Part shown: piece by piece, positions 1 to 40,147 of the stretch | Numbering within the stretch: the stretch's first letter is position 1 | Layout of the letters: each line of letters opens with the position of its first letter | NCBI GenBank assembly: GCA_041648535.1 | Contig: JBAZOX010000001.1 | Location: forward strand, 1 to 40,147 | DNA from: Desulfobacteria bacterium | Lineage (GTDB): Bacteria > Desulfobacterota > UBA8473 | Direction: 5' to 3' | DNA length: 40,147 bases | Made by a program: the position numbers and the translations under genes | The notes under the pieces: generated by a model | What the model was told of the DNA's origin: nothing | The model's database searches: none | What the model saw: the letters and a program-made list of their open reading frames with translations, nothing else

Positions 1-1124
1 GTTTGGATAAATTGCATCGCTGCTTCAAAAACGGGATTTTGATGATATGCCCTTGCTTCAATAACCCCTTGATTTACCAAAAGACAGAGAAGAGGGGCAT
101 CACCGTGATACCTCAAGCCTCCGGCATGGATGCCTGGCGGAACAAAGGTATGCCCTAATGTGTACATCATTAATAGCGGTGTCATCTGAGCAGTATCACC
201 AAAATCATAGCGGTAAGGTCCCTTGGTCAATGTGGGACATGAGGTAGGTTCCACCGCGATTATCCTCATGTCTTTACCGTTCAACTTGTCTTTGACAAAC
301 GGGAAACAGAACCCGGCAAAGTTGCTTCCTCCGCCAACACAGCCAATCAAAACATCCGGGGATTCCCCTGCTAATTTCAATTGTTCCTTTACCTCTAAAC
401 CGATAATGGTTTGATGTAATAAGACATGGTTTAGCACACTCCCCAGAGAATATTTAGTATCATCGTGGGTAGCTGCATCCTCTACCGCTTCTGAAATGGC
501 CATGCCGAGACTACCCAATGTGTTTGGATCTTTCTCTAAAATACTCCTTCCTGCATTGGTTAAGTTGGTCGGAGATGGATGCACCGTTGCCCCCCATGCG
601 TGCATCAAAGACCTCCGGTAAGGTTTTTGCTCATAGCTCACCTTTACCATGTAGACGGTACATTCTATATCAAACAGTTTACAGGCAAAAGCCAGAGCGC
701 TTCCCCATTGCCCTGCCCCTGTCTCTGTAGCAATCCTTTTCACCCCTTCTTTCTTATTGTAATATGCCTGAGCAACAGCAGTGTTTGGTTTGTGACTTCC
801 GGCAGGGCTCACGCTCTCGTTCTTATAGTATATCCTGGCAGGGGTTCCCAATGCCTTTTCCAACCTTTTTGCCCTATGCAAAGGGGTTGGTCTCCACAGC
901 CGGTAAATATCCAGAATTTCATCCGGTATCTCTATCCAGCGCTCCTGACTTACCTCTTGTTCTATAAGCCCCATGGGAAATATTGGAGCCAGATCTTCAG
1001 GGCCTATTGGTTGGCCTGTTCCTGGATTTAATGGAGGCATAAGCGGTTTGGGCAGATCTGCCTGTACGTTATACCACTTCTGAGGCAACTCTTTTTCACT
1101 CAATAAAATCTTTGTATCTTCCAT
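1..1124 (-). CDS. trpB: Tryptophan synthase beta subunit, TrpB2-type (C-terminus runs off the window)
   Basis: Not in the ORF track because it is open at the window edge. Minus-strand ATG at 1124-1122 follows GGAGAAG. My translation is [25 protein letters not shown]...[19 protein letters not shown]...[13 protein letters not shown]...[11 protein letters not shown]. It has the PLP-lysine and GGGSN motifs and the long N-terminus typical of TrpB2. The + strand ORFs at 223-1031 are antisense shadows. Confidence 0.85.
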
Positions 1125-1225
1125 ATTCTTCTCCTTTTATACAAAAGAATTTGCTGGAAGGATATCCTTCCAGTTATCCCTAAAATCCTGTAATAAAGAA
1201 CTCTACACCACCCCCTTTATTAGTT

Positions 1226-1418
1226 GTAACTATTCAGGCACAAAGAGACAAAGGCACATAGGCACAAAGTTGTAGGAATACGATCGGAATGCAGGACATA
1301 ACCTGTCCAAATACCGCTTTGTAAACATTTTATAGGAACTTAATCAACTCATTCTCTTCAGATCTCTCGACTTTGTGCCTTTGGTGCTCTGTGCCTTTGT
1401 GCCTACCTGAGTAGTAAC
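1226..1418. repeat. Heptamer-hairpin element A (GTAACTATTCAGG ... CCTGAGTAGTAAC ends, GGCACAAAG-type arms, about 95-nt centre)
   Basis: The arms ggcacaaagagacaaaggcacataggcacaaag and ctttgtgcctttggtgctctgtgcctttgtgcc are imperfect reverse complements. The end motifs are shared with the elements at 3280, 14832, 15040, 19547 and 26098. Confidence 0.75.
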
Positions 1419-1500
1419 CCTTAGTTTAGATATGGAGAGTTTTAAAGGTCTCTCTTCAAAGATCAAGAGGACTTTCTGCTACTTCTGCCGAGAGGAAAGA

Positions 1501-1543
1501 AAACAAAAAAGCCATGGACGAAAAGGAAGAGCCCATGGCTTTT
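1501..1543 (-). terminator. Second hairpin plus U-run downstream of the trp leader (AAAAGCCAUGG / CCAUGGCUUUU)
   Basis: The + strand reads aaaagccatgg(1507-1517)...ccatggctttt(1533-1543). On the minus strand the stem is followed by UUUUUUGUUU. Confidence 0.5.
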
Positions 1544-1548
1544 GATAT

Positions 1549-1584
1549 AAAAAAGGCCGCAGGCTACAGGATTTGCCCACGGTC
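1549..1584 (-). terminator. Attenuator terminator of the trp leader
   Basis: The minus-strand RNA is GACCGUGGGC-AAAUCCUGUA-GCCUGCGGCC followed by UUUUUU. That gives a 10-bp stem with one mismatch and two G-U pairs. Its 5' arm also pairs with an upstream segment, giving the antiterminator alternative. Confidence 0.65.
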
Positions 1585-1653
1585 TTCCATTGATTTTTAT
1601 TTATTGATTATTTAGTATCGAGTGAGATGGGCGGACAAATCCCTAGTATGTAA

Positions 1654-1713
1654 TTAGTTCCACCACCACCACCAATTGCTATCGTAACTATAGGAAATCT
1701 CTTTGCCGCTCAT
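1654..1713 (-). CDS. Trp leader peptide MSGKEISYSYDSNWWWWWN (5 consecutive UGG codons)
   Basis: A 19-codon minus-strand ORF. The + strand has cca x5 at 1660-1674 and the stop is TAA at 1656-1654. It lies upstream of trpB2 on the same strand and is followed by alternative hairpins and a terminator. Confidence 0.8.
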   Translation of the reverse strand: MSGKEISYSYDSNWWWWWN

Positions 1714-1745
1714 ACTCTTAAAGCCCTTTTAATAAAGTGTAGAAT

Positions 1746-1774
1746 TCATTAGCATAATAGATCTCGATTGTCAA
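1746..1774 (-). promoter_or_regulatory. Candidate sigma-70 promoter for the trp leader transcript
   Basis: The minus strand reads TTGACA (1774-1769), a 17-nt spacer ending TGc, then TAATGA (1751-1746). This is an extended -10-like arrangement, about 33 nt upstream of the leader ATG. Confidence 0.4.
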
Positions 1775-1800
1775 GCATTTTCTGATTTATAATTTTTTTC

Positions 1801-1829
1801 TTGACAAATCAATCGTCAGTATATAAAAA
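1801..1829 (+). promoter_or_regulatory. Candidate sigma-70 promoter for the aromatic leader / DAHP synthase transcript
   Basis: TTGACA is at 1801-1806. TATAAA / TAAAAA -10 candidates fall at 1822-1829 (15-17 nt spacing). The promoter is divergent from the trp leader promoter, with 26 bp between the two -35 boxes. Confidence 0.45.
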
Positions 1830-1848
1830 GATAAGAAAGGAGTCGGTT

Positions 1849-1935
1849 ATGTTGTTTTATTTTGCAAATCTTATATTTAAGACATTTTGCTGGCGGTTTT
1901 ATTTTATCTTTATAAAGTCTGCCCAGCATCCTTGA
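1849..1935 (+). CDS. Aromatic-rich leader peptide MLFYFANLIFKTFCWRFYFIFIKSAQHP
   Basis: AAGGAG at 1837-1842 lies 6 nt before the ATG. Ten of 28 residues are aromatic (7 F, 2 Y, 1 W), clustered as FCWRFYFIF just before an antiterminator/terminator pair upstream of DAHP synthase. Confidence 0.7.
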   Translation: MLFYFANLIFKTFCWRFYFIFIKSAQHP

Positions 1936-1972
1936 ACTAGATTTGTAAAATAAAACACAACAGATCTCAAGG

Positions 1973-2014
1973 CCATGGGCAGACTGACGGTAAAACCCAT
2001 GGTTTTTTGTTTTT
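1973..2014 (+). terminator. Attenuator terminator upstream of DAHP synthase
   Basis: CCATGGG (1973-1979) and CCCATGG (1996-2002) form the stem, followed by TTTTTTGTTTTT. The 5' arm overlaps the sequence tgggcagact (1976-1985). That sequence pairs perfectly with agtctgccca (1916-1925) inside the end of the leader ORF. Confidence 0.7.
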
Positions 2015-2036
2015 ACATAGTACGTTAGTATATATT

Positions 2037-2067
2037 AAGCCATGGGTAAAAAGCTCATGGCTTTTTT
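2037..2067 (+). terminator. Second hairpin plus T-run (AAGCCATG / CATGGCTT)
   Basis: An 8-bp stem (2037-2044 / 2056-2063) with an 11-nt loop is followed by a T-run. The ATG at 2042 that opens the ORF-track entry lies inside this hairpin. Confidence 0.5.
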
Positions 2068-2080
2068 GTTTTTAAAAGGT

Positions 2081-2185
2081 GACGGCTTTGTAAAAAGTCC
2101 ATCTGCGGCGTTCCGCCTCATTCCTTCGGATTTGCGCGCCTTGCATCTGGAGCTTTTTACTGTGCCGTCTGATTTTTTTTACGAC
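2081..2185. repeat. MITE-like palindromic repeat, copy 1 (GACGGC..GTAAAAAG..TCCA..TG ends)
   Basis: It is the reverse complement of 5428-5574 at near identity, apart from a 36-nt indel. It creates the false N-terminal extension of the 2042 ORF ([28 protein letters not shown]). Confidence 0.8.
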
Positions 2186-2215
2186 TTCATCAAAAGGTTA
2201 TTCGGGAGGGGAAAG

Positions 2216-3232
2216 ATGATAATTGTAATGAAAGCAAAAGCAAAAAAAGAGGAGTTGGAGGAGGTTGTGAAGAAGATAGAAAAATTAGGTTATAAACCCC
2301 ACATTATTCAGGGGGTAGAAAGGAGTGTCATCGGAGCTGTCGGTGACGAAAGGGGAAAGGCCAAACTGCAATCTCTGGAAGTCCTTCCTGGGGTTGACAA
2401 GGTTGTGCCTATCCTTAAGCCTTATAAACTCGCCAGTCGTGACATAAAGCCAGAGGGAACTGTTGTCAGCATCGACGGCAGAGTAGAAATCGGTGGTAAT
2501 AAGATAGTAGTTATTGCAGGGCCTTGTTCTGTTGAGAGTGAGGAACAGATCATAGAGTCAGCTCATATTGTAAAAAAAGCTGGCGCAGATATTCTCCGCG
2601 GCGGTGCTTTTAAGCCCCGGACTTCTCCATACAGTTTTCAAGGCTTAGAAAAAAAAGGGCTGATCTTACTCGCTAAAGCTAAAGAGAAGGTTGGTCTCCC
2701 GGTTGTAACAGAGATCATAAACCCTAAAGACGTTGATCTGGTTGCAGAATATTCAGATATTATGCAGGTTGGGGCAAGGAATGTCCAAAACTTTGCCCTT
2801 CTGAAAAAACTGGGAAAGCATAATAAACCCATATTACTAAAACGAGGGATGTCTACCACTGTAGAGGAATTCTTGATGTCAGCAGAATACATACTCTCTG
2901 AAGGGAACAAAGACGTGATTTTGTGTGAGAGAGGCATAAGGACATTTGAAACCGCTACAAGAAATACCCTGGATTTGAGTTGCATCCCGGTTTTAAAAGA
3001 AAGGACCCATCTGCCTATAATTGTTGACCCAAGTCATGCTACAGGGTTTTGGTCATATGTAGCTCCAATGTCGTATGCAGCAATTGCAGCAGGGGCCGAT
3101 GGCCTTATGATAGAGGTGCATCCCAATCCGGAAGATGCTGAAAGCGACGGTATTCAGTCCCTGAAACCCCATAAGTTTGCCGCTTTGATGGAGAATCTAA
3201 AAGCCTATATAGCGGCAGCAGGAAGGGTGTGA
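2216..3232 (+). CDS. aroF: 3-deoxy-7-phosphoheptulonate (DAHP) synthase, type I-beta with N-terminal ACT/ferredoxin-like regulatory domain
   Basis: GGGAGGGG precedes the ATG at 2216. [29 protein letters not shown] is the regulatory domain. The catalytic core is IAGPCSVES...[11 protein letters not shown]...KRG...DPSH. Confidence 0.85.
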
Positions 3233-3279
3233 CAATTCCTTGACTTTTATGCCTTTATGATTTACCCTCTTAACAAATG

Positions 3280-3400
3280 GTAACTATTCAGGTAGGCACA
3301 GAGCAGAGCGGAGCAGGGTCGTGAATCGTGAAGCGTGAATCGATTTACGATTTACGGATTACGAATTTGTGCCTTTGCCACTTTGTGCCTGAGTAGTTAC
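3280..3400. repeat. Heptamer-hairpin element B (GTAACTATTCAGG ... CCTGAGTAGTTAC)
   Basis: The 13-nt terminal inverted repeat has one T/C difference. It has nested arms: GGCACAGAG / CTTTGTGCC outside and CGTGAAT x3 / ATTTACG x3 inside. Confidence 0.8.
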
Positions 3401-3434
3401 GTTACCCACTATTTTAAGTTCAGGGAGAAAAAGG

Positions 3435-3857
3435 ATGGAGAAAAAAGTCCTGGAGGTTTTGTCCGGCAAAATCCAAAATGACCCCTATGCACGGTTTTTA
3501 GGCATCGAATTGATAGAGATCAATACGGGCTACTCAAAATTGAGGATGCCCTTAAAGGGCTGTATGCACAATTTTGTGGGTATTGCTCATGGTGGTGCCA
3601 TCTTCAGCTTGGCAGATCACGCATTCGCAGCGGCATCAAATTCTCACGGCACACTGGCTGTCGCCTTAAATATGAGTATCACTTATATTTCTGCTCCTTC
3701 GGAAGGTTCGGTTTTAGTGGCAGAAGCGAAAGAGATAAGTTTAACTCCAAGGACAGCCTTATACAGGATAGATGTATCAACTGAGGACAATAAGCTTATT
3801 GCTTCATGTCAGGGGATTGTTTATAGGAAAAAGAACTCTATACCCGGTATTGATTGA
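3435..3857 (+). CDS. PaaI/hotdog-fold acyl-CoA thioesterase
   Basis: Carries the HGGAIFSLADHAFAAA motif typical of PaaI-family thioesterases, at 140 aa. Confidence 0.75.
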   Translation: MEKKVLEVLSGKIQNDPYARFLGIELIEINTGYSKLRMPLKGCMHNFVGIAHGGAIFSLADHAFAAASNSHGTLAVALNMSITYISAPSEGSVLVAEAKEISLTPRTALYRIDVSTEDNKLIASCQGIVYRKKNSIPGID

Positions 3858-3888
3858 GCGAAGGAGAGATTGAAGAAGGAATAAAGAG

Positions 3889-4617
3889 TTGAAATGGGCA
3901 GTCTTATCGGATATTCACGGAAATTTAGAGGCATTTAATGCCGTTTTGGATTGTCTCTCTGAAGAGGGCATTGACAGAGTAGCCTTTTTGGGAGACGTTG
4001 TTGGTTATGGGGCAAACCCCAATGAATGTATTGATCGCCTTAAAGACATTGCGGACATAGTTGTGGCAGGCAATCACGATTACGGAGCTGTCGGATTAAC
4101 AGATACCTCCAATCTGAACCCTGTAGCCAGGGCTGCCATTGAATGGACGGCAAAGGAGTTATCAACCGTCAATCGCAACTTCCTGTCAGGGTTTCACTTA
4201 ATTTCCATTATAGATGATATTACATTTGTTCACTCTACACCATACAATCCGCAAAATTGGGACTACCTCTCTTATCGTGATGATTTAACTATGAATTTTG
4301 ATTCATTTAAGACTCGAATCTGTTTTATAGGACATTCTCATATACCTGTTGTATTTAAAAAAGATAAGGGAGAAAGGGTTTCTCTTTCAAAAGCCCTAAT
4401 AGTTCGATTGGAAGAGGGGGCCAGGTATCTAATTAACGTGGGAAGTGTAGGACAACCCCGGGATGGTATTCCAGATGCAGCCTTTGGCATCTATGATGCG
4501 AAAGAATGCGTGTTTACACTTAAGAGGTCCCCCTATGACATTGGGACTGCCCAAAAAAAGATTATAAAGGCTGGACTGCCAGAACGTTTGGCGGCCAGGA
4601 TAGCTGTAGGCAGATAA
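3889..4617 (+). CDS. Metallophosphoesterase (YfcE/MJ0936-like)
   Basis: Has the SDIHGN, GDVVGYG, GNHD and GHSH metal-binding motifs in order. TTG start. Confidence 0.8.
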   Translation: MKWAVLSDIHGNLEAFNAVLDCLSEEGIDRVAFLGDVVGYGANPNECIDRLKDIADIVVAGNHDYGAVGLTDTSNLNPVARAAIEWTAKELSTVNRNFLSGFHLISIIDDITFVHSTPYNPQNWDYLSYRDDLTMNFDSFKTRICFIGHSHIPVVFKKDKGERVSLSKALIVRLEEGARYLINVGSVGQPRDGIPDAAFGIYDAKECVFTLKRSPYDIGTAQKKIIKAGLPERLAARIAVGR

Positions 4618-4673
4618 GGAAAAGGGGTTATCTCTACAGTGTTATAGCAAGGGACAAAAAGAGAGAAGGATAG

Positions 4674-5423
4674 ATGGAGCTGGGACAGTTAAAACGCTTG
4701 TTAGAGGGGGTTAAAAAAGGGGATGTTGGGATTGACGAAGCATTGGAGTCGTTAAAGACCTTACCCTTTGAAGACATTGGTCATGCCACCATTGATCACC
4801 ACCGTCATTTGAGGCTCGGATTCCCAGAGGTAATATTCGGCGAGGGGAAGTCTGATGGGGATATCATAGCCATAGTCCAAAGGATGATTGAGAAGGGAGA
4901 GAATATTTTAGTAACCAGGGTGGAGAAAAAAAAGGCCATTAACATAAAAAAGGCCTTTCCAAAGGCAAAATACCATCCAAAACCACGAGCAATTACAATA
5001 ATAAATCAGCAAATAAAAAAGGAGGGGAAGGGCACTATCCTGATCATAAGTGCCGGAACCTCAGATATCCCCATTGCTGACGAGGCTGTACTTGTTGCTG
5101 AGATGATGGGTAACCGGGTAGATCGCCTTTATGATGTGGGAGTTGCCGGTATACATCGGTTGGTAAGTCAGCGGGAAAGGCTTTTGCAAGCCAGTGTCCT
5201 GGTGGTTGTGGCAGGAATGGAAGGGGCACTGCCAAGTGTAGTTGGTGGACTCGTATCGAAACCGATCATTGCAGTTCCTACCAGCATTGGCTATGGAGCA
5301 AATTTTGGCGGAGTGACTGCTTTACTTGGGATGCTGAATTCCTGTGCTCCTGGGGTTGCCGTGGTGAATATAGACAATGGCTTCGGGGCAGGATATATTG
5401 CGGGCTTAATAAATAAGGTTTGA
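4674..5423 (+). CDS. larB: Nickel-pincer cofactor biosynthesis protein LarB (AIR-carboxylase-like)
   Basis: Contains DHHRHLRLGFPEVIFGEGK and the C-terminal SAGTSDIP...AGMEGALPSVVGG...PTSIGYGA motifs. Confidence 0.8.
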   Translation: MELGQLKRLLEGVKKGDVGIDEALESLKTLPFEDIGHATIDHHRHLRLGFPEVIFGEGKSDGDIIAIVQRMIEKGENILVTRVEKKKAINIKKAFPKAKYHPKPRAITIINQQIKKEGKGTILIISAGTSDIPIADEAVLVAEMMGNRVDRLYDVGVAGIHRLVSQRERLLQASVLVVVAGMEGALPSVVGGLVSKPIIAVPTSIGYGANFGGVTALLGMLNSCAPGVAVVNIDNGFGAGYIAGLINKV

Positions 5424-5427
5424 TAAA

Positions 5428-5574
5428 GTCATAAAAAGTCAAAAATCAGACGGCACAGTAAAAAGCTCCAGATGTAAGGCGCGCAAATCCGAAGGAATGA
5501 GGCGTACTTACCTGTACGCTGCAATAACTGAGGATGCAGCGGAACGCCGCAGATGGACTTTTTACGAAGCCGTC
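5428..5574. repeat. MITE-like palindromic repeat, copy 2 (with 36-nt central insertion)
   Basis: It matches the reverse complement of 2081-2185, with extra tacttacctgtacgctgcaataactgaggatgcagc at 5505-5540. It creates the false N-terminal extension of the 5534 ORF. Confidence 0.8.
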
Positions 5575-5587
5575 AAGGTGTGAAGGT

Positions 5588-6766
5588 ATGAGAATAGCTT
5601 ATTTTGATTGCTTTTCCGGGATTAGTGGAGATATGATTCTGGGTGCTATGGTGGATTTGGGACTGCCCAAAACTAAATTAGAAGATGAGCTGAGCAAACT
5701 ATCCTTAAGTGGGTATGAAATAACCTGTTCAACCGAAGCCAGAATGGAGATTAAAGGCTCCAGGGTAAAGGTAATTCTACAAGAGAAAGACACTGACCAC
5801 CGAAGCTTCTCGGATATAAGACGTCTTATTGATGGGAGTTCGCTGGATAAAGACACTAAAGAGCTAAGCATTAAGGTATTCCACCGTTTAGCGGAAGCAG
5901 AAGCTAAAATCCACAAAAAGGATATTGACAGTATATATTTCCATGAAGTTGGCGCCGTTGATTCTATTGTTGACGTTGTTGGGTCAGTAGTTGGAATAAA
6001 ACATTTTGGGATTGAGGAGGTCTATGCCTCCAGGATTCCTTTGGGTTCAGGATTTGTAACCTGTCAGCATGGGACACTACCCCTTCCAGCGCCGGCAACC
6101 CTGGAGCTCCTGAAGGGTAAACCAGTTTATGAAGCAGGTATCATGGGAGAGCTGGTTACTCCTACCGGGGCAGCCATAATTACCACATTAACAGATAAGT
6201 TTGGCAGAATGCCTCCGATGATAATAAGGGATATAGGCTATGGTGTGGGGGACAAAGAATTTGAAAATATTCCCAATCTACTCAGGGTTGTCCTGGGAGA
6301 CGATGAACAAGAAAGAGAGATTGATAGAGTAACTGTCATAGAAACTAACATTGACGACATGAACCCTGAGATCTATGACTTTTTGATGGAAAGGCTCTTT
6401 GAGGAAGGTGCCCTGGATGTCTCTCTGTCGCCCCTTCAGATGAAGAAGAACAGGCCTTCGGTACTGCTAAGGGTAATTTGCCATGAAGGGAATAAAGCCC
6501 GTGTGATCGATACCATTCTTAAGGAATCAACGTCTTTTGGTGTTCGTTATTATGAAGTGGAGAGGGTTAAGGTGCCCCGTAGATTGGAAGAGGTTGAAAC
6601 AAGGTTTGGGAAAGTCACAGTAAAGATTTACCAGGATGATGATGCGATAATTAATGTATCCCCTGAATATGAAGACTGTAAGAAGATAGCAAAGGAAAAG
6701 AAAGTGCCATTGAAGATGGTTTATAATGAGGCGGTCAAAGAGGTTCTCTCTTCTTCTAAGAAGTGA
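5588..6766 (+). CDS. larC: Nickel insertion protein LarC (DUF111)
   Basis: MRIAYFDCFSGISGDM is the canonical LarC N-terminus. The ATG at 5588 is in frame with the ORF-track start at 5534. Confidence 0.85.
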   Translation: MRIAYFDCFSGISGDMILGAMVDLGLPKTKLEDELSKLSLSGYEITCSTEARMEIKGSRVKVILQEKDTDHRSFSDIRRLIDGSSLDKDTKELSIKVFHRLAEAEAKIHKKDIDSIYFHEVGAVDSIVDVVGSVVGIKHFGIEEVYASRIPLGSGFVTCQHGTLPLPAPATLELLKGKPVYEAGIMGELVTPTGAAIITTLTDKFGRMPPMIIRDIGYGVGDKEFENIPNLLRVVLGDDEQEREIDRVTVIETNIDDMNPEIYDFLMERLFEEGALDVSLSPLQMKKNRPSVLLRVICHEGNKARVIDTILKESTSFGVRYYEVERVKVPRRLEEVETRFGKVTVKIYQDDDAIINVSPEYEDCKKIAKEKKVPLKMVYNEAVKEVLSSSKK

Positions 6767-6993
6767 AATATTTTTGTTAAGGAGAATTAAAAAGGGTTTG
6801 ACAGATCAAAAGTTAGAGTATCCACACCAAGTGCCGATATCACCCCCAAAATGGGAGTATATCAGTACTCAGAGTGCTGATGTAAACAAGATACCCAAAA
6901 TGCCGCTACGCTTGAATGTCTACGGGTATATATAGTGTGTAGGAATGCAATAAAGGTAAGTAAACTGTGATGATATATAATAGGAGGAGGGTT

Positions 6994-7242
6994 ATGCCTT
7001 CACCAGTTTTGAGTCAAATCGAGAAAGTGATTGACCATTTATCTCGTGAGGAGCAGTTATGGTTGATTGAACAACTTGCTCATCGCTTGCAAGAAGACTC
7101 AATGAAAAGCAATACAGTTGAACAGACCGTTTTCGAGAGCCAACTTGTTGCGATGGCAATGGATCGCGAGATTCAGGCCGAGTTGCAAAAGATTGATCAA
7201 GAGTTTGCTATAACGGAAGCGGATGGACTGAAGAGTAGATAA
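6994..7242 (+). CDS. Antitoxin-like protein (addiction-module component type, not AbrB/MazE-like)
   Basis: AGGAGGAGG precedes the ATG at 6994. It carries a LSREEQLWLIEQLAHRL motif. Its stop overlaps the toxin start (TAATG). Confidence 0.55.
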   Translation: MPSPVLSQIEKVIDHLSREEQLWLIEQLAHRLQEDSMKSNTVEQTVFESQLVAMAMDREIQAELQKIDQEFAITEADGLKSR

Positions 7243-7589
7243 TGGCCATTCATCGAGGAGAGATTTATTTTGTCAATTTGAATCCCGTGAAGGGACGAGA
7301 GCAAGCGGGACAACGTCCAGTATTGGTTTTATCTGTAAATGCCATTAATAAACTACCTCTTGTGGTCACGGTTGTTGTTGGAACAAAGGGCGAAAACATT
7401 TCTCGTGATTATCCGACAAATGTCCGTGTATCGCCAGAAGATAGTGGTTTGCAGATAGAGACAGTTTTCTTATGCTTTCAAGTTCGATCATTGGATCCCA
7501 AACGGTTTCCCGAAAAACCGGCTGGCAAGGTTTCAGATGAGGTATTAAAAAAGATTGAGATGGCCGTTCGTTACTGCCTTGGTCTGTGA
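7242..7589 (+). CDS. mazF: MazF/PemK-family endoribonuclease toxin
   Basis: RGEIYFVNLNPVKGREQAGQRPVLVLS matches the PemK/MazF N-terminal signature. Confidence 0.8.
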   Translation: MAIHRGEIYFVNLNPVKGREQAGQRPVLVLSVNAINKLPLVVTVVVGTKGENISRDYPTNVRVSPEDSGLQIETVFLCFQVRSLDPKRFPEKPAGKVSDEVLKKIEMAVRYCLGL

Positions 7590-7799
7590 CAAATGATAGG
7601 GTTAAAATATGAATCTAAATAAAGAGGCCCGAAGAACTTCAGATAACATATAATAAAGGCACAGTGTCAAAAGAAAAGGATTTGGTAGGCTTAAGAAATG
7701 CTAATGTTTTGAGGAACTAAAATAATAAAAAGGGTTGGACGGAATGAGGATGTTAAAAGGGATATTAGTGATAGCTATGATAAGATAGGGGGTTGAAGG

Positions 7800-8018
7800 A
7801 TGCCAATATATGAATATAGATGTGACCTTTGTGGGGAAGAGTTTGAGGAATTGGTATTCGGGACTTCTCCAAAGGTAAATTGTCCAAAATGTAAAAAGGC
7901 AAAGGTTACGAAGCTGATCTCTACCTTTAGTTTCAAGAGCGGCGGTAATTTTTCAAGCTCTGCCGGGGACAGTAGTTGTGGAACTTGTTCATCACACAAC
8001 TGCAGTTCGTGTCATTAG
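7800..8018 (+). CDS. FmdB-family zinc-ribbon protein
   Basis: MPIYEYRCDLCGEEFE...CPKC plus a Cys/Ser-rich tail. Confidence 0.8.
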   Translation: MPIYEYRCDLCGEEFEELVFGTSPKVNCPKCKKAKVTKLISTFSFKSGGNFSSSAGDSSCGTCSSHNCSSCH

Positions 8019-8062
8019 TTCCCTTTTCCTTTTTTGCCTTGATCGATATGGAAAGGTTTTGA

Positions 8063-8725
8063 ATGAGGTACTACCCGATAAATATAGACATAACAGACAA
8101 GAGATGTGTTGTACTGGGTGGTGGAGGGGTTGCTGAGAGGAAGGTAGAATCACTTTTAAGATGCAGGGGGAGAGTAACTGTAATAAGTCCTGATTTGACC
8201 CCCCGATTAAAAGATCTCCTATCCCATAGCAAAATTCAACATTTATGCAGAGTCTACCAGAGAGGAGATTTTGAGGATGCCTTTCTGGTTTTTATTGCTA
8301 CTAATGATTCCATGGTAAATACCGAGGCCAGCCAGGAGGCTCTGGAAAAGGGGGTCCTGGTTAATGCAGTAGACACGCCAAAGAGATGTAACTTTATAGT
8401 TCCGTCTGTGGTAGATCGAGATGATTTGGTTATAACCATCTCTACCTCTGGGAAAAGCCCTGCCCTTGCTAAAAAAATAAGGGAAGAGCTGGAAGCCAGC
8501 TACGGAGAAGAGTACAGCAGCTTTCTGACCATAATGGGTGCTGTACGAGAAGGGCTGTTAAAGGCTAGTAACAATTCAGAAAAAAACAGAAAAATATTCT
8601 ACAGACTGGTAGACTCAAATATGCTTGCTCTTATAAAGGAAGGGAAAAAGGATAAGGTGGATAGTATCCTGTTGGATACTCTGGGTGAGGGGTACTCCTT
8701 GGGTGAATTGGGGATCGACCTCTAA
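8063..8725 (+). CDS. sirC: Precorrin-2 dehydrogenase / sirohydrochlorin ferrochelatase (SirC/CysG N-domain type)
   Basis: Has the VVLGGGGVAERKVESLL Rossmann motif, is 220 aa long, and sits upstream of hemA. Confidence 0.75.
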   Translation: MRYYPINIDITDKRCVVLGGGGVAERKVESLLRCRGRVTVISPDLTPRLKDLLSHSKIQHLCRVYQRGDFEDAFLVFIATNDSMVNTEASQEALEKGVLVNAVDTPKRCNFIVPSVVDRDDLVITISTSGKSPALAKKIREELEASYGEEYSSFLTIMGAVREGLLKASNNSEKNRKIFYRLVDSNMLALIKEGKKDKVDSILLDTLGEGYSLGELGIDL

Positions 8726-8745
8726 GTGTTATAAGGGTTTCAAAG

Positions 8746-9564
8746 ATGAACACACTGTTTTTCAAGATCGTATTGGTCTTTTATTTAGCCGGAACATTTA
8801 GCTATCTATTGTACCTGTTTAAACAAAGACCCCGCATTTCTAAGGCTGCCACTATTATCCTGACCAGTGGTTTTGTTTTTCATACCATAAGTTTAATCCT
8901 GAGGTATCTTGAAGCGGGGTACACCCCAATCACCAACCTTTATGAAGCGCCTTCATTCCTAGCATGGGCAATAGTTGGTGTCTACCTGTTTATTCAATTT
9001 AAATATAGGATTACTTCTCTTGGCTCCTTTATTTCCCCTGTCGCATCCATCTTAACCCTTGTCTCTTCTGCCTTTTCCAAAGAGATTGTCCCTCTCTCGC
9101 CTATATTGAGGAGCTTCTGGTTGCCTATTCATGTAATTCTGGCATTTCTAGGCGATGCTATTTTTGCCCTGGCCTTCTGTGCCGGAGTTATGTATCTGAT
9201 ACAGGAACATCAGATAAAGTCAAAAAAGATCGGCTCCTTTTACCATAGGCTGCCCTCTTTAAAGCTACTGGATGATATAAATCATTATTCTCTAACTATA
9301 GGGTTCCTCTTGCTTACCATGGCAATGGTTACCGGTTCAATATGGGCAAGGCACGCATGGGGGTCTTTCTGGAGCTGGGATGCCAAACAGGTCTGGTCAT
9401 TGCTTACATGGGTCTTTTATGCTGCCTTGCTGCACGGAAGGATAAATATAGGTTGGAGAGGGAGGGTAGCTGCCGTTTTTGCAATTCTTGGTTTTCTTGC
9501 AGTTATGTTTTCCTTCCTTGGCGTAAATACCCTGCTTTCAGGGTTACATACGTATGATAGATAA
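8746..9564 (+). CDS. CcsA/HemX-like cytochrome c assembly family membrane protein
   Basis: A polytopic membrane protein with the W-rich WGSFWSWDAKQVWSLLTW motif. It occupies the hemX-like position next to hemA. Confidence 0.75.
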   Translation: MNTLFFKIVLVFYLAGTFSYLLYLFKQRPRISKAATIILTSGFVFHTISLILRYLEAGYTPITNLYEAPSFLAWAIVGVYLFIQFKYRITSLGSFISPVASILTLVSSAFSKEIVPLSPILRSFWLPIHVILAFLGDAIFALAFCAGVMYLIQEHQIKSKKIGSFYHRLPSLKLLDDINHYSLTIGFLLLTMAMVTGSIWARHAWGSFWSWDAKQVWSLLTWVFYAALLHGRINIGWRGRVAAVFAILGFLAVMFSFLGVNTLLSGLHTYDR

Positions 9565-9602
9565 TTAAATTTTTCATTTTTCAGTATGAACTAAAGTAGA
9601 AG

Positions 9603-10871
9603 ATGCATATAATCGTAGTAGGTTTAAATCATAAGACGGCTCCTGTTGAATTGAGGGAAAGGCTGTACTTTCCATCAGAAAACATTGAAGAGCCTCTGAA
9701 AAGGGTAACAAGCCTACCACAGATTAGCGAGGCACTGATACTCTCTACCTGTAACAGGGTAGAGATTGTAGCAGTTACCAGAGATATTCGAGAAGGGACA
9801 GAGGAAATCAGGAATTTCCTGTCTTCCTATCACGGTATACCAATGAGCCAGTTAGATTCCTGCCTGTACTCTTATGACTCTTACGACGCTATTAAGCATA
9901 TCTTCCAGGTTGCTTCCGGTTTGGATTCTATGATTGTGGGAGAGCCTCAGATTTTAGGCCAGCTTAAGGATGCCTATAGCCTGACTAACAAGTATAAAAC
10001 CTCTGATGTAATACTCCATAGGTTTCTTCATAGGGCTTTTTCAGTTGCCAAAAAGGTAAGGACGGAGACCAAAATCGCTACGTCTGCTGTCTCTATAAGC
10101 TATGCCGCTGTTGAATTGGCCAAAAAGATTTTTGATACCTTAAAAAATAAGGTTGTTATGCTTATTGGCGCGGGAGAGATGTCTGAACTTGCAGCCAGAC
10201 ATTTACTGAACCATGGGGTTAAGGAAATTCTGATTGCCAACAGAACATACAGCAGAGCAGTAAAGTTAGCAGAAGAGCTGGGTGGCAGACCTGCTGTTTT
10301 TGAAGATATTACCCTGTTTCTGGACCAGGCAGATATTGTAATAAGTTCTACCGGCTCTGCCCATTATATCATAAGGTCTGATGATGTGGTAAGAGTCCTT
10401 AAGATACGAAAGCACAAACCTATGTTCTTTATTGATATTGCCGTCCCCCGAGATATTGACCCCAAGATAAACGATATTAGCAATGTCTATCTTTACGATA
10501 TAGATGACCTGGAAGGGCTAGTTGATTCCAATATAAAAATGCGGGAGGAAGAGGCCAAAAAGGCTGAAAGGATAATAGAGAAGGAAATAGGACAATTCAA
10601 TAAATGGTTGGGGACTTTAAGCGCTGTTCCTACGGTTATCTCCCTCAGGGAAAGGTTCGAGGAGATCAGGAAGAAGGAGGTAGAAAAGACCATTTCCAGT
10701 TTGAATGGAAGTTCAAAGGTTGATGTAAAGGCGCTGGATGCCCTTACCACTTCAATTATTAATAAGATACTTCACTATCCTGTGACTCAATTAAAGACGC
10801 TGGATAATACCCGTGAGGGAAATTACTTTGTTGATGCCGTGAGAAAACTGTTCGACTTAGAAGAGAAATAG
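9603..10871 (+). CDS. hemA: Glutamyl-tRNA reductase
   Basis: Contains VVGLNHKTAPVELRE, STCNRVE and GEPQILGQ motifs. Confidence 0.9.
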   Translation: MHIIVVGLNHKTAPVELRERLYFPSENIEEPLKRVTSLPQISEALILSTCNRVEIVAVTRDIREGTEEIRNFLSSYHGIPMSQLDSCLYSYDSYDAIKHIFQVASGLDSMIVGEPQILGQLKDAYSLTNKYKTSDVILHRFLHRAFSVAKKVRTETKIATSAVSISYAAVELAKKIFDTLKNKVVMLIGAGEMSELAARHLLNHGVKEILIANRTYSRAVKLAEELGGRPAVFEDITLFLDQADIVISSTGSAHYIIRSDDVVRVLKIRKHKPMFFIDIAVPRDIDPKINDISNVYLYDIDDLEGLVDSNIKMREEEAKKAERIIEKEIGQFNKWLGTLSAVPTVISLRERFEEIRKKEVEKTISSLNGSSKVDVKALDALTTSIINKILHYPVTQLKTLDNTREGNYFVDAVRKLFDLEEK

Positions 10872-10875
10872 CTTA

Positions 10876-10948
10876 GGTGGATAGACTGTAGACTGTTAGG
10901 CTGTAGGCTGTAGCCTAACAGCCTTCAGCCTATAGCCTAAACAACCTG
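10876..10948. repeat. Heptamer-hairpin element C (CTGTAGG-type, inverted orientation, terminal motifs missing)
   Basis: ttaggctgtaggctg (10895-10909) pairs with cagcctatagcctaa (10926-10940). It is homologous to the reverse complement of 15040-15121. Confidence 0.7.
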
Positions 10949-10977
10949 TTGTACTTGACATTAAAGGAACTATTATC

Positions 10978-12306
10978 GTGAAGAGGATACTGACAATAGC
11001 AGGTTCTGATTCCGGAGGAGGGGCAGGTATTCAGGCAGATTTGAGGACCATTGCCCTTTTGGGTGGTTTTGGGATGAGTGTAGTTACTGCCCTGACCGCC
11101 CAAAACACCCTGGGGGTTCAGGATGTCTATCCCATTTCCCCTGAATTTATAGAAAAACAGATAGATTCCGTTATCACAGATATAGGGGTGGATGTAGTTA
11201 AAACCGGGATGTTGGCTAATGCTCAGGTGATTAAGGTCGTTGCCAGGAAGATTAAAGAGTACAGGATAGAAAAACTCATCCTGGATCCCGTGATGGTAGC
11301 CAAGGGGGGGGAGCCCTTGCTGTCCAAAGATGCCATAGATACCCTTATCGAAGAACTGATACCCCTGGCTTTTCTCATTACCCCGAACCTGCCTGAGGCG
11401 TCGGCAATATGTAGAAAACCGGTCGAAAACCTGGACGAAATGAGGGAAGCTGCCAAAAATATCTACCAAAAGGGAGCAAAGAATGTCCTCATCAAGGGAG
11501 GCCATTTGCCGGGAAGATCAATAGACATCCTTTTTGACGGGAAAAGTTTTTTCGAGTATGATTCTGAAAGGATACATACTGAGAACACCCATGGGACAGG
11601 ATGCGTATATTCGGCAGCCTTGACTTTTGAGATTGCAAAAGGCAACCATATTCACCAGGCAGTTAAGAATGCCAAAGAGTTTGTGACCAGCGCCATCAGA
11701 AACTCTTTGCCTTTGGGTGGAGGACACGGTCCTGTCAACCCTTATGGTGTCTTCTCAAAAGAGATTCAACGTTACCATGTGATTTTCCAAGTTAAAGAGG
11801 CAGTTAGAGTGCTGAAAAAAGAAAAGATAGGACACCTTGTCCCGGAAGTTCAGTCAAATCTTGGCATGGCTCTTCCTTATGCAGAAAGGGTTGAAGACGT
11901 AGCCGCTGTACCAGGCCGTATTGTCCGTTTCGGAAATACTGTTGCAACTGTATCAGACCCTGAATTTGGAGCATCTCAGCATATAGCCAAAATCATCTTA
12001 ACTGTGATGAGGTACCAAAGCGATATGAGATCTGCCATGAATATAAGATACTCAGAGGACACTATTGAAAGATGCAAGAATATAGGGTTAAGGGTTAGAT
12101 ATTTTGACAGGAGAAAAGAGCCCGACCATGTTAAGGAAGCGGAGGGGTCTTCTCTAGAATGGGTAATGGAGAATTCACTGAAGGAGGAAAAAGGGATTCC
12201 AGATGTTATCTATGATACAGGAGACGTTGGCAAAGAACCCATGGTCAGAATACTCGGCAAAGATGCCAGGGAAGTTGTTGGAAAGGTTTTAAGGATTGCA
12301 GAGTGA
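10978..12306 (+). CDS. thiDN: ThiD-ThiN fusion (HMP/HMP-P kinase plus ThiN-type thiamine-phosphate synthase domain)
   Basis: The N-terminus ILTIAGSDSGGGAGIQADL is ThiD-like. The C-terminal roughly 180 aa (HLVPEVQSNLGMAL...VPGRIV...GASQHIAK) resembles the archaeal ThiN domain. GTG start after AAGGA. Confidence 0.75.
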   Translation: MKRILTIAGSDSGGGAGIQADLRTIALLGGFGMSVVTALTAQNTLGVQDVYPISPEFIEKQIDSVITDIGVDVVKTGMLANAQVIKVVARKIKEYRIEKLILDPVMVAKGGEPLLSKDAIDTLIEELIPLAFLITPNLPEASAICRKPVENLDEMREAAKNIYQKGAKNVLIKGGHLPGRSIDILFDGKSFFEYDSERIHTENTHGTGCVYSAALTFEIAKGNHIHQAVKNAKEFVTSAIRNSLPLGGGHGPVNPYGVFSKEIQRYHVIFQVKEAVRVLKKEKIGHLVPEVQSNLGMALPYAERVEDVAAVPGRIVRFGNTVATVSDPEFGASQHIAKIILTVMRYQSDMRSAMNIRYSEDTIERCKNIGLRVRYFDRRKEPDHVKEAEGSSLEWVMENSLKEEKGIPDVIYDTGDVGKEPMVRILGKDAREVVGKVLRIAE

Positions 12307-12360
12307 AGGGTTGAGAGAAGTCAGGGGTCAGGGTTCAGAATAATTATATAGGGGGGAAAA

Positions 12361-13644
12361 GTGACTAAATTATCAGATGCCAAAAAGGGAATAATCACTG
12401 ATGAAATGAAGAGGTGTGCTCTGGATGAAGGGGTGGAGGAAGAGTTTATCCGCCGTGGTATTTCAGAGGGCAATACGGTTATTACCCATAATGTTAAACA
12501 TAAATCCATAAAGCCTCTTGCCATTGGCAAGGGGTTAAGGACCAAGATAAATGCGAATATCGGGACATCTAAAGACCATGTTGATGTCAGTGAAGAGCTC
12601 GAAAAGATGAGGGTAGCCATAAAAGCAGGCGCTGATACCATTATGGACTTGAGTACATGGGGAGAAGTAGATGAGATAAGAAAAGTGATTATAAGAGAGT
12701 CTTCCGTCCCTATTGGGACTGTCCCTATCTATCAGGCGGCTGTTGAGACTGTACAGAAGAAAAAAGAGTCTATAGTCCACATGACAGTAGAGGATATCTT
12801 TAAAGTAATAGAGAAGCACGCTGAAGACGGTATTGATTTTATTACAGTCCACTGCGGCGTAACCCGTGAGTCTGTTGGAAGACTTAAAAGAGAAGGTCGA
12901 ATAATGGACATAGTCAGTCGAGGAGGGGCATTTTTGGTTGAGTGGATGGCATACAACAACAAAGAAAATCCCCTCTTTGAGCACTTTGATCGCTTACTGG
13001 ATATAGCCAGGGCATACGACGTTACCCTTAGTCTGGGAGATGGACTTCGACCAGGTTGCCTGGCTGATGCCACAGACAGAGGGCAGGTTCAGGAGTTGAT
13101 CCTTCTTGGAGAACTTACAGAAAGGGCATGGGCTGTGGATGTACAGGTTATGATCGAGGGGCCCGGGCATGTGCCTATCAATCAGATTGAAGCCAATGTC
13201 CTTTTAGAGAAAAGGTTATGTCATGGTGCCCCGTTCTATGTTCTAGGGCCATTGGTTACCGATCTGGCCCCCGGGTATGACCATATAACCTCTGCTATTG
13301 GAGGGGCAATTGCCGCGTCAGCCGGTGCAGATTTTCTTTGCTATGTGACCCCCTCAGAACATCTGGGGTTACCATCCGTCGATGATGTAAGAGAAGGTGT
13401 AATTGCCTCAAGGATTGCTGCCCATGCCGCGGATATAGCAAAAGGGATAAAAGGTGCTATAGAAGAAGACAACAGGATGGCCATGAGCCGAAAGAAACTG
13501 GACTGGGAAAGTCAGATCAATCTGGCTCTGGACCCTGAAAAAGCCAGAAGAATAAGGAACAGTAGAAAACCGGAGGACAGTGATGTCTGTACTATGTGTG
13601 GTGAATTTTGTGCCATTAAGATTGCCAGTAGAGGGTTAGAGTGA
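12361..13644 (+). CDS. thiC: Phosphomethylpyrimidine synthase ThiC
   Basis: Contains [15 protein letters not shown] and the C-terminal CTMCGEFCA cluster motif. Confidence 0.9.
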
Positions 13645-13700
13645 TAACCATTCCTCTTTTGAATCCTTTCTTATTAAGAGAAGAAAGGAGGTGAGCATAA

Positions 13701-13793
13701 ATGCGATTTATTCATTGGCTCGCAAACATTCTCATAATAATCGGTATTGTTAGTCTATTAGTTGGTTTTGGTGTGAAGGTTTTTGCTGGGTAA
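13701..13793 (+). CDS. Small hydrophobic peptide MRFIHWLANILIIIGIVSLLVGFGVKVFAG (possibly the 5' half of a frameshifted ~64-aa membrane protein)
   Basis: AGGAGGTG lies 7 nt upstream of the ATG. A second hydrophobic reading frame continues to 13897. Confidence 0.35.
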   Translation: MRFIHWLANILIIIGIVSLLVGFGVKVFAG

Positions 13794-13953
13794 GCTTAGG
13801 ACCTGGTGGATTTCTACGATTTGCTGATACTTGTTTACTGGTAGGTATTGCGCTTTACCTAAAAGAAATTGTATGTGAGAAGATTAAGAAAGAATAGTTC
13901 CCAATAATTGTCCATTTTCGTGTATGGAAAGGATTCTTAAGAGGAATCTATTT

Positions 13954-14397
13954 TTAAATTTTTTCGCAGTATACCTTAAATACTACATTTCCCAGCCCGC
14001 CATTTCTCACGCTGCTGTCCATGCAACAGGCTTGATTTCGCCACATCTCGTTAGGGTCTAGGTCCGAAAGGATACGATCCATAACCATATAAGTCAAAGG
14101 AGCTATTCCAGCCAAAGCCCATAGACATACGCCAGGGAAGGTTGATTCTTTGGCGCTCAGCATGCACGCTCCATAGAAAACATACTTATCCCCAATTTTT
14201 GGCATAAGTTCACAATGGTCATTGATCTGAACAACCTCTGCTATCATTTTATAGGATCTGAATTTATGCATCCTATCTATAAATGACCATTGTTTTGCTG
14301 TCAGCCTGTCAAGTTCTTCATCTGTCCAGCCGATATTCCTTTTCATCTTTTCTCTGAGACTGCAAATTCGCTCGTTTGGTATCACCTCATTGACCAT
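13954..14397 (-). CDS. TIGR04076-like Cys-rich protein with N-terminal extension
   Basis: The C-terminal pattern C..MPKIGDKYVF...FPGVCLWA...ACCMD...GNVVFKV is recalled as TIGR04076-like. This was not verified by a search. Confidence 0.45.
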   Translation of the reverse strand: MVNEVIPNERICSLREKMKRNIGWTDEELDRLTAKQWSFIDRMHKFRSYKMIAEVVQINDHCELMPKIGDKYVFYGACMLSAKESTFPGVCLWALAGIAPLTYMVMDRILSDLDPNEMWRNQACCMDSSVRNGGLGNVVFKVYCEKI

Positions 14398-14610
14398 AAT
14401 AGTGCTCCTTTTTGAGTATTTGGCCGTGTTTCAAAAGAATTTGATTCGTCCTTGGGCTTTCTCAATCCCACTTTATAAATAGTAAAATAGACAATATTAA
14501 AAAGTCAACATTAATTTTACTGAAATAGGGCCACATATGAACATAAAACCATACAGTCTAATTTTTATGATTGACAAATATTGCTTTCACAAGGTAGACT
14601 TAGCCAAGAT

Positions 14611-14685
<75 letters not shown>

Positions 14686-14693
14686 GTAAAATC

Positions 14694-14730
14694 AAGGGGT
14701 TAGCCGATATTGGCTAACCCCTTTTCTTGT
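14694..14730 (+). terminator. Rho-independent terminator after tRNA-Thr
   Basis: aaggggttagcc (14694-14705) and ggctaacccctt (14712-14723) form a 12-bp stem, followed by a T-rich run. Confidence 0.7.
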
Positions 14731-14736
14731 TTGGTC

Positions 14737-14841
14737 TACTGCTTCATTATGTAAATATCTCCATTCGGCATTCTTTTCTTCAATAAGCCTCAATTTCCAT
14801 GGCCCGCCCCACTTCTTTATCTGCTTTTCTCGTAACAGCTC
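14737..14841 (-). pseudogene. C-terminal remnant of a GIY-YIG (YhbQ/UPF0213-like) nuclease gene
   Basis: ELLREKQIKKWGGPWKLRLIEEKNAEWRYLHNE resembles the conserved REKQIKKW..K..LIE..NP.W.DL tail. The GIY-YIG N-terminal half is absent, and the 5' part of the ORF is read from hairpin element F. Confidence 0.55.
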
Positions 14842-14938
14842 AGGTTCAAAGTTCCAAGGTTCACGGTTCAAGGTTAGACTGATGAAATATGAAGAGCACA
14901 AAGTAGCCAGCCGTGAACCTGACAACCTGAGTAATTGC
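14832..14938. repeat. Heptamer-hairpin element F (GTAACAGCTCAGG ... CCTGAGTAATTGC; GGTTCAA/GTGAACC arms)
   Basis: The left arm and centre are homologous to 26098-26203. Confidence 0.7.
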
Positions 14939-14951
14939 CAAAAGTTTTACT

Positions 14952-14978
14952 TAAAGTTTTTCACTTCTTTGCCGATTT
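14952..14978 (+). promoter_or_regulatory. Sigma-28 (FliA) promoter, copy 1
   Basis: TAAAGTTT, 11 nt, GCCGATTT. It is paralogous to 16769-16795. Confidence 0.65.
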
Positions 14979-15039
14979 AATACTTAGGTTGTTGCATAGG
15001 TTAAATTTGTTGCTATCGGTTCATTGGTTACATACGGTA

Positions 15040-15121
15040 TCACTACTCAGGTTGTTTAGACTGTAGGCTGTTAGGTCACAGGCTAACAGTCTACAGCCTA
15101 TCCACCCGAGCAGTTACTGTT
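15040..15121. mobile_element. Heptamer-hairpin element D inserted in the duplicated leader, flanked by CGGTA direct repeats
   Basis: The filled site is cata-CGGTA-[82 nt]-CGGTA-aaggg. The paralogous empty site at 16848-16860 is cata-CGGTA-aaggg. Confidence 0.7.
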
Positions 15122-15138
15122 CGGTAAAGGGATAAAAC

Positions 15139-15246
15139 ATGTCCGAGTTATTTTACTCCATCTCTGAGGTAGTTGATTTATTCTCAGGGGAAAGGTTATT
15201 CCTGTCATTGATCTACGATTGAAGTTCGGTATGGACTCACTCGAAT
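15139..15246 (+). pseudogene. Chimeric remnant: first 16 codons of the HTH gene fused to an internal cheW fragment
   Basis: 15123-15182 matches 16853-16912, and 15183-15246 matches cheW 17438-17501. The fused frame stops after 27 codons. Confidence 0.75.
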
Positions 15247-15286
15247 TTAATAAAAACCCAAAAAATAATCATCAGGAGGGATAAAA

Positions 15287-16771
15287 ATGTTGGAGAATAT
15301 GAAACTGGGAACAAAGATTATGGGCGGGTTTATTATTGTATTGGTTTTAACAGGGGTGATCTCGTATGTGGGTTGGGATGGCATGCGGGGTGTGGTGGAC
15401 AGGGTAGAGAAGGCCGACGATATGAACCGCATGGTCAAAATGATCCTACAGGCGCGTCGACACGAGAAGAATCTCATCATAAGGGAAGACAAGAAATACA
15501 TAACAGAGGTCAAAAAAGAGGTCAACGATTTGAAAAAGCAGGCCAAGGAGACGAAGGATAAATTGGAAGACCCTGTAAACAAGAAGCAGATGGATGAGGT
15601 TCTGATAGCGGTTGACAAGTACGAAAATGCCTTCGCTAAGCTTGCCGAGATTGTGGGAAAAATGATGGAGAAGGAGGAGCGGGAAAAACTCATTAGTGAA
15701 TTGGACAAAGGCTTAGCTGAGACAGGGAGGACAGTTGAGAAAGAGTGCGCTGATGCCCGTGCCGACCAGAAGAAAAAAATGGAGGCACAGATGGCAAGGG
15801 CTAATATGCTCATAATCGGCGGATCCTTAGTGGCTATCGCATTGGGACTAGGAATGGCATTTTTTGTAACCCTAAGCATCACAAAATCTATTAATCGGGT
15901 CGCAGAAGGCCTTACCGATGGTGCGGATCAGGTGGCTTCGGCCTCTGCACAGGTTTCCTCATCCAGTCAGTCCCTGGCAGAGGGAGCTTCGGAACAGGCC
16001 TCTGGGTTGGAGGAGACCTCATCTTCGATCGAGGAGATGGCCTCTATGACCAAGCAGAATGCCGATAATGCCAATCAAGCCAACGCCCTCATGGCGGATA
16101 CAAGCAAGGTGGTGGAGGAAGCCAATCTTTCAATGGTGGAATTGACAGAATCAATGAAGGATATCTCAACGGCCAGTGAGGAGACGGCCAAGATCATCAA
16201 GACGATTGATGAGATTGCATTCCAGACCAATCTGTTGGCCCTGAATGCGGCCGTGGAGGCGGCCAGGGCCGGAGAAGCAGGAGCCGGATTTGCGGTGGTG
16301 GCTGATGAGGTGAGGAATCTGGCGATGCGTGCTGCGGATGCGGCCAAGAATACAGCCAATTTAATCGAAGGCACAGTCAAGAAGATCAAGAATGGTTCGG
16401 ATATTGTGGCAAAGACAAATGAGGCTTTTGGGAAAGTAGCAACAGGGGCCAAGAAAGTGGGTGAGCTGGTTGGAGAGATTTCAGCCGCCTCGGATGAACA
16501 GGCTCAGGGAGTTAATCAGATCAACAAGGCCGTAGCCGAGATGGATAAGGTGGTGCAGCAGAATGCGGCCAATGCGGAGGAGTCGGCTTCGGCGTCAGAG
16601 GAGATGAATGGCCAGGCGGAGCAGATGAAAGAGTTTGTCGGAGACCTGGTTATGCTGGTAAGGGGCAGCAATGGAAATGGGGACATCTGCAGGAGTCAGG
16701 GTAGTAAGGCCGGAACAGGTCATTCCCTTGGAAGAAGATTTTATGGATTTTTAGAAAGAAATTTTACTTAA
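15287..16771 (+). CDS. Methyl-accepting chemotaxis protein 1 (helical periplasmic sensor, no HAMP; C-terminal tail out of frame)
   Basis: It has two TM segments and the conserved tip [38 protein letters not shown]. The last roughly 28 residues do not match the paralogues, but the +1 frame does. Confidence 0.85.
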   Translation: MLENMKLGTKIMGGFIIVLVLTGVISYVGWDGMRGVVDRVEKADDMNRMVKMILQARRHEKNLIIREDKKYITEVKKEVNDLKKQAKETKDKLEDPVNKKQMDEVLIAVDKYENAFAKLAEIVGKMMEKEEREKLISELDKGLAETGRTVEKECADARADQKKKMEAQMARANMLIIGGSLVAIALGLGMAFFVTLSITKSINRVAEGLTDGADQVASASAQVSSSSQSLAEGASEQASGLEETSSSIEEMASMTKQNADNANQANALMADTSKVVEEANLSMVELTESMKDISTASEETAKIIKTIDEIAFQTNLLALNAAVEAARAGEAGAGFAVVADEVRNLAMRAADAAKNTANLIEGTVKKIKNGSDIVAKTNEAFGKVATGAKKVGELVGEISAASDEQAQGVNQINKAVAEMDKVVQQNAANAEESASASEEMNGQAEQMKEFVGDLVMLVRGSNGNGDICRSQGSKAGTGHSLGRRFYGFLERNFT

Positions 16772-16795
16772 AGTTTTTCACTATTCTGCCGATAT
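16769..16795 (+). promoter_or_regulatory. Sigma-28 (FliA) promoter, copy 2
   Basis: TAAAGTTT, 11 nt, GCCGATAT. It lies 74 nt upstream of the HTH gene. Confidence 0.7.
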
Positions 16796-16868
16796 TAATA
16801 TCAGGTTGTTGCATCGGTTAAATTTGTTGCCATTGATTCATTGGTTACATACGGTAAAGGGATAAAAC

Positions 16869-17084
16869 ATGTCCGAGTTATTTTACTCCACCTCTGAGGT
16901 AGCTGATTTATTCGGGATCAATAGGGTTACAATTTATAGGTGGGTAAAAAAGGGGAGAGTAAAAGCGTATAGGATCGGTAAGCATATTAAAATACCTGTT
17001 TCCGAGGTGGAGAGATTAGGGAGGGAATTCGGTTTGCCGGAAATGATCTTTCCCGGATGCCTTCAAGTTAAGTGCCTAAAGTGA
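16869..17084 (+). CDS. Excisionase-family (MerR-superfamily) helix-turn-helix DNA-binding protein
   Basis: STSEVADLFGINRVTIYRWVKKGRVKAYRIGKHIKIPVSEV is the classic excisionase-type HTH pattern. Confidence 0.75.
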   Translation: MSELFYSTSEVADLFGINRVTIYRWVKKGRVKAYRIGKHIKIPVSEVERLGREFGLPEMIFPGCLQVKCLK

Positions 17085-17233
17085 GCTAAAGTTTAAAGTG
17101 CCTAAAGTTATTTAAAAAGGAAATTCCTATACTATGAGCTTAAACAGAAAGAATGAACTGAGGGAAAACAGGTAGATGACTGTTAGTTGGTGAAAAGACG
17201 TTTTTAAAATATGAAAAAAGGAGGTCTTCAATT

Positions 17234-17794
17234 ATGCAATCTGCTTTGAATGAAGTAAAAGAAAACTCGGCATCTAAAACATTGGAAGGATTGGAAAACA
17301 AAGAGGGGAAATACCTTACGTTTGGTCTCAGGGGTGAGGAGTACGGTTTAGAAATCCTTAAGGTTAAAGAAATTATCGGTATTATGAATATTACTTTTGT
17401 TCCTCATACACCGATGTATGTGAAGGGGGTGATCAATCTCAGAGGAAAGGTTATTCCTGTCATTGATTTACGACTGAAGTTCGGGATGGACTCACTCGAA
17501 TACAATGAACGAACATGTATCGTCGTCGTTGACATCGCAGATAAGTCAGGAAACAAGGTCATGGTGGGCATTGTGGTGGATTCCGTTTCCGAGGTCTTGA
17601 ATATCAAGGCTGAAGAAATCGAGGATACACCAACCTTTGGTGTCAGGTTGAACACGGATTGTATACTGGGTATGGCTAAGGTCAAAGGGGGAATCAAGAT
17701 TCTGCTCGATATTGACGAGGTATTGGAGGCTGAGGAAGCTGCTGCATGGGACAGCGCTGATAACCATTCAGAACTGACAAACAATAGGGGGTGA
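17234..17794 (+). CDS. cheW: Chemotaxis coupling protein CheW
   Basis: Contains [21 protein letters not shown]...[18 protein letters not shown]. Confidence 0.9.
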
Positions 17795-17799
17795 ATATC

Positions 17800-19044
17800 A
17801 TGTTTAATGAAATCTTAATATTTGCAGGTATCGTTGCTATCGGGGCAGCCGCATGTACAGCAATCCTTTACATGGTTTTCAAAAAGAATCTTACCTTCAA
17901 GCTATGGGTCAGATTGCTGCCCAGTATAGTTGTGCTTTGTTTAGCTATATTCATCTTAGGGAAAGTGGGAGTATATAACGTTCTGGCTTCTGCTATTACA
18001 CTTATTACAGGAGTTTTTGCTATGGTGGCAGGCTTGATTTTTGTGGGGAGAAGTATGTTTATGCCGCTAAATAAAGTTATTGAAAGCCTCATCAACATGT
18101 CGGGTAAGCTGATCACCAGTTCCAGTCAGATTTCAGACGCCAGCCAGCATTTAGCAGAGGGATCATCCGGGCAGGCATCTTCTCTCGAGGAGACTTCAGC
18201 CTCTGTGGAGGAACTCTCTTCCATGACAAGGCAGAATGCAGACAATGCAAATCATGCAAACGCCCTTATGAATGAAACGAAACAGATCGTCTCCCGTGCC
18301 AATGATTCCATGAAGAATCTCACCAAGTCCATGGAAGATATCTCCATTGCCAGTGAAGAAACATCCAAGATTATCAAGACTATTGATGAGATAGCCTTCC
18401 AGACGAATCTTCTCGCATTGAATGCGGCAGTGGAGGCAGCCCGTGCAGGGGAAGCAGGCGCGGGGTTTGCCGTGGTAGCCGAGGAGGTGAGAAATCTGGC
18501 TATGAGGTCTGCAGAGGCAGCTAAAAACACCTCCGGTTTGATTGAAGGTACGGTCAAAAAGATCAAGGAAGGATCGGAACTGGTTATTAAAACGAATCAT
18601 GAGTTTTCTGAGGTTACCAAAAGTACCGGAAAGATTGGCGAATTGGTGAGTGAGATTGCCGCTGCTTCTCAGGAGCAGGCTCACGGTATTGGACAGATTA
18701 ACAATGCCGTTACTGAGATGGACAAGATCATCCAGCAGACGACCGCCAATGCCGAGGAATCGGCCAGTTCTGCAGGAGAACTGATCGGTCAGGCTGAAGA
18801 GTTGAGAAGCAATATCTCGGACTTAACCGATGCACTCGGCACAAATGGAAATGGAAAGATGGCTGGCCTTCAAAGGCAAATAAGCAACAACGGGAGAAAG
18901 AGGGAAACATTTGGCCCGGTTCATAAGGTGTTGCCAAGACAGGGGAAGATAGCAAGGGAAGAAAACCTTGCCCCTCACAGGACAGGGTTGGTCCTTCCCA
19001 ATGAGGTGATTCCCCTTGAAGAGGGAGATTTTAAAAACTTCTAA
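17800..19044 (+). CDS. Methyl-accepting chemotaxis protein 2 (membrane-embedded N-terminus, no periplasmic domain, no HAMP)
   Basis: AGGGGGTG lies 7 nt before the ATG at 17800 (the ORF-track start at 17791 is a GTG). About 90 aa of hydrophobic segments are followed directly by the signalling domain. The tail is [12 protein letters not shown]. Confidence 0.85.
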
Positions 19045-19073
19045 CAAAAAAATAATATGAGGGGGTAGTAACG

Positions 19074-19544
19074 ATGAAAAAAGTATTTATGCTGATTTTA
19101 GTCTGTACTTTATTACTGGCAGTTGTTTATACACCAAGCACGGGTACCGCCGCACAGGAAATGGGGGAGAGGTCCACCGCTCTCTTAGTAGAGAAGGCCG
19201 TCGCTTTCTTAAAAGCAAATGGGAAAGACGCTTCTTTTGCAGAGTTTAACAAAAGTAACGGAAAATTTTCAGACGGCAGTCGGTATGTTTATGTCGTAGA
19301 CTCTAAAGGGAATACGTTGGCCCATGGGGGTAATAGCGGTATGATTGGTAAAAATTTATACGAATTGAAGGACTCGGATATGAAACCTTTTATGAAAGAA
19401 ATTATTAATAATGCGATGTCGGAAGGTTTTGGATGGGTTGATTATAAATGGCCAAATCTTCCCATAAGCAACAAAGCCGTACTCAGATCAGCTTATTTTA
19501 AAAAGGTTAATGATGTTATTATCATCTCTTCAACACTAAAATGA
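19074..19544 (+). CDS. Secreted stand-alone single-Cache (sCache_2-like) domain protein
   Basis: It has a signal peptide, MKKVFMLILVCTLLLAVVY. It then carries FAEFNKSNGKF.DG.RYVYVVDSKGNTLAHG...GKNLYELKD...GFGWVDYKWP, the sCache_2 pattern. Confidence 0.6.
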   Translation: MKKVFMLILVCTLLLAVVYTPSTGTAAQEMGERSTALLVEKAVAFLKANGKDASFAEFNKSNGKFSDGSRYVYVVDSKGNTLAHGGNSGMIGKNLYELKDSDMKPFMKEIINNAMSEGFGWVDYKWPNLPISNKAVLRSAYFKKVNDVIIISSTLK

Positions 19545-19546
19545 GG

Positions 19547-19628
19547 GTTACTACTCAGGTTGTTTAGGCTGTAGGCTGAAGGCTGTTAGGCTACAGCCTA
19601 CAGTCTAACAGTCTACAGCCTATCCATC
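19547..19628. repeat. Heptamer-hairpin element E (GTTACTACTCAGG left end; CTGTAGG-type arms)
   Basis: It is in the same orientation and subfamily as element D. The right terminal motif is absent. Confidence 0.7.
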
Positions 19629-19655
19629 TTATATGGAACAGGGGGGTAAATTGAT

Positions 19656-21263
19656 ATGAAGAAAATTTTTAAAAATATGAGTATGTCAAAGAAATTAATG
19701 TTAGCTCCAACAGTCGTATTCATCTTCCTCATTGCTCTTTCCTATGTGTCTTATACCGGACTTTCAAATCAGAAAATGGCAATAGAGGATATCGTTAACA
19801 ACCGATTTAAGGCATACCAGAGAAGTTCTGAGATTGCCAAAAGTATTGCCAATGTACATGCAAATCTCTACAAGATCATCAGTTGGACAGGTGCAAATCG
19901 TGATGCGGATATAATCCAGGCTCTCTCCGATGAACAGAAAGCCCAGATTAAAGGGAATATTGAGCCGATACAAAATATCTTAAAATTTAAGATGTCCACA
20001 GGGAAGGAAAAGAAGCTTCTTCAAGCCTCTCTGGAGCAGTTGATAGAGTATCAGAAACAGGCATTAGCGGTATGTGATGTGGTAAAGACCGATGTCAGCA
20101 TGGCAACTATGTTTATGGGTACTGCCGACGAAAAATATAACACCCTCAACCAAACCCTGAGGGAACTCCTCGTATTCGAAGAGATGCTCAGTGAAGAGAG
20201 GTACAATTTTTCTCTTAAAAGCTTCAACTCTGTATTAACCGCCTTTGTGATATTGCTGGTAACCGCCATTGTAATATCGGTATTGAGCAGCCTCTTTATG
20301 TCCAGGCTTATCACCCAACCGGTTAAACAAACAATGGATGTCATCAAAAATGTTGCCGATGGTGATTTAACTCAGGATATTGAAGTGGACTCCCGAGATG
20401 AGATCGGTGAACTCGCGGAGGCTATCAACACGATGCGCGTGAAAATGGGAGAGGCAGTTGGTCAATCGGTAGCGATTTCCCACACCTTATCCGAATCAGC
20501 ATCCGAGCAGGCTGCTTCGTTGGAGGAGACATCTGCCTCTCTGGATGAAACAGCCTCTATGACCAGGCAAAACGCCGGCAATACAACCGAGGCCAATAAC
20601 CTGATGGCGTTGGCCATGGAGACCACGGAAAAGGCCAATATTTCCATGGCTGATTTAACCAAATCAATGAAGGAAATTGCCGGTGCCAGCGAACAGGCAC
20701 AGAAAATCGTTAAGAGTATTGATGAAATTGCCTTTCAAACCAATCTTCTTGCTTTGAATGCGGCAGTCGAGGCAGCCCGTGCGGGTGAAGCAGGTGCCGG
20801 TTTTGCCGTAGTTGCCGACGAGGTGAGGAATCTGGCGCTACGGGCAACGGAGGCCGCCAAAGGCACCTCCGGTTTAATAGAAGATATCGTCAAAAAGGTC
20901 AGGAACGGGGAAGGTCTGGTTTCCCTCACCAACGATGCATTCAGTCAGGTAACGACCAACTCCACGAAGGTTGTGGAATTAATGGGCGAGGTTGCAGCAG
21001 CCTCTCAGGAACAAGCCCAGGGAATAGATCAGATCAACAAGGCCGTGGCTCAGATGAGTACGGTGACACAGAGGAATGCTGCCAGTTCAGAAGAATTAGC
21101 CTCAATCATGTCTATGTTTAAAACTGAGAATCATAGAGGGAAGATTACCCCAGAGAAGCTACACCCCCAAAAGAGCGGCAGAAAAAAAATGATCTTTTCG
21201 TCCCCCGGTGGAGAAGTAACCCCCGGGAATTTTATGTCCTTAAAAGAACCGGAGTTCGTTTAA
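19656..21263 (+). CDS. Methyl-accepting chemotaxis protein 3 (4-helix-bundle sensor plus HAMP)
   Basis: It has two TM segments, a HAMP domain (PVKQTMDVIKNVADGDLTQDI...IGELAEAINTM) and the conserved signalling tip. Confidence 0.9.
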   Translation: MKKIFKNMSMSKKLMLAPTVVFIFLIALSYVSYTGLSNQKMAIEDIVNNRFKAYQRSSEIAKSIANVHANLYKIISWTGANRDADIIQALSDEQKAQIKGNIEPIQNILKFKMSTGKEKKLLQASLEQLIEYQKQALAVCDVVKTDVSMATMFMGTADEKYNTLNQTLRELLVFEEMLSEERYNFSLKSFNSVLTAFVILLVTAIVISVLSSLFMSRLITQPVKQTMDVIKNVADGDLTQDIEVDSRDEIGELAEAINTMRVKMGEAVGQSVAISHTLSESASEQAASLEETSASLDETASMTRQNAGNTTEANNLMALAMETTEKANISMADLTKSMKEIAGASEQAQKIVKSIDEIAFQTNLLALNAAVEAARAGEAGAGFAVVADEVRNLALRATEAAKGTSGLIEDIVKKVRNGEGLVSLTNDAFSQVTTNSTKVVELMGEVAAASQEQAQGIDQINKAVAQMSTVTQRNAASSEELASIMSMFKTENHRGKITPEKLHPQKSGRKKMIFSSPGGEVTPGNFMSLKEPEFV

Positions 21264-21272
21264 GCTTTATAT

Positions 21273-21296
21273 AACAGCGGGCTTAAGCCTGCTGTT
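21273..21296 (+). terminator. Strong hairpin after MCP3 (no clear U-tract)
   Basis: AACAGCGGGC and GCCTGCTGTT form a 10-bp stem with a TTAA loop. Confidence 0.4.
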
Positions 21297-21331
21297 GTAA
21301 TTACTGTGAACTGTGAACCGTGAACTGTTAC
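21297..21331. repeat. Short TGTGAAC-heptamer repeat bounded by GTAATTAC / GTTAC
   Basis: gtaattac tgtgaac tgtgaac cgtgaac tgttac. It has no complementary arm. Confidence 0.5.
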
Positions 21332-21349
21332 GGCAACTCTTAGGATAAT

Positions 21350-22177
21350 ATGATGTCTCCCGAACTTAAGGATAATGATTTTAAAAAGATAGTCCGCTTG
21401 GTATACGAGCAGTGCGGAATCAATCTCCATGATGGCAAAAGAGAGCTGGTGAAGGCACGTCTTTCGAAAAGGCTGAGAGAGGCAGGCTTCACCTCCTTTG
21501 CAGATTATTATCGTTATGTGGTCTCAGAGGAGGGGAGTGACGAATTGACCCCCATGATTGATTCGATCTCCACGAATATGACATATTTTTTCAGAGAGGA
21601 TGGTCACTTCCAAAAAATACGCACCATCATACCTGCTATGACAGAGGAGAAAGGGCATAATGGCCATACCCCGAAATTGCGGATCTGGACAGCGGGTTGT
21701 TCGACAGGGGAAGAACCTTACTCACTGGCAATCACCTTAAAAGAACACAGTAGCAAAATTGAAGCAACTATACTGGCTACAGACATATCTTCGAAGGTTC
21801 TTAAAACAGCTACAAACGGTATCTACTTAAACGAGAAACTCAAGAATATATTGCCTGGAATTTTGAAGAAATATTTCCAGTACGGTTGTGGTGAATGGGC
21901 AGGATATTATCGCGTCAAAGATGAGATCAGGAGGATGATACAGTTTATAAAGTTTAATCTGATGGACACTCCGCCCCCTGATTTTCTTTTTGATATCATA
22001 TTCTGCAGGAATGTCATGATCTATTTTGACAAAACAACCCAGGGGCTACTGGTGAACAGGTTCTACAATTGTCTGAAAGATGGTGGATATTTTTTCGTGG
22101 GTCATGCGGAAAGCCTGTCAGGGATCTCGCATCCCTTCAAATATATAGAACCGAGCATTTACAGGAAACATAGTTAA
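21350..22177 (+). CDS. cheR: Chemotaxis protein methyltransferase CheR
   Basis: Contains TYFFRE, RIWTAGCSTGEEPYSLA and IFCRNVMIYFD. Confidence 0.9.
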   Translation: MMSPELKDNDFKKIVRLVYEQCGINLHDGKRELVKARLSKRLREAGFTSFADYYRYVVSEEGSDELTPMIDSISTNMTYFFREDGHFQKIRTIIPAMTEEKGHNGHTPKLRIWTAGCSTGEEPYSLAITLKEHSSKIEATILATDISSKVLKTATNGIYLNEKLKNILPGILKKYFQYGCGEWAGYYRVKDEIRRMIQFIKFNLMDTPPPDFLFDIIFCRNVMIYFDKTTQGLLVNRFYNCLKDGGYFFVGHAESLSGISHPFKYIEPSIYRKHS

Positions 22178-22656
22178 TGGGCGATATTATCGTTGGTATT
22201 TCGGATATGAATGTGAGCAATAATTACGGAGATGTCCTGATTACCTATGCCCTTGGTTCATGTATTGCAGTGGCTGTTTATGATCCTAAAGTAAAAGTGG
22301 GTGGTCTTTTGCACTTCATGCTTCCCGACTCATCAATAGACATAAATAAAGCCGGCGATAAACCGGCAATGTTTGCCGACACAGGGGTCCCTCTTTTATT
22401 TAAGTCCTGCTACAGGTTGGGGGCAGTAAAAACGCACATGCTTGTGAAGGTAATCGGTGGGGCAAGCATCCTCGATGATTCAAACTACTTCCGGATCGGT
22501 CAAAGAAACCTCACAGCACTGCGGAAAATCTTCTGGAAGAATAATGTAATGATAAATGCAGAAGATACAGGCGAAAACCATAACCGAACCGTTCGTCTCC
22601 ATGTTTCCGACGGCAGATGTTACGTTAAAAATTCCACGGGGATGAAGGAACTCTAA
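22177..22656 (+). CDS. cheD: Chemoreceptor glutamine deamidase CheD
   Basis: Contains ALGSCIAVAVYDP..KVGGLLHFMLP. Its start overlaps the cheR stop (TAATG). Confidence 0.85.
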   Translation: MGDIIVGISDMNVSNNYGDVLITYALGSCIAVAVYDPKVKVGGLLHFMLPDSSIDINKAGDKPAMFADTGVPLLFKSCYRLGAVKTHMLVKVIGGASILDDSNYFRIGQRNLTALRKIFWKNNVMINAEDTGENHNRTVRLHVSDGRCYVKNSTGMKEL

Positions 22657-22666
22657 GGGGGTTGTT

Positions 22667-23095
22667 ATGTCATTCAATATACTCGTCGTAGATGATTCAA
22701 ATTCAATGCGGGCGGTGATTAAGAAGGTTATATTCTTATCAGGCTTTAAAGTGGACCGCTGTTTTGAAGCAGGCAATGGCAGAGAAGCGCTGGCGGTGCT
22801 GGCAAACGATTGGGTGGATGTAATTATATCGGATATTAACATGCCCGAGGTAAATGGTTTGGAATTATTAAACAAGTTACGGCAAGACATTCTTTATAAG
22901 GAGATCCCCGTGGTTATCGTAACCACGGAAGGCAGTAACGAACGAATGGAAGAGGTTTTTAACCTTGGGGCAAAGGGATTTATAAAAAAGCCTTTCTTCC
23001 CTGAAGAACTGAGAAGGGTTCTTTGCCAGGTCATAGGGGTGGGAGATGACGGTGGATACGAAGATAGAAGAAATGCTGATAGAGGCGATTTTTGA
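22667..23095 (+). CDS. cheY: CheY-like single-domain response regulator
   Basis: Contains ILVVDDS...DINMPEVNGLELL...KGFIKKPF. Confidence 0.85.
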   Translation: MSFNILVVDDSNSMRAVIKKVIFLSGFKVDRCFEAGNGREALAVLANDWVDVIISDINMPEVNGLELLNKLRQDILYKEIPVVIVTTEGSNERMEEVFNLGAKGFIKKPFFPEELRRVLCQVIGVGDDGGYEDRRNADRGDF

Positions 23096-23381
23096 GGTCT
23101 TTGAAAAGATGTTTTACCTCTCTCTTGAACCTCTCAATGCGGACAATAATGTTACAGGCAATATGAGTCTACAGAGGATTTATGAGTTAACCGGTGATAA
23201 TTCATTTCAGGTATTGGAGTCACAATTGCTCACGGTACTACAGAGCATAGAAGACATGAATGAATTTAACAGGATATTGATGGAGCGTTCCATCAACTTT
23301 GTAAAAAATGCTGCTAATTTCCTGGACTCCTTTGCTTTTAATACAAAAAATAGAGGGGTGGTACTCTCCAAGGAGGCTTGA
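23046..23381 (+). CDS. Hypothetical protein, possibly chimeric (CheX-like N-terminus, FlgN-like C-terminal helix)
   Basis: It overlaps the cheY 3' end by 50 nt. IEAIFEVFEKMF resembles CheX N-termini, and NRILMERSINFVKNAANFL resembles FlgN C-termini. Both resemblances are weak and judged by eye only. Confidence 0.3.
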   Translation: MTVDTKIEEMLIEAIFEVFEKMFYLSLEPLNADNNVTGNMSLQRIYELTGDNSFQVLESQLLTVLQSIEDMNEFNRILMERSINFVKNAANFLDSFAFNTKNRGVVLSKEA

Positions 23382-25001
23382 TTGTCTTTATTCGCCCTGT
23401 TCAATATCGGCAAATCAACGCTATTTGCCAGCCAGACAGCACTCAGTGTAACGAGCCATAATATCGCCAATGTAAATACCCCCGGATTCAGCAGACAGGA
23501 AGTTATGCTCAATGTGGCTAACTCCGTTAACATTGGCAATGGCTACGTGGGAAGAGGTGTGACCGTTTCCGGTATAAGAAGACATTATGACAGTTTCATT
23601 CAGTCTCAATTAATTGACCAGCGACAAAAATACGGGAGGTCATCTGCCCTGAACAATGCATTAAGTCAGATCGAGCAGGTATTTAATGAAGCAAACAACA
23701 TGGGAATCTCAAGGTCATTGATGGATTATTTCAATGCATGGCACGGCGTTGCCACAAACCCAGAGGGTCAAACACAGAGGACAGTATTGCTTCAGAGGGC
23801 TAATGCATTGGCCCTCACGGCAAAGCAGATGGAGCGCGGAATCCTTGATACCTTGAAAGGGACTAACAAAGAGATAGACAATACCGTCAATCGTATAAAT
23901 TCTATCGCATCTGATGTTGCCATACTAAATGGCAAGATAGTCCAGATAGAGGCAGGACTTGGTTCTGAGAAGGCAAATGACCTCAGAGACCAGCGCGACA
24001 ACCTTCTGAATGAACTTTCAAACCTTGTGGAATTTACCTCATATGAGGATGAAAACGGTTCCCTGACTATTATGGTGGGAAATAGAAATCTGACATATCA
24101 AGAAGCGACGAATCCTCTTTCCACAAAGATAAATGAAGCCGGATACAAAGACCTTTATCTCGACGGCATAAATATTACGGCTAATATAAATAAGGGCCAG
24201 TTGGGGGGGGTCATCTCCGTCAGGGATGACATTGAAACAAAACCGCTAACGGGCATTAGAAGACTCATTGCATCCCTGACCAAGGAGATAAACGCCCTTC
24301 ACAGGTCAGGCTACGGCCTTGATGCATCTACAGGGAATGACTTCTTCAACCCCCTTCAGCTTTCCACCAAGGATTACTCTTCCGGAGCAGGCATAACAGC
24401 AACAATAGCAGACCCTTCTCAATTGACCCTTGATGAATACGACATAAGCTTTGATGCAGGTAATAACTATTATGTATACAACAAACAAACAGGCGCTCTT
24501 GCTGCATCAGGGGCATACAACTCCGGAGGCACGATAGCATTTAACGGTATAGAAATGGTTATCACAGGCACGATCACCGCCACGGACAGGTTCTTTGTCA
24601 GCCCTTTGACTGATGCTGTTGAAAATTTTGGGGTATCTATCTCGGAACCAGGGAAGGTCGCTGCTGCGTCATCAAACGCGGATTTGCCAGGAGACAATAC
24701 CAATGCCTCACAGATTGCACAGTTATATGATAGTTCCATGACAAATCTCGGCAACTCTACATTTACTAACTATTACAGCGGACTTGTCTCCAATGTCGGC
24801 ACCATGAGCAGGGGAACTTCAGACGGTCTCAAGTTTGATGAGAACCTGCTTTCTGAACTCAATAACAGGCGTGAGTCTGTTTCGGGTGTTTCCCTGGATG
24901 AGGAGGCAGCAAATCTCATAAGATTTCAACGTTCTTTCGAGGCAGGGGCAAAGATGATTAAGGTAACAGATGAACTACTGCAGAGCATACTTAACCTATG
25001 A
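23382..25001 (+). CDS. flgK: Flagellar hook-associated protein 1 FlgK
   Basis: TTG start 8 nt after AAGGAGG. SLFALFNIGKSTLFASQTALSVTSHNIANVNTPGFSRQE is at the N-terminus, and GVSLDEEAANLIRFQRSFEA at the C-terminus. Confidence 0.9.
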   Translation: MSLFALFNIGKSTLFASQTALSVTSHNIANVNTPGFSRQEVMLNVANSVNIGNGYVGRGVTVSGIRRHYDSFIQSQLIDQRQKYGRSSALNNALSQIEQVFNEANNMGISRSLMDYFNAWHGVATNPEGQTQRTVLLQRANALALTAKQMERGILDTLKGTNKEIDNTVNRINSIASDVAILNGKIVQIEAGLGSEKANDLRDQRDNLLNELSNLVEFTSYEDENGSLTIMVGNRNLTYQEATNPLSTKINEAGYKDLYLDGINITANINKGQLGGVISVRDDIETKPLTGIRRLIASLTKEINALHRSGYGLDASTGNDFFNPLQLSTKDYSSGAGITATIADPSQLTLDEYDISFDAGNNYYVYNKQTGALAASGAYNSGGTIAFNGIEMVITGTITATDRFFVSPLTDAVENFGVSISEPGKVAAASSNADLPGDNTNASQIAQLYDSSMTNLGNSTFTNYYSGLVSNVGTMSRGTSDGLKFDENLLSELNNRRESVSGVSLDEEAANLIRFQRSFEAGAKMIKVTDELLQSILNL

Positions 25002-25029
25002 TGAATAAGGATTCAAGGGGTCAAGCGAA

Positions 25030-25071
25030 ATGCTTGAAAATTACAAAGAATTAAAGGTTTGGCAAAAGTAG
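25030..25071 (+). pseudogene. 13-codon stub of a four-helix-bundle (23S rRNA IVS-type, PF05635-like) protein gene
   Basis: MLENYKELKVWQK followed by a stop matches the conserved N-terminus (..DL.VWQKA) of that family. It is preceded by aaggattcaaggggtc, which is also found at 30962. Confidence 0.5.
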
Positions 25072-25085
25072 GAAAAGAACCAGCT

Positions 25086-26093
25086 ATGAGAATAACTTCA
25101 TTCATGCTATTTGATCAGATGAGAAAGTCTTTCCAGAATAATCTCGGTGAGATGTCTGGAATGTATAATAAATTGTCCTCAGGCAAGAAAATAGGTAAGC
25201 CTTCAGACGATGTAATTGGTATGATGAGGGCAATGGATCACAAATTGAGTATAAACTACAATGAACAATACAAAAGAACTATAGATGATGCTGTTGCCCA
25301 TATTAACTTTGCGGAGACTATTACATCATCCGTCTCGAACGCATTGGTAAGGGCAAAGGAGCTTGCGCTTAGCGGCGTTACAGGAACAGCGTCTGCTGAA
25401 ACCAGGGCATCTATCTCAAAGGAAATAGCTCAACTTAGAGACCAGATTCTTAGCCTGTCAAACAGCAAGTTAGGAGACAGGTATATGTTTTCCGGACTCA
25501 GGACCGATACACAACCATTCAATTCTACTACCTTTAATTACCAGGGCGACTCAGGGATAATTAATGTAATGATAGATAAAAAAGCAGTGATGCCAATAAA
25601 TGTTCCAGGCAGTGATGTATTCAGTTACACCTTGAGTGCAGAAGATGTGATTCAACTCAGCGACGGTAAATATGTACACTACATCCCTGGGGCCGGAACC
25701 ACTATAAATGTGGAGATCCGGGATACAGATGATACAACAGTCCTTGATAGTTTCAGTTTTTCCAATTTCATCCAGATGACAGATGTCCTGAACTCCGCAC
25801 TGAAAGATAACAATCTCCTTAGAATAGAGGGAATACTTAAACCGCTTGATAACGCGCATAACCAGGCTATAAATATTCAGGCAGATACCGGTGGGAGGCT
25901 TAACCGCCTGAATGACCAGAAGACAAGGCTTGACGAGGGCAACCTAAACCTGAAGACTCTCCTATCTAACACAGAAGATGCGGATATGGCTGAAATTGCA
26001 AGTGAGCTTGCAAAGGCAGAGGCCGTCCTCCAGGCATTGAGACAATCATCAGCAAGGGTGCTCTCCCAGTCGTTGCTGGATTTTCTGAGATAA
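25086..26093 (+). CDS. flgL: Flagellar hook-associated protein 3 FlgL
   Basis: MRITSFMLFDQM...SSGKKIGKPSDD at the N-terminus, and a flagellin-like C-terminus (ALRQSSARVLSQSLLDFL). Confidence 0.85.
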   Translation: MRITSFMLFDQMRKSFQNNLGEMSGMYNKLSSGKKIGKPSDDVIGMMRAMDHKLSINYNEQYKRTIDDAVAHINFAETITSSVSNALVRAKELALSGVTGTASAETRASISKEIAQLRDQILSLSNSKLGDRYMFSGLRTDTQPFNSTTFNYQGDSGIINVMIDKKAVMPINVPGSDVFSYTLSAEDVIQLSDGKYVHYIPGAGTTINVEIRDTDDTTVLDSFSFSNFIQMTDVLNSALKDNNLLRIEGILKPLDNAHNQAINIQADTGGRLNRLNDQKTRLDEGNLNLKTLLSNTEDADMAEIASELAKAEAVLQALRQSSARVLSQSLLDFLR

Positions 26094-26097
26094 CCAT

Positions 26098-26203
26098 GTA
26101 ATCAGGTTCAAAGTTCCAATGTTCACGGTTCACGGTTAGAAAACGATGAAGAGTGTAAGACGGGAAACCCTGAACCTTGAACTCTGAACCCTGAACCGTT
26201 AGG
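26098..26203. repeat. Heptamer-hairpin element I (GGTTCAA / TGAACC arms)
   Basis: gtaatcaggttcaaagttccaatgttcacggttcacggttag ... ccctgaaccttgaactctgaaccctgaaccgttagg. It is a homologue of element F. Confidence 0.7.
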
Positions 26204-26211
26204 AGACAAGG

Positions 26212-26436
26212 ATGCTGGTTCTGACAAGGAGGTCGGAGGAGTCCATAAAGCTTGGCGATAATATAACTGTTACTGTCTTAGAGATAAAAGGTAATCAGGT
26301 CAGGCTGGGCATCGAGGCTCCTGCCGGCATAAGGGTTTATAGAAAAGAACTATACGAAAAGATAAAGTCAGAAAATGTCAGGTCATCAGGGCTATCTATT
26401 AGTGAATTTAAAAAGATAAAAGAGGTTTTGAAATAA
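26212..26436 (+). CDS. csrA: Carbon storage regulator CsrA
   Basis: MLVLTRRSEESIKLGDNITVTVLEIKGNQVRLGIEAPAGIRVYRKELY. Confidence 0.95.
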   Translation: MLVLTRRSEESIKLGDNITVTVLEIKGNQVRLGIEAPAGIRVYRKELYEKIKSENVRSSGLSISEFKKIKEVLK

Positions 26437-26438
26437 AG

Positions 26439-26876
26439 ATGGTACGGTTTGAGACATCAAGGTTCGGGATATTAGAGGTTGATGAAAAAAAGACTATAAC
26501 TTTCCCCGAGGGCATTCTGGGATTCCCTGATATTAGACATTACATCTTAATGGACCATAAAGATACCCACCTTAAATGGCTTCAAGCAGTGGATAACCCT
26601 GATGTAGCATTTATAGTGGCAGCATCATCAATCCTTTCTCTTGACTATTCAAGAGAGCTTGATGCTGCCACAAAACAATGCCTTCAGCTTGAAAAAGATG
26701 AAGACCTTGTAATACTCGTAATTTTGAGGGTGGAAGGCGAGAAGGTGATACCCAACTCTCAAGGTCCTATACTACTGAATGCCAGCCGTATGAAGGGCAT
26801 GCAGGTCGTTCTGGAAAAGATCGAAGCCGGCAGATCCTCTCAAGCCTCCTTCCAAAGAACTAACTCAGGTAGATAG
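26439..26876 (+). CDS. fliW: Flagellar assembly factor FliW
   Basis: Contains ITFPEGILGFPD...WLQAVDNPDVAFIV...NSQGPILLN...MQVVL. It lies immediately downstream of csrA. Confidence 0.85.
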   Translation: MVRFETSRFGILEVDEKKTITFPEGILGFPDIRHYILMDHKDTHLKWLQAVDNPDVAFIVAASSILSLDYSRELDAATKQCLQLEKDEDLVILVILRVEGEKVIPNSQGPILLNASRMKGMQVVLEKIEAGRSSQASFQRTNSGR

Positions 26877-26938
26877 GCTGAAGACTGTTAGGACACTTCA
26901 GACTTCTATTGATAACTGCCATGCCTTTATCAGCTCAA

Positions 26939-26980
26939 AGCTCAAAGCTTTCACCTTTGAGCTTTCACTTTTCACTTTTT
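26939..26980 (+). terminator. Hairpin plus T-rich tract after fliW (inside a repeat-rich spacer)
   Basis: agctcaaag (26939-26947) and ctttgagct (26955-26963) form a 9-bp stem, followed by ttcacttttcacttttt. Confidence 0.5.
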
Positions 26981-26996
26981 ACCTTTATGTAACCCC

Positions 26997-27023
26997 TAAA
27001 GTTTTTCGAAAATCTTCCGATAA
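26997..27023 (+). promoter_or_regulatory. Sigma-28 (FliA) promoter of the flagellin gene
   Basis: TAAAGTTT, 11 nt, TCCGATAA. It lies 157 nt upstream of the flagellin ATG. Confidence 0.75.
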
Positions 27024-27104
27024 GAGTATTGAATAGAGGGTAATAATGGTCAGAAAGGAGGTGAATAGGGTGATTGCAGTTTTTATACTGCAGGAGATTA
27101 GGAA

Positions 27105-27120
27105 AAGGCATGGAAGCCTT
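27105..27120 (+). promoter_or_regulatory. Candidate CsrA-binding hairpin (GGA in loop) in the flagellin 5' UTR
   Basis: The AAGGC-AUGGAA-GCCUU hairpin presents GGA in its loop. A second GGA motif is the SD AAGGAGG at 27165-27171. Confidence 0.45.
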
Positions 27121-27179
27121 AAAAACATTGGGTCATAGGTAATAATACCGATGACTAAAATTTCAAGGAGGAAAAGAAT

Positions 27180-28025
27180 ATGTCATTAGTAATCAACACC
27201 AATATAGCTTCTTTAAATGCACAGAGAAACCTTGCAACAAGTACTCTGAACCTTAACACTTCTGTCCAGAGACTCTCTTCGGGACTGAGAATCAACAGTG
27301 CAAAGGACGATGCTGCCGGCCTTGCCATATCCGAGAAGTTGAGGGCACATACCAGGAGCATAAACCAGGCGGTAAGGAACTCCCAGGACGGTATAAGCGT
27401 TTCCCAGACGGCAGAAGGTGCCTTGAGTGAGATAGGTGGTCTGCTTGCTAGAATGAGGGAGTTGGCAGAGCAGGCTGCCAATGGTTCCATCAGCGCATCA
27501 AACAGAAGTGACCTGGACAGCGAGTTCCAGCAGTTGAAGACAGAAATAGACAGAATCGCCACTGTTACTGAATTTAACGGGACAAAGTTAATTGACGGTA
27601 GTCAATGCGCAGCTGGTATAACCCTGCAGGTCGGTTTCCAGGGCACAATCGATGACAGGATTACCGTTATGTCAGGTCTTACAAGTGTTCATTCAGGCAG
27701 CGCCCTTGCTCTTACAGGCAACTACTCTGCAATCATATCGGCAGCACAGGCAACCTCGGTTCTCGCTGCAATTGACAGCGCCATAAGCACGGTTGCAACC
27801 AGGAGAGCAACTCTTGGAGCGGTCCAGAACAGGCTGGATACGACTATATCCAATCTAAGGGTCGCTTCAGAGAACCTGACTGCTGCGGATTCCCGCATAA
27901 GGGATGCAGACTTTGCCCATGAGACAGCCCTGTTTACAAGAAACCAGATACTTGTTCAGGCTGCAACAGCGATCCTTGCTCAGGCAAATACGCTTCCTCA
28001 GGCAGCACTTCAACTATTAAAATAG
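27180..28025 (+). CDS. fliC: Flagellin (short, 281 aa)
   Basis: NTNIASLNAQRNL...LSSGLRINSAKDDAAGLAISE at the N-terminus, and the C-terminal LGAVQNRLD...AQANTLPQAALQLL. Confidence 0.95.
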   Translation: MSLVINTNIASLNAQRNLATSTLNLNTSVQRLSSGLRINSAKDDAAGLAISEKLRAHTRSINQAVRNSQDGISVSQTAEGALSEIGGLLARMRELAEQAANGSISASNRSDLDSEFQQLKTEIDRIATVTEFNGTKLIDGSQCAAGITLQVGFQGTIDDRITVMSGLTSVHSGSALALTGNYSAIISAAQATSVLAAIDSAISTVATRRATLGAVQNRLDTTISNLRVASENLTAADSRIRDADFAHETALFTRNQILVQAATAILAQANTLPQAALQLLK

Positions 28026-28047
28026 AAGGGCTGTTTAAATGGAAGCA

Positions 28048-28140
28048 GCGTTAGCGGTTAGCAAAAATACCTGTTTTAACGGATAGCGTCTTTTTACCCC
28101 GCTCCTGTCAACCAGGGGCGGGGTGCCTAACCGCTAAGAG
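28048..28140. repeat. Nested palindrome downstream of flagellin (GTTAGCG-type outer arms, GC-rich inner hairpin)
   Basis: The outer pair is ttagcggttag (28051-28061) and ctaaccgctaa (28127-28137). The inner pair is ccccgctcctg (28097-28107) and caggggcgggg (28113-28123). Confidence 0.6.
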
Positions 28141-28160
28141 CTGTCTGCTAAGAAGGAGGT

Positions 28161-28550
28161 ATGGTGATGATCATAGATGATGATCTTAAAAATATAGCGA
28201 TACCCAAAGTGCCGTCGATACCTGTTGCATCTGGAGAAAAGGGACAACATCCTAAAAGAAGTAATGAATATCTTCCCGCAAAGGGTTCAAAGGAGAAAGA
28301 CCTTCTTAACAAAATAAAAGAGGTTGTAAAAGATACCTTAAAGATGGAGCGATACGGAAACATGGGTATCCGCCTCGAGATTGAGAAAGATTTAAACATT
28401 GTTGTGGCAAAGATTATCGATAAAGAGAGCGGAGAGGTTATCAGACAGGTGCCCCTTCCCGAGAGTATAGAGCTTTCTAAAAGTATTAAAGAACAACTCT
28501 CTAAAATGGTTGAAGAACAAAGTGGTATTCTTATGCATAAGGAGGTTTGA
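28161..28550 (+). CDS. flaG: Flagellar protein FlaG
   Basis: Contains LEIEKDLNIVVAKIIDKESGEVIRQVP, typical of FlaG. Confidence 0.75.
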   Translation: MVMIIDDDLKNIAIPKVPSIPVASGEKGQHPKRSNEYLPAKGSKEKDLLNKIKEVVKDTLKMERYGNMGIRLEIEKDLNIVVAKIIDKESGEVIRQVPLPESIELSKSIKEQLSKMVEEQSGILMHKEV

Positions 28551-28552
28551 GA

Positions 28553-29950
28553 ATGTCTATTACAGCAGGGGTTGGCCTCAGTTCCGGTATCGATTATAAT
28601 CAACTCATTGCAGGTTTGATGGAAGTTGAACGTCAGCCGTTATACAGGCTTCAGAGTAAACAGTCGGGATACAATACACAGATAAGCGTTTACGGAGAAA
28701 TTTCTTCACGCTTATCGGCCATTAAGACTGCCATGGACAATCTGAGGACTACCTCCAATTTTTATGCAAAGACAGTCTCAGTGAGTGACACAACCGTCTT
28801 AGATGCTACTGTCAGCAATTCGGCAGCAGCAGGTAATTATAAAATAGAATCCCACTCCGTTGCAGGCAAAATACAACTTGCCGCTGTCGAAAAAGAATTA
28901 CATACAGGCGTGGCAGCATCCACTACAGTTGTAAACAATAGCGGGGCAGATAAAGTTTTTCAATATACCTACGCAGGGACCCAACGAAGCATCACCGTGG
29001 CGAATGGTACTACCCTTGAAGGACTCAGAGATGCAATCAATAGCGATGCAAGCAATCCAGGGGTTACCGCAACCATTCTCAATGATGGTACGAATTACAG
29101 GCTTGTACTTACCGGAAAGGATACAGGGAGCGCTAAAACTATCACGATCGATGCCGGGACTACACTTGATGGCACCGGCAGCACCGTTGATTTCAGGGCT
29201 GCAACCTTCACACAGACTCAGGCTGCCCAGGATGCCAAATTCAGGGTTGATGGTGTGGATATAACAAGAACCTCGAATTCAATTACAGATGTTATAACCG
29301 GGGTAACCTTTACCCTGAAAAAAGAGATTAGTTCAGGTTCGGTTACCCTCTCGGTAACGAATGATACGGCTACCATTAAGGGAAAGATTGATTCCTTTGT
29401 CAGTGCGTATAATAATCTTGTCTCCTATGTCTCTTCACAATCAACTTATAACACCACGACCCATACAGGCGGCCCCCTGTTCGGAGACTCTACCTCAAGG
29501 AACGCGATAAATAGGTTGAGAAGTATCGTCGCAACCAGGGTGGATGGACTTCCTGAGGATATGAGGGTGCTTGCACAGATCGGGATATCCACCAATAAAG
29601 ACGGAACCCTATCGGTAAACACCACCACATTAACTGACAAACTCTCTACGAGTCTTGATAAAGTAGCCAATCTCTTTACAACCGCCACCTCCGGAGTAGC
29701 GAATCAAATCTATAATTATATTGATGACGTGACCGATTTTGTTGATGGTGCTGTTACGGTCAGGACCAAGGGACTTAACAGCAATACTAAAGAAATTTCG
29801 GACAAAATCACCGCACTTCAGGATAAACTTGTAATAACAGAGCGGAATCTCAGGGCTCGGTTTGCCAACCTTGAGGCCCTACTTGGGGGATTGACCTCCC
29901 AGGGAGCGTTTCTGACTAACCAGACAACTATTTGGGGAAAAAATAACTAA
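28553..29950 (+). CDS. fliD: Flagellar filament cap protein FliD
   Basis: ATG 7 nt after AAGGAGG. GLSSGIDYNQLIAGLMEVERQPL... at the N-terminus, and the C-terminus LRARFANLEALLGGL. Confidence 0.9.
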   Translation: MSITAGVGLSSGIDYNQLIAGLMEVERQPLYRLQSKQSGYNTQISVYGEISSRLSAIKTAMDNLRTTSNFYAKTVSVSDTTVLDATVSNSAAAGNYKIESHSVAGKIQLAAVEKELHTGVAASTTVVNNSGADKVFQYTYAGTQRSITVANGTTLEGLRDAINSDASNPGVTATILNDGTNYRLVLTGKDTGSAKTITIDAGTTLDGTGSTVDFRAATFTQTQAAQDAKFRVDGVDITRTSNSITDVITGVTFTLKKEISSGSVTLSVTNDTATIKGKIDSFVSAYNNLVSYVSSQSTYNTTTHTGGPLFGDSTSRNAINRLRSIVATRVDGLPEDMRVLAQIGISTNKDGTLSVNTTTLTDKLSTSLDKVANLFTTATSGVANQIYNYIDDVTDFVDGAVTVRTKGLNSNTKEISDKITALQDKLVITERNLRARFANLEALLGGLTSQGAFLTNQTTIWGKNN

Positions 29951-29959
29951 GGAGGTAAA

Positions 29960-30379
29960 ATGCAGCGCACTGCAGAGTACAGAAAAACAGAAATCAATAC
30001 TTCAGATAATGTAAGGGTGGTTTCTTTATTATACGATGGTGCAATGAACTTCATCAGGATTGCAAAAAAGAGGATGGAGCACGGGGATATAGCAGGAAAG
30101 GGACTTTATATTGGAAAGGCAACAGCGATTGTGGGAGAATTGTCCAGCTCTTTGAATATGGACGGAGGTGAGATAGCTAAAAACCTTGGAAGGCTGTACG
30201 ATTATATCCTTGACAGACTCCTTTACGCCAACCTCAGGAATGATCCCAGGGAATTTGATGATATGGAAAGGGTTCTTGAGGTTCTGAGAAATGCATGGAA
30301 GGAGATGGAAAGAGGGATAACTGTATCAGAAAATATCCCGATGGCAGCGAATAGTGTTGGAATTGGGCTCAGGATATGA
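29960..30379 (+). CDS. fliS: Flagellin-specific chaperone FliS
   Basis: Contains VVSLLYDGAMNFIRIAK...KATAIVGELSSSLNMDGGEIA.NL.RLYDYI. Confidence 0.9.
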   Translation: MQRTAEYRKTEINTSDNVRVVSLLYDGAMNFIRIAKKRMEHGDIAGKGLYIGKATAIVGELSSSLNMDGGEIAKNLGRLYDYILDRLLYANLRNDPREFDDMERVLEVLRNAWKEMERGITVSENIPMAANSVGIGLRI

Positions 30380-30777
30380 ACGGAAACGTCCGGCACCTTT
30401 ATAATGAGCTGCTCGAACTGGCTAAGGTACAGAAAGATGCCCTTATACAGGGCGGATTTGAAGATGCAATAAAGATACAGGAGATGCGTCAAGGCATTAT
30501 AGATAAGATTCAAAATATTGACAGGTCAGAAATATTAAATCATATTTCTGACCTGCCAACTGGAAAAAATGGCCCTGAGAGGGAAGAATTTTCCCAGAGG
30601 ATACGAATGGATCGTGAGAAAATCCTCTCACTCGACAACGAAATGCGGGCCATTATTGAAGCAGAACTCCGTTCCATAGCGGATAGATTGAATACTATTC
30701 AGAGAATAAAGACATTTTACCGCAATGCCTCTCCTCATCGCCATGTAGGAAACAACCTGAGCATAAGCGTAAGTTAA
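30376..30777 (+). CDS. FlgN/FliT-like flagellar chaperone (putative)
   Basis: The start overlaps the fliS stop (ATGA). It is a helical protein, LYNELLELAKVQKDALIQGGFEDAIKIQ. The call rests on position and pattern only. Confidence 0.45.
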   Translation: MNGNVRHLYNELLELAKVQKDALIQGGFEDAIKIQEMRQGIIDKIQNIDRSEILNHISDLPTGKNGPEREEFSQRIRMDREKILSLDNEMRAIIEAELRSIADRLNTIQRIKTFYRNASPHRHVGNNLSISVS

Positions 30778-30961
30778 TCAATACCAACCCGCAATACCCC
30801 GCCCCTCTTCTCATACATTTTACAAAAAATCTTTACGCCGGAGAGTAGATTTCTAGAAGACCAGGTCTGGTTTGGAATAAACCTTGCTGTATCCTTAATA
30901 TGTGCTCCCCTTAACCAAAGTTAAATATATAGGTTCATCTCCCAAAGAGTTGGTCGATAAA

Positions 30962-31138
30962 AAGGATTCAAGGGGTCGAGGATTCGAGGATTCGAGTGAA
31001 ATGCTCAGGAATTATAGAAATTATAGAGATTGAAGTGTTATCGACATCTTGATGTTATCCGATAGTTTAATAATTCGGGAAGCCTTTGAAAAAAAAGTTG
31101 CCTGACAACTGATCCCTGACCCCTGTGAACTGTCACAG
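30962..31138. repeat. Hairpin-armed element containing a decayed four-helix-bundle protein gene
   Basis: The left arm is ttcaaggggtcgagg with AGGATTCG repeats, and the right arm is cctgacccctgtgaa. Between them, MLRNYRNYRD stops, then LKCYRHLDVIR continues in another frame, resembling ..NYRDL.VY... N-termini. Confidence 0.5.
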
Positions 31139-31162
31139 AAGATGGAGAAAGCGAGAAGATAA

Positions 31163-32404
31163 ATGGGAACATTATTGGCTGGAATAAAACTTGCCGACGA
31201 ACCTGACCTCGACCCTAAAAAAGAAAAGGGCATAGAATGGGATCTAAGTAAACGATGGAATCCATTCAATAGTTATAAATTGCTTGCGCATGTGGATAGA
31301 TGGAAAAAAATCAAAAGAGGAAAGCCTATACCCCCACCAATTCTTATTACTATTGATCCCACAAATGTCTGCAATTTAAATTGCATTTGGTGTAATGCGG
31401 AGTTTATACGAAAAGAACGTAAAGGCTCGTTGTCCAAAAAAATGTTATTAAATCTTGCAGATTTTCTCCCTCGATGGGGAGAGGGCAGCCCTGATTGGGC
31501 GCAGGGAGTTGGTGCAGTTTGCATAGCCGGGGGAGGTGAACCGCTTTTGAATCCTGCAACCCCTGTTTTTATTGATAAAGTTACTGAAACCGGGATAGAA
31601 GTAGGGATAGTTACCAATGGCAGCATGATAAACAGATATATTGACTCTTTGTCTCATTGCACATGGGTTGGTGTATCTGTTGATGCGGCAAGGTCAGAGA
31701 CTTTTAATAAATTTAAAGGGGCACATCTGAATAATACATTTGACCATATTATTGAAAATATAGCTACCCTGGTAGATTATGCTAAAAGACACAATAATAG
31801 ATTGGGATTAAAGCACCCTGCCTATGGTGTAAGTTACAAGTATCTCTTATACAAGGACAATATTGGTGAAATATACCAGGCTGCGAAGCTTGCAAAAGAG
31901 ATAGGCTGCAAGAATATTCATCTCCGTCCGGCAGGAACAACATGGGACAAATTAGGAACAGAACAAGAAATTATATTTTCCGGTGAAGATATTGCCTTAT
32001 TCAACGAACAGATTGCAAAGGCATTAGAGTTGGATGATGAAACATTTGGAGTTTACGGGGTTACGCATAAGTTTAATTCGCAGTTTGATAAGGCTAACTA
32101 CTTTGATAAGTGTTACGCAATATTTATGACAGCAGTAATAGGTCCTCCCGCGCGCAACAATGCCTCCCATGACTCTTTTATTCTTGGTCTGTGTTGTGAC
32201 AGGCGTGGAGATGAAAAGCTTGAATTAGCAGGTGATATTGAAGACGTTGGAGAGATTCAAAAGTTGTGGGGGAACGGAGTTCACTGGAAAATACATGACA
32301 GGATTGTGGTCGAGCGAGAATGTCCAAGGTGTACCTACCAACCCCACAACCAGATATACGAACAGGTTATTCTGAATGACAGCATGACATACAAATTCAT
32401 ATGA
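31163..32404 (+). CDS. Radical SAM protein (CNLNCIWC cluster motif; Cys-rich C-terminus)
   Basis: The CxxxCxxC motif falls at PTNVCNLNCIWCN, followed by GGGEPLL. The C-terminus contains CCDRRGD and ECPRC. Confidence 0.7.
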   Translation: MGTLLAGIKLADEPDLDPKKEKGIEWDLSKRWNPFNSYKLLAHVDRWKKIKRGKPIPPPILITIDPTNVCNLNCIWCNAEFIRKERKGSLSKKMLLNLADFLPRWGEGSPDWAQGVGAVCIAGGGEPLLNPATPVFIDKVTETGIEVGIVTNGSMINRYIDSLSHCTWVGVSVDAARSETFNKFKGAHLNNTFDHIIENIATLVDYAKRHNNRLGLKHPAYGVSYKYLLYKDNIGEIYQAAKLAKEIGCKNIHLRPAGTTWDKLGTEQEIIFSGEDIALFNEQIAKALELDDETFGVYGVTHKFNSQFDKANYFDKCYAIFMTAVIGPPARNNASHDSFILGLCCDRRGDEKLELAGDIEDVGEIQKLWGNGVHWKIHDRIVVERECPRCTYQPHNQIYEQVILNDSMTYKFI

Positions 32405-32414
32405 TGAGGAAAAA

Positions 32415-32549
32415 ATGACGACCTCGTAAAAAGTCAAAATTTACCAGCTTTTGTCATTCCGGGCTTGACCCGGAATCCAGTATTTTCGAATAGTTGTGGA
32501 TTCCGGCTTTCGCCGGAATGACGGGGAGGGAGACTTTTTACAGCGTCAT
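32415..32549. repeat. MITE-like palindromic repeat (ATGACG..GTAAAAAGTC ends; GTCATTCCGGGCTTGACCCGGAATCCAG core)
   Basis: The terminal inverted repeats are atgacgacctcgtaaaaagtc and gactttttacagcgtcat. There is an internal inverted pair, cattccgg..ccggaatg. It shares GTAAAAAGTC with the 2081 and 5428 copies. Confidence 0.75.
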
Positions 32550-32569
32550 TAATTTTGGGAAGAGTTTTT

Positions 32570-33913
32570 ATGACAAAGCTTTCCGTTATCGGACTCGGCA
32601 AATTAGGAGTATGTTCGGCAGCATGTTTTGCATATAAAGGGTTTGAGGTTATAGGCGTAGATATAAATAAAGATTTAGTAAATGCTATAAATAATGGGGT
32701 GTCCCCCGTTTATGAACCAGGACTTCAGGAATTAATAACATCTGCTAAGGATAAATTAAAGGCTACTCAGGATTATAAAGAGGCAATCAATGCCTCAGAT
32801 ACAACATTTTTCATCGTCCCTACTCCGAGCAATGAAGACGGATATTTTTCCAACAAATATCTGATTTCTGCTCTTCGGCCCCTCGCTGCCGCCCTGAAAG
32901 AAAGCAATAAGGCATATCACCTGTTCGTGATAACTTCTACCGTCTCTCCAGGGTCTGTCAATGGAAGCCTGATCCCACTGATTGAGAAAACCTCCAGGAG
33001 AAAATTGAACGATGGCTTTGGAGTTTGTTATAACCCGGAATTCATTGCCCTCGGCAGTGTAATAACAGATTTTTTAAATCCTGATATGGTTCTTATAGGT
33101 GAAAGCAATGAATTTGCAGGTGAACAACTTACGAAAATTTATAAGACCGTATGTGAAAACAATCCTTATATTGCGAGAATGTCAATCATCAGTGCGGAGA
33201 TTGCAAAAATATGCCTCAATTCATATGTCACTATGAAGATAAGCTTTGCTAATACCCTTGCCAATATATGCGAGGCAATCCCTGGGGCAAACATCGACCA
33301 TATTACAAAAGCTCTGGGTGCTGATAAAAGAATTTCCCCGTATTATCTCAAAGGTGGCCTTGGTTATGGAGGTCCGTGCTTTCCACGGGATAACAGAGCG
33401 TTTGCCGCTTTCGCAGAAAAATATGGCATAGATGCAAAGCTTGCAAAGGCGACCGATGAAGTCAACGGATTCCAGGTGAAGCATCTTGTTGATCTCGCAC
33501 TGGATCATATATCAGCCACTAATGACGGCATGGTATCTGTGCTAGGCATTGCCTATAAACCTAATACCCCTGTAATCGAAGAATCACCGGGCATTAAGCT
33601 TGTTGAAGAATTGCTTAAAAGAAATCTGAAGGTTATGGTTTACGATGAATTAGCCTCTGATAATGCGAAAGTGATTTTCGGCGACCGCATAATTTATTCA
33701 ACTTCGGCTAAGGAGTGTCTTTCAAAATCATCCGTTTGCATAGTGACGACCATGACCGATGAATTTAAGAAAATAGACGGTAGTTACATAGCTAACGATC
33801 CCACAGTCGTCATTGACTGTTGGCGGATACTTGAACCTTCAAGACTCGGCGCTAAAGTAAAATACATTGCCGTTGGGAGATTTGACTATGAGCACTGTAC
33901 AGCTTGTGCGTGA
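32570..33913 (+). CDS. Nucleotide-sugar dehydrogenase (UDP-glucose/GDP-mannose dehydrogenase family)
   Basis: Has the MTKLSVIGLGKLG Rossmann start, NPEF and the catalytic GGPCFPRD motif. Confidence 0.85.
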   Translation: MTKLSVIGLGKLGVCSAACFAYKGFEVIGVDINKDLVNAINNGVSPVYEPGLQELITSAKDKLKATQDYKEAINASDTTFFIVPTPSNEDGYFSNKYLISALRPLAAALKESNKAYHLFVITSTVSPGSVNGSLIPLIEKTSRRKLNDGFGVCYNPEFIALGSVITDFLNPDMVLIGESNEFAGEQLTKIYKTVCENNPYIARMSIISAEIAKICLNSYVTMKISFANTLANICEAIPGANIDHITKALGADKRISPYYLKGGLGYGGPCFPRDNRAFAAFAEKYGIDAKLAKATDEVNGFQVKHLVDLALDHISATNDGMVSVLGIAYKPNTPVIEESPGIKLVEELLKRNLKVMVYDELASDNAKVIFGDRIIYSTSAKECLSKSSVCIVTTMTDEFKKIDGSYIANDPTVVIDCWRILEPSRLGAKVKYIAVGRFDYEHCTACA

Positions 33914-34709
33914 TTACTGGAACAAACGGCCATGCAATATTAGACATTCGACACAGCCCGTAGGAACTCAAGCCTATTTTGATGAAGTTGAGAAAAGGAA
34001 ATACTTTGTTGAACCTCACATTCCGGAATTTACAGAGTTTCATAAGTGGAAGGGCAAGAAGGTCCTTGAAATCGGTTGCGGAATGGGGACTGATTCGATC
34101 AATTTCGCAAGGGCAGGCGCAGACCTGACGGTGATTGATTTATCGAGTGAGAGTCTCAATTTGTGCAAAAGAAGGTTTGAAGTATACGGTTTGAATGCGC
34201 GTTTTTATTGTGGCAATTCAGAGAAATTAAGTTCATTCGTGCCTGTTGAGAAGTATGATCTGGTTTACTCCTTCGGGGTTATTCATCATACCCCGTATCC
34301 GGAAAGAGTAATTTCTGAAATTCATAAATATATGGGTCCAAGCAGCATATTTAAAATAATGGTTTATCATCGTACATCGTGGAAGGCATTTTGGATTTTG
34401 ATGAAGTATGGAAAAGGAAAATTCTGGAAAATTGATAAATTGGTAGCAGATTATTCTGAGGCTCAAACTGGATGCCCGGTAACTTATACATACACGAAAA
34501 AATCCGTTAAAGACCTACTAAAAGGATTTAAAATTGAAGAAATGAATATCGAACATATATTCCCTTACAAAATTTCTGATTATGTTCAGTACAAGTATAA
34601 AAAAGTATGGTATTTCCGTTATTTACCGGGACTGGTATTCCGATGGTTTGAAACGAAATTCGGCTGGCATTTATGTGTTACATCTCGAGCAGAGAAAATT
34701 TATGAGTAA
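33888..34709 (+). CDS. Class I SAM-dependent methyltransferase
   Basis: Has VLEIGCGMGTDS (motif I) and DLVYSFGVIHH. Confidence 0.8.
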   Translation: MSTVQLVRDYWNKRPCNIRHSTQPVGTQAYFDEVEKRKYFVEPHIPEFTEFHKWKGKKVLEIGCGMGTDSINFARAGADLTVIDLSSESLNLCKRRFEVYGLNARFYCGNSEKLSSFVPVEKYDLVYSFGVIHHTPYPERVISEIHKYMGPSSIFKIMVYHRTSWKAFWILMKYGKGKFWKIDKLVADYSEAQTGCPVTYTYTKKSVKDLLKGFKIEEMNIEHIFPYKISDYVQYKYKKVWYFRYLPGLVFRWFETKFGWHLCVTSRAEKIYE

Positions 34710-36114
34710 ATTGCTATTAATTAACCCTTGGAGCAGGGACGAAGAGGGAGTTGTATGGAGTTTTGCATATCAGAAAGACTACTGGAGAAATCCTTATAAA
34801 GGGCTTGTCCAGCTTGCTACTTATCTTAGAAAGAACGGACATACCGTAAAAATATTGGATTGTGAGCGTGATCTTCTCATAGAAGCCGGTGGTAATCCAG
34901 ATCTTATGCTAAAGTTGATTGAAAGTAAAGTACGGTATTTGCATCCGGACGTTGTTGGCGTAACTGCGATGACGTACCGTTGGATGGAGGCATATAAGAT
35001 ATTGAATGTCCTTACGGAATTAAAACCGGAATTGAGATTCAGGCTTATTCTGGGAGGACGACATGCATCTTCCGAGCCTGAAATGTGCCTGAAAGATGTT
35101 CCTGAGCTTGACTGCATTTTCCATGGGTTTGCTGAAGTGGGATTAAATAAATATCTGGACGGAGATCCTCTGGAAGAAATACCAGGAGCGGCATTTATGA
35201 GCCAGGGAGAGGTCAAAAGAACTCCCAATGAAGTGGTTAATGATCTTGACGAATTGCCCTGGCCCGATTGGTCATTAATTGACAGTTCATTCTACACACA
35301 TCCGAACATACGCGTACACCGATCAACCGGCACCCCTCTTCGCTCATTGGACACGATATGCAGCCGTGGATGTAATATGGCTTGTGCATTCTGTTCCGGT
35401 GCAGACGGCAAGCCGAAATGGCACAGCGTGGATTATATCCTGGATTATATTGAATGGACGCAGAAAACCTATCAGACTAATGCAACGATCTTTCAGGACA
35501 GTTCTTTGGGCAATAACAAAACTTTTTTAGTGAAGCTTTGTGAAGGATTGATAAGGCGCAACATTAACAAAAAACTGATATGGACATGTAACATGCGGGC
35601 AGACCAGGTTGATACGGAGACCGTCGGGCTTATGTATCGGGCCGGATGCAGATTAATCTTTATAGGCTTTGAGTCAGGCAGTGAACGAATATTAAATTTA
35701 ATGCATAAAGGCTGCACGGTAGAAGACAACATCATCTGTGCACAAGTATTGGAAGATGCAGGAATGCCGTACTGGGCGAGCTTTATACTTGGATATCCCG
35801 GTGAAACAGAACAGGATATCTACGAAACGGAAAAGTTTATTGAAAAGATTAATCCGACAACAGGCTGGGTCAACGCATTCTTCCCTTCTCCGGGATCTAA
35901 TATTTACAAGAAGCTTAAACGCGAAGGACGGATAACTGTAAATTCGATTTATGACTGGATCAACTATGGCCGTACAGGGGAGGGGAATTCAAACCTTGGA
36001 TTATATACTGAAGCGCCTTCAGAGATATTTCAATACCAGCTATTGAGACTTCAGGGACATTTTCAGAAGCTCACCGATATGGGAACCAAAAGAGAATTGG
36101 AGTTTTCAAAATGA
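34702..36114 (+). CDS. B12-binding-domain radical SAM protein (class B methyltransferase-like)
   Basis: The ATG at 34702 overlaps the upstream stop (ATGAGTAA). It has an N-terminal Rossmann-like B12 domain (LLLINPW...VGVTAM), then CSRGCNMACAFC. Confidence 0.75.
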   Translation: MSKLLLINPWSRDEEGVVWSFAYQKDYWRNPYKGLVQLATYLRKNGHTVKILDCERDLLIEAGGNPDLMLKLIESKVRYLHPDVVGVTAMTYRWMEAYKILNVLTELKPELRFRLILGGRHASSEPEMCLKDVPELDCIFHGFAEVGLNKYLDGDPLEEIPGAAFMSQGEVKRTPNEVVNDLDELPWPDWSLIDSSFYTHPNIRVHRSTGTPLRSLDTICSRGCNMACAFCSGADGKPKWHSVDYILDYIEWTQKTYQTNATIFQDSSLGNNKTFLVKLCEGLIRRNINKKLIWTCNMRADQVDTETVGLMYRAGCRLIFIGFESGSERILNLMHKGCTVEDNIICAQVLEDAGMPYWASFILGYPGETEQDIYETEKFIEKINPTTGWVNAFFPSPGSNIYKKLKREGRITVNSIYDWINYGRTGEGNSNLGLYTEAPSEIFQYQLLRLQGHFQKLTDMGTKRELEFSK

Positions 36115-37136
36115 AGGCAATTGTTATTACAACTATAAATGTAATCGAGAACCTGCATATTATCCATGAGAGATGTCCTGGATGGATCCCGATAATTGTA
36201 GGAGACCTTAAGACCCCGCATGATGCCAACAGACAAATCTGCAAAGAGGTTGACGGTATCTACCTTGACCCTGAAACCCAAATGAAACTGGGTTTTACTC
36301 ATGCAGCAGCGATACCGTGGAACTGTTATGGCAGAAAAAATATCGGATATCTTTTTGCGCTGAAAGAAGGCGCCCGGCTTCTTTTTCTTACTGATGACGA
36401 CAATGTTCCCGTCAAAGACTGGACAGATCACATAAGGTTTGGCGTACAGCAAGCTACAGTTGTTTCATCAAACAACGGATGGTACAACTGTTATTGTGGA
36501 GCGGATGCCGGAGATGCCGGGAATATAAATCCTCGCGGGTATCCAACCTGGTTAATCACCGAAAAAAACGAGTACAGAAAACGTCAGGAGGAGGCCGATA
36601 TCGGGGTTATTGCAGGGCTTCATCTGGGGTCGCCGGATGTGGATGCAGTTACGAGATTGGTTAAAGACCCTTACGTTAGTGCATATCAGGAGAAGGAAGT
36701 GACAACGGATATCGGAACAATGTGCCCTTATGATTCACAGAATACAATTATCATGCGTGAATTAATGCCCGCTAACATGCTTTGGTCGTATCCCAATTCG
36801 GGATGGACCCGATATGATGATATTTTCGCGGGATATGTGGGACAGGTTATAGCATGGAAATACGGTTATCGAGTGCGCTTTGGAAGACCGTTTGTGGTTC
36901 AGGAGAGAAATCCTCATGACATTTTAAAAGATTTGATTCAGGAGATGAACGGGATGAAAGTGCAGCGCAAATTTTTTGAAGTTTTGCGGAATGTGAATCT
37001 AAACGGAAAATCCCCGGCTGAGGATTTGCATATATTGATTTATGAGCTTCTCAATAAAATACCGGAATTGCCGCGCTGGCTGAAGAACCATGTGGACACC
37101 TGGACATCAGACCTTCGGACAATAGGACTGTATTGA
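36111..37136 (+). CDS. RGP/GT75-like protein (reversibly glycosylated polypeptide / UDP-arabinopyranose-mutase-like fold)
   Basis: IVITTIN...IIVGDLKTP and CYGRKNIGYLFALKEGARLLFLTDDDNVPVKDW parallel the plant RGP segment C.CFGY......YIFTIDDDCFVAKDP. This is an alignment by eye only. Confidence 0.5.
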   Translation: MKAIVITTINVIENLHIIHERCPGWIPIIVGDLKTPHDANRQICKEVDGIYLDPETQMKLGFTHAAAIPWNCYGRKNIGYLFALKEGARLLFLTDDDNVPVKDWTDHIRFGVQQATVVSSNNGWYNCYCGADAGDAGNINPRGYPTWLITEKNEYRKRQEEADIGVIAGLHLGSPDVDAVTRLVKDPYVSAYQEKEVTTDIGTMCPYDSQNTIIMRELMPANMLWSYPNSGWTRYDDIFAGYVGQVIAWKYGYRVRFGRPFVVQERNPHDILKDLIQEMNGMKVQRKFFEVLRNVNLNGKSPAEDLHILIYELLNKIPELPRWLKNHVDTWTSDLRTIGLY

Positions 37137-38341
37137 TGATAAACATAGTTTTTTGCGGCAGGAATGACAAACACGGCGGAACAAGCTTCAGAGATAAAGT
37201 CACATCAATACTGAAATGGAATACAAGAGTATTTCGCAAATATAATCTGGATCATATTTTCTGGTTTGTGGAATGGGGGAAGGAGCCTGGTATGGACTGG
37301 TTGTCCCCTGAACTGACAAGACAGTTTGAATCTTGCAGATGTATAATGGTACCCGACGAGATAGTCAATGATGCGCAGGAATATCCTGTACGGTTTCAGG
37401 AGTTTACAGCCAAAAATATAGCGATTGTAAGGGCAACAGAAGGCCTGGTCATTGCAACAAACAGCGATATCCTTTTTCCAGAAGTCCTTGTCATGCAACT
37501 AAAAGAACTCGTTCCCGATAGTAATACTTTTTATCGGGCGCCGAGACATGATTTCATTTTGAACAGAGTTTTACCGAATGATGAAGCTGATTTCGTATGG
37601 TCGAACAGATATGATGTTGGTGATAAATATTGTGAGGCAGCGGGTGACTTTTTGGGTTGTACACCTCAAGTATGGGAAAAAATAAAAGGCTATAGCGAAT
37701 CTCCAGGGCATGTGCGCCATCTTGATTCAGAAGCAGTAATCCGTGCGCAGGTTCTTCGCCTCGAACCTGTTATATTTGCACCTGTATACCACAAGGAACA
37801 TCCCGAGTCTACCAAGTTTGAAAATGAATGGAAGCCTGAATGGGGTATCCGTGATATCGGACTGGCCAACGCAACTAAGATTATGCCCCGAAATTCTGTT
37901 TGGGGGCACCGGCATTGTAAACTGACCGTGGTAAAGGACCGTCTCATGTTCTTGCAGAAAGACTCGTGGGAACCTGCGGCAGATCCGAAGGCGTTGAATC
38001 ACAGAGGAGAAACGTTATATCAGAATGGTGATATTTCAGGCGCGCTTAATGCATTCGCAAAGGCCATTGAAACGAACCCGGGTTTTGCTGTCGCCTACAA
38101 TAATCTTGGAGTACTTCAATGGAATGTCGGAGAGTTTGATGAAGCCATAAGATATTTCAAAAAGTCCCTTGAACTGGAGCCGGATGATCGCGATACAATT
38201 CTTAACTGCATTAAGATCATGATAGGTTTCAATAAGGTTAGCAACGCAGAAGAAATATATTCCAACTATTTGAAAAGAAACCCGGATGACGAAGAGATAT
38301 CAAGGCTGTTATCTGAGACTAAAGAGAGAATTGGGTCATAG
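37136..38341 (+). CDS. GT-A-like putative glycosyltransferase with C-terminal TPR repeats
   Basis: The N-terminus IVFCGRNDKHGG is paralogous to the next gene. The C-terminal roughly 110 aa are TPR (ALNAFAKAIETNPGFAVAYNNLGVLQWNVGEFDEAIRYFKKSLELEPDD). Confidence 0.55.
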   Translation: MINIVFCGRNDKHGGTSFRDKVTSILKWNTRVFRKYNLDHIFWFVEWGKEPGMDWLSPELTRQFESCRCIMVPDEIVNDAQEYPVRFQEFTAKNIAIVRATEGLVIATNSDILFPEVLVMQLKELVPDSNTFYRAPRHDFILNRVLPNDEADFVWSNRYDVGDKYCEAAGDFLGCTPQVWEKIKGYSESPGHVRHLDSEAVIRAQVLRLEPVIFAPVYHKEHPESTKFENEWKPEWGIRDIGLANATKIMPRNSVWGHRHCKLTVVKDRLMFLQKDSWEPAADPKALNHRGETLYQNGDISGALNAFAKAIETNPGFAVAYNNLGVLQWNVGEFDEAIRYFKKSLELEPDDRDTILNCIKIMIGFNKVSNAEEIYSNYLKRNPDDEEISRLLSETKERIGS

Positions 38342-38347
38342 GGATAT

Positions 38348-40147
38348 ATGAGCATTACGACTGAAAATCAGCCCGCCTTAAGTATCATTGTCACCGCGCG
38401 CAACGATGACCACGGAGGTGGGTTCTTACGTCGGATGCAGATTTTTATAAGCGTCTTTTTTGCCCAGGCAGAAAGGCATAAGCTAAAAGCAGAACTAATT
38501 GTTGTTGAGTGGAATCCGCCAACTGACAGGCCACCTCTCTTTGAGGCTTTGAAATGGCCTGAGAAAAACGAATTCTGCACGGTGAGATTCATAGAAGTTC
38601 CGCCTGAAATCCACAACCGCTTTAAATATGCCCACAAACTGCCTCTGTATCAAATGTTTGCTAAGAATGTTGGGATCAGAAGAGCAAGGGGTGAGTTTGT
38701 TCTGAGTACATGTGCCGATTTGCTCTTTTCGGATGAGCTCCTCAGATTTTTAGCAAAGGGAAATCTGAGGAGTGATTGCTTATACAGAATAGATAGATGT
38801 GATGTCCCTGAGGATGTACCGTTGGAAGCTTCTATTGATGAACAACTCGATTATTGTCAGAAGAATATAATCAGGGTAAATAGCAGGGGAGGGACTTACC
38901 ATCTACTTACAGGGCGGTATTTTGCAAGCTATGGCCAGCTTGATATTGCATCAACTAACTTGCATTTTAACGCCTGTGGGGACTTTACCCTTATGTCTAA
39001 AAATAACTGGCACAAATTAAGAGGGTATCCAGAGTTTGATATGTATTCGCCTCATTTGGATTCCCTCATGCTCCTTATAACTTATCATGCTGGAATCAGG
39101 CAAGAGATTCTTCGGGATCCTGTGCGACTTTATCATGTAGAACACCATGGGGCATGGATAGCGGAGAAGGCAAGTAAATTAGAAAAAGAAAAAAAGTCTG
39201 AAGATATCCCTGTATTAAGTCTTTCTCAATTTCAAGAATGGGCATCTGAGATGAATAGAAATCAGCGGCCTATAATCTTCAATGATTCAGAATGGGGATT
39301 TGCGTCTGAAAGGTTGAGAGAAACAATCGTGATTTCTGCAAGCTGGGAAACTAAAACAAAATCAGAATATCCGATCAATAAAACACCAAGACATATTCTG
39401 AAAGAAGTTAGCCCTGCTAAAGAAAAGTCCATCTTAATAATCGCAGAACACCTTCCGCTGTATGATATAAACCCTGAAGATAACAACTTTTATCAGATGA
39501 TAAAAGTGTTAGCCAAGTATCATCGAGTTGTCTTTCTTGCAAGAAGCGGGGTTGAAAAAGGAAAATATATCGAGAACTTAAGAAAAAAAGGGGTAATTGT
39601 TTTTTATGATGTCAAAGGTTTGAAGAAACAGATTTTAAGAGACCCAAAGTCTATTTCTCGATATGCTTCTTCTGTGGTCGTGGAGACAGTTTTTACACAT
39701 CACAAATTTGACGTAGTTTTGCTTGAATCACCGGAAATCGCCGGTTTTTATCTGAACACTATCCGTGAGCTTTCTCCTCAAAGTGTAATAATGATAAGTG
39801 CATTTACAGTAGATAATAGCAATGAAGTAAGTAATCCCGGGAAGGTATATGCTTATGAACAAGCTGATATGGTGCTTTCCGATAAAAAAAAGGCTGAGTT
39901 TCTTTTATCAATGTTGCCTGATTTAAAAAACATAAGAGTTTTACCGAAATCGCCTTCTGATAATTTTTTTGAAAAGGGGTTGCTTAAGGTACTGAATAAT
40001 CTTCCGGAACCGATAGATAAAAATCTGGAGAGGTTCAGGCTTTATCCCGATTCAATCTCTGTTGAATCTTTAAATAAGACGGAACTTGCCGTTGTCTTTG
40101 TCGTCAAGGATGCTCCTGAAATCGCAAAATTTTCCATGGGAACCCTC
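38348..40147 (+). CDS. Large multidomain putative glycosyltransferase (open at window end)
   Basis: Not in the ORF track. It is open for 600 codons from the ATG at 38348. The N-terminal domain IIVTARNDDHGG...STCADLLF...ACGDFTLMSKNNWHKLRGYPE is paralogous to 37136. Further Rossmann-like modules follow. Confidence 0.6.
   Translation, partial: MSITTENQPALSIIVTARNDDHGGGFLRRMQIFISVFFAQAERHKLKAELIVVEWNPPTDRPPLFEALKWPEKNEFCTVRFIEVPPEIHNRFKYAHKLPLYQMFAKNVGIRRARGEFVLSTCADLLFSDELLRFLAKGNLRSDCLYRIDRCDVPEDVPLEASIDEQLDYCQKNIIRVNSRGGTYHLLTGRYFASYGQLDIASTNLHFNACGDFTLMSKNNWHKLRGYPEFDMYSPHLDSLMLLITYHAGIRQEILRDPVRLYHVEHHGAWIAEKASKLEKEKKSEDIPVLSLSQFQEWASEMNRNQRPIIFNDSEWGFASERLRETIVISASWETKTKSEYPINKTPRHILKEVSPAKEKSILIIAEHLPLYDINPEDNNFYQMIKVLAKYHRVVFLARSGVEKGKYIENLRKKGVIVFYDVKGLKKQILRDPKSISRYASSVVVETVFTHHKFDVVLLESPEIAGFYLNTIRELSPQSVIMISAFTVDNSNEVSNPGKVYAYEQADMVLSDKKKAEFLLSMLPDLKNIRVLPKSPSDNFFEKGLLKVLNNLPEPIDKNLERFRLYPDSISVESLNKTELAVVFVVKDAPEIAKFSMGTL

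Follow-up and report, generated by a model that had tools for sequence, protein, structure and literature searches.

The window, that is, the whole 40,147-nt stretch of DNA analysed here, opens inside a gene for a TrpB-like PLP enzyme. The gene lies on the minus strand (positions 1-1124, ATG at 1124-1122), and its first 374 codons are within the window, the remainder being cut off. Its product matches the NCBIfam TrpB2 models PRK12391 (661.9 bits, cut-off 366) and TIGR01415 (605.4 bits, cut-off 518.85), whereas the trpB (TrpB1) model TIGR00263 gives 123.7 bits, below its cut-off of 392.45. Being above the curated TrpB2 cut-offs and below that for TrpB1, the gene belongs to the TrpB2 family. 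A DAHP synthase gene of the aroF type is found on the plus strand at 2216-3232 (NCBIfam PRK08673, 520.5 bits). The encoded protein has an N-terminal ferredoxin-like domain and is composed of the Pfam domains DAHP_snth_FXD and DAHP_synth_1. The region between the two genes holds two putative leader-peptide attenuators, one on each strand, as well as two repeat-element insertions.

The locus was compared with those of metagenome-assembled Thermodesulfobacteriota/Desulfobacterales genomes, obtained by protein search and contig look-ups and numbered L001 onwards. A TrpB2 scan of genome contigs yielded two close loci; the same scan of JGI metagenomes gave nothing above 81% identity. The first repeat-element insertion, MITE-like and about 195 nt long (1226-1420, minus strand), separates the trp leader from trpB2. 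It has inverted ends with AACTAA on either side and is absent from L003 and L004. Its ends recur at 3268-3400 of the window and also in L167 and L002, and its right end is found in L178. The second insertion, of about 118 nt (2079-2196), is located between the last terminator of the plus-strand leader and aroF. L003, L167, L163 and L169 lack it, and a copy is found at 5419-5575.

Gene context and leader ORF of trpB2

The earlier note on this DNA attached the trp leader to a lone trpB2 rather than to a trp operon. Within the window, trpB2 is the only gene seen downstream of the leader, and many TrpB2 genes of other phyla do stand alone. However, the window stops inside trpB2. L001, a second and independent assembly of the window organism, also breaks off within this gene. 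Full-length TrpB2 homologues are 450-451 residues long and are followed by trpE. The contig L178, whose DNA shares 97.8% identity with that of the window, also has the repeat-element end, and its trpE starts 96 nt past the trpB2 stop. trpE is also found 3' of trpB2, on the same strand, in L163, L164-166, L167, L169/170, L171/172 and L173 (TrpB2 87-96% identical). It directly follows trpB2 in 12 of the 12 loci with at least 87% TrpB2 identity, and longer contigs add trpG, trpD and trpC. The order trpB2-trpE-trpG-trpD-trpC is visible on the three contigs that are long enough (L163, L167 and L169). Thus, the genes downstream of the leader are Trp biosynthesis genes, trpB2 has adjacent trp genes, and its stand-alone appearance is caused by where the window ends. 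That the leader would control a single stand-alone, salvage-type trpB2 is extremely unlikely.

Of 157 TrpB2 loci that extend far enough downstream, 13 have trpE 3' of trpB2, and 12 of these 13 belong to the present clade. The leader co-occurs with this arrangement, trpE being directly downstream of trpB2 in every relative that carries it. Relatives with TrpB2 identity of 83% or less have neither the leader nor the trpB2-trpE pair, except L068, where trpE follows trpB2 yet no WW-containing ORF is present. Two loci at 83% identity, L174 and L176, show different neighbour genes and no leader.

The leader contains a trpL-like ORF of 19 codons and a stop (MSGKEISYSYDSNWWWWWN*, 1654-1713, minus strand). 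From its ATG (1713-1711), the ORF runs to five consecutive TGG codons (1674-1660), which are followed by AAC and by the TAA stop (1656-1654). The five UGG codons would be the regulatory codons and also form the 5' strand of a 1:2 helix; they are named region 1 hereafter. The distance from the leader stop to the trpB2 ATG is 530 nt, an unusually long gap because of the inserted 195-nt element. The ORF, its five UGG codons and this distance had been described in the earlier note, and reading of the sequence confirmed the coordinates. The window contains a single run of five TGG, and 100 dinucleotide-preserving shuffles gave no such run, also when one mismatch was tolerated.

The independent assembly L001 has the ORF as well. 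Six other distinct leaders were identified upstream of trpB2 genes whose products are 89-97% identical to that of the window. The corresponding peptides are MSGKEISYNYDSNWCWWNNYITRDLSTPLIR (L003), MSGKEIPYNHDSNWRWWNNYILRICPPLSLDNK (L164), MSGKEISYSYDSNWWWNNYILWICPPLSLDTK (L167), MSNKEFSCSYDSNWWWWNNYILGICPPPSP (L163), MNGKEISYDYNNNWWWWNNYIPGICLPPSFCY (L169) and MLRSKAIRKTRKNWWWIIDTEGVCPHNSLRD (L172). Conservation of the W-run ORF and of the hairpins in homologous loci, which had been put forward as a check, is therefore observed in six other distinct sequences. The ATG is invariant in all seven leaders. At the position of the Trp run, the seven leaders have 3-5 codons with at least three UGG each (3-4 codons in the six relatives). 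The run of L003 and that of L164 each include one codon a single base off UGG (UGU and CGU). In L172, NWWW is kept although the remaining peptide is unrelated. Other W-runs in the fetched loci are incidental: 'MCWWWE' of L056 is inside a trpB1 gene in another frame, and the run of L054 precedes an unrelated gene.

Past the W-run, the reading frame varies among the relatives while the nucleotides of the next element, region 2, are conserved, which points to an RNA element rather than to a peptide signature. In the six other leaders the ORF crosses region 2 and reaches its stop 10-20 nt farther on. The window leader stops 11 nt ahead of region 2, right after the W-run. This early stop is derived, one extra T making the TAA, and is shared with L001.

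A Shine-Dalgarno-like AAAGGG (1724-1729, minus strand) is located about 10 nt ahead of the leader ATG, and a purine-rich AAGG(G/A) is found at the same spot in 7 of the 7 sequences. Further upstream, a promoter-like block (1746-1774, minus strand) starts with a putative -35 element TTGACA (1774-1769). The candidate -10 element is either GCTAAT (1753-1748, 15-nt spacer) or TAATGA (1751-1746, 17-nt spacer). The seven aligned sequences show little or no variation in TTGACA and its flanks, even where the upstream context differs, which is consistent with a promoter function. The -10 element is poor, and a consensus promoter scan did not call a trp leader promoter. The hexamer and loop rules of the consensus scan explain why it missed both this promoter and the terminators described below.

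Alternative helices and predicted switch

Downstream of region 1, the RNA can form two mutually exclusive hairpins. Region 2, GGGAUUUGUCCGC(CCAUC) (1625-1643, minus strand), can pair with either region 1 or region 3, the latter pairing being the putative antiterminator. It comprises CCGCC (1634-1630), and its part GGGATTTGTCCGC (1643-1631) is complementary to GTGGGCAAATCC (1580-1569). Region 3, GACCGUGGGCAAAUCC (1569-1584, minus strand), is common to the antiterminator (2:3) and to the 5' arm of a predicted terminator T1 (3:4). Region 4, GCCUGCGGCC (1549-1564, minus strand), provides the 3' arm of T1 and the U6 tract. The T1 hairpin reads GACCGTGGGC/GCCTGCGGCC (1584-1555), followed by T6 (1554-1549). 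The 13-bp 2:3 helix and T1 overlap on GUGGGC; therefore, 2:3 and 3:4 exclude each other.

The 2:3 antiterminator has a folding energy of -19.9 kcal/mol in the window and of -18.5 to -24.7 kcal/mol across the seven sequences. The values for T1 are -13.1 kcal/mol and -13.1 to -20.8 kcal/mol, respectively. With segments folded separately, the antiterminator is more stable than T1 in 7 of the 7 sequences. Compared with dinucleotide shuffles, the z-scores range from -1.7 to -4.9 for the antiterminator (window -3.3) and from -2.1 to -5.6 for T1 (window -2.1). The 1:2 duplex between the W-run and region 2 is computed in all seven sequences, at -10.4 to -18.3 kcal/mol. In most of them, the first codons of the ORF are a further partner for region 2. 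Region 2 could thus be sequestered either by 1:2 competition or by the ribosome itself, the ORF spanning region 2 in six of the seven sequences.

The alignment agrees with these helices. The 2:3 pairing is kept in 96.7% of the cells, with one compensatory double change from A-U to G-C in L172. Pairing in T1 and in a second terminator, T2, is kept in 98.7% of the cells, with one compensatory change from G-C to A-U in T1 of L169. Several one-sided G-U/G-C or G-U/A-U switches are also seen in the conserved helices. When the partners are slid by 1-3 columns, pairing falls to 26-53%. A shuffle control of the pair counts was not significant, such a control having no power with seven closely related sequences. 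The comparison thus suggests compatibility with the helices and modest covariation rather than proving them. RNAalifold, run unguided, recovered 2:3 and T2.

All the pairings proposed in the earlier note were found in this analysis. These are the match of the GGUGG of the Trp codons with CCGCC (1630-1634), the pairing over about 13 bp of 1631-1643 with 1569-1580, and the use of this latter segment as the 5' arm of a terminator ending in U6 (1549-1584). The elements of the full 1:2/2:3/3:4 logic of trpL that it inferred are present, and they are conserved in the six other distinct sequences. T1 (1584-1549) and T2 (1543-1500) both come after the leader ORF and before the first structural gene. 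A simple terminator scan did not call them because their loops exceed its 8-nt limit.

From these elements, we propose with good confidence that the leader is a ribosome-mediated attenuator sensing charged tRNA-Trp and controlling a trp operon headed by trpB2, with the gene order trpB2-trpE-trpG-trpD-trpC of the relatives. Transcription would start from the conserved promoter-like block with TTGACA, and ribosomes would translate the 19-codon leader. When Trp-tRNA is scarce, the ribosome would stall on the UGG run and cover region 1. Region 2 (GGGAUUUGUCCGC) would then be free to pair with region 3 (GUGGGCAAAUCC), T1 would not form and RNA polymerase would continue. When Trp-tRNA is plentiful, the ribosome would clear the UGG run. 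In the window, it would be released at the early UAA, so that 1:2 can form. In the relatives, whose ORF crosses region 2, it would sit on region 2. In both cases, 3:4 would pair and transcription would end at the U6 tract.

Folding of the region gave a mixed picture. The earlier note had suggested folding the minus strand in search of alternative structures. The helices are stable when their segments are folded separately, but the stability of a one-piece fold of the whole 251-nt region is not significant (z = -1.26). Equilibrium MFE folding with ribosome masks produced the expected switch in about two of the seven sequences, cleanly in L163 and with a requirement for a trailing ribosome in L003. 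In L164 and L167, the antiterminator formed whatever the state, and in L169 and L172 the terminator did. A ribosome positioned at the early stop of the window leader leaves region 2 unmasked. This variant could therefore be leakier, or partly derepressed, compared with its relatives. The alternative folds differ by only a few kcal/mol. In view of these small differences and of the inconsistent equilibrium folds, the choice between termination and read-through must be under kinetic control, as it is for known attenuators.

The non-significant whole-region fold is also what would be expected of a chance ORF followed by chance hairpins. Against this stand the conservation of the elements, the compensatory changes and the absence of the W-run from all shuffles. 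We attach practically no weight to a functionless region.

If trpB2 is the first gene under Trp attenuation, a TrpB2-type enzyme would share its regulation with the anthranilate branch (trpEGDC) when tryptophan is limiting. Such co-regulation would argue for a role of TrpB2 in de novo synthesis in these organisms, and not only in indole salvage.

Tandem terminators and the aroF leader

The second hairpin followed by a U-run, reported earlier at 1501-1543, was also confirmed. T2 (helix 5:6) is composed of AAAAGCCAUGGGC...GUCCAUGGC and UUUUUUGUUUU (1500-1543, minus strand). It reads AAAAGCCATGGGC...GTCCATGGC (1543-1511), then TTTTTTGTTTT (1510-1500), and is located about 10 nt from T1. Its 12-bp stem is invariant in the seven sequences and paired in 100% of the cells. 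The folding energy is -17.8 kcal/mol in the window and -17.4 to -20.4 kcal/mol across the seven sequences, with z-scores against shuffles of -6.1 and of -4.6 to -6.2, respectively. T2 coexists with the antiterminator at equilibrium. If it always acted, induction would be blocked unless T2 were bypassed.

T2, strong, invariant and able to form at equilibrium even with the antiterminator in place, could also mean that the leader and its two terminators are an autonomous small transcript. This transcript would end at T1 or T2, and the promoter of the trp operon would lie downstream of T2. A conserved TTGATCTTT.AAGAGA block after T2 and the trans functions of attenuator-derived RNAs in Sinorhizobium (PMC6614838) are in line with this idea. 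However, a conserved antiterminator more stable than T1 would be purposeless if transcription were always terminated. Moreover, the leader is always upstream of the trp operon regardless of the genes further upstream, the same layout precedes aroF, and a consensus scan found no credible promoter after T2. We therefore regard an autonomous transcript as unlikely and retain the attenuator as the preferred interpretation. A promoter may be located between T2 and trpB2, or within the inserted repeat element.

Most likely, T2 catches leak-through from T1. A more elaborate arrangement is suggested by the sequence of the two hairpins. T1 and T2 have nearly identical 5' arms (GACCGUGGGC and AGCCAUGGGC, respectively). 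As a consequence, a possible second antiterminator (4:5; 1530-1564, minus strand) can form, in which the A-run and T2 5' arm are the partners of the T1 3' arm with its U-run. This hairpin has a folding energy of -11.7 kcal/mol in the window and of -11.7 to -17.1 kcal/mol across the seven sequences. With a stalled ribosome, 2:3 would form and free the T1 3' arm and U-run, which would pair with the A-run and T2 5' arm; T2 would be disabled along with T1. If T1 formed but the polymerase leaked through, T2 would form and stop it. We tentatively suggest, at somewhat less than even chances, that the trp and aroF leaders are interlocked two-terminator attenuators built on a five-helix chain (1:2, 2:3, 3:4, 4:5 and 5:6). 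If so, a single decision of the ribosome would be relayed via two terminators, with lower basal read-through and without capping of induction. The conserved tandem terminators would also suggest a testable design for tighter attenuators.

The aroF leader is located on the plus strand at 1802-2073, upstream of the DAHP synthase gene. The earlier account of the locus is well supported as regards the trp attenuator, but it missed this twin on the other strand and the implication of the second terminator. The twin starts with TTGACA (1802-1807), followed by a strong Shine-Dalgarno sequence AAGGAG (1837-1842) and by an ORF of 28 codons (MLFYFANLIFKTFCWRFYFIFIKSAQHP, 1849-1935). The 28-residue peptide contains 7 Phe, 2 Tyr and 1 Trp. 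A putative antiterminator strand, GUCUGCCCA (1917-1925), is within the end of the ORF and has UGGGCAGAC (1976-1984) as its partner. Two predicted terminators follow, T1' (1973-2002) and T2' (2037-2063), each with a U-run. Peptide and helices are conserved in L003, L167, L163 and L169. In L163, aroF is away from the trp operon and the twin leader is still kept. T2' has a folding energy of -15.7 to -16.6 kcal/mol, and the hairpin equivalent to 4:5, between the T1' 3' arm and the T2' 5' arm, has -15.4 to -18.8 kcal/mol. The predicted attenuator of aroF shows a probable use of the leader-peptide mechanism by this lineage.

The arms of T1 and T2 have a CC(A/G)UGGG core in common, and tandem terminators are found in both leaders. 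Hairpins of the CCAUGGG type are restricted to the trp and aroF leaders; none was found in 1.35 Mb of other fetched loci. This restriction would be compatible with a trans-acting factor, either an RNA-binding protein or a tRNA, that reads the hairpins, the W-run ORF being incidental or secondary. Such a factor would be in keeping with one regulator shared by the aromatic amino acid genes. On the other hand, no T-box or other Rfam match supports it, and loop lengths differ between the hairpin copies. In addition, the W-run is conserved where the remaining peptide diverges, and the aroF leader is rich in cognate codons. These two observations argue for codon-specific sensing, and recognition of the hairpins by a factor in place of the leader peptide is very unlikely. 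As an addition to the attenuator, a factor common to an aromatic amino acid regulon may read the shared hairpin as a second checkpoint, though this is less likely than the relay through two terminators. CCATGG palindromes were also considered as operators for a dimeric repressor. This idea was rejected, since the distance between their arms ranges from 5 to 17 nt, as suits RNA hairpins and not operators.

Taking ribosome-mediated attenuation as the preferred reading for both leaders, the two back-to-back elements, Trp for trpB2EGDC and Phe/Tyr/Trp-rich for DAHP synthase, would provide aromatic control without repressors.

Comparison with known attenuators

The mechanism itself is that of textbooks and resembles E. 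coli trpL (RF00513). In both leaders, a short ORF contains Trp codons in a row, the 1:2, 2:3 and 3:4 pairings overlap, and a terminator made of a hairpin and a U-run stands before the trp biosynthesis genes. In the window, as in E. coli, the stop is just past the Trp codons. By contrast, there is no detectable homology in sequence or structure. Rfam searches at E <= 10 over positions 1-4000 matched no leader family, including Trp_leader RF00513 and T-box, and searches of the whole window at the gathering threshold matched no leader or T-box either; chance matches and one tRNA were the only returns. E. coli has two Trp codons, against five here and three to five across the clade. The ORF of the relatives crosses region 2, and a second terminator directly follows T1. 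Finally, the first structural gene is trpB2 instead of trpE, and the lineage is that of Thermodesulfobacteriota. The present case would thus extend classical Trp-codon attenuation to uncultured members of this phylum, in a form that escaped all Rfam models. Literature searches on trp attenuators in delta-proteobacteria and on tandem-terminator attenuators returned nothing relevant, and Rodionov et al. 2004 do not mention tryptophan (PMC545781). No description of such elements in this lineage was found in the searchable literature. Three features stand out: a TrpB2 heading trpEGDC under putative Trp attenuation, two attenuators in divergent orientation, and tandem terminators that are conserved and may act as a relay.

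Predicted trp attenuators of Actinobacteria (Corynebacterium and Streptomyces) have leader peptides with double or triple UGG, and a conserved motif is common to their terminator and antiterminator (PMC1262725). In C. diphtheriae, candidate attenuators precede trpB1EDGC and trpB2A, in the naming of that paper (PMC1262725). The tandem UGG codons and operons starting with a trpB gene are reminiscent of the present case. The phylum is different, the sequences are unrelated, and no tandem terminator is described there.

The leader of Sinorhizobium meliloti, trpL/rnTrpL, controls only part of the pathway, and termination sets the leader free as a small RNA (PMC6614838). The window leader is comparable in that the trp attenuator would act on only part of the pathway, but it has no sequence similarity to the Sinorhizobium one. 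A trans function of the window leader RNA would be pure speculation.

A precedent for the aroF leader at 1802-2073 exists in Corynebacterium glutamicum, where a short ORF with Phe-Tyr-Phe ahead of the DAHP synthase gene aroF has been proposed as an attenuator (PMC4046766). The leader of the window differs from it by its 28-residue peptide, its two predicted terminators and its divergent orientation with respect to the trp leader.

A second leader-peptide attenuator upstream of aroF

The trp attenuator preceding trpB2 on the minus strand is not the only one in this region. A second leader-peptide attenuator, divergent from it, is located on the plus strand (1802-2073) upstream of aroF (2216-3232). 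Its leader ORF is composed of 28 codons, MLFYFANLIFKTFCWRFYFIFIKSAQHP, with a strong SD. The antiterminator of this leader has a free energy of -24 to -30 kcal/mol and is accompanied by two terminators. The aroF attenuator is kept in four relatives, one of which has no linkage between aroF and the trp operon. The aroF leader RNA can also form a helix, about 20 bp long, between the first codons of the ORF (1852-1872) and the spacer that follows it (1939-1961), with arms GUUGUUUUAUUUUGCAAAUCU and AGAUUUGUAAAAUAAAACACAAC. In the ribosome-free fold, it encloses the entire ORF. A single position of this helix is mismatched in the related locus L167.

The two -35 boxes are arranged back to back and separated by 28 bp (1769-1807). 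In the related locus L163 (about 3600-3960 and 9569-9600), a rearrangement has separated the trp and aroF leaders, and a copy of the AAATCAGAAAATGC block adjoins the TTGACA of each. The retention of AAATCAGAAAATGC beside both L163 leaders hints at a shared upstream element.

Terminator hairpins and the trp leader stop codon

Three terminator hairpins, at 1505-1543 on the minus strand and at 1973-2008 and 2037-2067 on the plus strand, have a common design, CCAUGGG...C(C/U)CAUGG(C)UUUUUU. Arms and tails are almost identical between T2 of the trp leader tandem terminators and its aroF leader counterpart, T2'. The remainder of the window, the relatives' 20-kb loci and 1.35 Mb of further loci contain no other CCAUGGG-type hairpin. 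The design common to the two leaders could come from duplication, from a function in the proposed relay, in which the freed 3' arm of terminator T1 blocks T2, or from a common factor.

Because of one extra T, the trp leader ORF of the window ends immediately past the run of UGG codons (1654-1659). In contrast, it reads through region 2, the pairing partner of the UGG run, in 6/6 relatives. The window leader also has one additional UGG, and its pairing with region 2 (-16.2 kcal/mol) is the second strongest after that of L163. The additional UGG and this strong pairing may compensate for the early stop, or the variant may be leaky.

Repeat elements and gene content

Each attenuator is followed by a small repeat element. 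The first, which is MITE-like and about 195 nt long (1226-1420), has inverted ends (GGCACAAAGGCACA...) and AACTAA on either side; it lies between the trp attenuator and trpB2. The insertion is absent from the related loci L003 and L004, and related ends are found at 3268-3400 and 19536-19560 of the window. The second element, of about 118 nt (2079-2196), has inverted ends GACGGC...GCCGTC and is located after the aroF attenuator, ahead of the SD of aroF. Four relatives are without this insertion; a further copy is present at 5419-5575.

In relatives (L163, L167 and L169), the gene order is trpB2-trpE-trpG-trpD-trpC. Neither trpF, trpA nor trpB1 was found within 4-6 kb after trpC in L163 and L167, the L169 contig ending about 170 nt past trpC. 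These genes must therefore be located elsewhere. Finally, a tRNA gene (14611-14682, plus strand) is the sole Rfam match at gathering threshold in the window.

Follow-up and report, generated by a model that had tools for sequence, protein, structure and literature searches.

The window analysed here, the whole stretch of 40,147 nucleotides, carries close to its start a DAHP synthase gene and, pointing the other way, a TrpB-like gene, with a short leader ORF ahead of each. The genes and the elements that precede them are as follows.

1124 to the window start, minus strand: TrpB-like gene (NF009057), downstream of the Trp leader
1654-1713, minus strand: divergent Trp leader ORF, MSGKEISYSYDSNWWWWWN followed by a stop, with five Trp codons at 1674-1660
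1774-1769, minus strand: divergent -35 box, TTGACA, 26 bp from the plus-strand TTGACA
1801-1806, plus strand: promoter-like -35 box, TTGACA, with a T-run just upstream
1824-1829, plus strand: -10-like TAAAAA, 17 nt from TTGACA
1837-1842, plus strand: Shine-Dalgarno sequence AAGGAG, 6 nt ahead of the leader ATG at 1849
1849-1935, plus strand: leader peptide ORF, MLFYFANLIFKTFCWRFYFIFIKSAQHP, 28 codons plus stop, 10 of 28 residues aromatic
1891-1911, plus strand: proposed regulatory codons W R F Y F I F, at about codons 15-21
2074-2176, plus strand: MITE-like repeat element with inverted-repeat ends, between hairpin T2 and the DAHP synthase ribosome-binding site
2216-3232, plus strand: DAHP synthase of type I-beta, carrying a ferredoxin-like (FXD) regulatory domain at its N-terminus

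Aromatic amino acid synthesis begins with DAHP synthase, whose transcription is governed in the best-studied bacteria by the repressors TyrR and TrpR. That the downstream gene encodes this enzyme together with a regulatory domain, as a first-pass annotation of the DNA had proposed, is borne out by its matches to PF18152 (ferredoxin-like) and PF00793 and to the NCBIfam model NF006421. The TTGACA box, the AAGGAG sequence at 6-nt spacing and the 28-codon ORF with 10 aromatic residues all lie where that annotation had placed them. A consensus promoter scan did not call the promoter at 1801, so the -10 assignment is a putative one; in the alignment of relatives, TAnAAn or TATAnG follows the -35 box at 17-nt spacing in every case, and the box and its T-rich upstream flank are kept in 10 of 11, independent of the upstream gene. 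The GGAG of the leader Shine-Dalgarno sequence is invariant in that alignment, and its distance from the start codon (ATG or GTG) is in the normal range, about 6-9 nt, in 10 of the 11; the sequence of L005, with 14 nt between the two, has poor spacing. The leader ORF has the highest aromatic fraction among the 352 ATG-initiated ORFs of 20-60 amino acids in the 40-kb window. At least 10 aromatic codons were reached by 2.3% of dinucleotide shuffles of the ORF, and by 0.7% when the frame also had to be stop-free, figures to be read with the T-rich composition in mind, which inflates the number of Phe codons. Leader codons 3-5 and 10 include aromatic ones too, and a stall there would promote termination.

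The comparison set consisted of 11 related contigs, all MAG-derived and uncultured, with DAHP synthases 82-99% identical and enough upstream sequence. The leader unit lies directly 5' of DAHP synthase in all 11, and what precedes the unit takes at least four forms (a TrpB-like gene, trpE/G, an acyl-CoA-dehydrogenase-like fragment, and others). Retention of the leader ORF had been set beforehand as a test of the proposal, and the frame proved open in 11/11: gaps inside the ORF in the MAFFT nucleotide alignment measure 3, 3 and 6 nt, all multiples of three, and those after it 1, 2, 8 and 11 nt, that is, arbitrary lengths. A Y-[F/Y]-x-F cluster is invariant and has been expanded in frame to YYYF in L162 and to FYYYYF in L169; elsewhere there are synonymous TTT/TTC changes and exchanges of F and Y, with the aromatic character retained. 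Of the proposed sensing of Phe, Tyr and Trp, the Tyr/Phe core thus stands, but Trp cannot be universal, its codon being found in eight of the leaders and missing from three. The N-terminal half, MLFYFxNLIFK, is also conserved; the C-terminus and the position of the stop vary freely (28-35 codons) around a fixed Y/F cluster and RNA switch. The leader was not present in relatives that are at most 76% identical (L167, L168, L006-L008, L085, and L131), of which L168 retains only the TTTTTCTTGACAA box. Searching for proteins identical to the DAHP synthase of the window gave one contig only, 1.2 kb long. By sequence comparison, the unit is conserved with the DAHP synthase gene and not with its neighbourhood.

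The divergent leader has the same architecture as that of DAHP synthase: its antiterminator pairs 1643-1628 with 1580-1568, its terminator lies at about 1588-1551, and 1543-1507 forms a CCAUGG hairpin. The first-pass annotation had described the two units as a bidirectional aromatic control region with -35 boxes 26 bp apart. The spacing is as given, and the back-to-back Trp leader does recur among the relatives, but it is not an obligatory partner, being absent from L002, L005, L083, L164, L169, and L171.

RNA from the plus-strand unit can be divided into the following elements, of which the 1:2 anti-antiterminator and the long covarying stem P0 enclosing the ORF had been missed at first reading.

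1852-1872, plus strand: 5' arm of the long stem P0 (ORF codons 2-8), pairing with 1939-1963 in minimum free energy (MFE) folds and RNAalifold
1889-1903, plus strand: segment 1, 5' arm of the anti-antiterminator (codons C14-Y18), pairing with 1912-1927
1912-1927, plus strand: segment 2, pairing with segment 1 or, via 1916-1925, with segment 3
1939-1963, plus strand: 3' arm of P0, just past the leader stop (MFE folds, RNAalifold)
1967-1985, plus strand: segment 3, the T1 5' arm AAGGCCAUGGG plus CAGACU, nearly invariant in relatives
1969-2014, plus strand: terminator T1, stem 1969-1979 with 1995-2005, 15-nt loop, U-run 2003-2014
1993-2003, plus strand: segment 4, the T1 3' arm, which may instead pair with the T2 5' arm 2037-2047
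2037-2073, plus strand: terminator-like hairpin T2, AAGCCAUGGGU / AGCUCAUGGCUU, 5-nt loop, U6-G-U5, called by the terminator scan

Folding of 1835-2075, which the first-pass annotation had suggested as a check, gave a z-score of -7.4, and 0/200 shuffles folded as well. In P0, both sides have changed in 9 of 23 pairs; there are 18 cells with both-side changes against 8.7 in shuffles, a count reached by 0/500 shuffles. P0 and the 1:2 hairpin together make up a -41.7 kcal/mol rod, in which part of the Shine-Dalgarno sequence and the AUG are paired as well, and an independent RNAalifold consensus recovered the long leader hairpin, T1 and T2, with 10 compensatory pairs. The 1:2 anti-antiterminator alone is worth -14.4 kcal/mol, and about 80% of its cells are paired in relatives. 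The competing antiterminator, 2:3, comprises 10 + 6 bp (1976-1985 with 1916-1925 and 1967-1972 with 1930-1935). Its longer helix had been noted at first reading as a 10-bp pairing that overlaps the T1 5' arm, and it is indeed exact, agtctgccca at 1916-1925 being the reverse complement of tgggcagact at 1976-1985; a GC-rich perfect 10-bp complement arose in 12 of 3,000 shuffles of 1836-2075. The antiterminator region comes to -31.3 kcal/mol. Persistence of the antiterminator/terminator overlap in homologues had been named as another test, and the overlap is found in all 11, with 92.7% of cells paired in the outer antiterminator helix and 98% in the T1 and T2 stems; in L162 the antiterminator is mismatched at two positions. 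Because the sequence hardly changes in the antiterminator or in either terminator stem, these helices offer conservation with essentially no covariation.

T1 has at its core CCATGGG (1973-1979) paired with CCCATGG (1996-2002), then T6-G-T5 (2003-2014), as first annotated. It measures about -15 kcal/mol and is followed by a U-run in 10 of 11 relatives, L083 having none; with more than 8 nt in its loop, it escaped the terminator scan. Which structure forms in which state was computed from MFE folds of the RNA available with polymerase on the T1 U-run, masked for the ribosome, in the 11 relatives. T1 was present in the MFE fold of 10/11 when no ribosome was placed and of 11/11 with the ribosome at the leader stop, and the antiterminator appeared in seven of 11 with the ribosome stalled at the aromatic codons. 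The ribosome logic first put forward, with termination from the stop codon and antitermination from the stall, is upheld by these folds to that extent. The stalled-state equilibrium fold still prefers T1 in L171, L164, L162, and L169, so these four would need a kinetic switch.

What we observe directly is the set of sequence elements and how they are conserved, that P0 covaries, and that the computed fold depends on the ribosome state. Promoter use, translation of the leader, stalling, termination and its relief are what we infer, and together they would operate as follows. Transcription would start a few bases 5' of the Shine-Dalgarno sequence, and a ribosome would occupy the leader while polymerase makes the downstream segments. 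With aromatic aminoacyl-tRNAs plentiful, the ribosome would reach the stop (1933-1935) and cover segment 2 and the CCUUGA element; segments 3 and 4 would then pair as T1, and transcription would end at about 2008-2014. If the leader were left untranslated, P0 and 1:2 would sequester segment 2 and bury the Shine-Dalgarno sequence and AUG, and T1 would again form. A stall at the W-R-F-Y-F codons (about 1891-1905) would mask segment 1 and leave segment 2 free to pair with segment 3 through all 10 + 6 bp, so that T1 would be blocked and polymerase would read on.

Polymerase would then meet T2. This hairpin (about -15.4 to -15.9 kcal/mol) is present in 10 of the relatives and absent from L169, and in seven of them its U-run lies just 24-50 nt from the DAHP synthase ATG. 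With no room for a DAHP synthase promoter behind it, T2 must also be read through; it is thus more than one of three hairpins that share a CCATGG stem, as which it had first been noted. T2 looks like a strong terminator, and its relief is not obvious. The freed T1 3' arm might transiently capture the T2 5' arm, both being CCAUGG based; alternatively, T2 may be leaky. In the window, such a 4:5 hairpin is calculated at -18.6 kcal/mol and T2 at -15.4 kcal/mol. The 4:5 hairpin is part of the MFE folds for the stalled state in the window, L022, and L164, and has 93.7% of its cells paired in relatives, with both-side changes in two pairs. Read from P(T2) and the MFE strings, however, the equilibrium test left T2 dominant in 8 of 10 relatives, so that a 4:5 relay is thermodynamically unsupported and would have to be kinetic. 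Hairpins with a CCATGG stem occur in the 40-kb window only at 1512-1538, 1973-2002, and 2040-2063, the three that had been claimed, with 0.08 pairs expected by chance.

The repeat element at 2074-2176, an insertion also overlooked at first reading, is outside the attenuator. It is the inverted repeat I9, with a second copy at 5533-5565 on the minus strand. L170 carries it at this position too; L022, L002, L003, and L004 do not. A small ORF that starts at the ATG in the CCATGG of T2, and that in L022 ends in an ATGA on the DAHP synthase start, was considered as a conserved uORF and rejected, since L002 and others either lack it or have it in another frame.

Three other explanations of these data were weighed. 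The best covariation lies in P0, which is an RNA rather than a coding feature, and this would suit a structured leader that senses a protein, small RNA or metabolite independent of translation, the ORF being incidental to T-rich RNA. The fold z-score points the same way, a stop-free frame arises by composition alone in 24% of shuffles, and the CCAUGG stems, which are conserved beyond the need for pairing and common to the Trp leader, could suggest a common binding factor. Yet indels are multiples of three within the ORF and not outside it, the Shine-Dalgarno sequence does not vary, the residues that never change are precisely those the pathway produces, with expansions that add in-frame Tyr codons, and the stop codon, segment 2 and the aromatic cluster are placed in a way that suits sensing by a ribosome. 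No Rfam family, the T-box included, matches either: searching 1000-3500 at E <= 10 gave no relevant match, only chance-level miRNA and sRNA models far below threshold, and at the gathering threshold there was none in L022, L162, or leaders of other phyla (no T-box, no leader family). On this evidence we consider a translation-independent leader improbable.

Somewhat less probable again, and at most a slim prospect, is an independent small gene or RNA encoding a hydrophobic, for example type-I-toxin-like, peptide, with T1 and T2 ending its transcript and DAHP synthase expressed by unregulated leak-through. The peptide is hydrophobic, its N-terminal half is conserved, a long stem hides its Shine-Dalgarno sequence and AUG, an arrangement known from type I toxin mRNAs, and two strong terminators follow. 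Against this, the unit is always found immediately 5' of DAHP synthase, whichever of the four or more contexts surrounds it, and leaves that gene no space for a promoter of its own; the C-terminus and stop position are free to vary where the Y/F cluster and RNA switch are fixed; the N-terminal conservation is accounted for by the covarying stem P0; and a conserved 10 + 6 bp antiterminator over the T1 5' arm would have no role. As for a type I toxin-antitoxin pair, the locus is tied to DAHP synthase, and the promoter and terminator scan gave no conserved antisense promoter or terminator. T-rich DNA readily yields Phe, Tyr and Ile codons, and the CCATGG palindrome pairs with any copy of itself, so a functionless chance arrangement in an AT-rich intergenic region could be imagined; it is scarcely credible given conservation across relatives with up to 18% DAHP synthase protein difference and different contexts, the P0 covariation and the shuffle statistics, and appears already effectively refuted by the comparative data.

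We therefore favour a ribosome-mediated transcription attenuator of the classical leader-peptide kind, which would probably tune DAHP synthase to charged tRNA-Tyr and tRNA-Phe and, in most relatives, tRNA-Trp as well. A short ORF, a cluster of end-product codons, T1 and T2, and the exclusive pairings 2:3 and 1:2 fit that class. More tentatively, and with the odds rather against it, a single stall may relieve two tandem terminators through a six-segment CCAUGG relay (2:3, then 4:5, then no T2), a modular "double-lock" design shared with the Trp leader, which closes with a hairpin of the T2 type. Similar aromatic leader ORFs recur before FXD-type DAHP synthases in Acidobacteriota, Actinomycetota, and other phyla and, on the same tentative reading, would make up a widespread, undescribed aro attenuator class absent from Rfam; the Acidobacteriota and Actinomycetota leaders are of the CCCACUCG-terminator type. 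Aromatic ORF matches in L028 and L029 were set aside, as reading frame and peptide, read without gene annotation, apparently place them inside the 3' end of the upstream gene.

The finding changes no principle of gene regulation; most likely, an uncultured lineage of the sulfate-reducer type here adds one more case to a mechanism already known. To our knowledge, leader-peptide attenuation of the DAHP synthase step has been shown only in Corynebacterium, and the same solution would here be found in a Thermodesulfobacteriota-type lineage, on an enzyme with an allosteric FXD domain. Attenuator and FXD domain would thereby provide two layers of Tyr/Phe feedback, one reading tRNA charging and one the free amino acid. 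The relatives amount to a set of natural mutants (YYYY expanded, T1 stripped of its U-run, T2 lost, elements inserted) that could guide work on the coordination of tandem terminators, and the survey hints that aromatic leader peptides before FXD-type DAHP synthases are common and not yet catalogued. A literature search on tandem-terminator leader attenuators and on delta-proteobacterial aromatic attenuators found nothing specific.

The closest formal models are E. coli trpL and pheL, classical leader-peptide attenuators (Yanofsky 1981 and Zurawski 1978, as cited in PMC11802643). The four-segment logic (1:2, 2:3, 3:4), the terminator with its U-run, termination by default without translation, regulatory codons in or just before segment 1 and a stop a few nucleotides from segment 2 are all shared. 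The leader described here has no sequence or Rfam-model similarity to them, would sense a mixture of Tyr and Phe (and Trp), and adds an outer stem, P0, between the ORF start and the post-stop region and a second terminator-like hairpin. T-box and TRAP/PyrR-type attenuation in Firmicutes likewise acts on aromatic biosynthesis genes through a 5'-leader switch between terminator and antiterminator, whereas here a conserved ORF takes the place of a T-box or other Rfam match and of (G/U)AG repeats. The his leader of Salmonella and E. coli reportedly forms a six-segment chain (Johnston et al. 1980), A:B, C:D and E:F against B:C and D:E. The relay proposed here (2:3, 4:5, no T2) would likewise carry ribosome position to a distal terminator through exclusive hairpins. 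Only the last his hairpin is a terminator, whereas both 3:4 and 5:6 have U-runs here, and the arm exchange of this still unproven relay rests on one self-complementary hexamer, CCAUGG.

Nearest in target is aroR of Corynebacterium glutamicum, a Phe-Tyr-Phe leader peptide encoded ahead of aroF, which specifies DAHP synthase (Mentz et al. 2013, PMC4046766); a ribosome stall at its Phe/Tyr codons is reported to raise transcription (Neshat et al. 2014, as cited in PMC11802643). The first-pass remark that such a control region had not been seen described was thus overstated, aroR-aroF being documented in PMC4046766 and PMC11802643. Both systems have a leader ORF with a Phe/Tyr cluster directly before a DAHP synthase gene, with the same target and the same sensed amino acids. 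Homology of the two leaders, compared by layout and description only, is unlikely, given the different phylum (Actinomycetota there, Thermodesulfobacteriota-type MAGs here) and the different leader length. The leader described here is longer, at 28-35 codons, lies inside a long covarying stem and is followed by two tandem terminator hairpins. The enzymes differ too: the DAHP synthase of the window is of the I-beta type with an FXD domain, and C. glutamicum aroF we take to be of the type I-alpha class.

Each element that the first-pass annotation had listed ahead of the DAHP synthase gene is present in the sequence at the position assigned to it. These elements and the flanking genes are as follows.

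1801-1806, plus strand: promoter-like box TTGACA (sequence check)
1837-1842, plus strand: Shine-Dalgarno AAGGAG, 6 nt upstream of the ATG at 1849
1849-1935, plus strand: leader ORF of 28 codons, MLFYFANLIFKTFCWRFYFIFIKSAQHP then stop (translation)
1916-1925 with 1976-1985, plus strand: perfect 10-bp complement (sequence check)
1973-1979 with 1996-2002, plus strand: hairpin T1, CCATGGG with CCCATGG, then T6-G-T5 (sequence check)
2037-2063, plus strand: hairpin T2 with its own T-run
2216-3232, plus strand: type I-beta DAHP synthase with N-terminal ferredoxin-like regulatory domain, FXD (PF18152 + PF00793; NF006421)
Minus strand, divergent from DAHP synthase: gene for a TrpB-like enzyme (NF009057)

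A chance origin of this arrangement is unlikely, since MLFYFANLIFKTFCWRFYFIFIKSAQHP has the highest aromatic fraction among the 352 ATG ORFs of 20 to 60 codons in the window, an open frame with at least 10 aromatic codons arose in only 0.7% of dinucleotide shuffles of the leader ORF bases, the GC-rich perfect 10-bp complement arose in 0.4% of shuffles of the leader region, and the fold of 1835-2075 gave z = -7.4. In addition, hairpins with CCATGG stems are confined in the 40-kb window to the aro and Trp leaders and, across all loci compared, occur only in these leaders of this clade. With every available computational test in its favor, the predicted unit of promoter box, leader ORF, and switch hairpins is most likely a leader-peptide attenuator.

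Searches guided by the protein sequence and covering genomes, metagenomes, and assemblies yielded 11 different contigs whose upstream region is complete (the window, L022, L002/L082, L003, L004, L005, L171, L083, L164, L162, and L169), all from MAGs labeled Deltaproteobacteria, Desulfobacterales, or Thermodesulfobacteriota, with DAHP synthases 82 to 99% identical to the window's copy. The unit lies immediately upstream of DAHP synthase in all 11, and the opposite-side neighbors vary (Trp leader and TrpB-like gene, Trp leader and trpE/G, an acyl-CoA-dehydrogenase-like fragment, or unrelated sequence). It was not found upstream in relatives whose DAHP synthase is 76% identical or less. One of these, contig L168 (76%; region ~1540-1650), retains a TTTTTCTTGACAA promoter box and has, instead of the leader, only a 3-codon ORF (ATG TTG AAA TAA) and a small hairpin, which may be a remnant or precursor of the leader. 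In the MAG containing L003, another DAHP synthase of the FXD type is encoded (L029, contig JACQWO010000007.1; 62% identical) that lacks a leader of this type and, from its reading frame, apparently follows directly after an upstream gene; attenuator control would then extend to just one paralogue of the pair.

The proposed leader ORF proved to be conserved: its frame is open in 11/11 contigs and, in an unconstrained nucleotide alignment, gaps are multiples of three inside the ORF (3, 3, and 6 nt) and 1, 2, 8, and 11 nt long after it. The GGAG of the Shine-Dalgarno sequence is invariant.

Leader peptides by contig
Window and L022: MLFYFANLIFKTFCWRFYFIFIKSAQHP
L005: MLSYFTNFIFKTIFIWRLYFSFTKSAHRLRM
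L171: MLSYFAYFTFKTIFIWQLYFSFAKSACCLRM
L083: MLFCFMNLIFKTIFSWWLYYTFIKSAHRLRVGFVK
L164: MMFCFTDLIFKTIFRSGLYYFIFIKPAHRLGGGAL
L162: ..VFYFMNLIFRVYSRLYYYFIKSAQSPEFDS
L169: ..VFYFMNFIFKTCCRLFYYYYFIKSARSPGV

Sensing of Phe, Tyr, and Trp had been suggested. The leader is predicted to be primarily a Tyr/Phe sensor, because Y-[F/Y]-x-F, directly ahead of I/T/A-K-S/P-A and enlarged by in-frame Tyr codons in two lineages, is invariant, whereas Trp occurs in 8 of the 11 peptides and so is not a universal part of the signal. Tyr and Phe also inhibit FXD-type DAHP synthases, as known from the Thermotoga enzyme.

RNAalifold, given no guiding input, returned a long leader hairpin, T1, and T2, with 10 compensatory pairs. 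The long stem, P0 (1852-1872 with 1939-1963), pairs ORF codons 2 to 8 with the stretch just after the stop and has both-side changes in 9/23 pairs; its 18 doubly changed cells compare with 8.7 in column shuffles and were reached by 0/500 shuffles. Nested within P0 is the hairpin of segments 1 and 2 (1889-1903 with 1912-1927), and together they also pair part of the Shine-Dalgarno sequence and AUG. The antiterminator (1916-1925 with 1976-1985, plus 1930-1935 with 1967-1972) covers the whole 5' arm of T1, and its region folds at -31.3 kcal/mol versus approximately -15 for T1. This overlap recurs in the relatives, with the antiterminator outer helix 92.7% paired and T1/T2 98% paired; as these helices are nearly invariant, their evidence is conservation rather than covariation.

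To mimic the ribosome, the RNA emerged with polymerase on the T1 U-run was folded for each of 11 relatives, its 5' end being cut to represent no ribosome, a ribosome stalled four codons ahead of segment 2, or a ribosome at the stop codon. T1 formed in 10/11 without a ribosome and, as the first-pass annotation had anticipated, in 11/11 with the ribosome at the stop. Its other expectation, that stalling favors the antiterminator, held in 7/11; in L171, L164, L162, and L169, T1 was the more stable at equilibrium, and the antiterminator would have to work kinetically, as it could because it is transcribed before T1. The antiterminator core lies 16 to 17 nt downstream of the Y18 codon and the stop lies 6 nt beyond segment 2 in the window, distances consistent with the proposed switch. 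In relatives with longer ORFs, a terminating ribosome would sit between segments 2 and 3 (1967-1985) and still block their pairing. Without translation, P0 and the 1:2 hairpin would impose a default "off" state, and their pairing of the Shine-Dalgarno sequence and AUG may restrict the leader to one translation round.

In seven relatives only 24 to 50 nt separate the T2 U-run from the DAHP synthase ATG, so transcription must cross both hairpins, and T2 is kept in 10/11 relatives; a constitutive T2 would only lower the expression level, and its conservation therefore needs explaining. Since CCAUGG is self-complementary, the T1 3' arm (1993-2003), once freed, would be able to capture the T2 5' arm (2037-2047). 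This 4:5 pairing equals or exceeds T2 in stability in 6/10 relatives, is part of the "stalled" MFE structure in three cases (window, L022, and L164), and has two pairs changed on both sides. Moreover, L083 has lost the T1 U-run (CCUUGUUCAG) and retains the rest of the unit, so regulation there could reach the gene through T2 only. Against such a relay, T2 still forms with P >= 0.94 in 8/10 relatives in the equilibrium ensemble when segment 3 is removed, L169 lacks any T2, and the equivalent pairing in the Trp leader is weak (-12 versus -19 kcal/mol). A kinetic relay is thus a tentative and somewhat doubtful reading; alternatively, T2 may serve as a back-up terminator that leaks, or its hairpin may depend on a factor.

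The L083/L172/L173 lineage keeps the T1 stem (~1030-1065 in L083) without its U-run and with T2 intact, and from its sequence would be a natural variant in which termination is possible at T2 only. In L169, a 23S rRNA intervening-sequence-protein gene (PF05635; ~330-800) bordered by GCCGTTCACGG-type inverted repeats stands between T1 and DAHP synthase in T2's place; a related repeat fragment occupies the same position in L005.

On the minus strand, upstream of the TrpB-like gene, the leader MSGKEISYSYDSNWWWWWN then stop (1713-1654) carries five Trp codons and would belong to a complete Trp attenuator of textbook type (1507-1775), with the following predicted parts.

1774-1769, minus strand: TTGACA promoter box
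1643-1628 with 1580-1568, minus strand: antiterminator
~1588-1551, minus strand: terminator
1543-1507, minus strand: second CCAUGG hairpin with U-run, downstream of the terminator

Its Trp codons vary among relatives (three in L003, W-C-W-W in L022, four in L162), and in L162 it precedes trpE/G.

A MITE-like element (2074-2176; ~100 nt), whose ends GACGGCTTTGTAAAAAG ... CTTTTTACTGTGCCGTC are inverted repeats, separates the attenuator from the ribosome-binding site of DAHP synthase. L170 has the element at this site, whereas L022, L002, L003, and L004 lack it there; another copy (5533-5565, minus strand) precedes the gene at 5534. Another family, of GTAACTATTCAGGCACAAAG...-type inverted repeats with GTGCCTTTG repeats, occurs between the Trp leader and TrpB-like gene (1226-1430; absent in L022) and downstream of DAHP synthase (3268-3400).

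Outside the clade, an ATG ORF with at least four aromatic residues in a window of six preceded FXD-type DAHP synthase genes in 19/140 regions, compared with 4/140 on the reverse complement and 2/136 downstream. Several are followed by a hairpin and U-run and are conserved within their own groups: MAFYGFYFYWRWAGR (Terriglobia MAG), MMFHAFSFRFWYLT and relatives (Bryobacterales), MLCAAPFSFRYRFYF (Acidimicrobiia), and MANQINRNFWGYYYAFFGKEVSLSCFS (three contigs). Several from other phyla have a CCCACUCG..CGAGUGGG terminator in common. Such aromatic-rich leader ORFs with hairpin and U-run, unrelated to the one in the window and from Terriglobia, Bryobacterales, Acidimicrobiia, and other groups, lie at L042 3794-3841, L104 2137-2187, L052 2108-2152, L050 3841-3885, L053 3865-3912, L074 3792-3875, L157 25-108, and L011 3808-3891. 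None of the other-phyla leaders is in Rfam. Given the excess over controls, aromatic leader peptides seem to be common, and uncatalogued, before FXD-type DAHP synthase genes. This apparent breadth, together with the tandem-terminator question and the natural variant series, is the main value of the system.

In its logic, the switch follows the E. coli trpL and pheL attenuators. The region had been put forward as not previously described; however, leader-peptide control of a DAHP synthase gene is known from Corynebacterium glutamicum aroR, the closest functional precedent, which lies upstream of aroF. Its Phe-Tyr-Phe leader peptide was found by RNA-seq (PMC4046766), it is reported to increase transcription when Phe is limiting (Neshat et al. 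2014, as summarized in PMC11802643), and it has already been deleted by strain engineers (PMC7356990). As our leader matched no Rfam family and these precedents exist, it is a new family with an already known mechanism.

Follow-up and report, generated by a model that had tools for sequence, protein, structure and literature searches.

Conserved-ended intergenic hairpins of a Desulfobacteria bacterium as probable MITEs with ISBst12-group termini

Known repeat elements and their likeness to the window elements

Bacterial MITEs such as Correia, RUP, Chunjie, MITEAba12 and Nezha are small, non-coding, intergenic elements with a TIR, a TSD and a stable predicted hairpin. They display filled/empty-site polymorphism and are presumed to be mobilised in trans by a related IS (PMC3184786). 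The TIRs of Chunjie measure 21 bp and its direct repeat 9 bp (PMC3184786), and Nezha has been linked to ISNpu3, with a 10-bp direct repeat at one copy (PMC6042816). Variable tandem arrays are known from BrickBuilt, a MITE of Porphyromonas gingivalis with a tandem-array body (PMC4596501), and from cyanobacterial STRR and Beggiatoaceae TAACTGA repeats, which are intergenic tandem heptamers of variable copy number; a role in translational regulation has been proposed for the TAACTGA repeats (PMC4679880).

We analysed a window of 40,147 nucleotides from a Desulfobacteria MAG, here meaning the whole stretch of DNA under study. Eight of its intergenic hairpins with conserved ends (E1–E8) are very probably MITEs that lack a transposase and carry the TIRs of the ISBst12 group (IS66 family). 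They are a new MITE family but a well-known kind of element, in which the heptamer stems are fast-changing filler, and they introduce no new biological principle. They share the general features of the bacterial MITEs listed above but differ in parent family. Nezha in particular is unlikely to be the same family, given its reported 10-bp direct repeat. We found no IS66/ISBst12-derived MITE in the searchable literature, where the exact TIR sequence returned only chance primer matches.

The array-bearing systems are likewise similar only in part. BrickBuilt consists of 23-nt direct repeats with small inverted ends and is confined to one species, whereas the arms described here are complementary 7–8-mers and the TIRs occur in many phyla. 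The initial annotation had likened the elements to STRR-type repeats, a likeness that proved superficial: STRR and TAACTGA repeats are direct arrays that lack TIRs, TSDs and palindromic partner arms, whereas the arrays here lie inside transposon ends, and their host is a Desulfobacteria MAG. Eukaryotic Foldback (FB) transposons also have long inverted arms of number-variable short tandem repeats and short conserved termini; they are much larger and are moved by another transposase superfamily. The resemblance to FB elements is an analogy of form, not homology.

Copies in the window and their conserved ends

The proposal that termini are shared across copies was borne out by comparison with shuffled controls. 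The core ACTAYTCAGG has six exact matches in the window (0.10 expected), and the degenerate 13-nt end motif, allowing up to two mismatches, has 14 matches (4.8 expected), a number reached in none of 100 shuffles. Tandem Repeats Finder placed 7–8-nt arrays where the initial annotation had marked them. Eleven sites had been grouped there as one family; this holds for E1–E8, each of which has at least one recognisable end and is a complete, decayed or half copy, but not for E9–E11, which lack these ends. Complete copies span 79–193 nt; the 13-bp TIR GTAACTRYTCAGG bounds each side of an ORF-free interior that folds back on itself. In the window lineage, the 7–8-nt arm units are GCACAAAG, CTGTAGG/CTGAAGG and GGTTCA[AC]G. 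TIRs are intact in E1 and E2 and slightly mutated in E4 and E5; E3, E6, E7 and E8 survive as fossils, either decayed or with a single end. The window copies are mostly old.

E1 (1226..1418) is a complete MITE of 193 nt with TIRs GTAACTATTCAGG (1226–1238) and, as its reverse complement, GTTACTACTCAGG (1406–1418). Its arms are GCACAAAG-type 8-mers flanking a 99-nt unique loop, and the 8-mers on either side of the element are TATTAGTT and CCTTAGTT. In the related MAG locus L221, the E1 site is occupied by a different element, of the E11 type described below. E2 (3280..3400), also complete, is an imperfect palindrome of 121 nt with ends GTAACTATTCAGG and CCTGAGTAGTTAC, both TIRs matching at 13/13 positions. 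Its outer arms are built of GGCACA(A/G)AG units around a nested inner hairpin of three CGTGAAT and three ATTTACG units, and its fold as single-stranded DNA has an energy of −22.7 kcal/mol (z = −5.2). Presence/absence polymorphism, which the initial annotation proposed to look for, was found at this site: the orthologous position is filled in L221, with a different interior of 159 nt, and empty in L216–L220, where the flanking genes are unchanged. No TSD was detected at E2. Window and L221 have identical sequence on both sides of E2, so the TSD was already absent in their common ancestor; a further event has to be assumed for its loss, for instance recombination between copies or a deletion next to the element.

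Three copies are of the CTGTAGG type. E3 (10865..10954) lies inverted relative to E5 and E6 and is decayed at both ends, with remnants GAAATAGCTTAGG, overlapping the hemA stop codon (10869–10871), and CCTGTTGTAC; it is 95.8% identical to E6. At the E3 site, L212–L215 have a copy whose loop differs from that of the window, and L212 and L213 differ from each other by 21–22 nt (three heptamers) between identical flanks. E5 (15039..15117) is a 79-nt MITE with TIRs ATCACTACTCAGG and, reverse-complemented, GTAACTGCTCGGG, flanked by the 8-mers CATACGGT (15031–15038) and TGTTCGGT (15118–15125). A paralogous segment (16763–16920) is shorter by exactly 87 nt (79 + 8) at the position of E5. The matching empty site (16864..16884), which reads GGTTACATACGGT followed by AAAGGG, lies in the second copy of a duplicated segment of about 160–240 nt, and this same empty-site sequence is also found in the relatives L223 and L226. 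E6 (19547..19640; z = −6.8) has left TIR GTTACTACTCAGG and a lost or decayed right TIR. One base away from its position, L223 and L226 carry a GGTTCAC-type MITE with the perfect 8-bp TSD AAAATGAG in both; its TIRs are perfect in L226 (GTAACCGTTCACGG), and the left TIR is decayed in L223.

The remaining copies are of the GGTTCAA or GGTTCAC type. E4 (14832..14938), a GGTTCAA-type MITE of 107 nt (z = −3.1), has TIRs GTAACAGCTCAGG and, reverse-complemented, GCAATTACTCAGG (11/13), and no TSD. It can be aligned to copies in SURF, Syntrophaceae, ANME-1 and Thermodesulfovibrionales MAGs, with which it has the loop core ATGAAGAGCGCAA in common. E7 (21264..21331) is the right half of a GGTTCAC-type MITE with right TIR CGTGAACTGTTAC (12/13); its interior, the hairpin AACAGCGGGCTTAAGCCTGCTGTT plus GTGAAC heptamers, is also present in a complete copy (L226 3637–3817). 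It has three heptamers in the window and two in L225. E8 (26090..26203), a decayed GGTTCAA-type copy, retains a left remnant, ATAAC followed by TAATCAGG, that overlaps the flgL stop codon (26091–26093), and a right remnant, CCTGAACCGTTAG; its fold is weakly better than that of shuffled sequences (z = −1.7).

Elements thus abut or overlap stop codons, and they occupy about 40% of the longer window spacers. Most copies follow directly on the stop codons of co-directional genes, and their folds beat shuffles, as would be expected if Rho-independent terminators or mRNA-stabilising 3' hairpins had arisen in situ behind operons, with the shared ends serving as a protein-binding site, processing site or other host signal. 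The elements may have a secondary influence on transcripts. As an account of their origin this explanation is highly improbable. None of E1–E8 is terminator-like or has the stem plus T-run signature; the one prediction there is a minus-strand 5-bp stem inside E4, and overall there is no excess of terminator-like sites (19 vs 17.4 expected and 14 vs 16.9 expected). The ends also bound transposase-carrying ISs, 8-bp TSDs occur, and orthologous sites are empty with unchanged flanking genes. The earlier suggestion of a mobile element with a defined TIR rather than a set of terminators therefore stands, on IS-identical ends, 8-bp TSDs, filled and empty sites, and the lack of any terminator-like copy.

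Stable folds and conserved ends might also mark a family of structured non-coding RNA genes. We consider this extremely improbable: the only match in the window at the Rfam 15 gathering score is a tRNA (14611–14682), promoters are not enriched, and the elements can point either way with respect to genes (E3 vs E5/E6). Interiors are unrelated between subfamilies and undergo whole-unit indels between near-identical strains, which likewise argues against conserved RNAs. Integron attC sites, whose core-site consensus is GTTRRRY, were rejected as a further candidate; the ends are unlike such core sites and the flanking genes are housekeeping genes.

ISBst12-group ends, spread and mobility

The MITE assignment rests chiefly on the identity of the ends. 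The E1 and E2 ends, GTAACTA(T/C)TCAGG, are identical to the end seen most often among 53 metagenomic ISs that were retrieved via their transposase and not via the end motif, and they match plasmid ISs and ISDge4 at 12–13 of 13 positions. The metagenomic ISs were located with a 5-sequence transposase alignment, an 8-sequence alignment being too divergent. Among the metagenomic IS ends, GTAACTACTCAGG is the commonest 13-mer (28/106 ends), and the consensus is G-T-A-A-C-T-A/G-C/T-T-C-A-G-G/C. In one of these ISs (L175), the transposase has the domains PF03050, PF13005 and PF20042. ISDge4, a member of the ISBst12 group, has TIRs GTGACTACTCAGCA and GTAACTGCTCAGCA and an 8-bp direct repeat (PMC12898284). 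The IS66-like IS of Geobacillus pHTA426 has the end GTAACTATTCAGCCC and the TSD AACTCGTC. Eight more plasmid ISs, from Chloroflexota, Deinococcota, Bacillota, Gammaproteobacteria, Actinomycetota, Cyanobacteriota (two) and Halobacteria, have GTAAC...-type TIRs, with 8-bp TSDs in most; in a ninth (Niveispirillum), clear GTAAC-type ends were not found.

ISBst12-group ISs (ISBst12, ISDge4, the pHTA426 IS, ISAva2 and ISH10) thus have a TIR in common with the window elements, GTAACTRYTCAG(G/C), and resemble the MITE family in their 8-bp target duplication and wide spread over bacteria and archaea. They differ in size and content: most of the plasmid sample measures 1.45–1.63 kb with a single PF03050 transposase of 450–500 aa, whereas the window elements are ORF-free and 79–193 nt long. 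A tblastn search covering the window, 820 kb of MITE-bearing loci and about 200 kb from close relatives, all small fractions of the genomes, detected no ISBst12-type transposase. All-against-all clustering of ORFs from the loci yielded no recurrent transposase. A search for long TIR pairs near MITEs as a sign of an autonomous copy returned one candidate that is not an IS (L089) and otherwise none, and ORFs beside solo ends in L110, L080 and L112 are housekeeping genes.

A search of genomes with the end motif, as envisaged in the initial annotation, extended the family far beyond the window. A pattern with both ends was found at no fewer than 119 loci, with an estimated chance expectation below one match, in MAGs labelled as at least 15 phyla (one genome per species; these are bin labels, and contigs may be mis-binned). 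The scan demanded both ends, so TIR conservation among the matches is partly by construction. Some MAGs have multiple copies per locus. Among the 126 copies listed, 8-bp TSDs are perfect in 64, match at 7/8 in six and at 6/8 in five, and a shifted control gave no perfect match and at most 5/8. TSDs in the window are weak (E1 6/8, E5 5/8, E4 2/8, E2 1/8), and several copies in relatives with intact or near-intact TIRs are also without a TSD. The relatives L223 and L225 contain intact copies; L001, which is 99.8% identical to the window and too close to show polymorphism, retains every element. No two-ended copies in this length range were found in 2.9 million viral contigs searched for phage carriage.

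The GGTTCAA type with the loop core ATGAAGAGCGCAA occurs in MAGs labelled Desulfobacteria, Syntrophaceae, Thermodesulfovibrionales and ANME-1 archaeon, and individual subfamilies appear to have moved between phyla. A TIR-bounded copy of 345 nt in L221 contains a PF05635 gene, indicating that the elements can pick up cargo. That fold-back MITEs relying on ISBst12-type transposases constitute an undescribed, near pan-prokaryotic superfamily is a tentative idea that we regard as rather unlikely; if true, these elements could serve as markers that resolve strains and would drive the turnover of spacers in uncultured anaerobes.

Hairpin-forming, intergenic elements at a density of eight copies per 40 kb also recall elements of the REP/BIME or IS200/IS605 type, which a tyrosine (HUH) transposase such as a RAYT mobilises as single-stranded hairpins. 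HUH elements are not known to make a TSD. The 79–193-nt elements described here have DDE-type TIRs identical to IS66/ISBst12 ends together with 8-bp TSDs, and no Y1 transposase is present among the called genes of the window or its relatives. REPs measure 20–40 nt and have a GTAG or CGTC tag (PMC3733652). The chance that an HUH transposase moves the window elements is accordingly minimal.

Under the MITE assignment, a single-ORF IS66-type DDE transposase (PF03050) encoded elsewhere would bind the TIRs, and an 8-bp staggered cut at insertion would leave an 8-bp AT-rich target duplication; an ISBst12-type transposase would thus mobilise the elements in trans in this host. Purifying selection would then confine the surviving copies largely to spacers, many of them immediately at stop codons, and the interior would have no conserved function. 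In the arms, whole units are gained and lost while the two sides stay complementary; slipped-strand mispairing is the probable cause.

With the 13-nt TIR and the 8-bp TSD, ISBst12-derived MITEs can be recognised in MAGs from many phyla. Such elements are now unannotated or miscalled as small ORFs, for example a 71-aa 'gene' that covers a repeat in L221. Their position at stop codons and their share of the longer spacers make them relevant to operon annotation, and as heptamer number varies between strains, they also bear on assembly breaks and strain typing. The mechanism of the IS66 family is poorly understood, and biochemical work on it would benefit from short natural substrates whose ends are defined.

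Arm repeats and sites outside the family

The initial annotation described the family as built from heptamer repeats, but such stems are no defining trait: among two-ended copies elsewhere, just about 14% have tandem-repeat arms, and the others have unique palindromic interiors. Tandem 6–9-mer arrays occur in 18 of 126 MITEs vs none of 114 autonomous IS ends, which speaks against inheritance of the arms from subterminal repeats of the parent IS. The arms were also considered as reiterations of the TIR core that supply extra transposase sites, but for the nine units compared the similarity is not above chance (p = 0.15–1.0).

Changes in unit number between strains are real, and they invite an explanation by STRR-like microsatellite hairpins that arise through replication slippage in place, with the GTAAC...TCAGG ends incidental or acting as array-nucleating sites. 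Arrays without TIRs in the window (E9, E12 and E13) and the 8-mer arms of the E11-type family, which has a different end, are in keeping with it. Slippage alone fails to account for identical 13-nt inverted ends at loci across phyla, the 8-bp TSDs, the 79 + 8-nt insertion at E5 and the non-repetitive loop core common to GGTTCAA-subfamily copies of different MAGs, and most family members elsewhere have no tandem array. For E1–E8 this explanation is largely refuted, and we hold it to be very unlikely. Plain direct arrays, the STRR-type criterion, fit only E12 and E13; E1–E8 have TIRs and complementary arms. Array formation looks like a property of the host or process rather than of the TIR, given that a family with another end also has 8-mer arms. 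If the superfamily idea holds, arm-building could be a specific hairpin-templated mechanism common to the MITEs and the unrelated E11-type family in the same host.

The sites outside the family are of several kinds. E9 (26931..26990) is a short hairpin of GCTCAAAG and CTTTCAC arrays (z = −4.7) with no ISBst12-type end, unassigned to the family and with no related copies in the fetched loci. The initial annotation had described leakage into the fliW C-terminus; the FliW ORF ends at 26876, with a Pfam match up to residue 127 of 145, and the array begins at 26931, so the two are separate. E10 (28046..28143), 3' of the flagellin gene, is a GTTAGCG-stem hairpin with a nested GC-rich palindrome (z = −5.2), again with no ISBst12-type end.

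E11 and E12 are members of other dispersed repeat families. E11 (30930..31010, plus strand) is a half copy of a different foldback repeat family, with the end GGTTCATCTCCCAAAGAGTTGGTCGAT and AGGATTCA-type 8-mer arms; in the window it is a direct array (30962–31000) that forms no hairpin (z = −0.06), and its relatives include a complete foldback at L223 7560–7700 and three copies in L221. E12 (17064..17135, plus strand) contains the direct array AAGTGCCTAAAG... (17070–17108) and forms no hairpin (z = +1.5); it is 98.6% identical to L085 4751–4822 and, compared with L223, represents about 75 nt of inserted sequence. E13 (12320..12345, plus strand), a short GTCAGGG array in the thiD–thiC spacer with no TIR, has one unit more than the corresponding array in related genomes.

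Terminal motif of the window hairpins

As the initial annotation had described, an imperfect palindrome of 121 nt occupies 3280-3400 (E2), starting with GTAACTATTCAGG and ending with CCTGAGTAGTTAC. Its outer arms are built of GGCACA(A/G)AG units, with a nested inner hairpin of three CGTGAAT and three ATTTACG units, and as single-stranded DNA it folds 5.2 standard deviations better than shuffles. The window (40,147 bp, 43% GC), from a metagenome-assembled genome (MAG) labelled 'Desulfobacteria bacterium' (proteins MFA49094xx), carries almost all of its genes on the + strand, including DAHP synthase, larB/larC-like, haem and thiD/thiC genes, a PemK toxin pair, tRNA-Thr, a chemotaxis cluster (MCPs, CheW, CheR, CheD, CheY) and flagellar genes (flgK, flgL, fliW, flagellin, fliD, fliS). 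The PemK-type toxin gene (PF02452) and its small upstream partner ORF lie at 6967-7589, between larC and the sirohaem synthase gene; the equivalent place in relatives holds a ParE toxin pair and a restriction-modification system.

The end motif proposed to be shared among the hairpins is indeed enriched: with up to two mismatches, the degenerate 13-mer has 14 matches in the window versus 4.8 expected, and its core, ACTAYTCAGG, has 6 exact matches versus 0.10 expected. The grouping of all listed sites into one family held only in part. Once the sequence of every site was read, eight (E1-E8) had at least one recognisable end and five (E9-E13) had none. Terminal inverted repeats (TIRs) match at 13/13 and 12/13 in E1 (1226-1418), 13/13 and 13/13 in E2, 13/13 and 11/13 in E4 (14832-14938), and 11/13 and 12/13 in E5 (15039-15117). 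E6 (19547-19640) has a left end only and E7 (21264-21331) a right half only (end 12/13); both ends are decayed in E3 (10865-10954) and E8 (26090-26203). Interiors are of type GCACAAAG in E1 and E2, CTGTAGG/CTGAAGG in E3, E5 and E6, and GGTTCA[AC]G in E4, E7 and E8. The sites without family ends are hairpins at 26931-26990 (E9) and 28046-28143 (E10), sites with no fold at 30930-31010 (E11; z = -0.06) and 17064-17135 (E12; z = +1.5), and a direct array of two to three units at 12320-12345 (E13). The reported overlap with the fliW C-terminus is not there, as FliW stops at 26876 and the array starts at 26931; the hemA and flgL stop codons are overlapped by the decayed ends of E3 and E8.

Read as intrinsic terminators, the hairpins would carry a stem and T-run; this arrangement is present at no copy and there is no enrichment, which agrees with the earlier view that they are not ordinary Rho-independent terminators. 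The elements may act secondarily as 3' hairpins of mRNAs. Structured RNA fares no better as an explanation, with no Rfam match and interiors unrelated between subfamilies.

Insertion sequences and target duplications

ISDge4 of Deinococcus geothermalis, an insertion sequence (IS) of the ISBst12 group of the IS66 family with one 449-aa transposase, has the TIRs GTGACTACTCAGCA / GTAACTGCTCAGCA and makes an 8-bp direct repeat (PMC12898284, 2026). Read on the sequence, the IS66-like IS of Geobacillus plasmid pHTA426 has ends GTAACTATTCAGCCC / GTATCTATTCAGCCC and the target-site duplication (TSD) AACTCGTC. Eight further plasmid-borne relatives show the same end pattern; a ninth (Niveispirillum) has no clear GTAAC-type ends. 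Ends and TSDs are, respectively, GTAACAATTCAGCC and AATTATTT in a Chlorohelix plasmid IS, GTAACTGCTCAGCA and TAAAAATC in a D. wulumuqiensis plasmid IS, and GTAAGGATTCAGGT and GAATCCAG in ISAva2; plasmid ISs of B. thuringiensis (GTAACTACTCAGCTT) and Oceanisphaera (GTAACTATTCAGCTT) had no TSD that we could find. Eighty metagenomic loci were obtained via the transposase protein and are thus unbiased as to end motif. They include 53 complete ISs, mostly 1.5-1.6 kb, whose commonest 13-mer end is exactly GTAACTACTCAGG (28/106 ends) and whose consensus by position is G T A A C T A/G C/T T C A G G/C; perfect 8-bp TSDs flank 8 of the 53. The transposase of comparison locus L175 and its relatives, of which the protein collection holds at least 8000, carry PF03050 (DDE_Tnp_IS66), PF13005 and PF20042.

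On sequence grounds, the ends of these plasmid and metagenomic autonomous ISs identify the conserved termini of the window elements as ISBst12-group TIRs. Given such TIRs, a length of 79-193 nt and no ORF, the elements are MITEs (small transposase-less transposons) of this group. Searches of the window, of 820 kb surrounding MITEs elsewhere and of ~200 kb of relatives turned up no ISBst12-type transposase.

A scan of 596 Gb (one genome per species) for GTAACWRYTCAGG-N70-100-CCTGARYWGTTAC, both ends required, carried the end motif beyond the window, with at least 119 loci versus fewer than one expected by chance (our own estimate). Among the matches listed, MAG labels are Chloroflexota/Anaerolineae, Desulfobulbia, Desulfobacterales, Syntrophaceae, Elusimicrobia, Nitrospirae/Thermodesulfovibrionia, Firmicutes, Verrucomicrobia, Bacteroidota, Zetaproteobacteria, Gallionella, Polaromonas, Gammaproteobacteria, Bdellovibrio, Acidobacteria, Chthonomonadaceae, Fibrobacterota, Deferribacteres and one ANME-1 archaeon. 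No two-ended copies in this length range were found in 2.9 million viral contigs. Since the search pattern itself partly forces TIR conservation among the matches, the independent evidence for transposon ends is the TSD statistic together with the protein-anchored IS ends. Among the matches listed, 64 of 126 two-ended copies have perfect 8-bp flanking direct repeats, with 7/8 in 6 and 6/8 in 5; when the flank comparison was moved by 4 nt, the same 126 copies reached 5/8 at most. The duplicated target has an AT-rich centre. These 8-bp duplications are the signature of DDE transposition. REP/RAYT or IS200/605 elements would also supply hairpins, but their size and ends are wrong and TSDs are present here.

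The window elements behave like classical bacterial MITEs (PMC3184786), with TIRs matching those of autonomous ISs, 8-bp TSDs at family level, small dispersed copies without an ORF, and presence/absence polymorphism; Nezha differs in its 10-bp direct repeat (PMC6042816) from the 8-bp TSD seen here. Neither the searched literature nor an exact-sequence search gave an account of MITEs derived from ISBst12 or IS66, or of the TIR seen here, and IS66 is mentioned in neither a 2024 MITE review nor a survey of 183,232 genomes. The elements form a new family of MITEs, of a known kind; in some lineages their body is an unusual microsatellite fold-back. Their likeness to eukaryotic Foldback elements is one of form only.

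Filled sites, empty sites and stem units

The 5' region of an HTH_17 gene is present in two paralogous segments, 14943-15185 and 16763-16920, which differ by one clean 87-nt indel, corresponding to E5 (79 nt) plus 8 nt. The 8-mers flanking E5 (CATACGGT / TGTTCGGT) match at 5/8, and relatives have the empty form of the site. The duplication of this excisionase-like gene spans the upstream region and first ~20 codons; the upstream copy, which holds E5, is truncated, and the complete gene lies between an MCP gene and cheW, likewise in relatives L223 and L226.

In the DAHP synthase-thioesterase spacer, the window and Desulfobacterales MAG JACQWO01 (L221) both have the E2 site filled, L221 with a longer, different interior between the same ends; four CG2_30_43_15-type contigs and L220 have it empty. 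The window and L221 share identical E2 flanks, so the ancestor of the two already lacked the E2 TSD. Twelve extra bases at the empty site of L216 suggest that deletion or recombination between neighbouring copies accompanied E2. The E6 site is occupied in L223 and L226 by a GGTTCAC-type copy whose TSD, AAAATGAG, is perfect (TIRs perfect over 14 nt in L226, left end decayed in L223); E6 itself is CTGTAGG-type, starts one base from that copy and has lost its right end, as if a single hot spot had been hit independently or one copy had replaced another. L221 has an E11-type element at the E1 site. L223 and L225 hold copies of each of the three interior types whose TIRs are intact or nearly so, and every copy is kept in the closest strain, L001 (99.8% identical). 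TSDs are poor in the window clade even where TIRs are well preserved. The proposed mobile element with a defined TIR is borne out by ends matching autonomous ISs, 8-bp TSDs at family level, and filled and empty sites.

L001 (16617-18065), a metagenome contig, departs from the window at 16683 onward, inside the 3' part of the MCP gene that spans 15287-16771, with a SNP cluster at 16438-16675; paralogous MCP genes have probably recombined here or been switched during assembly.

Heptamer stems, put forward as a family feature, proved not to be one: under a strict test, tandem 6-9-mers extending over at least 21 nt occur in only 18/126 copies elsewhere, and the interiors of the abundant Chloroflexota and Desulfobulbus copies are unique palindromes. 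Such arrays are present at 0/114 autonomous IS ends, so the stems were not inherited from the parent IS. Units change in number within conserved surroundings. At the E3 site, with flanks identical in five genomes, L213 exceeds L212 by three CAGCCTT units and the window loop is different; the GTGAAC unit of E7 is repeated three times in the window and twice in L225, and E13 differs from relatives by one unit. Slipped-strand mispairing within the palindrome would be the simplest source of stem units. In situ arrays like cyanobacterial STRR, the comparison drawn in the initial annotation, would explain the unit changes but leave TIRs, TSDs and the 79+8 insertion unexplained, and the likeness fails there. 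A tandem array within a bacterial MITE has precedent in BrickBuilt (PMC4596501). Stem units considered as TIR-core repeats or extra transposase sites showed similarity not above chance. Since the E11-type family, with another end, also has 8-mer arms (complete foldback at L223 7560-7700), the array-forming tendency seems to belong to the host or process and not to the ISBst12-type TIR.

The stems are variable, as described, and they gain or lose whole units, but interiors are not purely low complexity. The GGTTCAA loop core ATGAAGAGCGCAA is shared by the window (E4), SURF deltaproteobacterial, Syntrophaceae and Thermodesulfovibrionales MAGs and an ANME-1-labelled contig, and members of the GCACAAAG subfamily are found again in MAGs labelled Desulfobacterales, Nitrospirae and 'Firmicutes UBA'. 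This sharing suggests horizontal spread, with the qualification that MAG bins can be contaminated.

Other repeats in the same loci

A second MITE-like family occurs at window 2112-2215, 5419-5499 (inverted) and 32411-32556 and at L216 10596-10731, with an inner inverted repeat (..GTAAAAAGTC ... GACTTTTTAC..), a right tail ending ..TTCATC, and interiors holding GC-rich palindromes, e.g. GTCATTCCGG...CCGGAATGAC. Compared with L216, L220 and L221, the copy at 2112-2215 is inserted, with AAAAGGT at its flanks; the L216 copy has ACATTAATGG there. The third dispersed family, E11-type, has the end GGTTCATCTCCCAAAGAGTTGGTCGAT and arms of AGGATTCA/AGGAGTCA 8-mers, and is found as a half copy at window 30930-31010, complete in L223, and in L221 at 5190-5330, ~3700 and ~11650, one L221 copy lying at the window E1 site. 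E12 is a ~75-nt block with AAGTGCCTAAAG-type direct repeats and no hairpin, inserted relative to L223 and 98.6% identical to L085 4751-4822 (Syntrophaceae MAG). Grouped with this block is a tandem AAGTGCCTAAAGTATTT array at a contig end (L076 1-60).

Small GC-rich perfect palindromes are nested in loops or spacers at ~11290-11307 of L212, L214 and L215 (CCCCGTTGTACAACGGGG in the E3 orthologue), at window 28095-28123 (CCCCGCTCCTG..CAGGGGCGGGG in E10) and at L216 ~7105-7170 (a ~85-nt insert, CACCCCCACCCTTCCCC..GGGGAAGGGTGGGGGTG, flanked by AGTTCA); they may be yet another small mobile repeat.

A 345-nt element at L221 10483-10827 has CTGTAGG-type arms and near-consensus TIRs (ATAACTGCTCAGG ... 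CCTGAGTAGTTTA); because these enclose an 84-aa PF05635 (23S_rRNA_IVP) ORF, it is a cargo-carrying, transposase-less cassette of the ISBst12-type TIR family. Composite three-end arrangements occur at L225 3864-4048 and in Desulfobulbus loci (L077 and related ones). In one, a MITE precedes a partial right-arm duplicate with a second right TIR; in another, a short 44-nt end-pair abuts a full copy, which suggests nested insertion or unequal recombination between copies.

What the first reader, a model, noticed from the sequence alone, without database searches (positions are those of the whole stretch)
15035..15126. Filled versus empty paralogous site with a 5-bp CGGTA duplication: direct evidence that a hairpin element transposed
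The leader upstream of MCP1 (14941-15182) is a paralogue of the leader upstream of the HTH gene (16759-16912). The second copy reads ...ttggttacataCGGTAaagggataaaacatg (16852-16856). The first reads ...ttggttacataCGGTA[82-nt hairpin element, 15040-15121]CGGTAaagggataaaacatg.

The insertion is precise and is flanked by a direct duplication of CGGTA, the signature of transposition. No transposase is encoded within the 82 nt, so this behaves as a MITE of the heptamer-hairpin family.
Basis: seen in the sequence. Interest (0 to 1): 0.7.

Follow-up and report, generated by a model that had tools for sequence, protein, structure and literature searches.

The report
Hairpin MITE inserted in chemoreceptor leader
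An ~80-base hairpin-forming mobile element sits in the untranslated leader of a chemotaxis receptor gene; its family spans several bacterial phyla, makes 8-bp (not 5-bp) target duplications, and derives from the poorly understood "23S rRNA intervening-sequence protein" elements.

Summary
The MCP1 leader (14942-15183) and the HTH leader (16759-16913) are colinear except for an exact 87-nt gap, which is the 82-nt hairpin plus one CGGTA. An orthologous MCP leader in a related metagenome species (L119) is also empty, so a single insertion in the window lineage is the simplest history.

The element belongs to a large family with 13-bp terminal inverted repeats, GTWACTAYTCAGG...CCTGARYAGTWAC. Of 57 two-ended copies, 25 carry a perfect 8-bp target duplication, and these come from MAGs labelled as at least six phyla. 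The family rule is therefore 8 bp, not 5.

In the family register the window copy is 15039-15117 (79 nt). Adding 8 gives 87, exactly the gap. Its flanking 8-mers are CATACGGT and TGTTCGGT, matching at 5 of 8 positions, so CGGT(A) is a partial remnant.

Long family members encode a PF05635/TIGR02436 four-helix-bundle "23S rRNA IVS" protein. Short copies with intact duplications keep fragments of that gene, so they are internal-deletion derivatives (MITEs).

No transposase was found, so the mobilising enzyme is unknown. One rival remains: an older insertion later lost from the "empty" sites by CGGTA microhomology deletion.

The parts
14952..14978 (+). sigma-28 (FliA)-type promoter of leader copy 1: TAAAGTTT (14952-14959), 11-nt spacer, GCCGATTT (14971-14978). 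The same motif in copy 2 lies at 16769-16795.
   Evidence: Read directly from the sequence. The match to the FliA consensus TAAAGTTT-N11-GCCGATAA is from my knowledge of enterobacterial class-3 promoters. The motif is conserved in all 7 aligned leaders. It places the element in the 5'UTR, about 50 nt downstream of the predicted start.
14942..15038 (+). Leader copy 1, the segment upstream of the insertion (paralogue of 16759-16855)
   Evidence: BLAST 88.9%; alignments A1 and A3
15031..15038 (.). Left-hand 8-mer CATACGGT, the presumed target-site copy in the family register. It is identical to the empty paralogous site.
   Evidence: the 8-bp family rule comes
15039..15117 (+). The element in the family register (79 nt). 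Left TIR is ATCACTACTCAGG (15039-15051, 2 mismatches to GTWACTAYTCAGG). Right TIR is CCCGAGCAGTTAC (15105-15117, 1 mismatch). The interior is a CTGTAGG/CTGTTAG heptamer hairpin. The S23p-sense orientation of the family is on the - strand here.
   Evidence: Pattern hits; 93.4% identity to the L024 copy in the closest MAG; folds. The - strand reads ...CCTAACAGCCTACAGTCTAAACAACCTGAGTAG, homologous to the 3' end of the L017 S23p ORF.
15118..15125 (.). Right-hand 8-mer TGTTCGGT. It matches the left 8-mer at 5 of 8 positions, with mismatches at positions 1, 2 and 4 next to the element end.
   Evidence: The length check 79 + 8 = 87 equals the alignment gap.
15035..15039 (.).
15122..15126 (.).
15139..15222 (+). 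Remnant of the HTH gene start (27 codons, MSELFYSISEVVDLF... then out of register) fused to a cheW fragment (15182-15254)
15287..16771 (+). MCP1 (HBM sensor plus MCP signalling domain), the gene downstream of the leader. Its RBS AGGAGG lies at 15274-15279.
   Evidence: Pfam
16852..16856 (.). Empty paralogous site in the HTH leader (...ggttacataCGGTAaaggg...)
1226..1418 (.). Family copy A (GTAACTATTCAGG...CCTGAGTAGTAAC, GGCACAA-type repeats). Flanking 8-mers TATTAGTT/CCTTAGTT match at 6 of 8.
3280..3400 (.). Family copy B (perfect 13-nt TIRs, GTGAATC-type heptamers), with no surviving TSD
10875..10951 (-). Degenerate copy of the same CTGTAGG subfamily between hemA and thiDN. It is old, because it is also present in L094 and L119.
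14832..14938 (.). Family copy C (GTAACAGCTCAGG...CCTGAGTAATTGC, GGTTCAA heptamers), immediately upstream of the leader
   Evidence: the orthologue in L119 is interrupted by another MITE
19547..19625 (+). Copy E (intact left TIR GTTACTACTCAGG, right end lost). In L118 a different family member with a perfect 8-bp TSD AAAATGAG sits 1 nt away at the orthologous site.

Best explanation
The hairpin is a non-autonomous DNA transposon (a MITE). It belongs to a family defined by termini GTWAC..., a 13-bp TIR GTWACTAYTCAGG, heptamer-repeat hairpin arms and an 8-bp target-site duplication. The family's long members carry only a four-helix-bundle '23S rRNA intervening-sequence protein' gene (PF05635/TIGR02436, S23p, Avd-like). 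The short members are internal-deletion derivatives of those. One such derivative inserted into the 5'UTR of MCP1, about 50 nt downstream of a duplicated sigma-28-type promoter. The insertion came after the HTH-cheW leader had been duplicated in front of MCP1, and most probably after the window lineage split from the L119 lineage. Shown here: family membership, the family's TIR/TSD rule, the filled/empty states, and derivation from S23p elements. Inferred: the element was mobilised in trans by a still unidentified transposase making 8-bp staggered cuts (DDE-type behaviour). Also inferred: the original duplication was CATACGGT and its right copy now reads TGTTCGGT. Also inferred: the element is co-transcribed as a stable stem-loop without a terminator tail, so it is tolerated in leaders and operon spacers, possibly as an RNase III substrate like rRNA IVSs.
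For: Filled versus empty: alignments A1 and A3 show window copy 1 and L002 filled. Five other leaders have the same 87-nt gap: window copy 2, L119 copy 1 (orthologous MCP leader), L119 copy 2, L113 and L117. One insertion explains this, against at least two identical deletions. Of 57 two-ended copies, 25 have perfect and 35 have at least 6/8 8-bp direct repeats exactly abutting GTWAC...GTWAC, while displaced controls give none at 7/8 or better. Copies with intact TSDs are 49-390 nt. A perfect 8-bp TSD also occurs in the window's own clade: L009, L024, and L118 3637-3817 with AAAATGAG. Length fit: 79-nt canonical element + 8 = the 87-nt gap. Parent element: L017 (443 nt) encodes a 127-aa PF05635 protein (E 7.5e-31; TIGR02436 E 2.4e-31). 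Short copies with perfect TSDs contain S23p fragments (L067, L077, L045, L023, L054, L056, L068, L071). The hairpin is strong and lacks a terminator-like T tail. More filled/empty or same-site events occur in the clade: L094 2620-2796 against window 9560-9580, and L118 against window 19547.
Against: This copy's TSD is imperfect (5/8) and its outermost left triplet is ATC rather than GTW. If the insertion post-dates the L119 split, three changes within 4 nt of the right 8-mer exceed what uniform neutral decay would predict (my rough estimate: a few per cent). The second lineage-level filled/empty pair (L094) also shows only a 5-nt exact repeat, AAATT. No transposase with matching ends was found in the window. 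None was found among 729 ORFs of the 109 loci. None appeared as a large TIR+TSD-bounded unit. No full-length S23p copy with an intact TSD was seen; L017 matches at 3/8. Taxon labels are those of MAG depositors. Nothing here is experimental.
Confidence: 0.75

Rival explanations
1. Old insertion, later precise loss. The element was already in the ancestral leader before the leader was duplicated, and its 8-bp TSD decayed to a 5-nt remnant. The 'empty' sites (copy 2 and L119 copy 1) are revertants made by hairpin-stimulated slipped-strand deletion between the two CGGTA repeats.
For: The duplication is exactly the residual microhomology (5 nt) of a degenerate 8-mer pair. The element has decayed TIRs, with 3 of 26 positions off consensus. 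L119 copy 1 carries a separate 63-nt deletion between TGTC microhomologies about 25 nt away, so such deletions do occur in this leader. The L094/window pair shows the same '5-nt only' pattern. Strong hairpins are known to promote deletion between flanking short repeats (established knowledge of precise transposon excision).
Against: It needs at least two independent identical deletions, one in the copy-2 ancestor and one in L119 copy 1, against one insertion. All five sampled empty leaders from three lineages show the same clean junction. An insertion at this site is still required at some earlier time.
Confidence: 0.15
2. RNA-level (retro) spread. The IVS-like hairpin RNA is excised (by RNase III) and copied back into DNA with the help of the Avd-like S23p protein and a reverse transcriptase, and the flanking repeats arise from target-primed insertion.
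For: S23p is a weak homologue of the DGR accessory protein Avd, which works with a reverse transcriptase (PF22296 E 1.8e-4; NF033474 E 3.7e-6). rRNA IVSs of this type are excised as RNA by RNase III (PMC4990558). The - strand RNA folds better than the + strand (-44 vs -39.7 kcal/mol).
Against: Fixed 8-bp TSDs abutting invariant GTWAC termini are typical of DNA transposition. RNase III cuts inside the stem in Coxiella (PMC4990558), so a cDNA would lack the outer TIR. No reverse transcriptase gene recurs near the copies.
Confidence: 0.04
3. REP/REPIN-RAYT or IS200/IS605-type palindrome-associated element, moved as single-stranded DNA by an HUH (Y1) transposase.
For: It is a short extragenic hairpin repeat that is abundant in intergenic spacers. 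The terminus contains GTAG/CTAC (CCTGAGTAGT), reminiscent of the REP GTAG tetranucleotide (a resemblance from memory).
Against: Those systems leave no target duplication and insert next to a fixed tetra- or pentanucleotide. Here the flanks are 8-bp duplications of variable, AT-rich sequence. No Y1 transposase was seen in the window.
Confidence: 0.02
4. Not a mobile element: an assembly artefact or a locally evolved regulatory hairpin.
For: The window's MCP1 looks chimeric relative to contigs L001 and L002, so the assembly is not above suspicion.
Against: The filled site is present in an independent contig with a SNP. The insert is 93% identical to a copy at an unrelated locus in another genome (L024). 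It carries the family TIRs.
Confidence: 0.01

Closest known systems
23S rRNA intervening sequences (IVS) that carry an S23p / PF05635 ORF (Leptospira, Coxiella burnetii, Xanthomonas-type)
   Same: Long members of this family encode the same protein family (PF05635/TIGR02436). The architecture matches that described for the Coxiella IVS: terminal inverted repeats forming a long stem, tandem heptameric repeats, then the S23p ORF (PMC4990558).
   Different: These copies lie in mRNA leaders and operon spacers, not in rRNA helices 9, 25 or 45. A defined 13-bp TIR and 8-bp TSD are shown here, whereas IVS mobility has only been hypothesised (PMC4990558 citing Burgin 1990 and Ralph & McClelland 1993). 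I did not test whether rRNA IVSs share the GTWAC termini or a TSD. RNase III excision was not tested.
Bacterial MITEs such as Correia/NEMIS (Neisseria), RUP, Nezha, Chunjie
   Same: They are short, non-coding, TIR-bounded, TSD-flanked, multi-copy and intergenic. They are co-transcribed as hairpins (Correia RNA is cut by RNase III, from my knowledge) and show presence/absence polymorphism.
   Different: The TIR sequence and TSD length differ (8 bp here, TA for Correia). The interiors are variable heptamer arrays. The parent is not a recognisable IS but a cassette with a four-helix-bundle gene. Copies with intact TSDs occur in MAGs labelled as several phyla.
Mobile insertion cassettes (MICs, e.g. 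MICBce1): IS-type ends around passenger genes, with no transposase
   Same: The S23p-bearing ~440-nt units fit the definition: TIRs, one passenger ORF and no transposase.
   Different: MICs have an identified cognate IS (IS231 for MICBce1, from my knowledge). None is identified here.
REP/BIME/REPIN elements with RAYT transposases; IS200/IS605 PATEs
   Same: Extragenic palindromic hairpins that are abundant between genes.
   Different: They make no TSD and are mobilised as single-stranded DNA by HUH enzymes. The 8-bp TSD test here argues against membership.
Cyanobacterial heptamer repeats (STRR) flanking four-helix-bundle genes
   Same: S23p homologues on cyanobacterial plasmids are flanked by long heptamer arrays (L121-L124).
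   Different: Those loci lack the GTWACTAYTCAGG TIR. In L121 the upstream and downstream arrays are on the same strand, not inverted.
IS families with 8-bp TSDs (e.g. IS66, whose ends start GTAA; IS256, ISL3, IS6, IS1595)
   Same: An 8-bp duplication. IS66 ends also begin GTAA (from memory).
   Different: There is no sequence match beyond GTAA. No such transposase was found next to or inside any copy. Membership was not tested further.

Membership tests
MITE (miniature inverted-repeat transposable element) | Short (under ~500 bp), with no transposase ORF | tested here: met
   79-82 nt and no ORF. Family copies with intact TSDs are 49-390 nt.
MITE (miniature inverted-repeat transposable element) | Terminal inverted repeats shared by all copies | tested here: met
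   GTWACTAYTCAGG / CCTGARYAGTWAC occur in window copies A, B and E and in more than 50 public copies. This copy matches 11/13 and 12/13 positions.
MITE (miniature inverted-repeat transposable element) | Fixed-length target-site duplication | tested here: inconclusive
Clearly met at family level: 8 bp, 25/57 perfect, and no control pair at 7/8 or better. This copy matches at only 5/8 (CATACGGT/TGTTCGGT).
MITE (miniature inverted-repeat transposable element) | Filled and empty homologous sites | tested here: met
   Paralogous and orthologous empty sites. Further pairs: L094 vs window 9567 and L118 vs window 19547.
MITE (miniature inverted-repeat transposable element) | A cognate autonomous element encoding a transposase with the same ends | tested here: not met
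   None found in the window. None found among 729 ORFs of 109 loci. None found as a TIR+TSD unit larger than 400 nt. The search space was only about 0.8 Mb, so absence is not proven.
S23p / 23S rRNA IVS-type element | Encodes a PF05635 / TIGR02436 four-helix-bundle protein | tested here: met
   Met for the family: L017 E 7.5e-31 and fragments in short copies. The window copy keeps only the sequence homologous to the last ~10 codons plus the stop. There is no S23p gene in the window.
S23p / 23S rRNA IVS-type element | Long terminal stem plus tandem heptamer repeats | tested here: met
   Compared with the Coxiella description in PMC4990558.
S23p / 23S rRNA IVS-type element | Located in an rRNA helix and excised from the precursor by RNase III | tested here: not met
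   This copy is in an mRNA leader, and Rfam finds only tRNA-Thr in the window. RNase III cleavage is not testable with these tools.
REP/REPIN-RAYT and IS200/IS605 PATE | No target duplication; insertion next to a fixed short motif; associated Y1/HUH transposase | tested here: not met
   Variable 8-bp duplications and no Y1 transposase in the window.
   No copy has a 5-bp repeat abutting the canonical termini. The 5-nt repeats seen (L070, L112) lie offset inside an 8-mer register.

The most novel reading that the evidence does not exclude
The 'intervening-sequence protein' (S23p, PF05635/TIGR02436) elements, known for 30 years as unexplained inserts in 23S rRNA and as stray genes in cas and other operons, may be a single cross-phylum superfamily of DNA transposons. 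They would have GTWAC termini and 8-bp target duplications and be currently active as MITEs. They carry no recognisable transposase. Either an undescribed enzyme mobilises them in many phyla, or the Avd-like four-helix-bundle protein is itself the element-encoded mobility factor. This would give rRNA IVSs a concrete origin and the protein family a testable function.
Probability: 0.3. Interest if true: 0.8.

Novelty: new member of a known kind. Interest (0 to 1): 0.55.

Why it matters
As an isolated event, this is one MITE insertion in a 5'UTR, which is ordinary biology. It matters because of the family it exposes. First, the family has a sharply defined TIR/TSD signature in MAGs labelled as at least six phyla, which implies a widespread and unidentified transposition machinery. 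Second, it ties the very large, uncharacterised PF05635/TIGR02436 protein family to a mobile cassette; more than 5,700 90%-identity clusters scored E<=1e-20 among the 8,000 candidates examined. That offers a mobile-insertion reading of why these genes turn up inside rRNA genes, cas operons and housekeeping operons (PMC3936711, PMC11270868). Third, it makes the old hypothesis that rRNA IVSs are transposition remnants directly testable. Locally, the element sits in a sigma-28-driven chemoreceptor leader and may alter mRNA processing or stability.

Tried and rejected
1. Looking for the same strain with an empty allele. Exact-protein look-ups returned only contigs identical to the window (L001-L003), all filled or not covering the site.

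2. Metagenome scans. The copy-1-specific junction 23-mer gave 0 hits. The second scan was wasted because I wrote the gap as N{9,12} when the real gap is 6 nt, so its 0 hits mean nothing.

3. Other collections. Viral contigs gave 1 hit only, so phage carriage is not an obvious vector. Plasmid blastn with the element found no match.

4. Searches for a transposase. I tried Pfam on all large window ORFs. I tried all-vs-all clustering of 729 ORFs from the 109 loci. I also tried generic searches for GTWAC...GTWAC units with a TSD, up to 5-6 kb. Nothing was found.

5. Full-length S23p copies with an intact TSD. P0068 and P0082 loci turned out to be single old, degenerate insertions conserved across samples. 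L017 has no TSD.

6. Alternative registers for the window copy. Starting the element at GTA(15037), with a 2-nt 'TC' insertion, requires a 2-nt deletion plus 2 substitutions in the TSD. The ACGGTAAA register needs odd ends. Both were rejected as less parsimonious than 79 + 8 = 87.

7. TIR pair covariation. Compensatory double changes exist, for example CAGC/GCTG in L094. They cannot separate 'hairpin selected' from 'both ends must match the same transposase'.

8. Positional bias of TSD mismatches toward the element-proximal bases of the right copy. By hand, plus three local copies, the counts for positions 1-8 were 10, 7, 8, 4, 3, 5, 5, 6. This is suggestive but not significant (chi-square about 6, 7 df).

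9. attC/integron resemblance (GTTAGGC/GCCTAAC heptamers). I dropped it: there is no integrase and a TSD is present.

10. Rfam at gathering threshold found only tRNA-Thr.

11. Literature strings for the TIR found only unrelated primer matches.

Full report
**1. The observation**

Window 14942-15039 matches 16759-16856 (88.9%), and 15122-15183 matches 16852-16913 (96.8%). The only gap is 87 nt, equal to 15040-15121 plus one CGGTA. CGGTA occurs at 15035-15039 and 15122-15126 in copy 1, and once (16852-16856) in copy 2.

The insert is a strong hairpin. Folded as DNA it gives -18.9 kcal/mol (z -4.8). As + strand RNA it gives -39.7, and as - strand RNA -44.0 (z -6.1). A near-identical independent contig (L002, 99.87% over 14.3 kb) has the same filled site with one SNP inside the element.

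**2. Context**

Copy 2 is the promoter and 5' end of an intact 71-aa HTH_17 gene, followed by cheW, MCP, Cache, MCP, cheR, cheD and related genes. Copy 1 is a decayed partial duplicate of that region. It holds the leader, the first ~15 HTH codons, and then a 73-nt internal cheW fragment (15182-15254 ~ 17437-17509) before MCP1's own RBS and start codon.

Both leaders contain TAAAGTTT-N11-GCCGAT(T/A)T (14952-14978 and 16769-16795). This matches the FliA/sigma-28 consensus as I know it and is conserved in all seven aligned leaders. The element therefore lies in a 5'UTR, roughly 50 nt after the predicted transcription start. It has no terminator-like T tail.

The window is otherwise housekeeping DNA (aro, hem, thi, che and flagellar genes) with no transposase. 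Its closest GTDB genome is a groundwater Desulfobacterales MAG (JACQWO01), at 92.6-96.8% identity over hemA-thiC.

**3. An orthologous empty site**

Homologues of the HTH protein led to contig L119. L119 is syntenic with the window (hemA-thiD-thiC-147aa-MCP-HTH-cheW) and 82-94% identical in aligned segments. It has both leader paralogues, and both are empty. The MCP leader reads ...ggttatatgCGGTAaaagg... and the HTH leader reads ...ggttatatgCGGTAaaggg.... HTH leaders from a third lineage (L113-L117) are also empty.

The leader duplication therefore predates the split between the window and L119 lineages. One insertion in the window lineage explains all seven sequences. The alternative is ancestral presence followed by at least two identical deletions.

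That alternative is not excluded. L119's MCP leader has a separate 63-nt deletion between TGTC microhomologies next to the site. A hairpin flanked by CGGTA repeats is a plausible substrate for slippage.

**4. What the element is**

The window holds several hairpins with different heptamer interiors but the same ends, GTWACTAYTCAGG...CCTGARTAGTWAC. They lie at 1226-1418, 3280-3400, 14832-14938, 15039-15117 and 19547-19625, with a degenerate copy at 10875-10951.

A few of these are evident chance hits inside genes (for example L012 and L073). The rest come from MAGs labelled Desulfobacterales, Desulfobulbia, Nitrospirae, Firmicutes (UBA4049, Peptococcaceae), Elusimicrobia, Verrucomicrobiota, Omnitrophica, Bacteroidia, Brocadiaceae, Spirochaetales and others.

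Orienting the copies and locating their right ends gave 57 two-ended copies. In 25 of them the 8 nt before GTWAC equal the 8 nt after GTWAC exactly. Five more match at 7/8 and five at 6/8. With the right 8-mer displaced by 12 nt, no pair reaches 7/8, and shuffled partners give 0.7% perfect matches.

The duplicated 8-mers differ from copy to copy and are AT-rich, with G or C favoured at position 8. A perfect 8-bp TSD also occurs in the window's own clade: L009 and L024 in JACQWO01, and L118 3637-3817. L118 has the TSD AAAATGAG, a variant TIR GTAACCGTTCACGG, and sits 1 nt from where window copy E sits. This is the anatomy of a TIR transposon that makes 8-bp staggered target cuts.

**5. The parent of the MITEs**

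Longer copies contain coding sequence. L017 (443 nt between perfect TIRs) encodes a 127-aa protein. It matches PF05635 '23S rRNA-intervening sequence protein' (E 7.5e-31) and TIGR02436 'four helix bundle protein' (E 2.4e-31). It also matches the DGR protein Avd weakly. The ORF's stop codon is the TAG inside the TIR (CCT GAG TAG TTAC), and its last ~10 codons are the heptamer arm.

Short copies with perfect TSDs retain different pieces of this ORF. L067 keeps aa 1-54, L077 keeps aa 1-35 plus 80-117, and L045 and L023 keep aa 79-116. L054, L056, L068 and L071 keep the C-terminus. They are internal-deletion derivatives that were still mobile after the deletion.

The - strand of the window copy ends ...CCTAACAGCCTACAGTCTAAACAACCTGAGTAG, which is the same tail. 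The protein family is very large: more than 5,700 90%-identity clusters scored E<=1e-20 among the 8,000 candidates examined, many of them on very short contigs. Two examples sit in spacers inside operons: between a HisKA histidine kinase and a sigma-54 response regulator, and between 2-oxoacid:ferredoxin oxidoreductase subunits.

**6. Re-reading the window copy in the family register**

The canonical ends place the element at 15039-15117. The left end is ATCACTACTCAGG, so the outer triplet reads ATC instead of GTW. The right end is CCCGAGCAGTTAC.

Its 79 nt plus an 8-bp duplication equal 87 nt, exactly the alignment gap with no indel needed. The left 8-mer CATACGGT equals the empty-site sequence. 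The right 8-mer is TGTTCGGT, a 5/8 match with mismatches at the three of four positions nearest the element.

This reading is an inference, and it has a weakness. Three changes in 4 nt within the time since the L119 split is more than uniform decay predicts. A second filled/empty pair in the clade shows the same partial pattern: L094 2620-2796 against window 9560-9580 has ATTAAATT vs GAAAATTT, with only AAATT exact. So does window copy A (TATTAGTT vs CCTTAGTT).

Several public copies also look like this (L011, L070, L084). My hand count of mismatch positions is U-shaped but not significant. I cannot say whether this reflects decay, junction-proximal repair effects, or the deletion history described in section 3.

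**7. How it most likely works**

Shown: the element is a non-coding member of a TIR/TSD family. It is present/absent between paralogues and orthologues, and the family derives from S23p cassettes.

Inferred: mobilisation in trans by a transposase with DDE-like behaviour. None was found. The window has none. No protein family recurs among 729 ORFs in the 109 loci. No TIR+TSD-bounded unit larger than 390 nt exists in about 0.8 Mb.

Also inferred: the element is transcribed from the sigma-28 promoter as a stable stem-loop and tolerated because it carries no terminator. By analogy with rRNA IVSs, which RNase III excises (PMC4990558), it may be a processing site.

**8. Comparison with what is known**

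The Coxiella IVS is described as a 'selfish element' with a 28-bp terminal inverted-repeat stem, tandem heptameric repeats and an S23p ORF. Its origin is called unclear, and transposition is only a hypothesis attributed to Burgin 1990 and Ralph & McClelland 1993 (PMC4990558).

PF05635 genes have been noted inside cas loci and in rRNA insertions of CPR bacteria as functionally uncharacterised (PMC3936711, PMC11270868). I found no paper in the searchable library containing the TIR strings, nor one describing TIR/TSD for this family. This is absence within that library only.

Cyanobacterial plasmid S23p genes are flanked by heptamer arrays but lack this TIR. REP/RAYT and IS200/IS605 models fail the TSD test.

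The element behaves like a MITE, and the S23p units like mobile insertion cassettes. Membership of the 'MITE' class is met on every feature except an identified autonomous partner.

**9. Verdict**

The interpretation that a MITE transposed is supported in substance but wrong on the TSD: the family makes 8 bp, and this copy retains 5/8. It is also over-confident about directness.

The single event is ordinary. The family behind it appears undescribed and bears on the long-open question of what IVS/S23p elements are.

Noticed in passing
window 14952-14978 and 16769-16795: Both duplicated leaders carry a near-consensus sigma-28 (FliA) promoter, TAAAGTTT-N11-GCCGAT(T/A)T. The partial duplication of the HTH-cheW region appears to have donated a flagellar-class promoter to MCP1.
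   Followed up: partly
window 15878-16771 (junction ~16672-16682): MCP1 looks like a recombinant of two tandem MCP paralogues that are separate genes in metagenome contigs L002 (516 aa) and L001 (>=788 aa). The window follows L002 up to 16682 and L001 from about 16683. Relative to L118 and L119 the window also lacks 114 nt here, between AATGG repeats. This is either a real deletion/recombination or an assembly collapse.
   Followed up: partly
window 11825-12286: The 462 nt encoding the ThiN domain of the ThiD-ThiN fusion are absent, cleanly and in frame, from the close relatives L094 and L119 (thiD only, 288 aa). This is a domain gain or loss between near relatives.
   Followed up: no
window 2074-2176, 5449-5574, 32411-32556; L119 3861-4010: A second, unrelated MITE-like family has TIRs of about GACGGCNNNGTAAAAAG. 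In L119 a ~150-nt copy is nested inside heptamer element C. The window (14845-14900) is the empty site, with TTCAAG / aTCAAG flanking the insert.
   Followed up: partly
L024 4309-4387, L077 1711-1999, L086 5584-5756: In three copies the left GTW triplet is replaced (TTT, CTT, TTG). The replacing triplet equals, or nearly equals, the 3 nt that follow the right-hand TSD, giving an 11-nt direct repeat. This is too regular to be chance, and the mechanism is unexplained.
   Followed up: partly
window 19539-19625 vs L118 3629-3825: Two different family members occupy almost the same intergenic position in two lineages. L118 has a perfect TSD AAAATGAG, and the window copy starts 1 nt later and has lost its right end. 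This suggests a preferred target or insertion hot spot. Window 21263-21331 is homologous to the right half of the L118 element.
   Followed up: partly
L094 2620-2796 vs window 9560-9580: A 177-nt family member (GTAACTATTCAGC...GCTGAGTAGTTAC, with a compensatory G/C swap in both TIRs) is present in the closest MAG and absent from the window. Only AAATT is exactly duplicated.
   Followed up: yes
window 17072-17134: A 63-nt segment rich in AAGTGCCTA-type 9-mers is absent from L113 and L117, which share a 9-nt overlap at the junction. L118 has a different insert at the same place. This is another indel-prone spacer, between the HTH gene and cheW.
   Followed up: no
L017 152-594; L125 1197-1754; L128 1440-1950: The S23p ORF reads through the heptamer arm and stops at the TAG inside the TIR (CCT GAG TAG TTAC). 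Old degenerate S23p copies sit co-oriented inside operons and are conserved across samples. This may explain reports of these genes inside cas operons as insertions rather than Cas functions.
   Followed up: partly
L119 4190-4215 vs window 15139-15203: L119's MCP leader has lost 63 nt between two TGTC microhomologies. This shows that microhomology deletions occur in this leader.
   Followed up: yes
L121-L124 (cyanobacterial plasmids): Four-helix-bundle genes on cyanobacterial plasmids are flanked by long heptamer arrays (for example 16 x CTAAAAG) but lack the GTWAC TIR. One lies between cas6 and cas4.
   Followed up: partly
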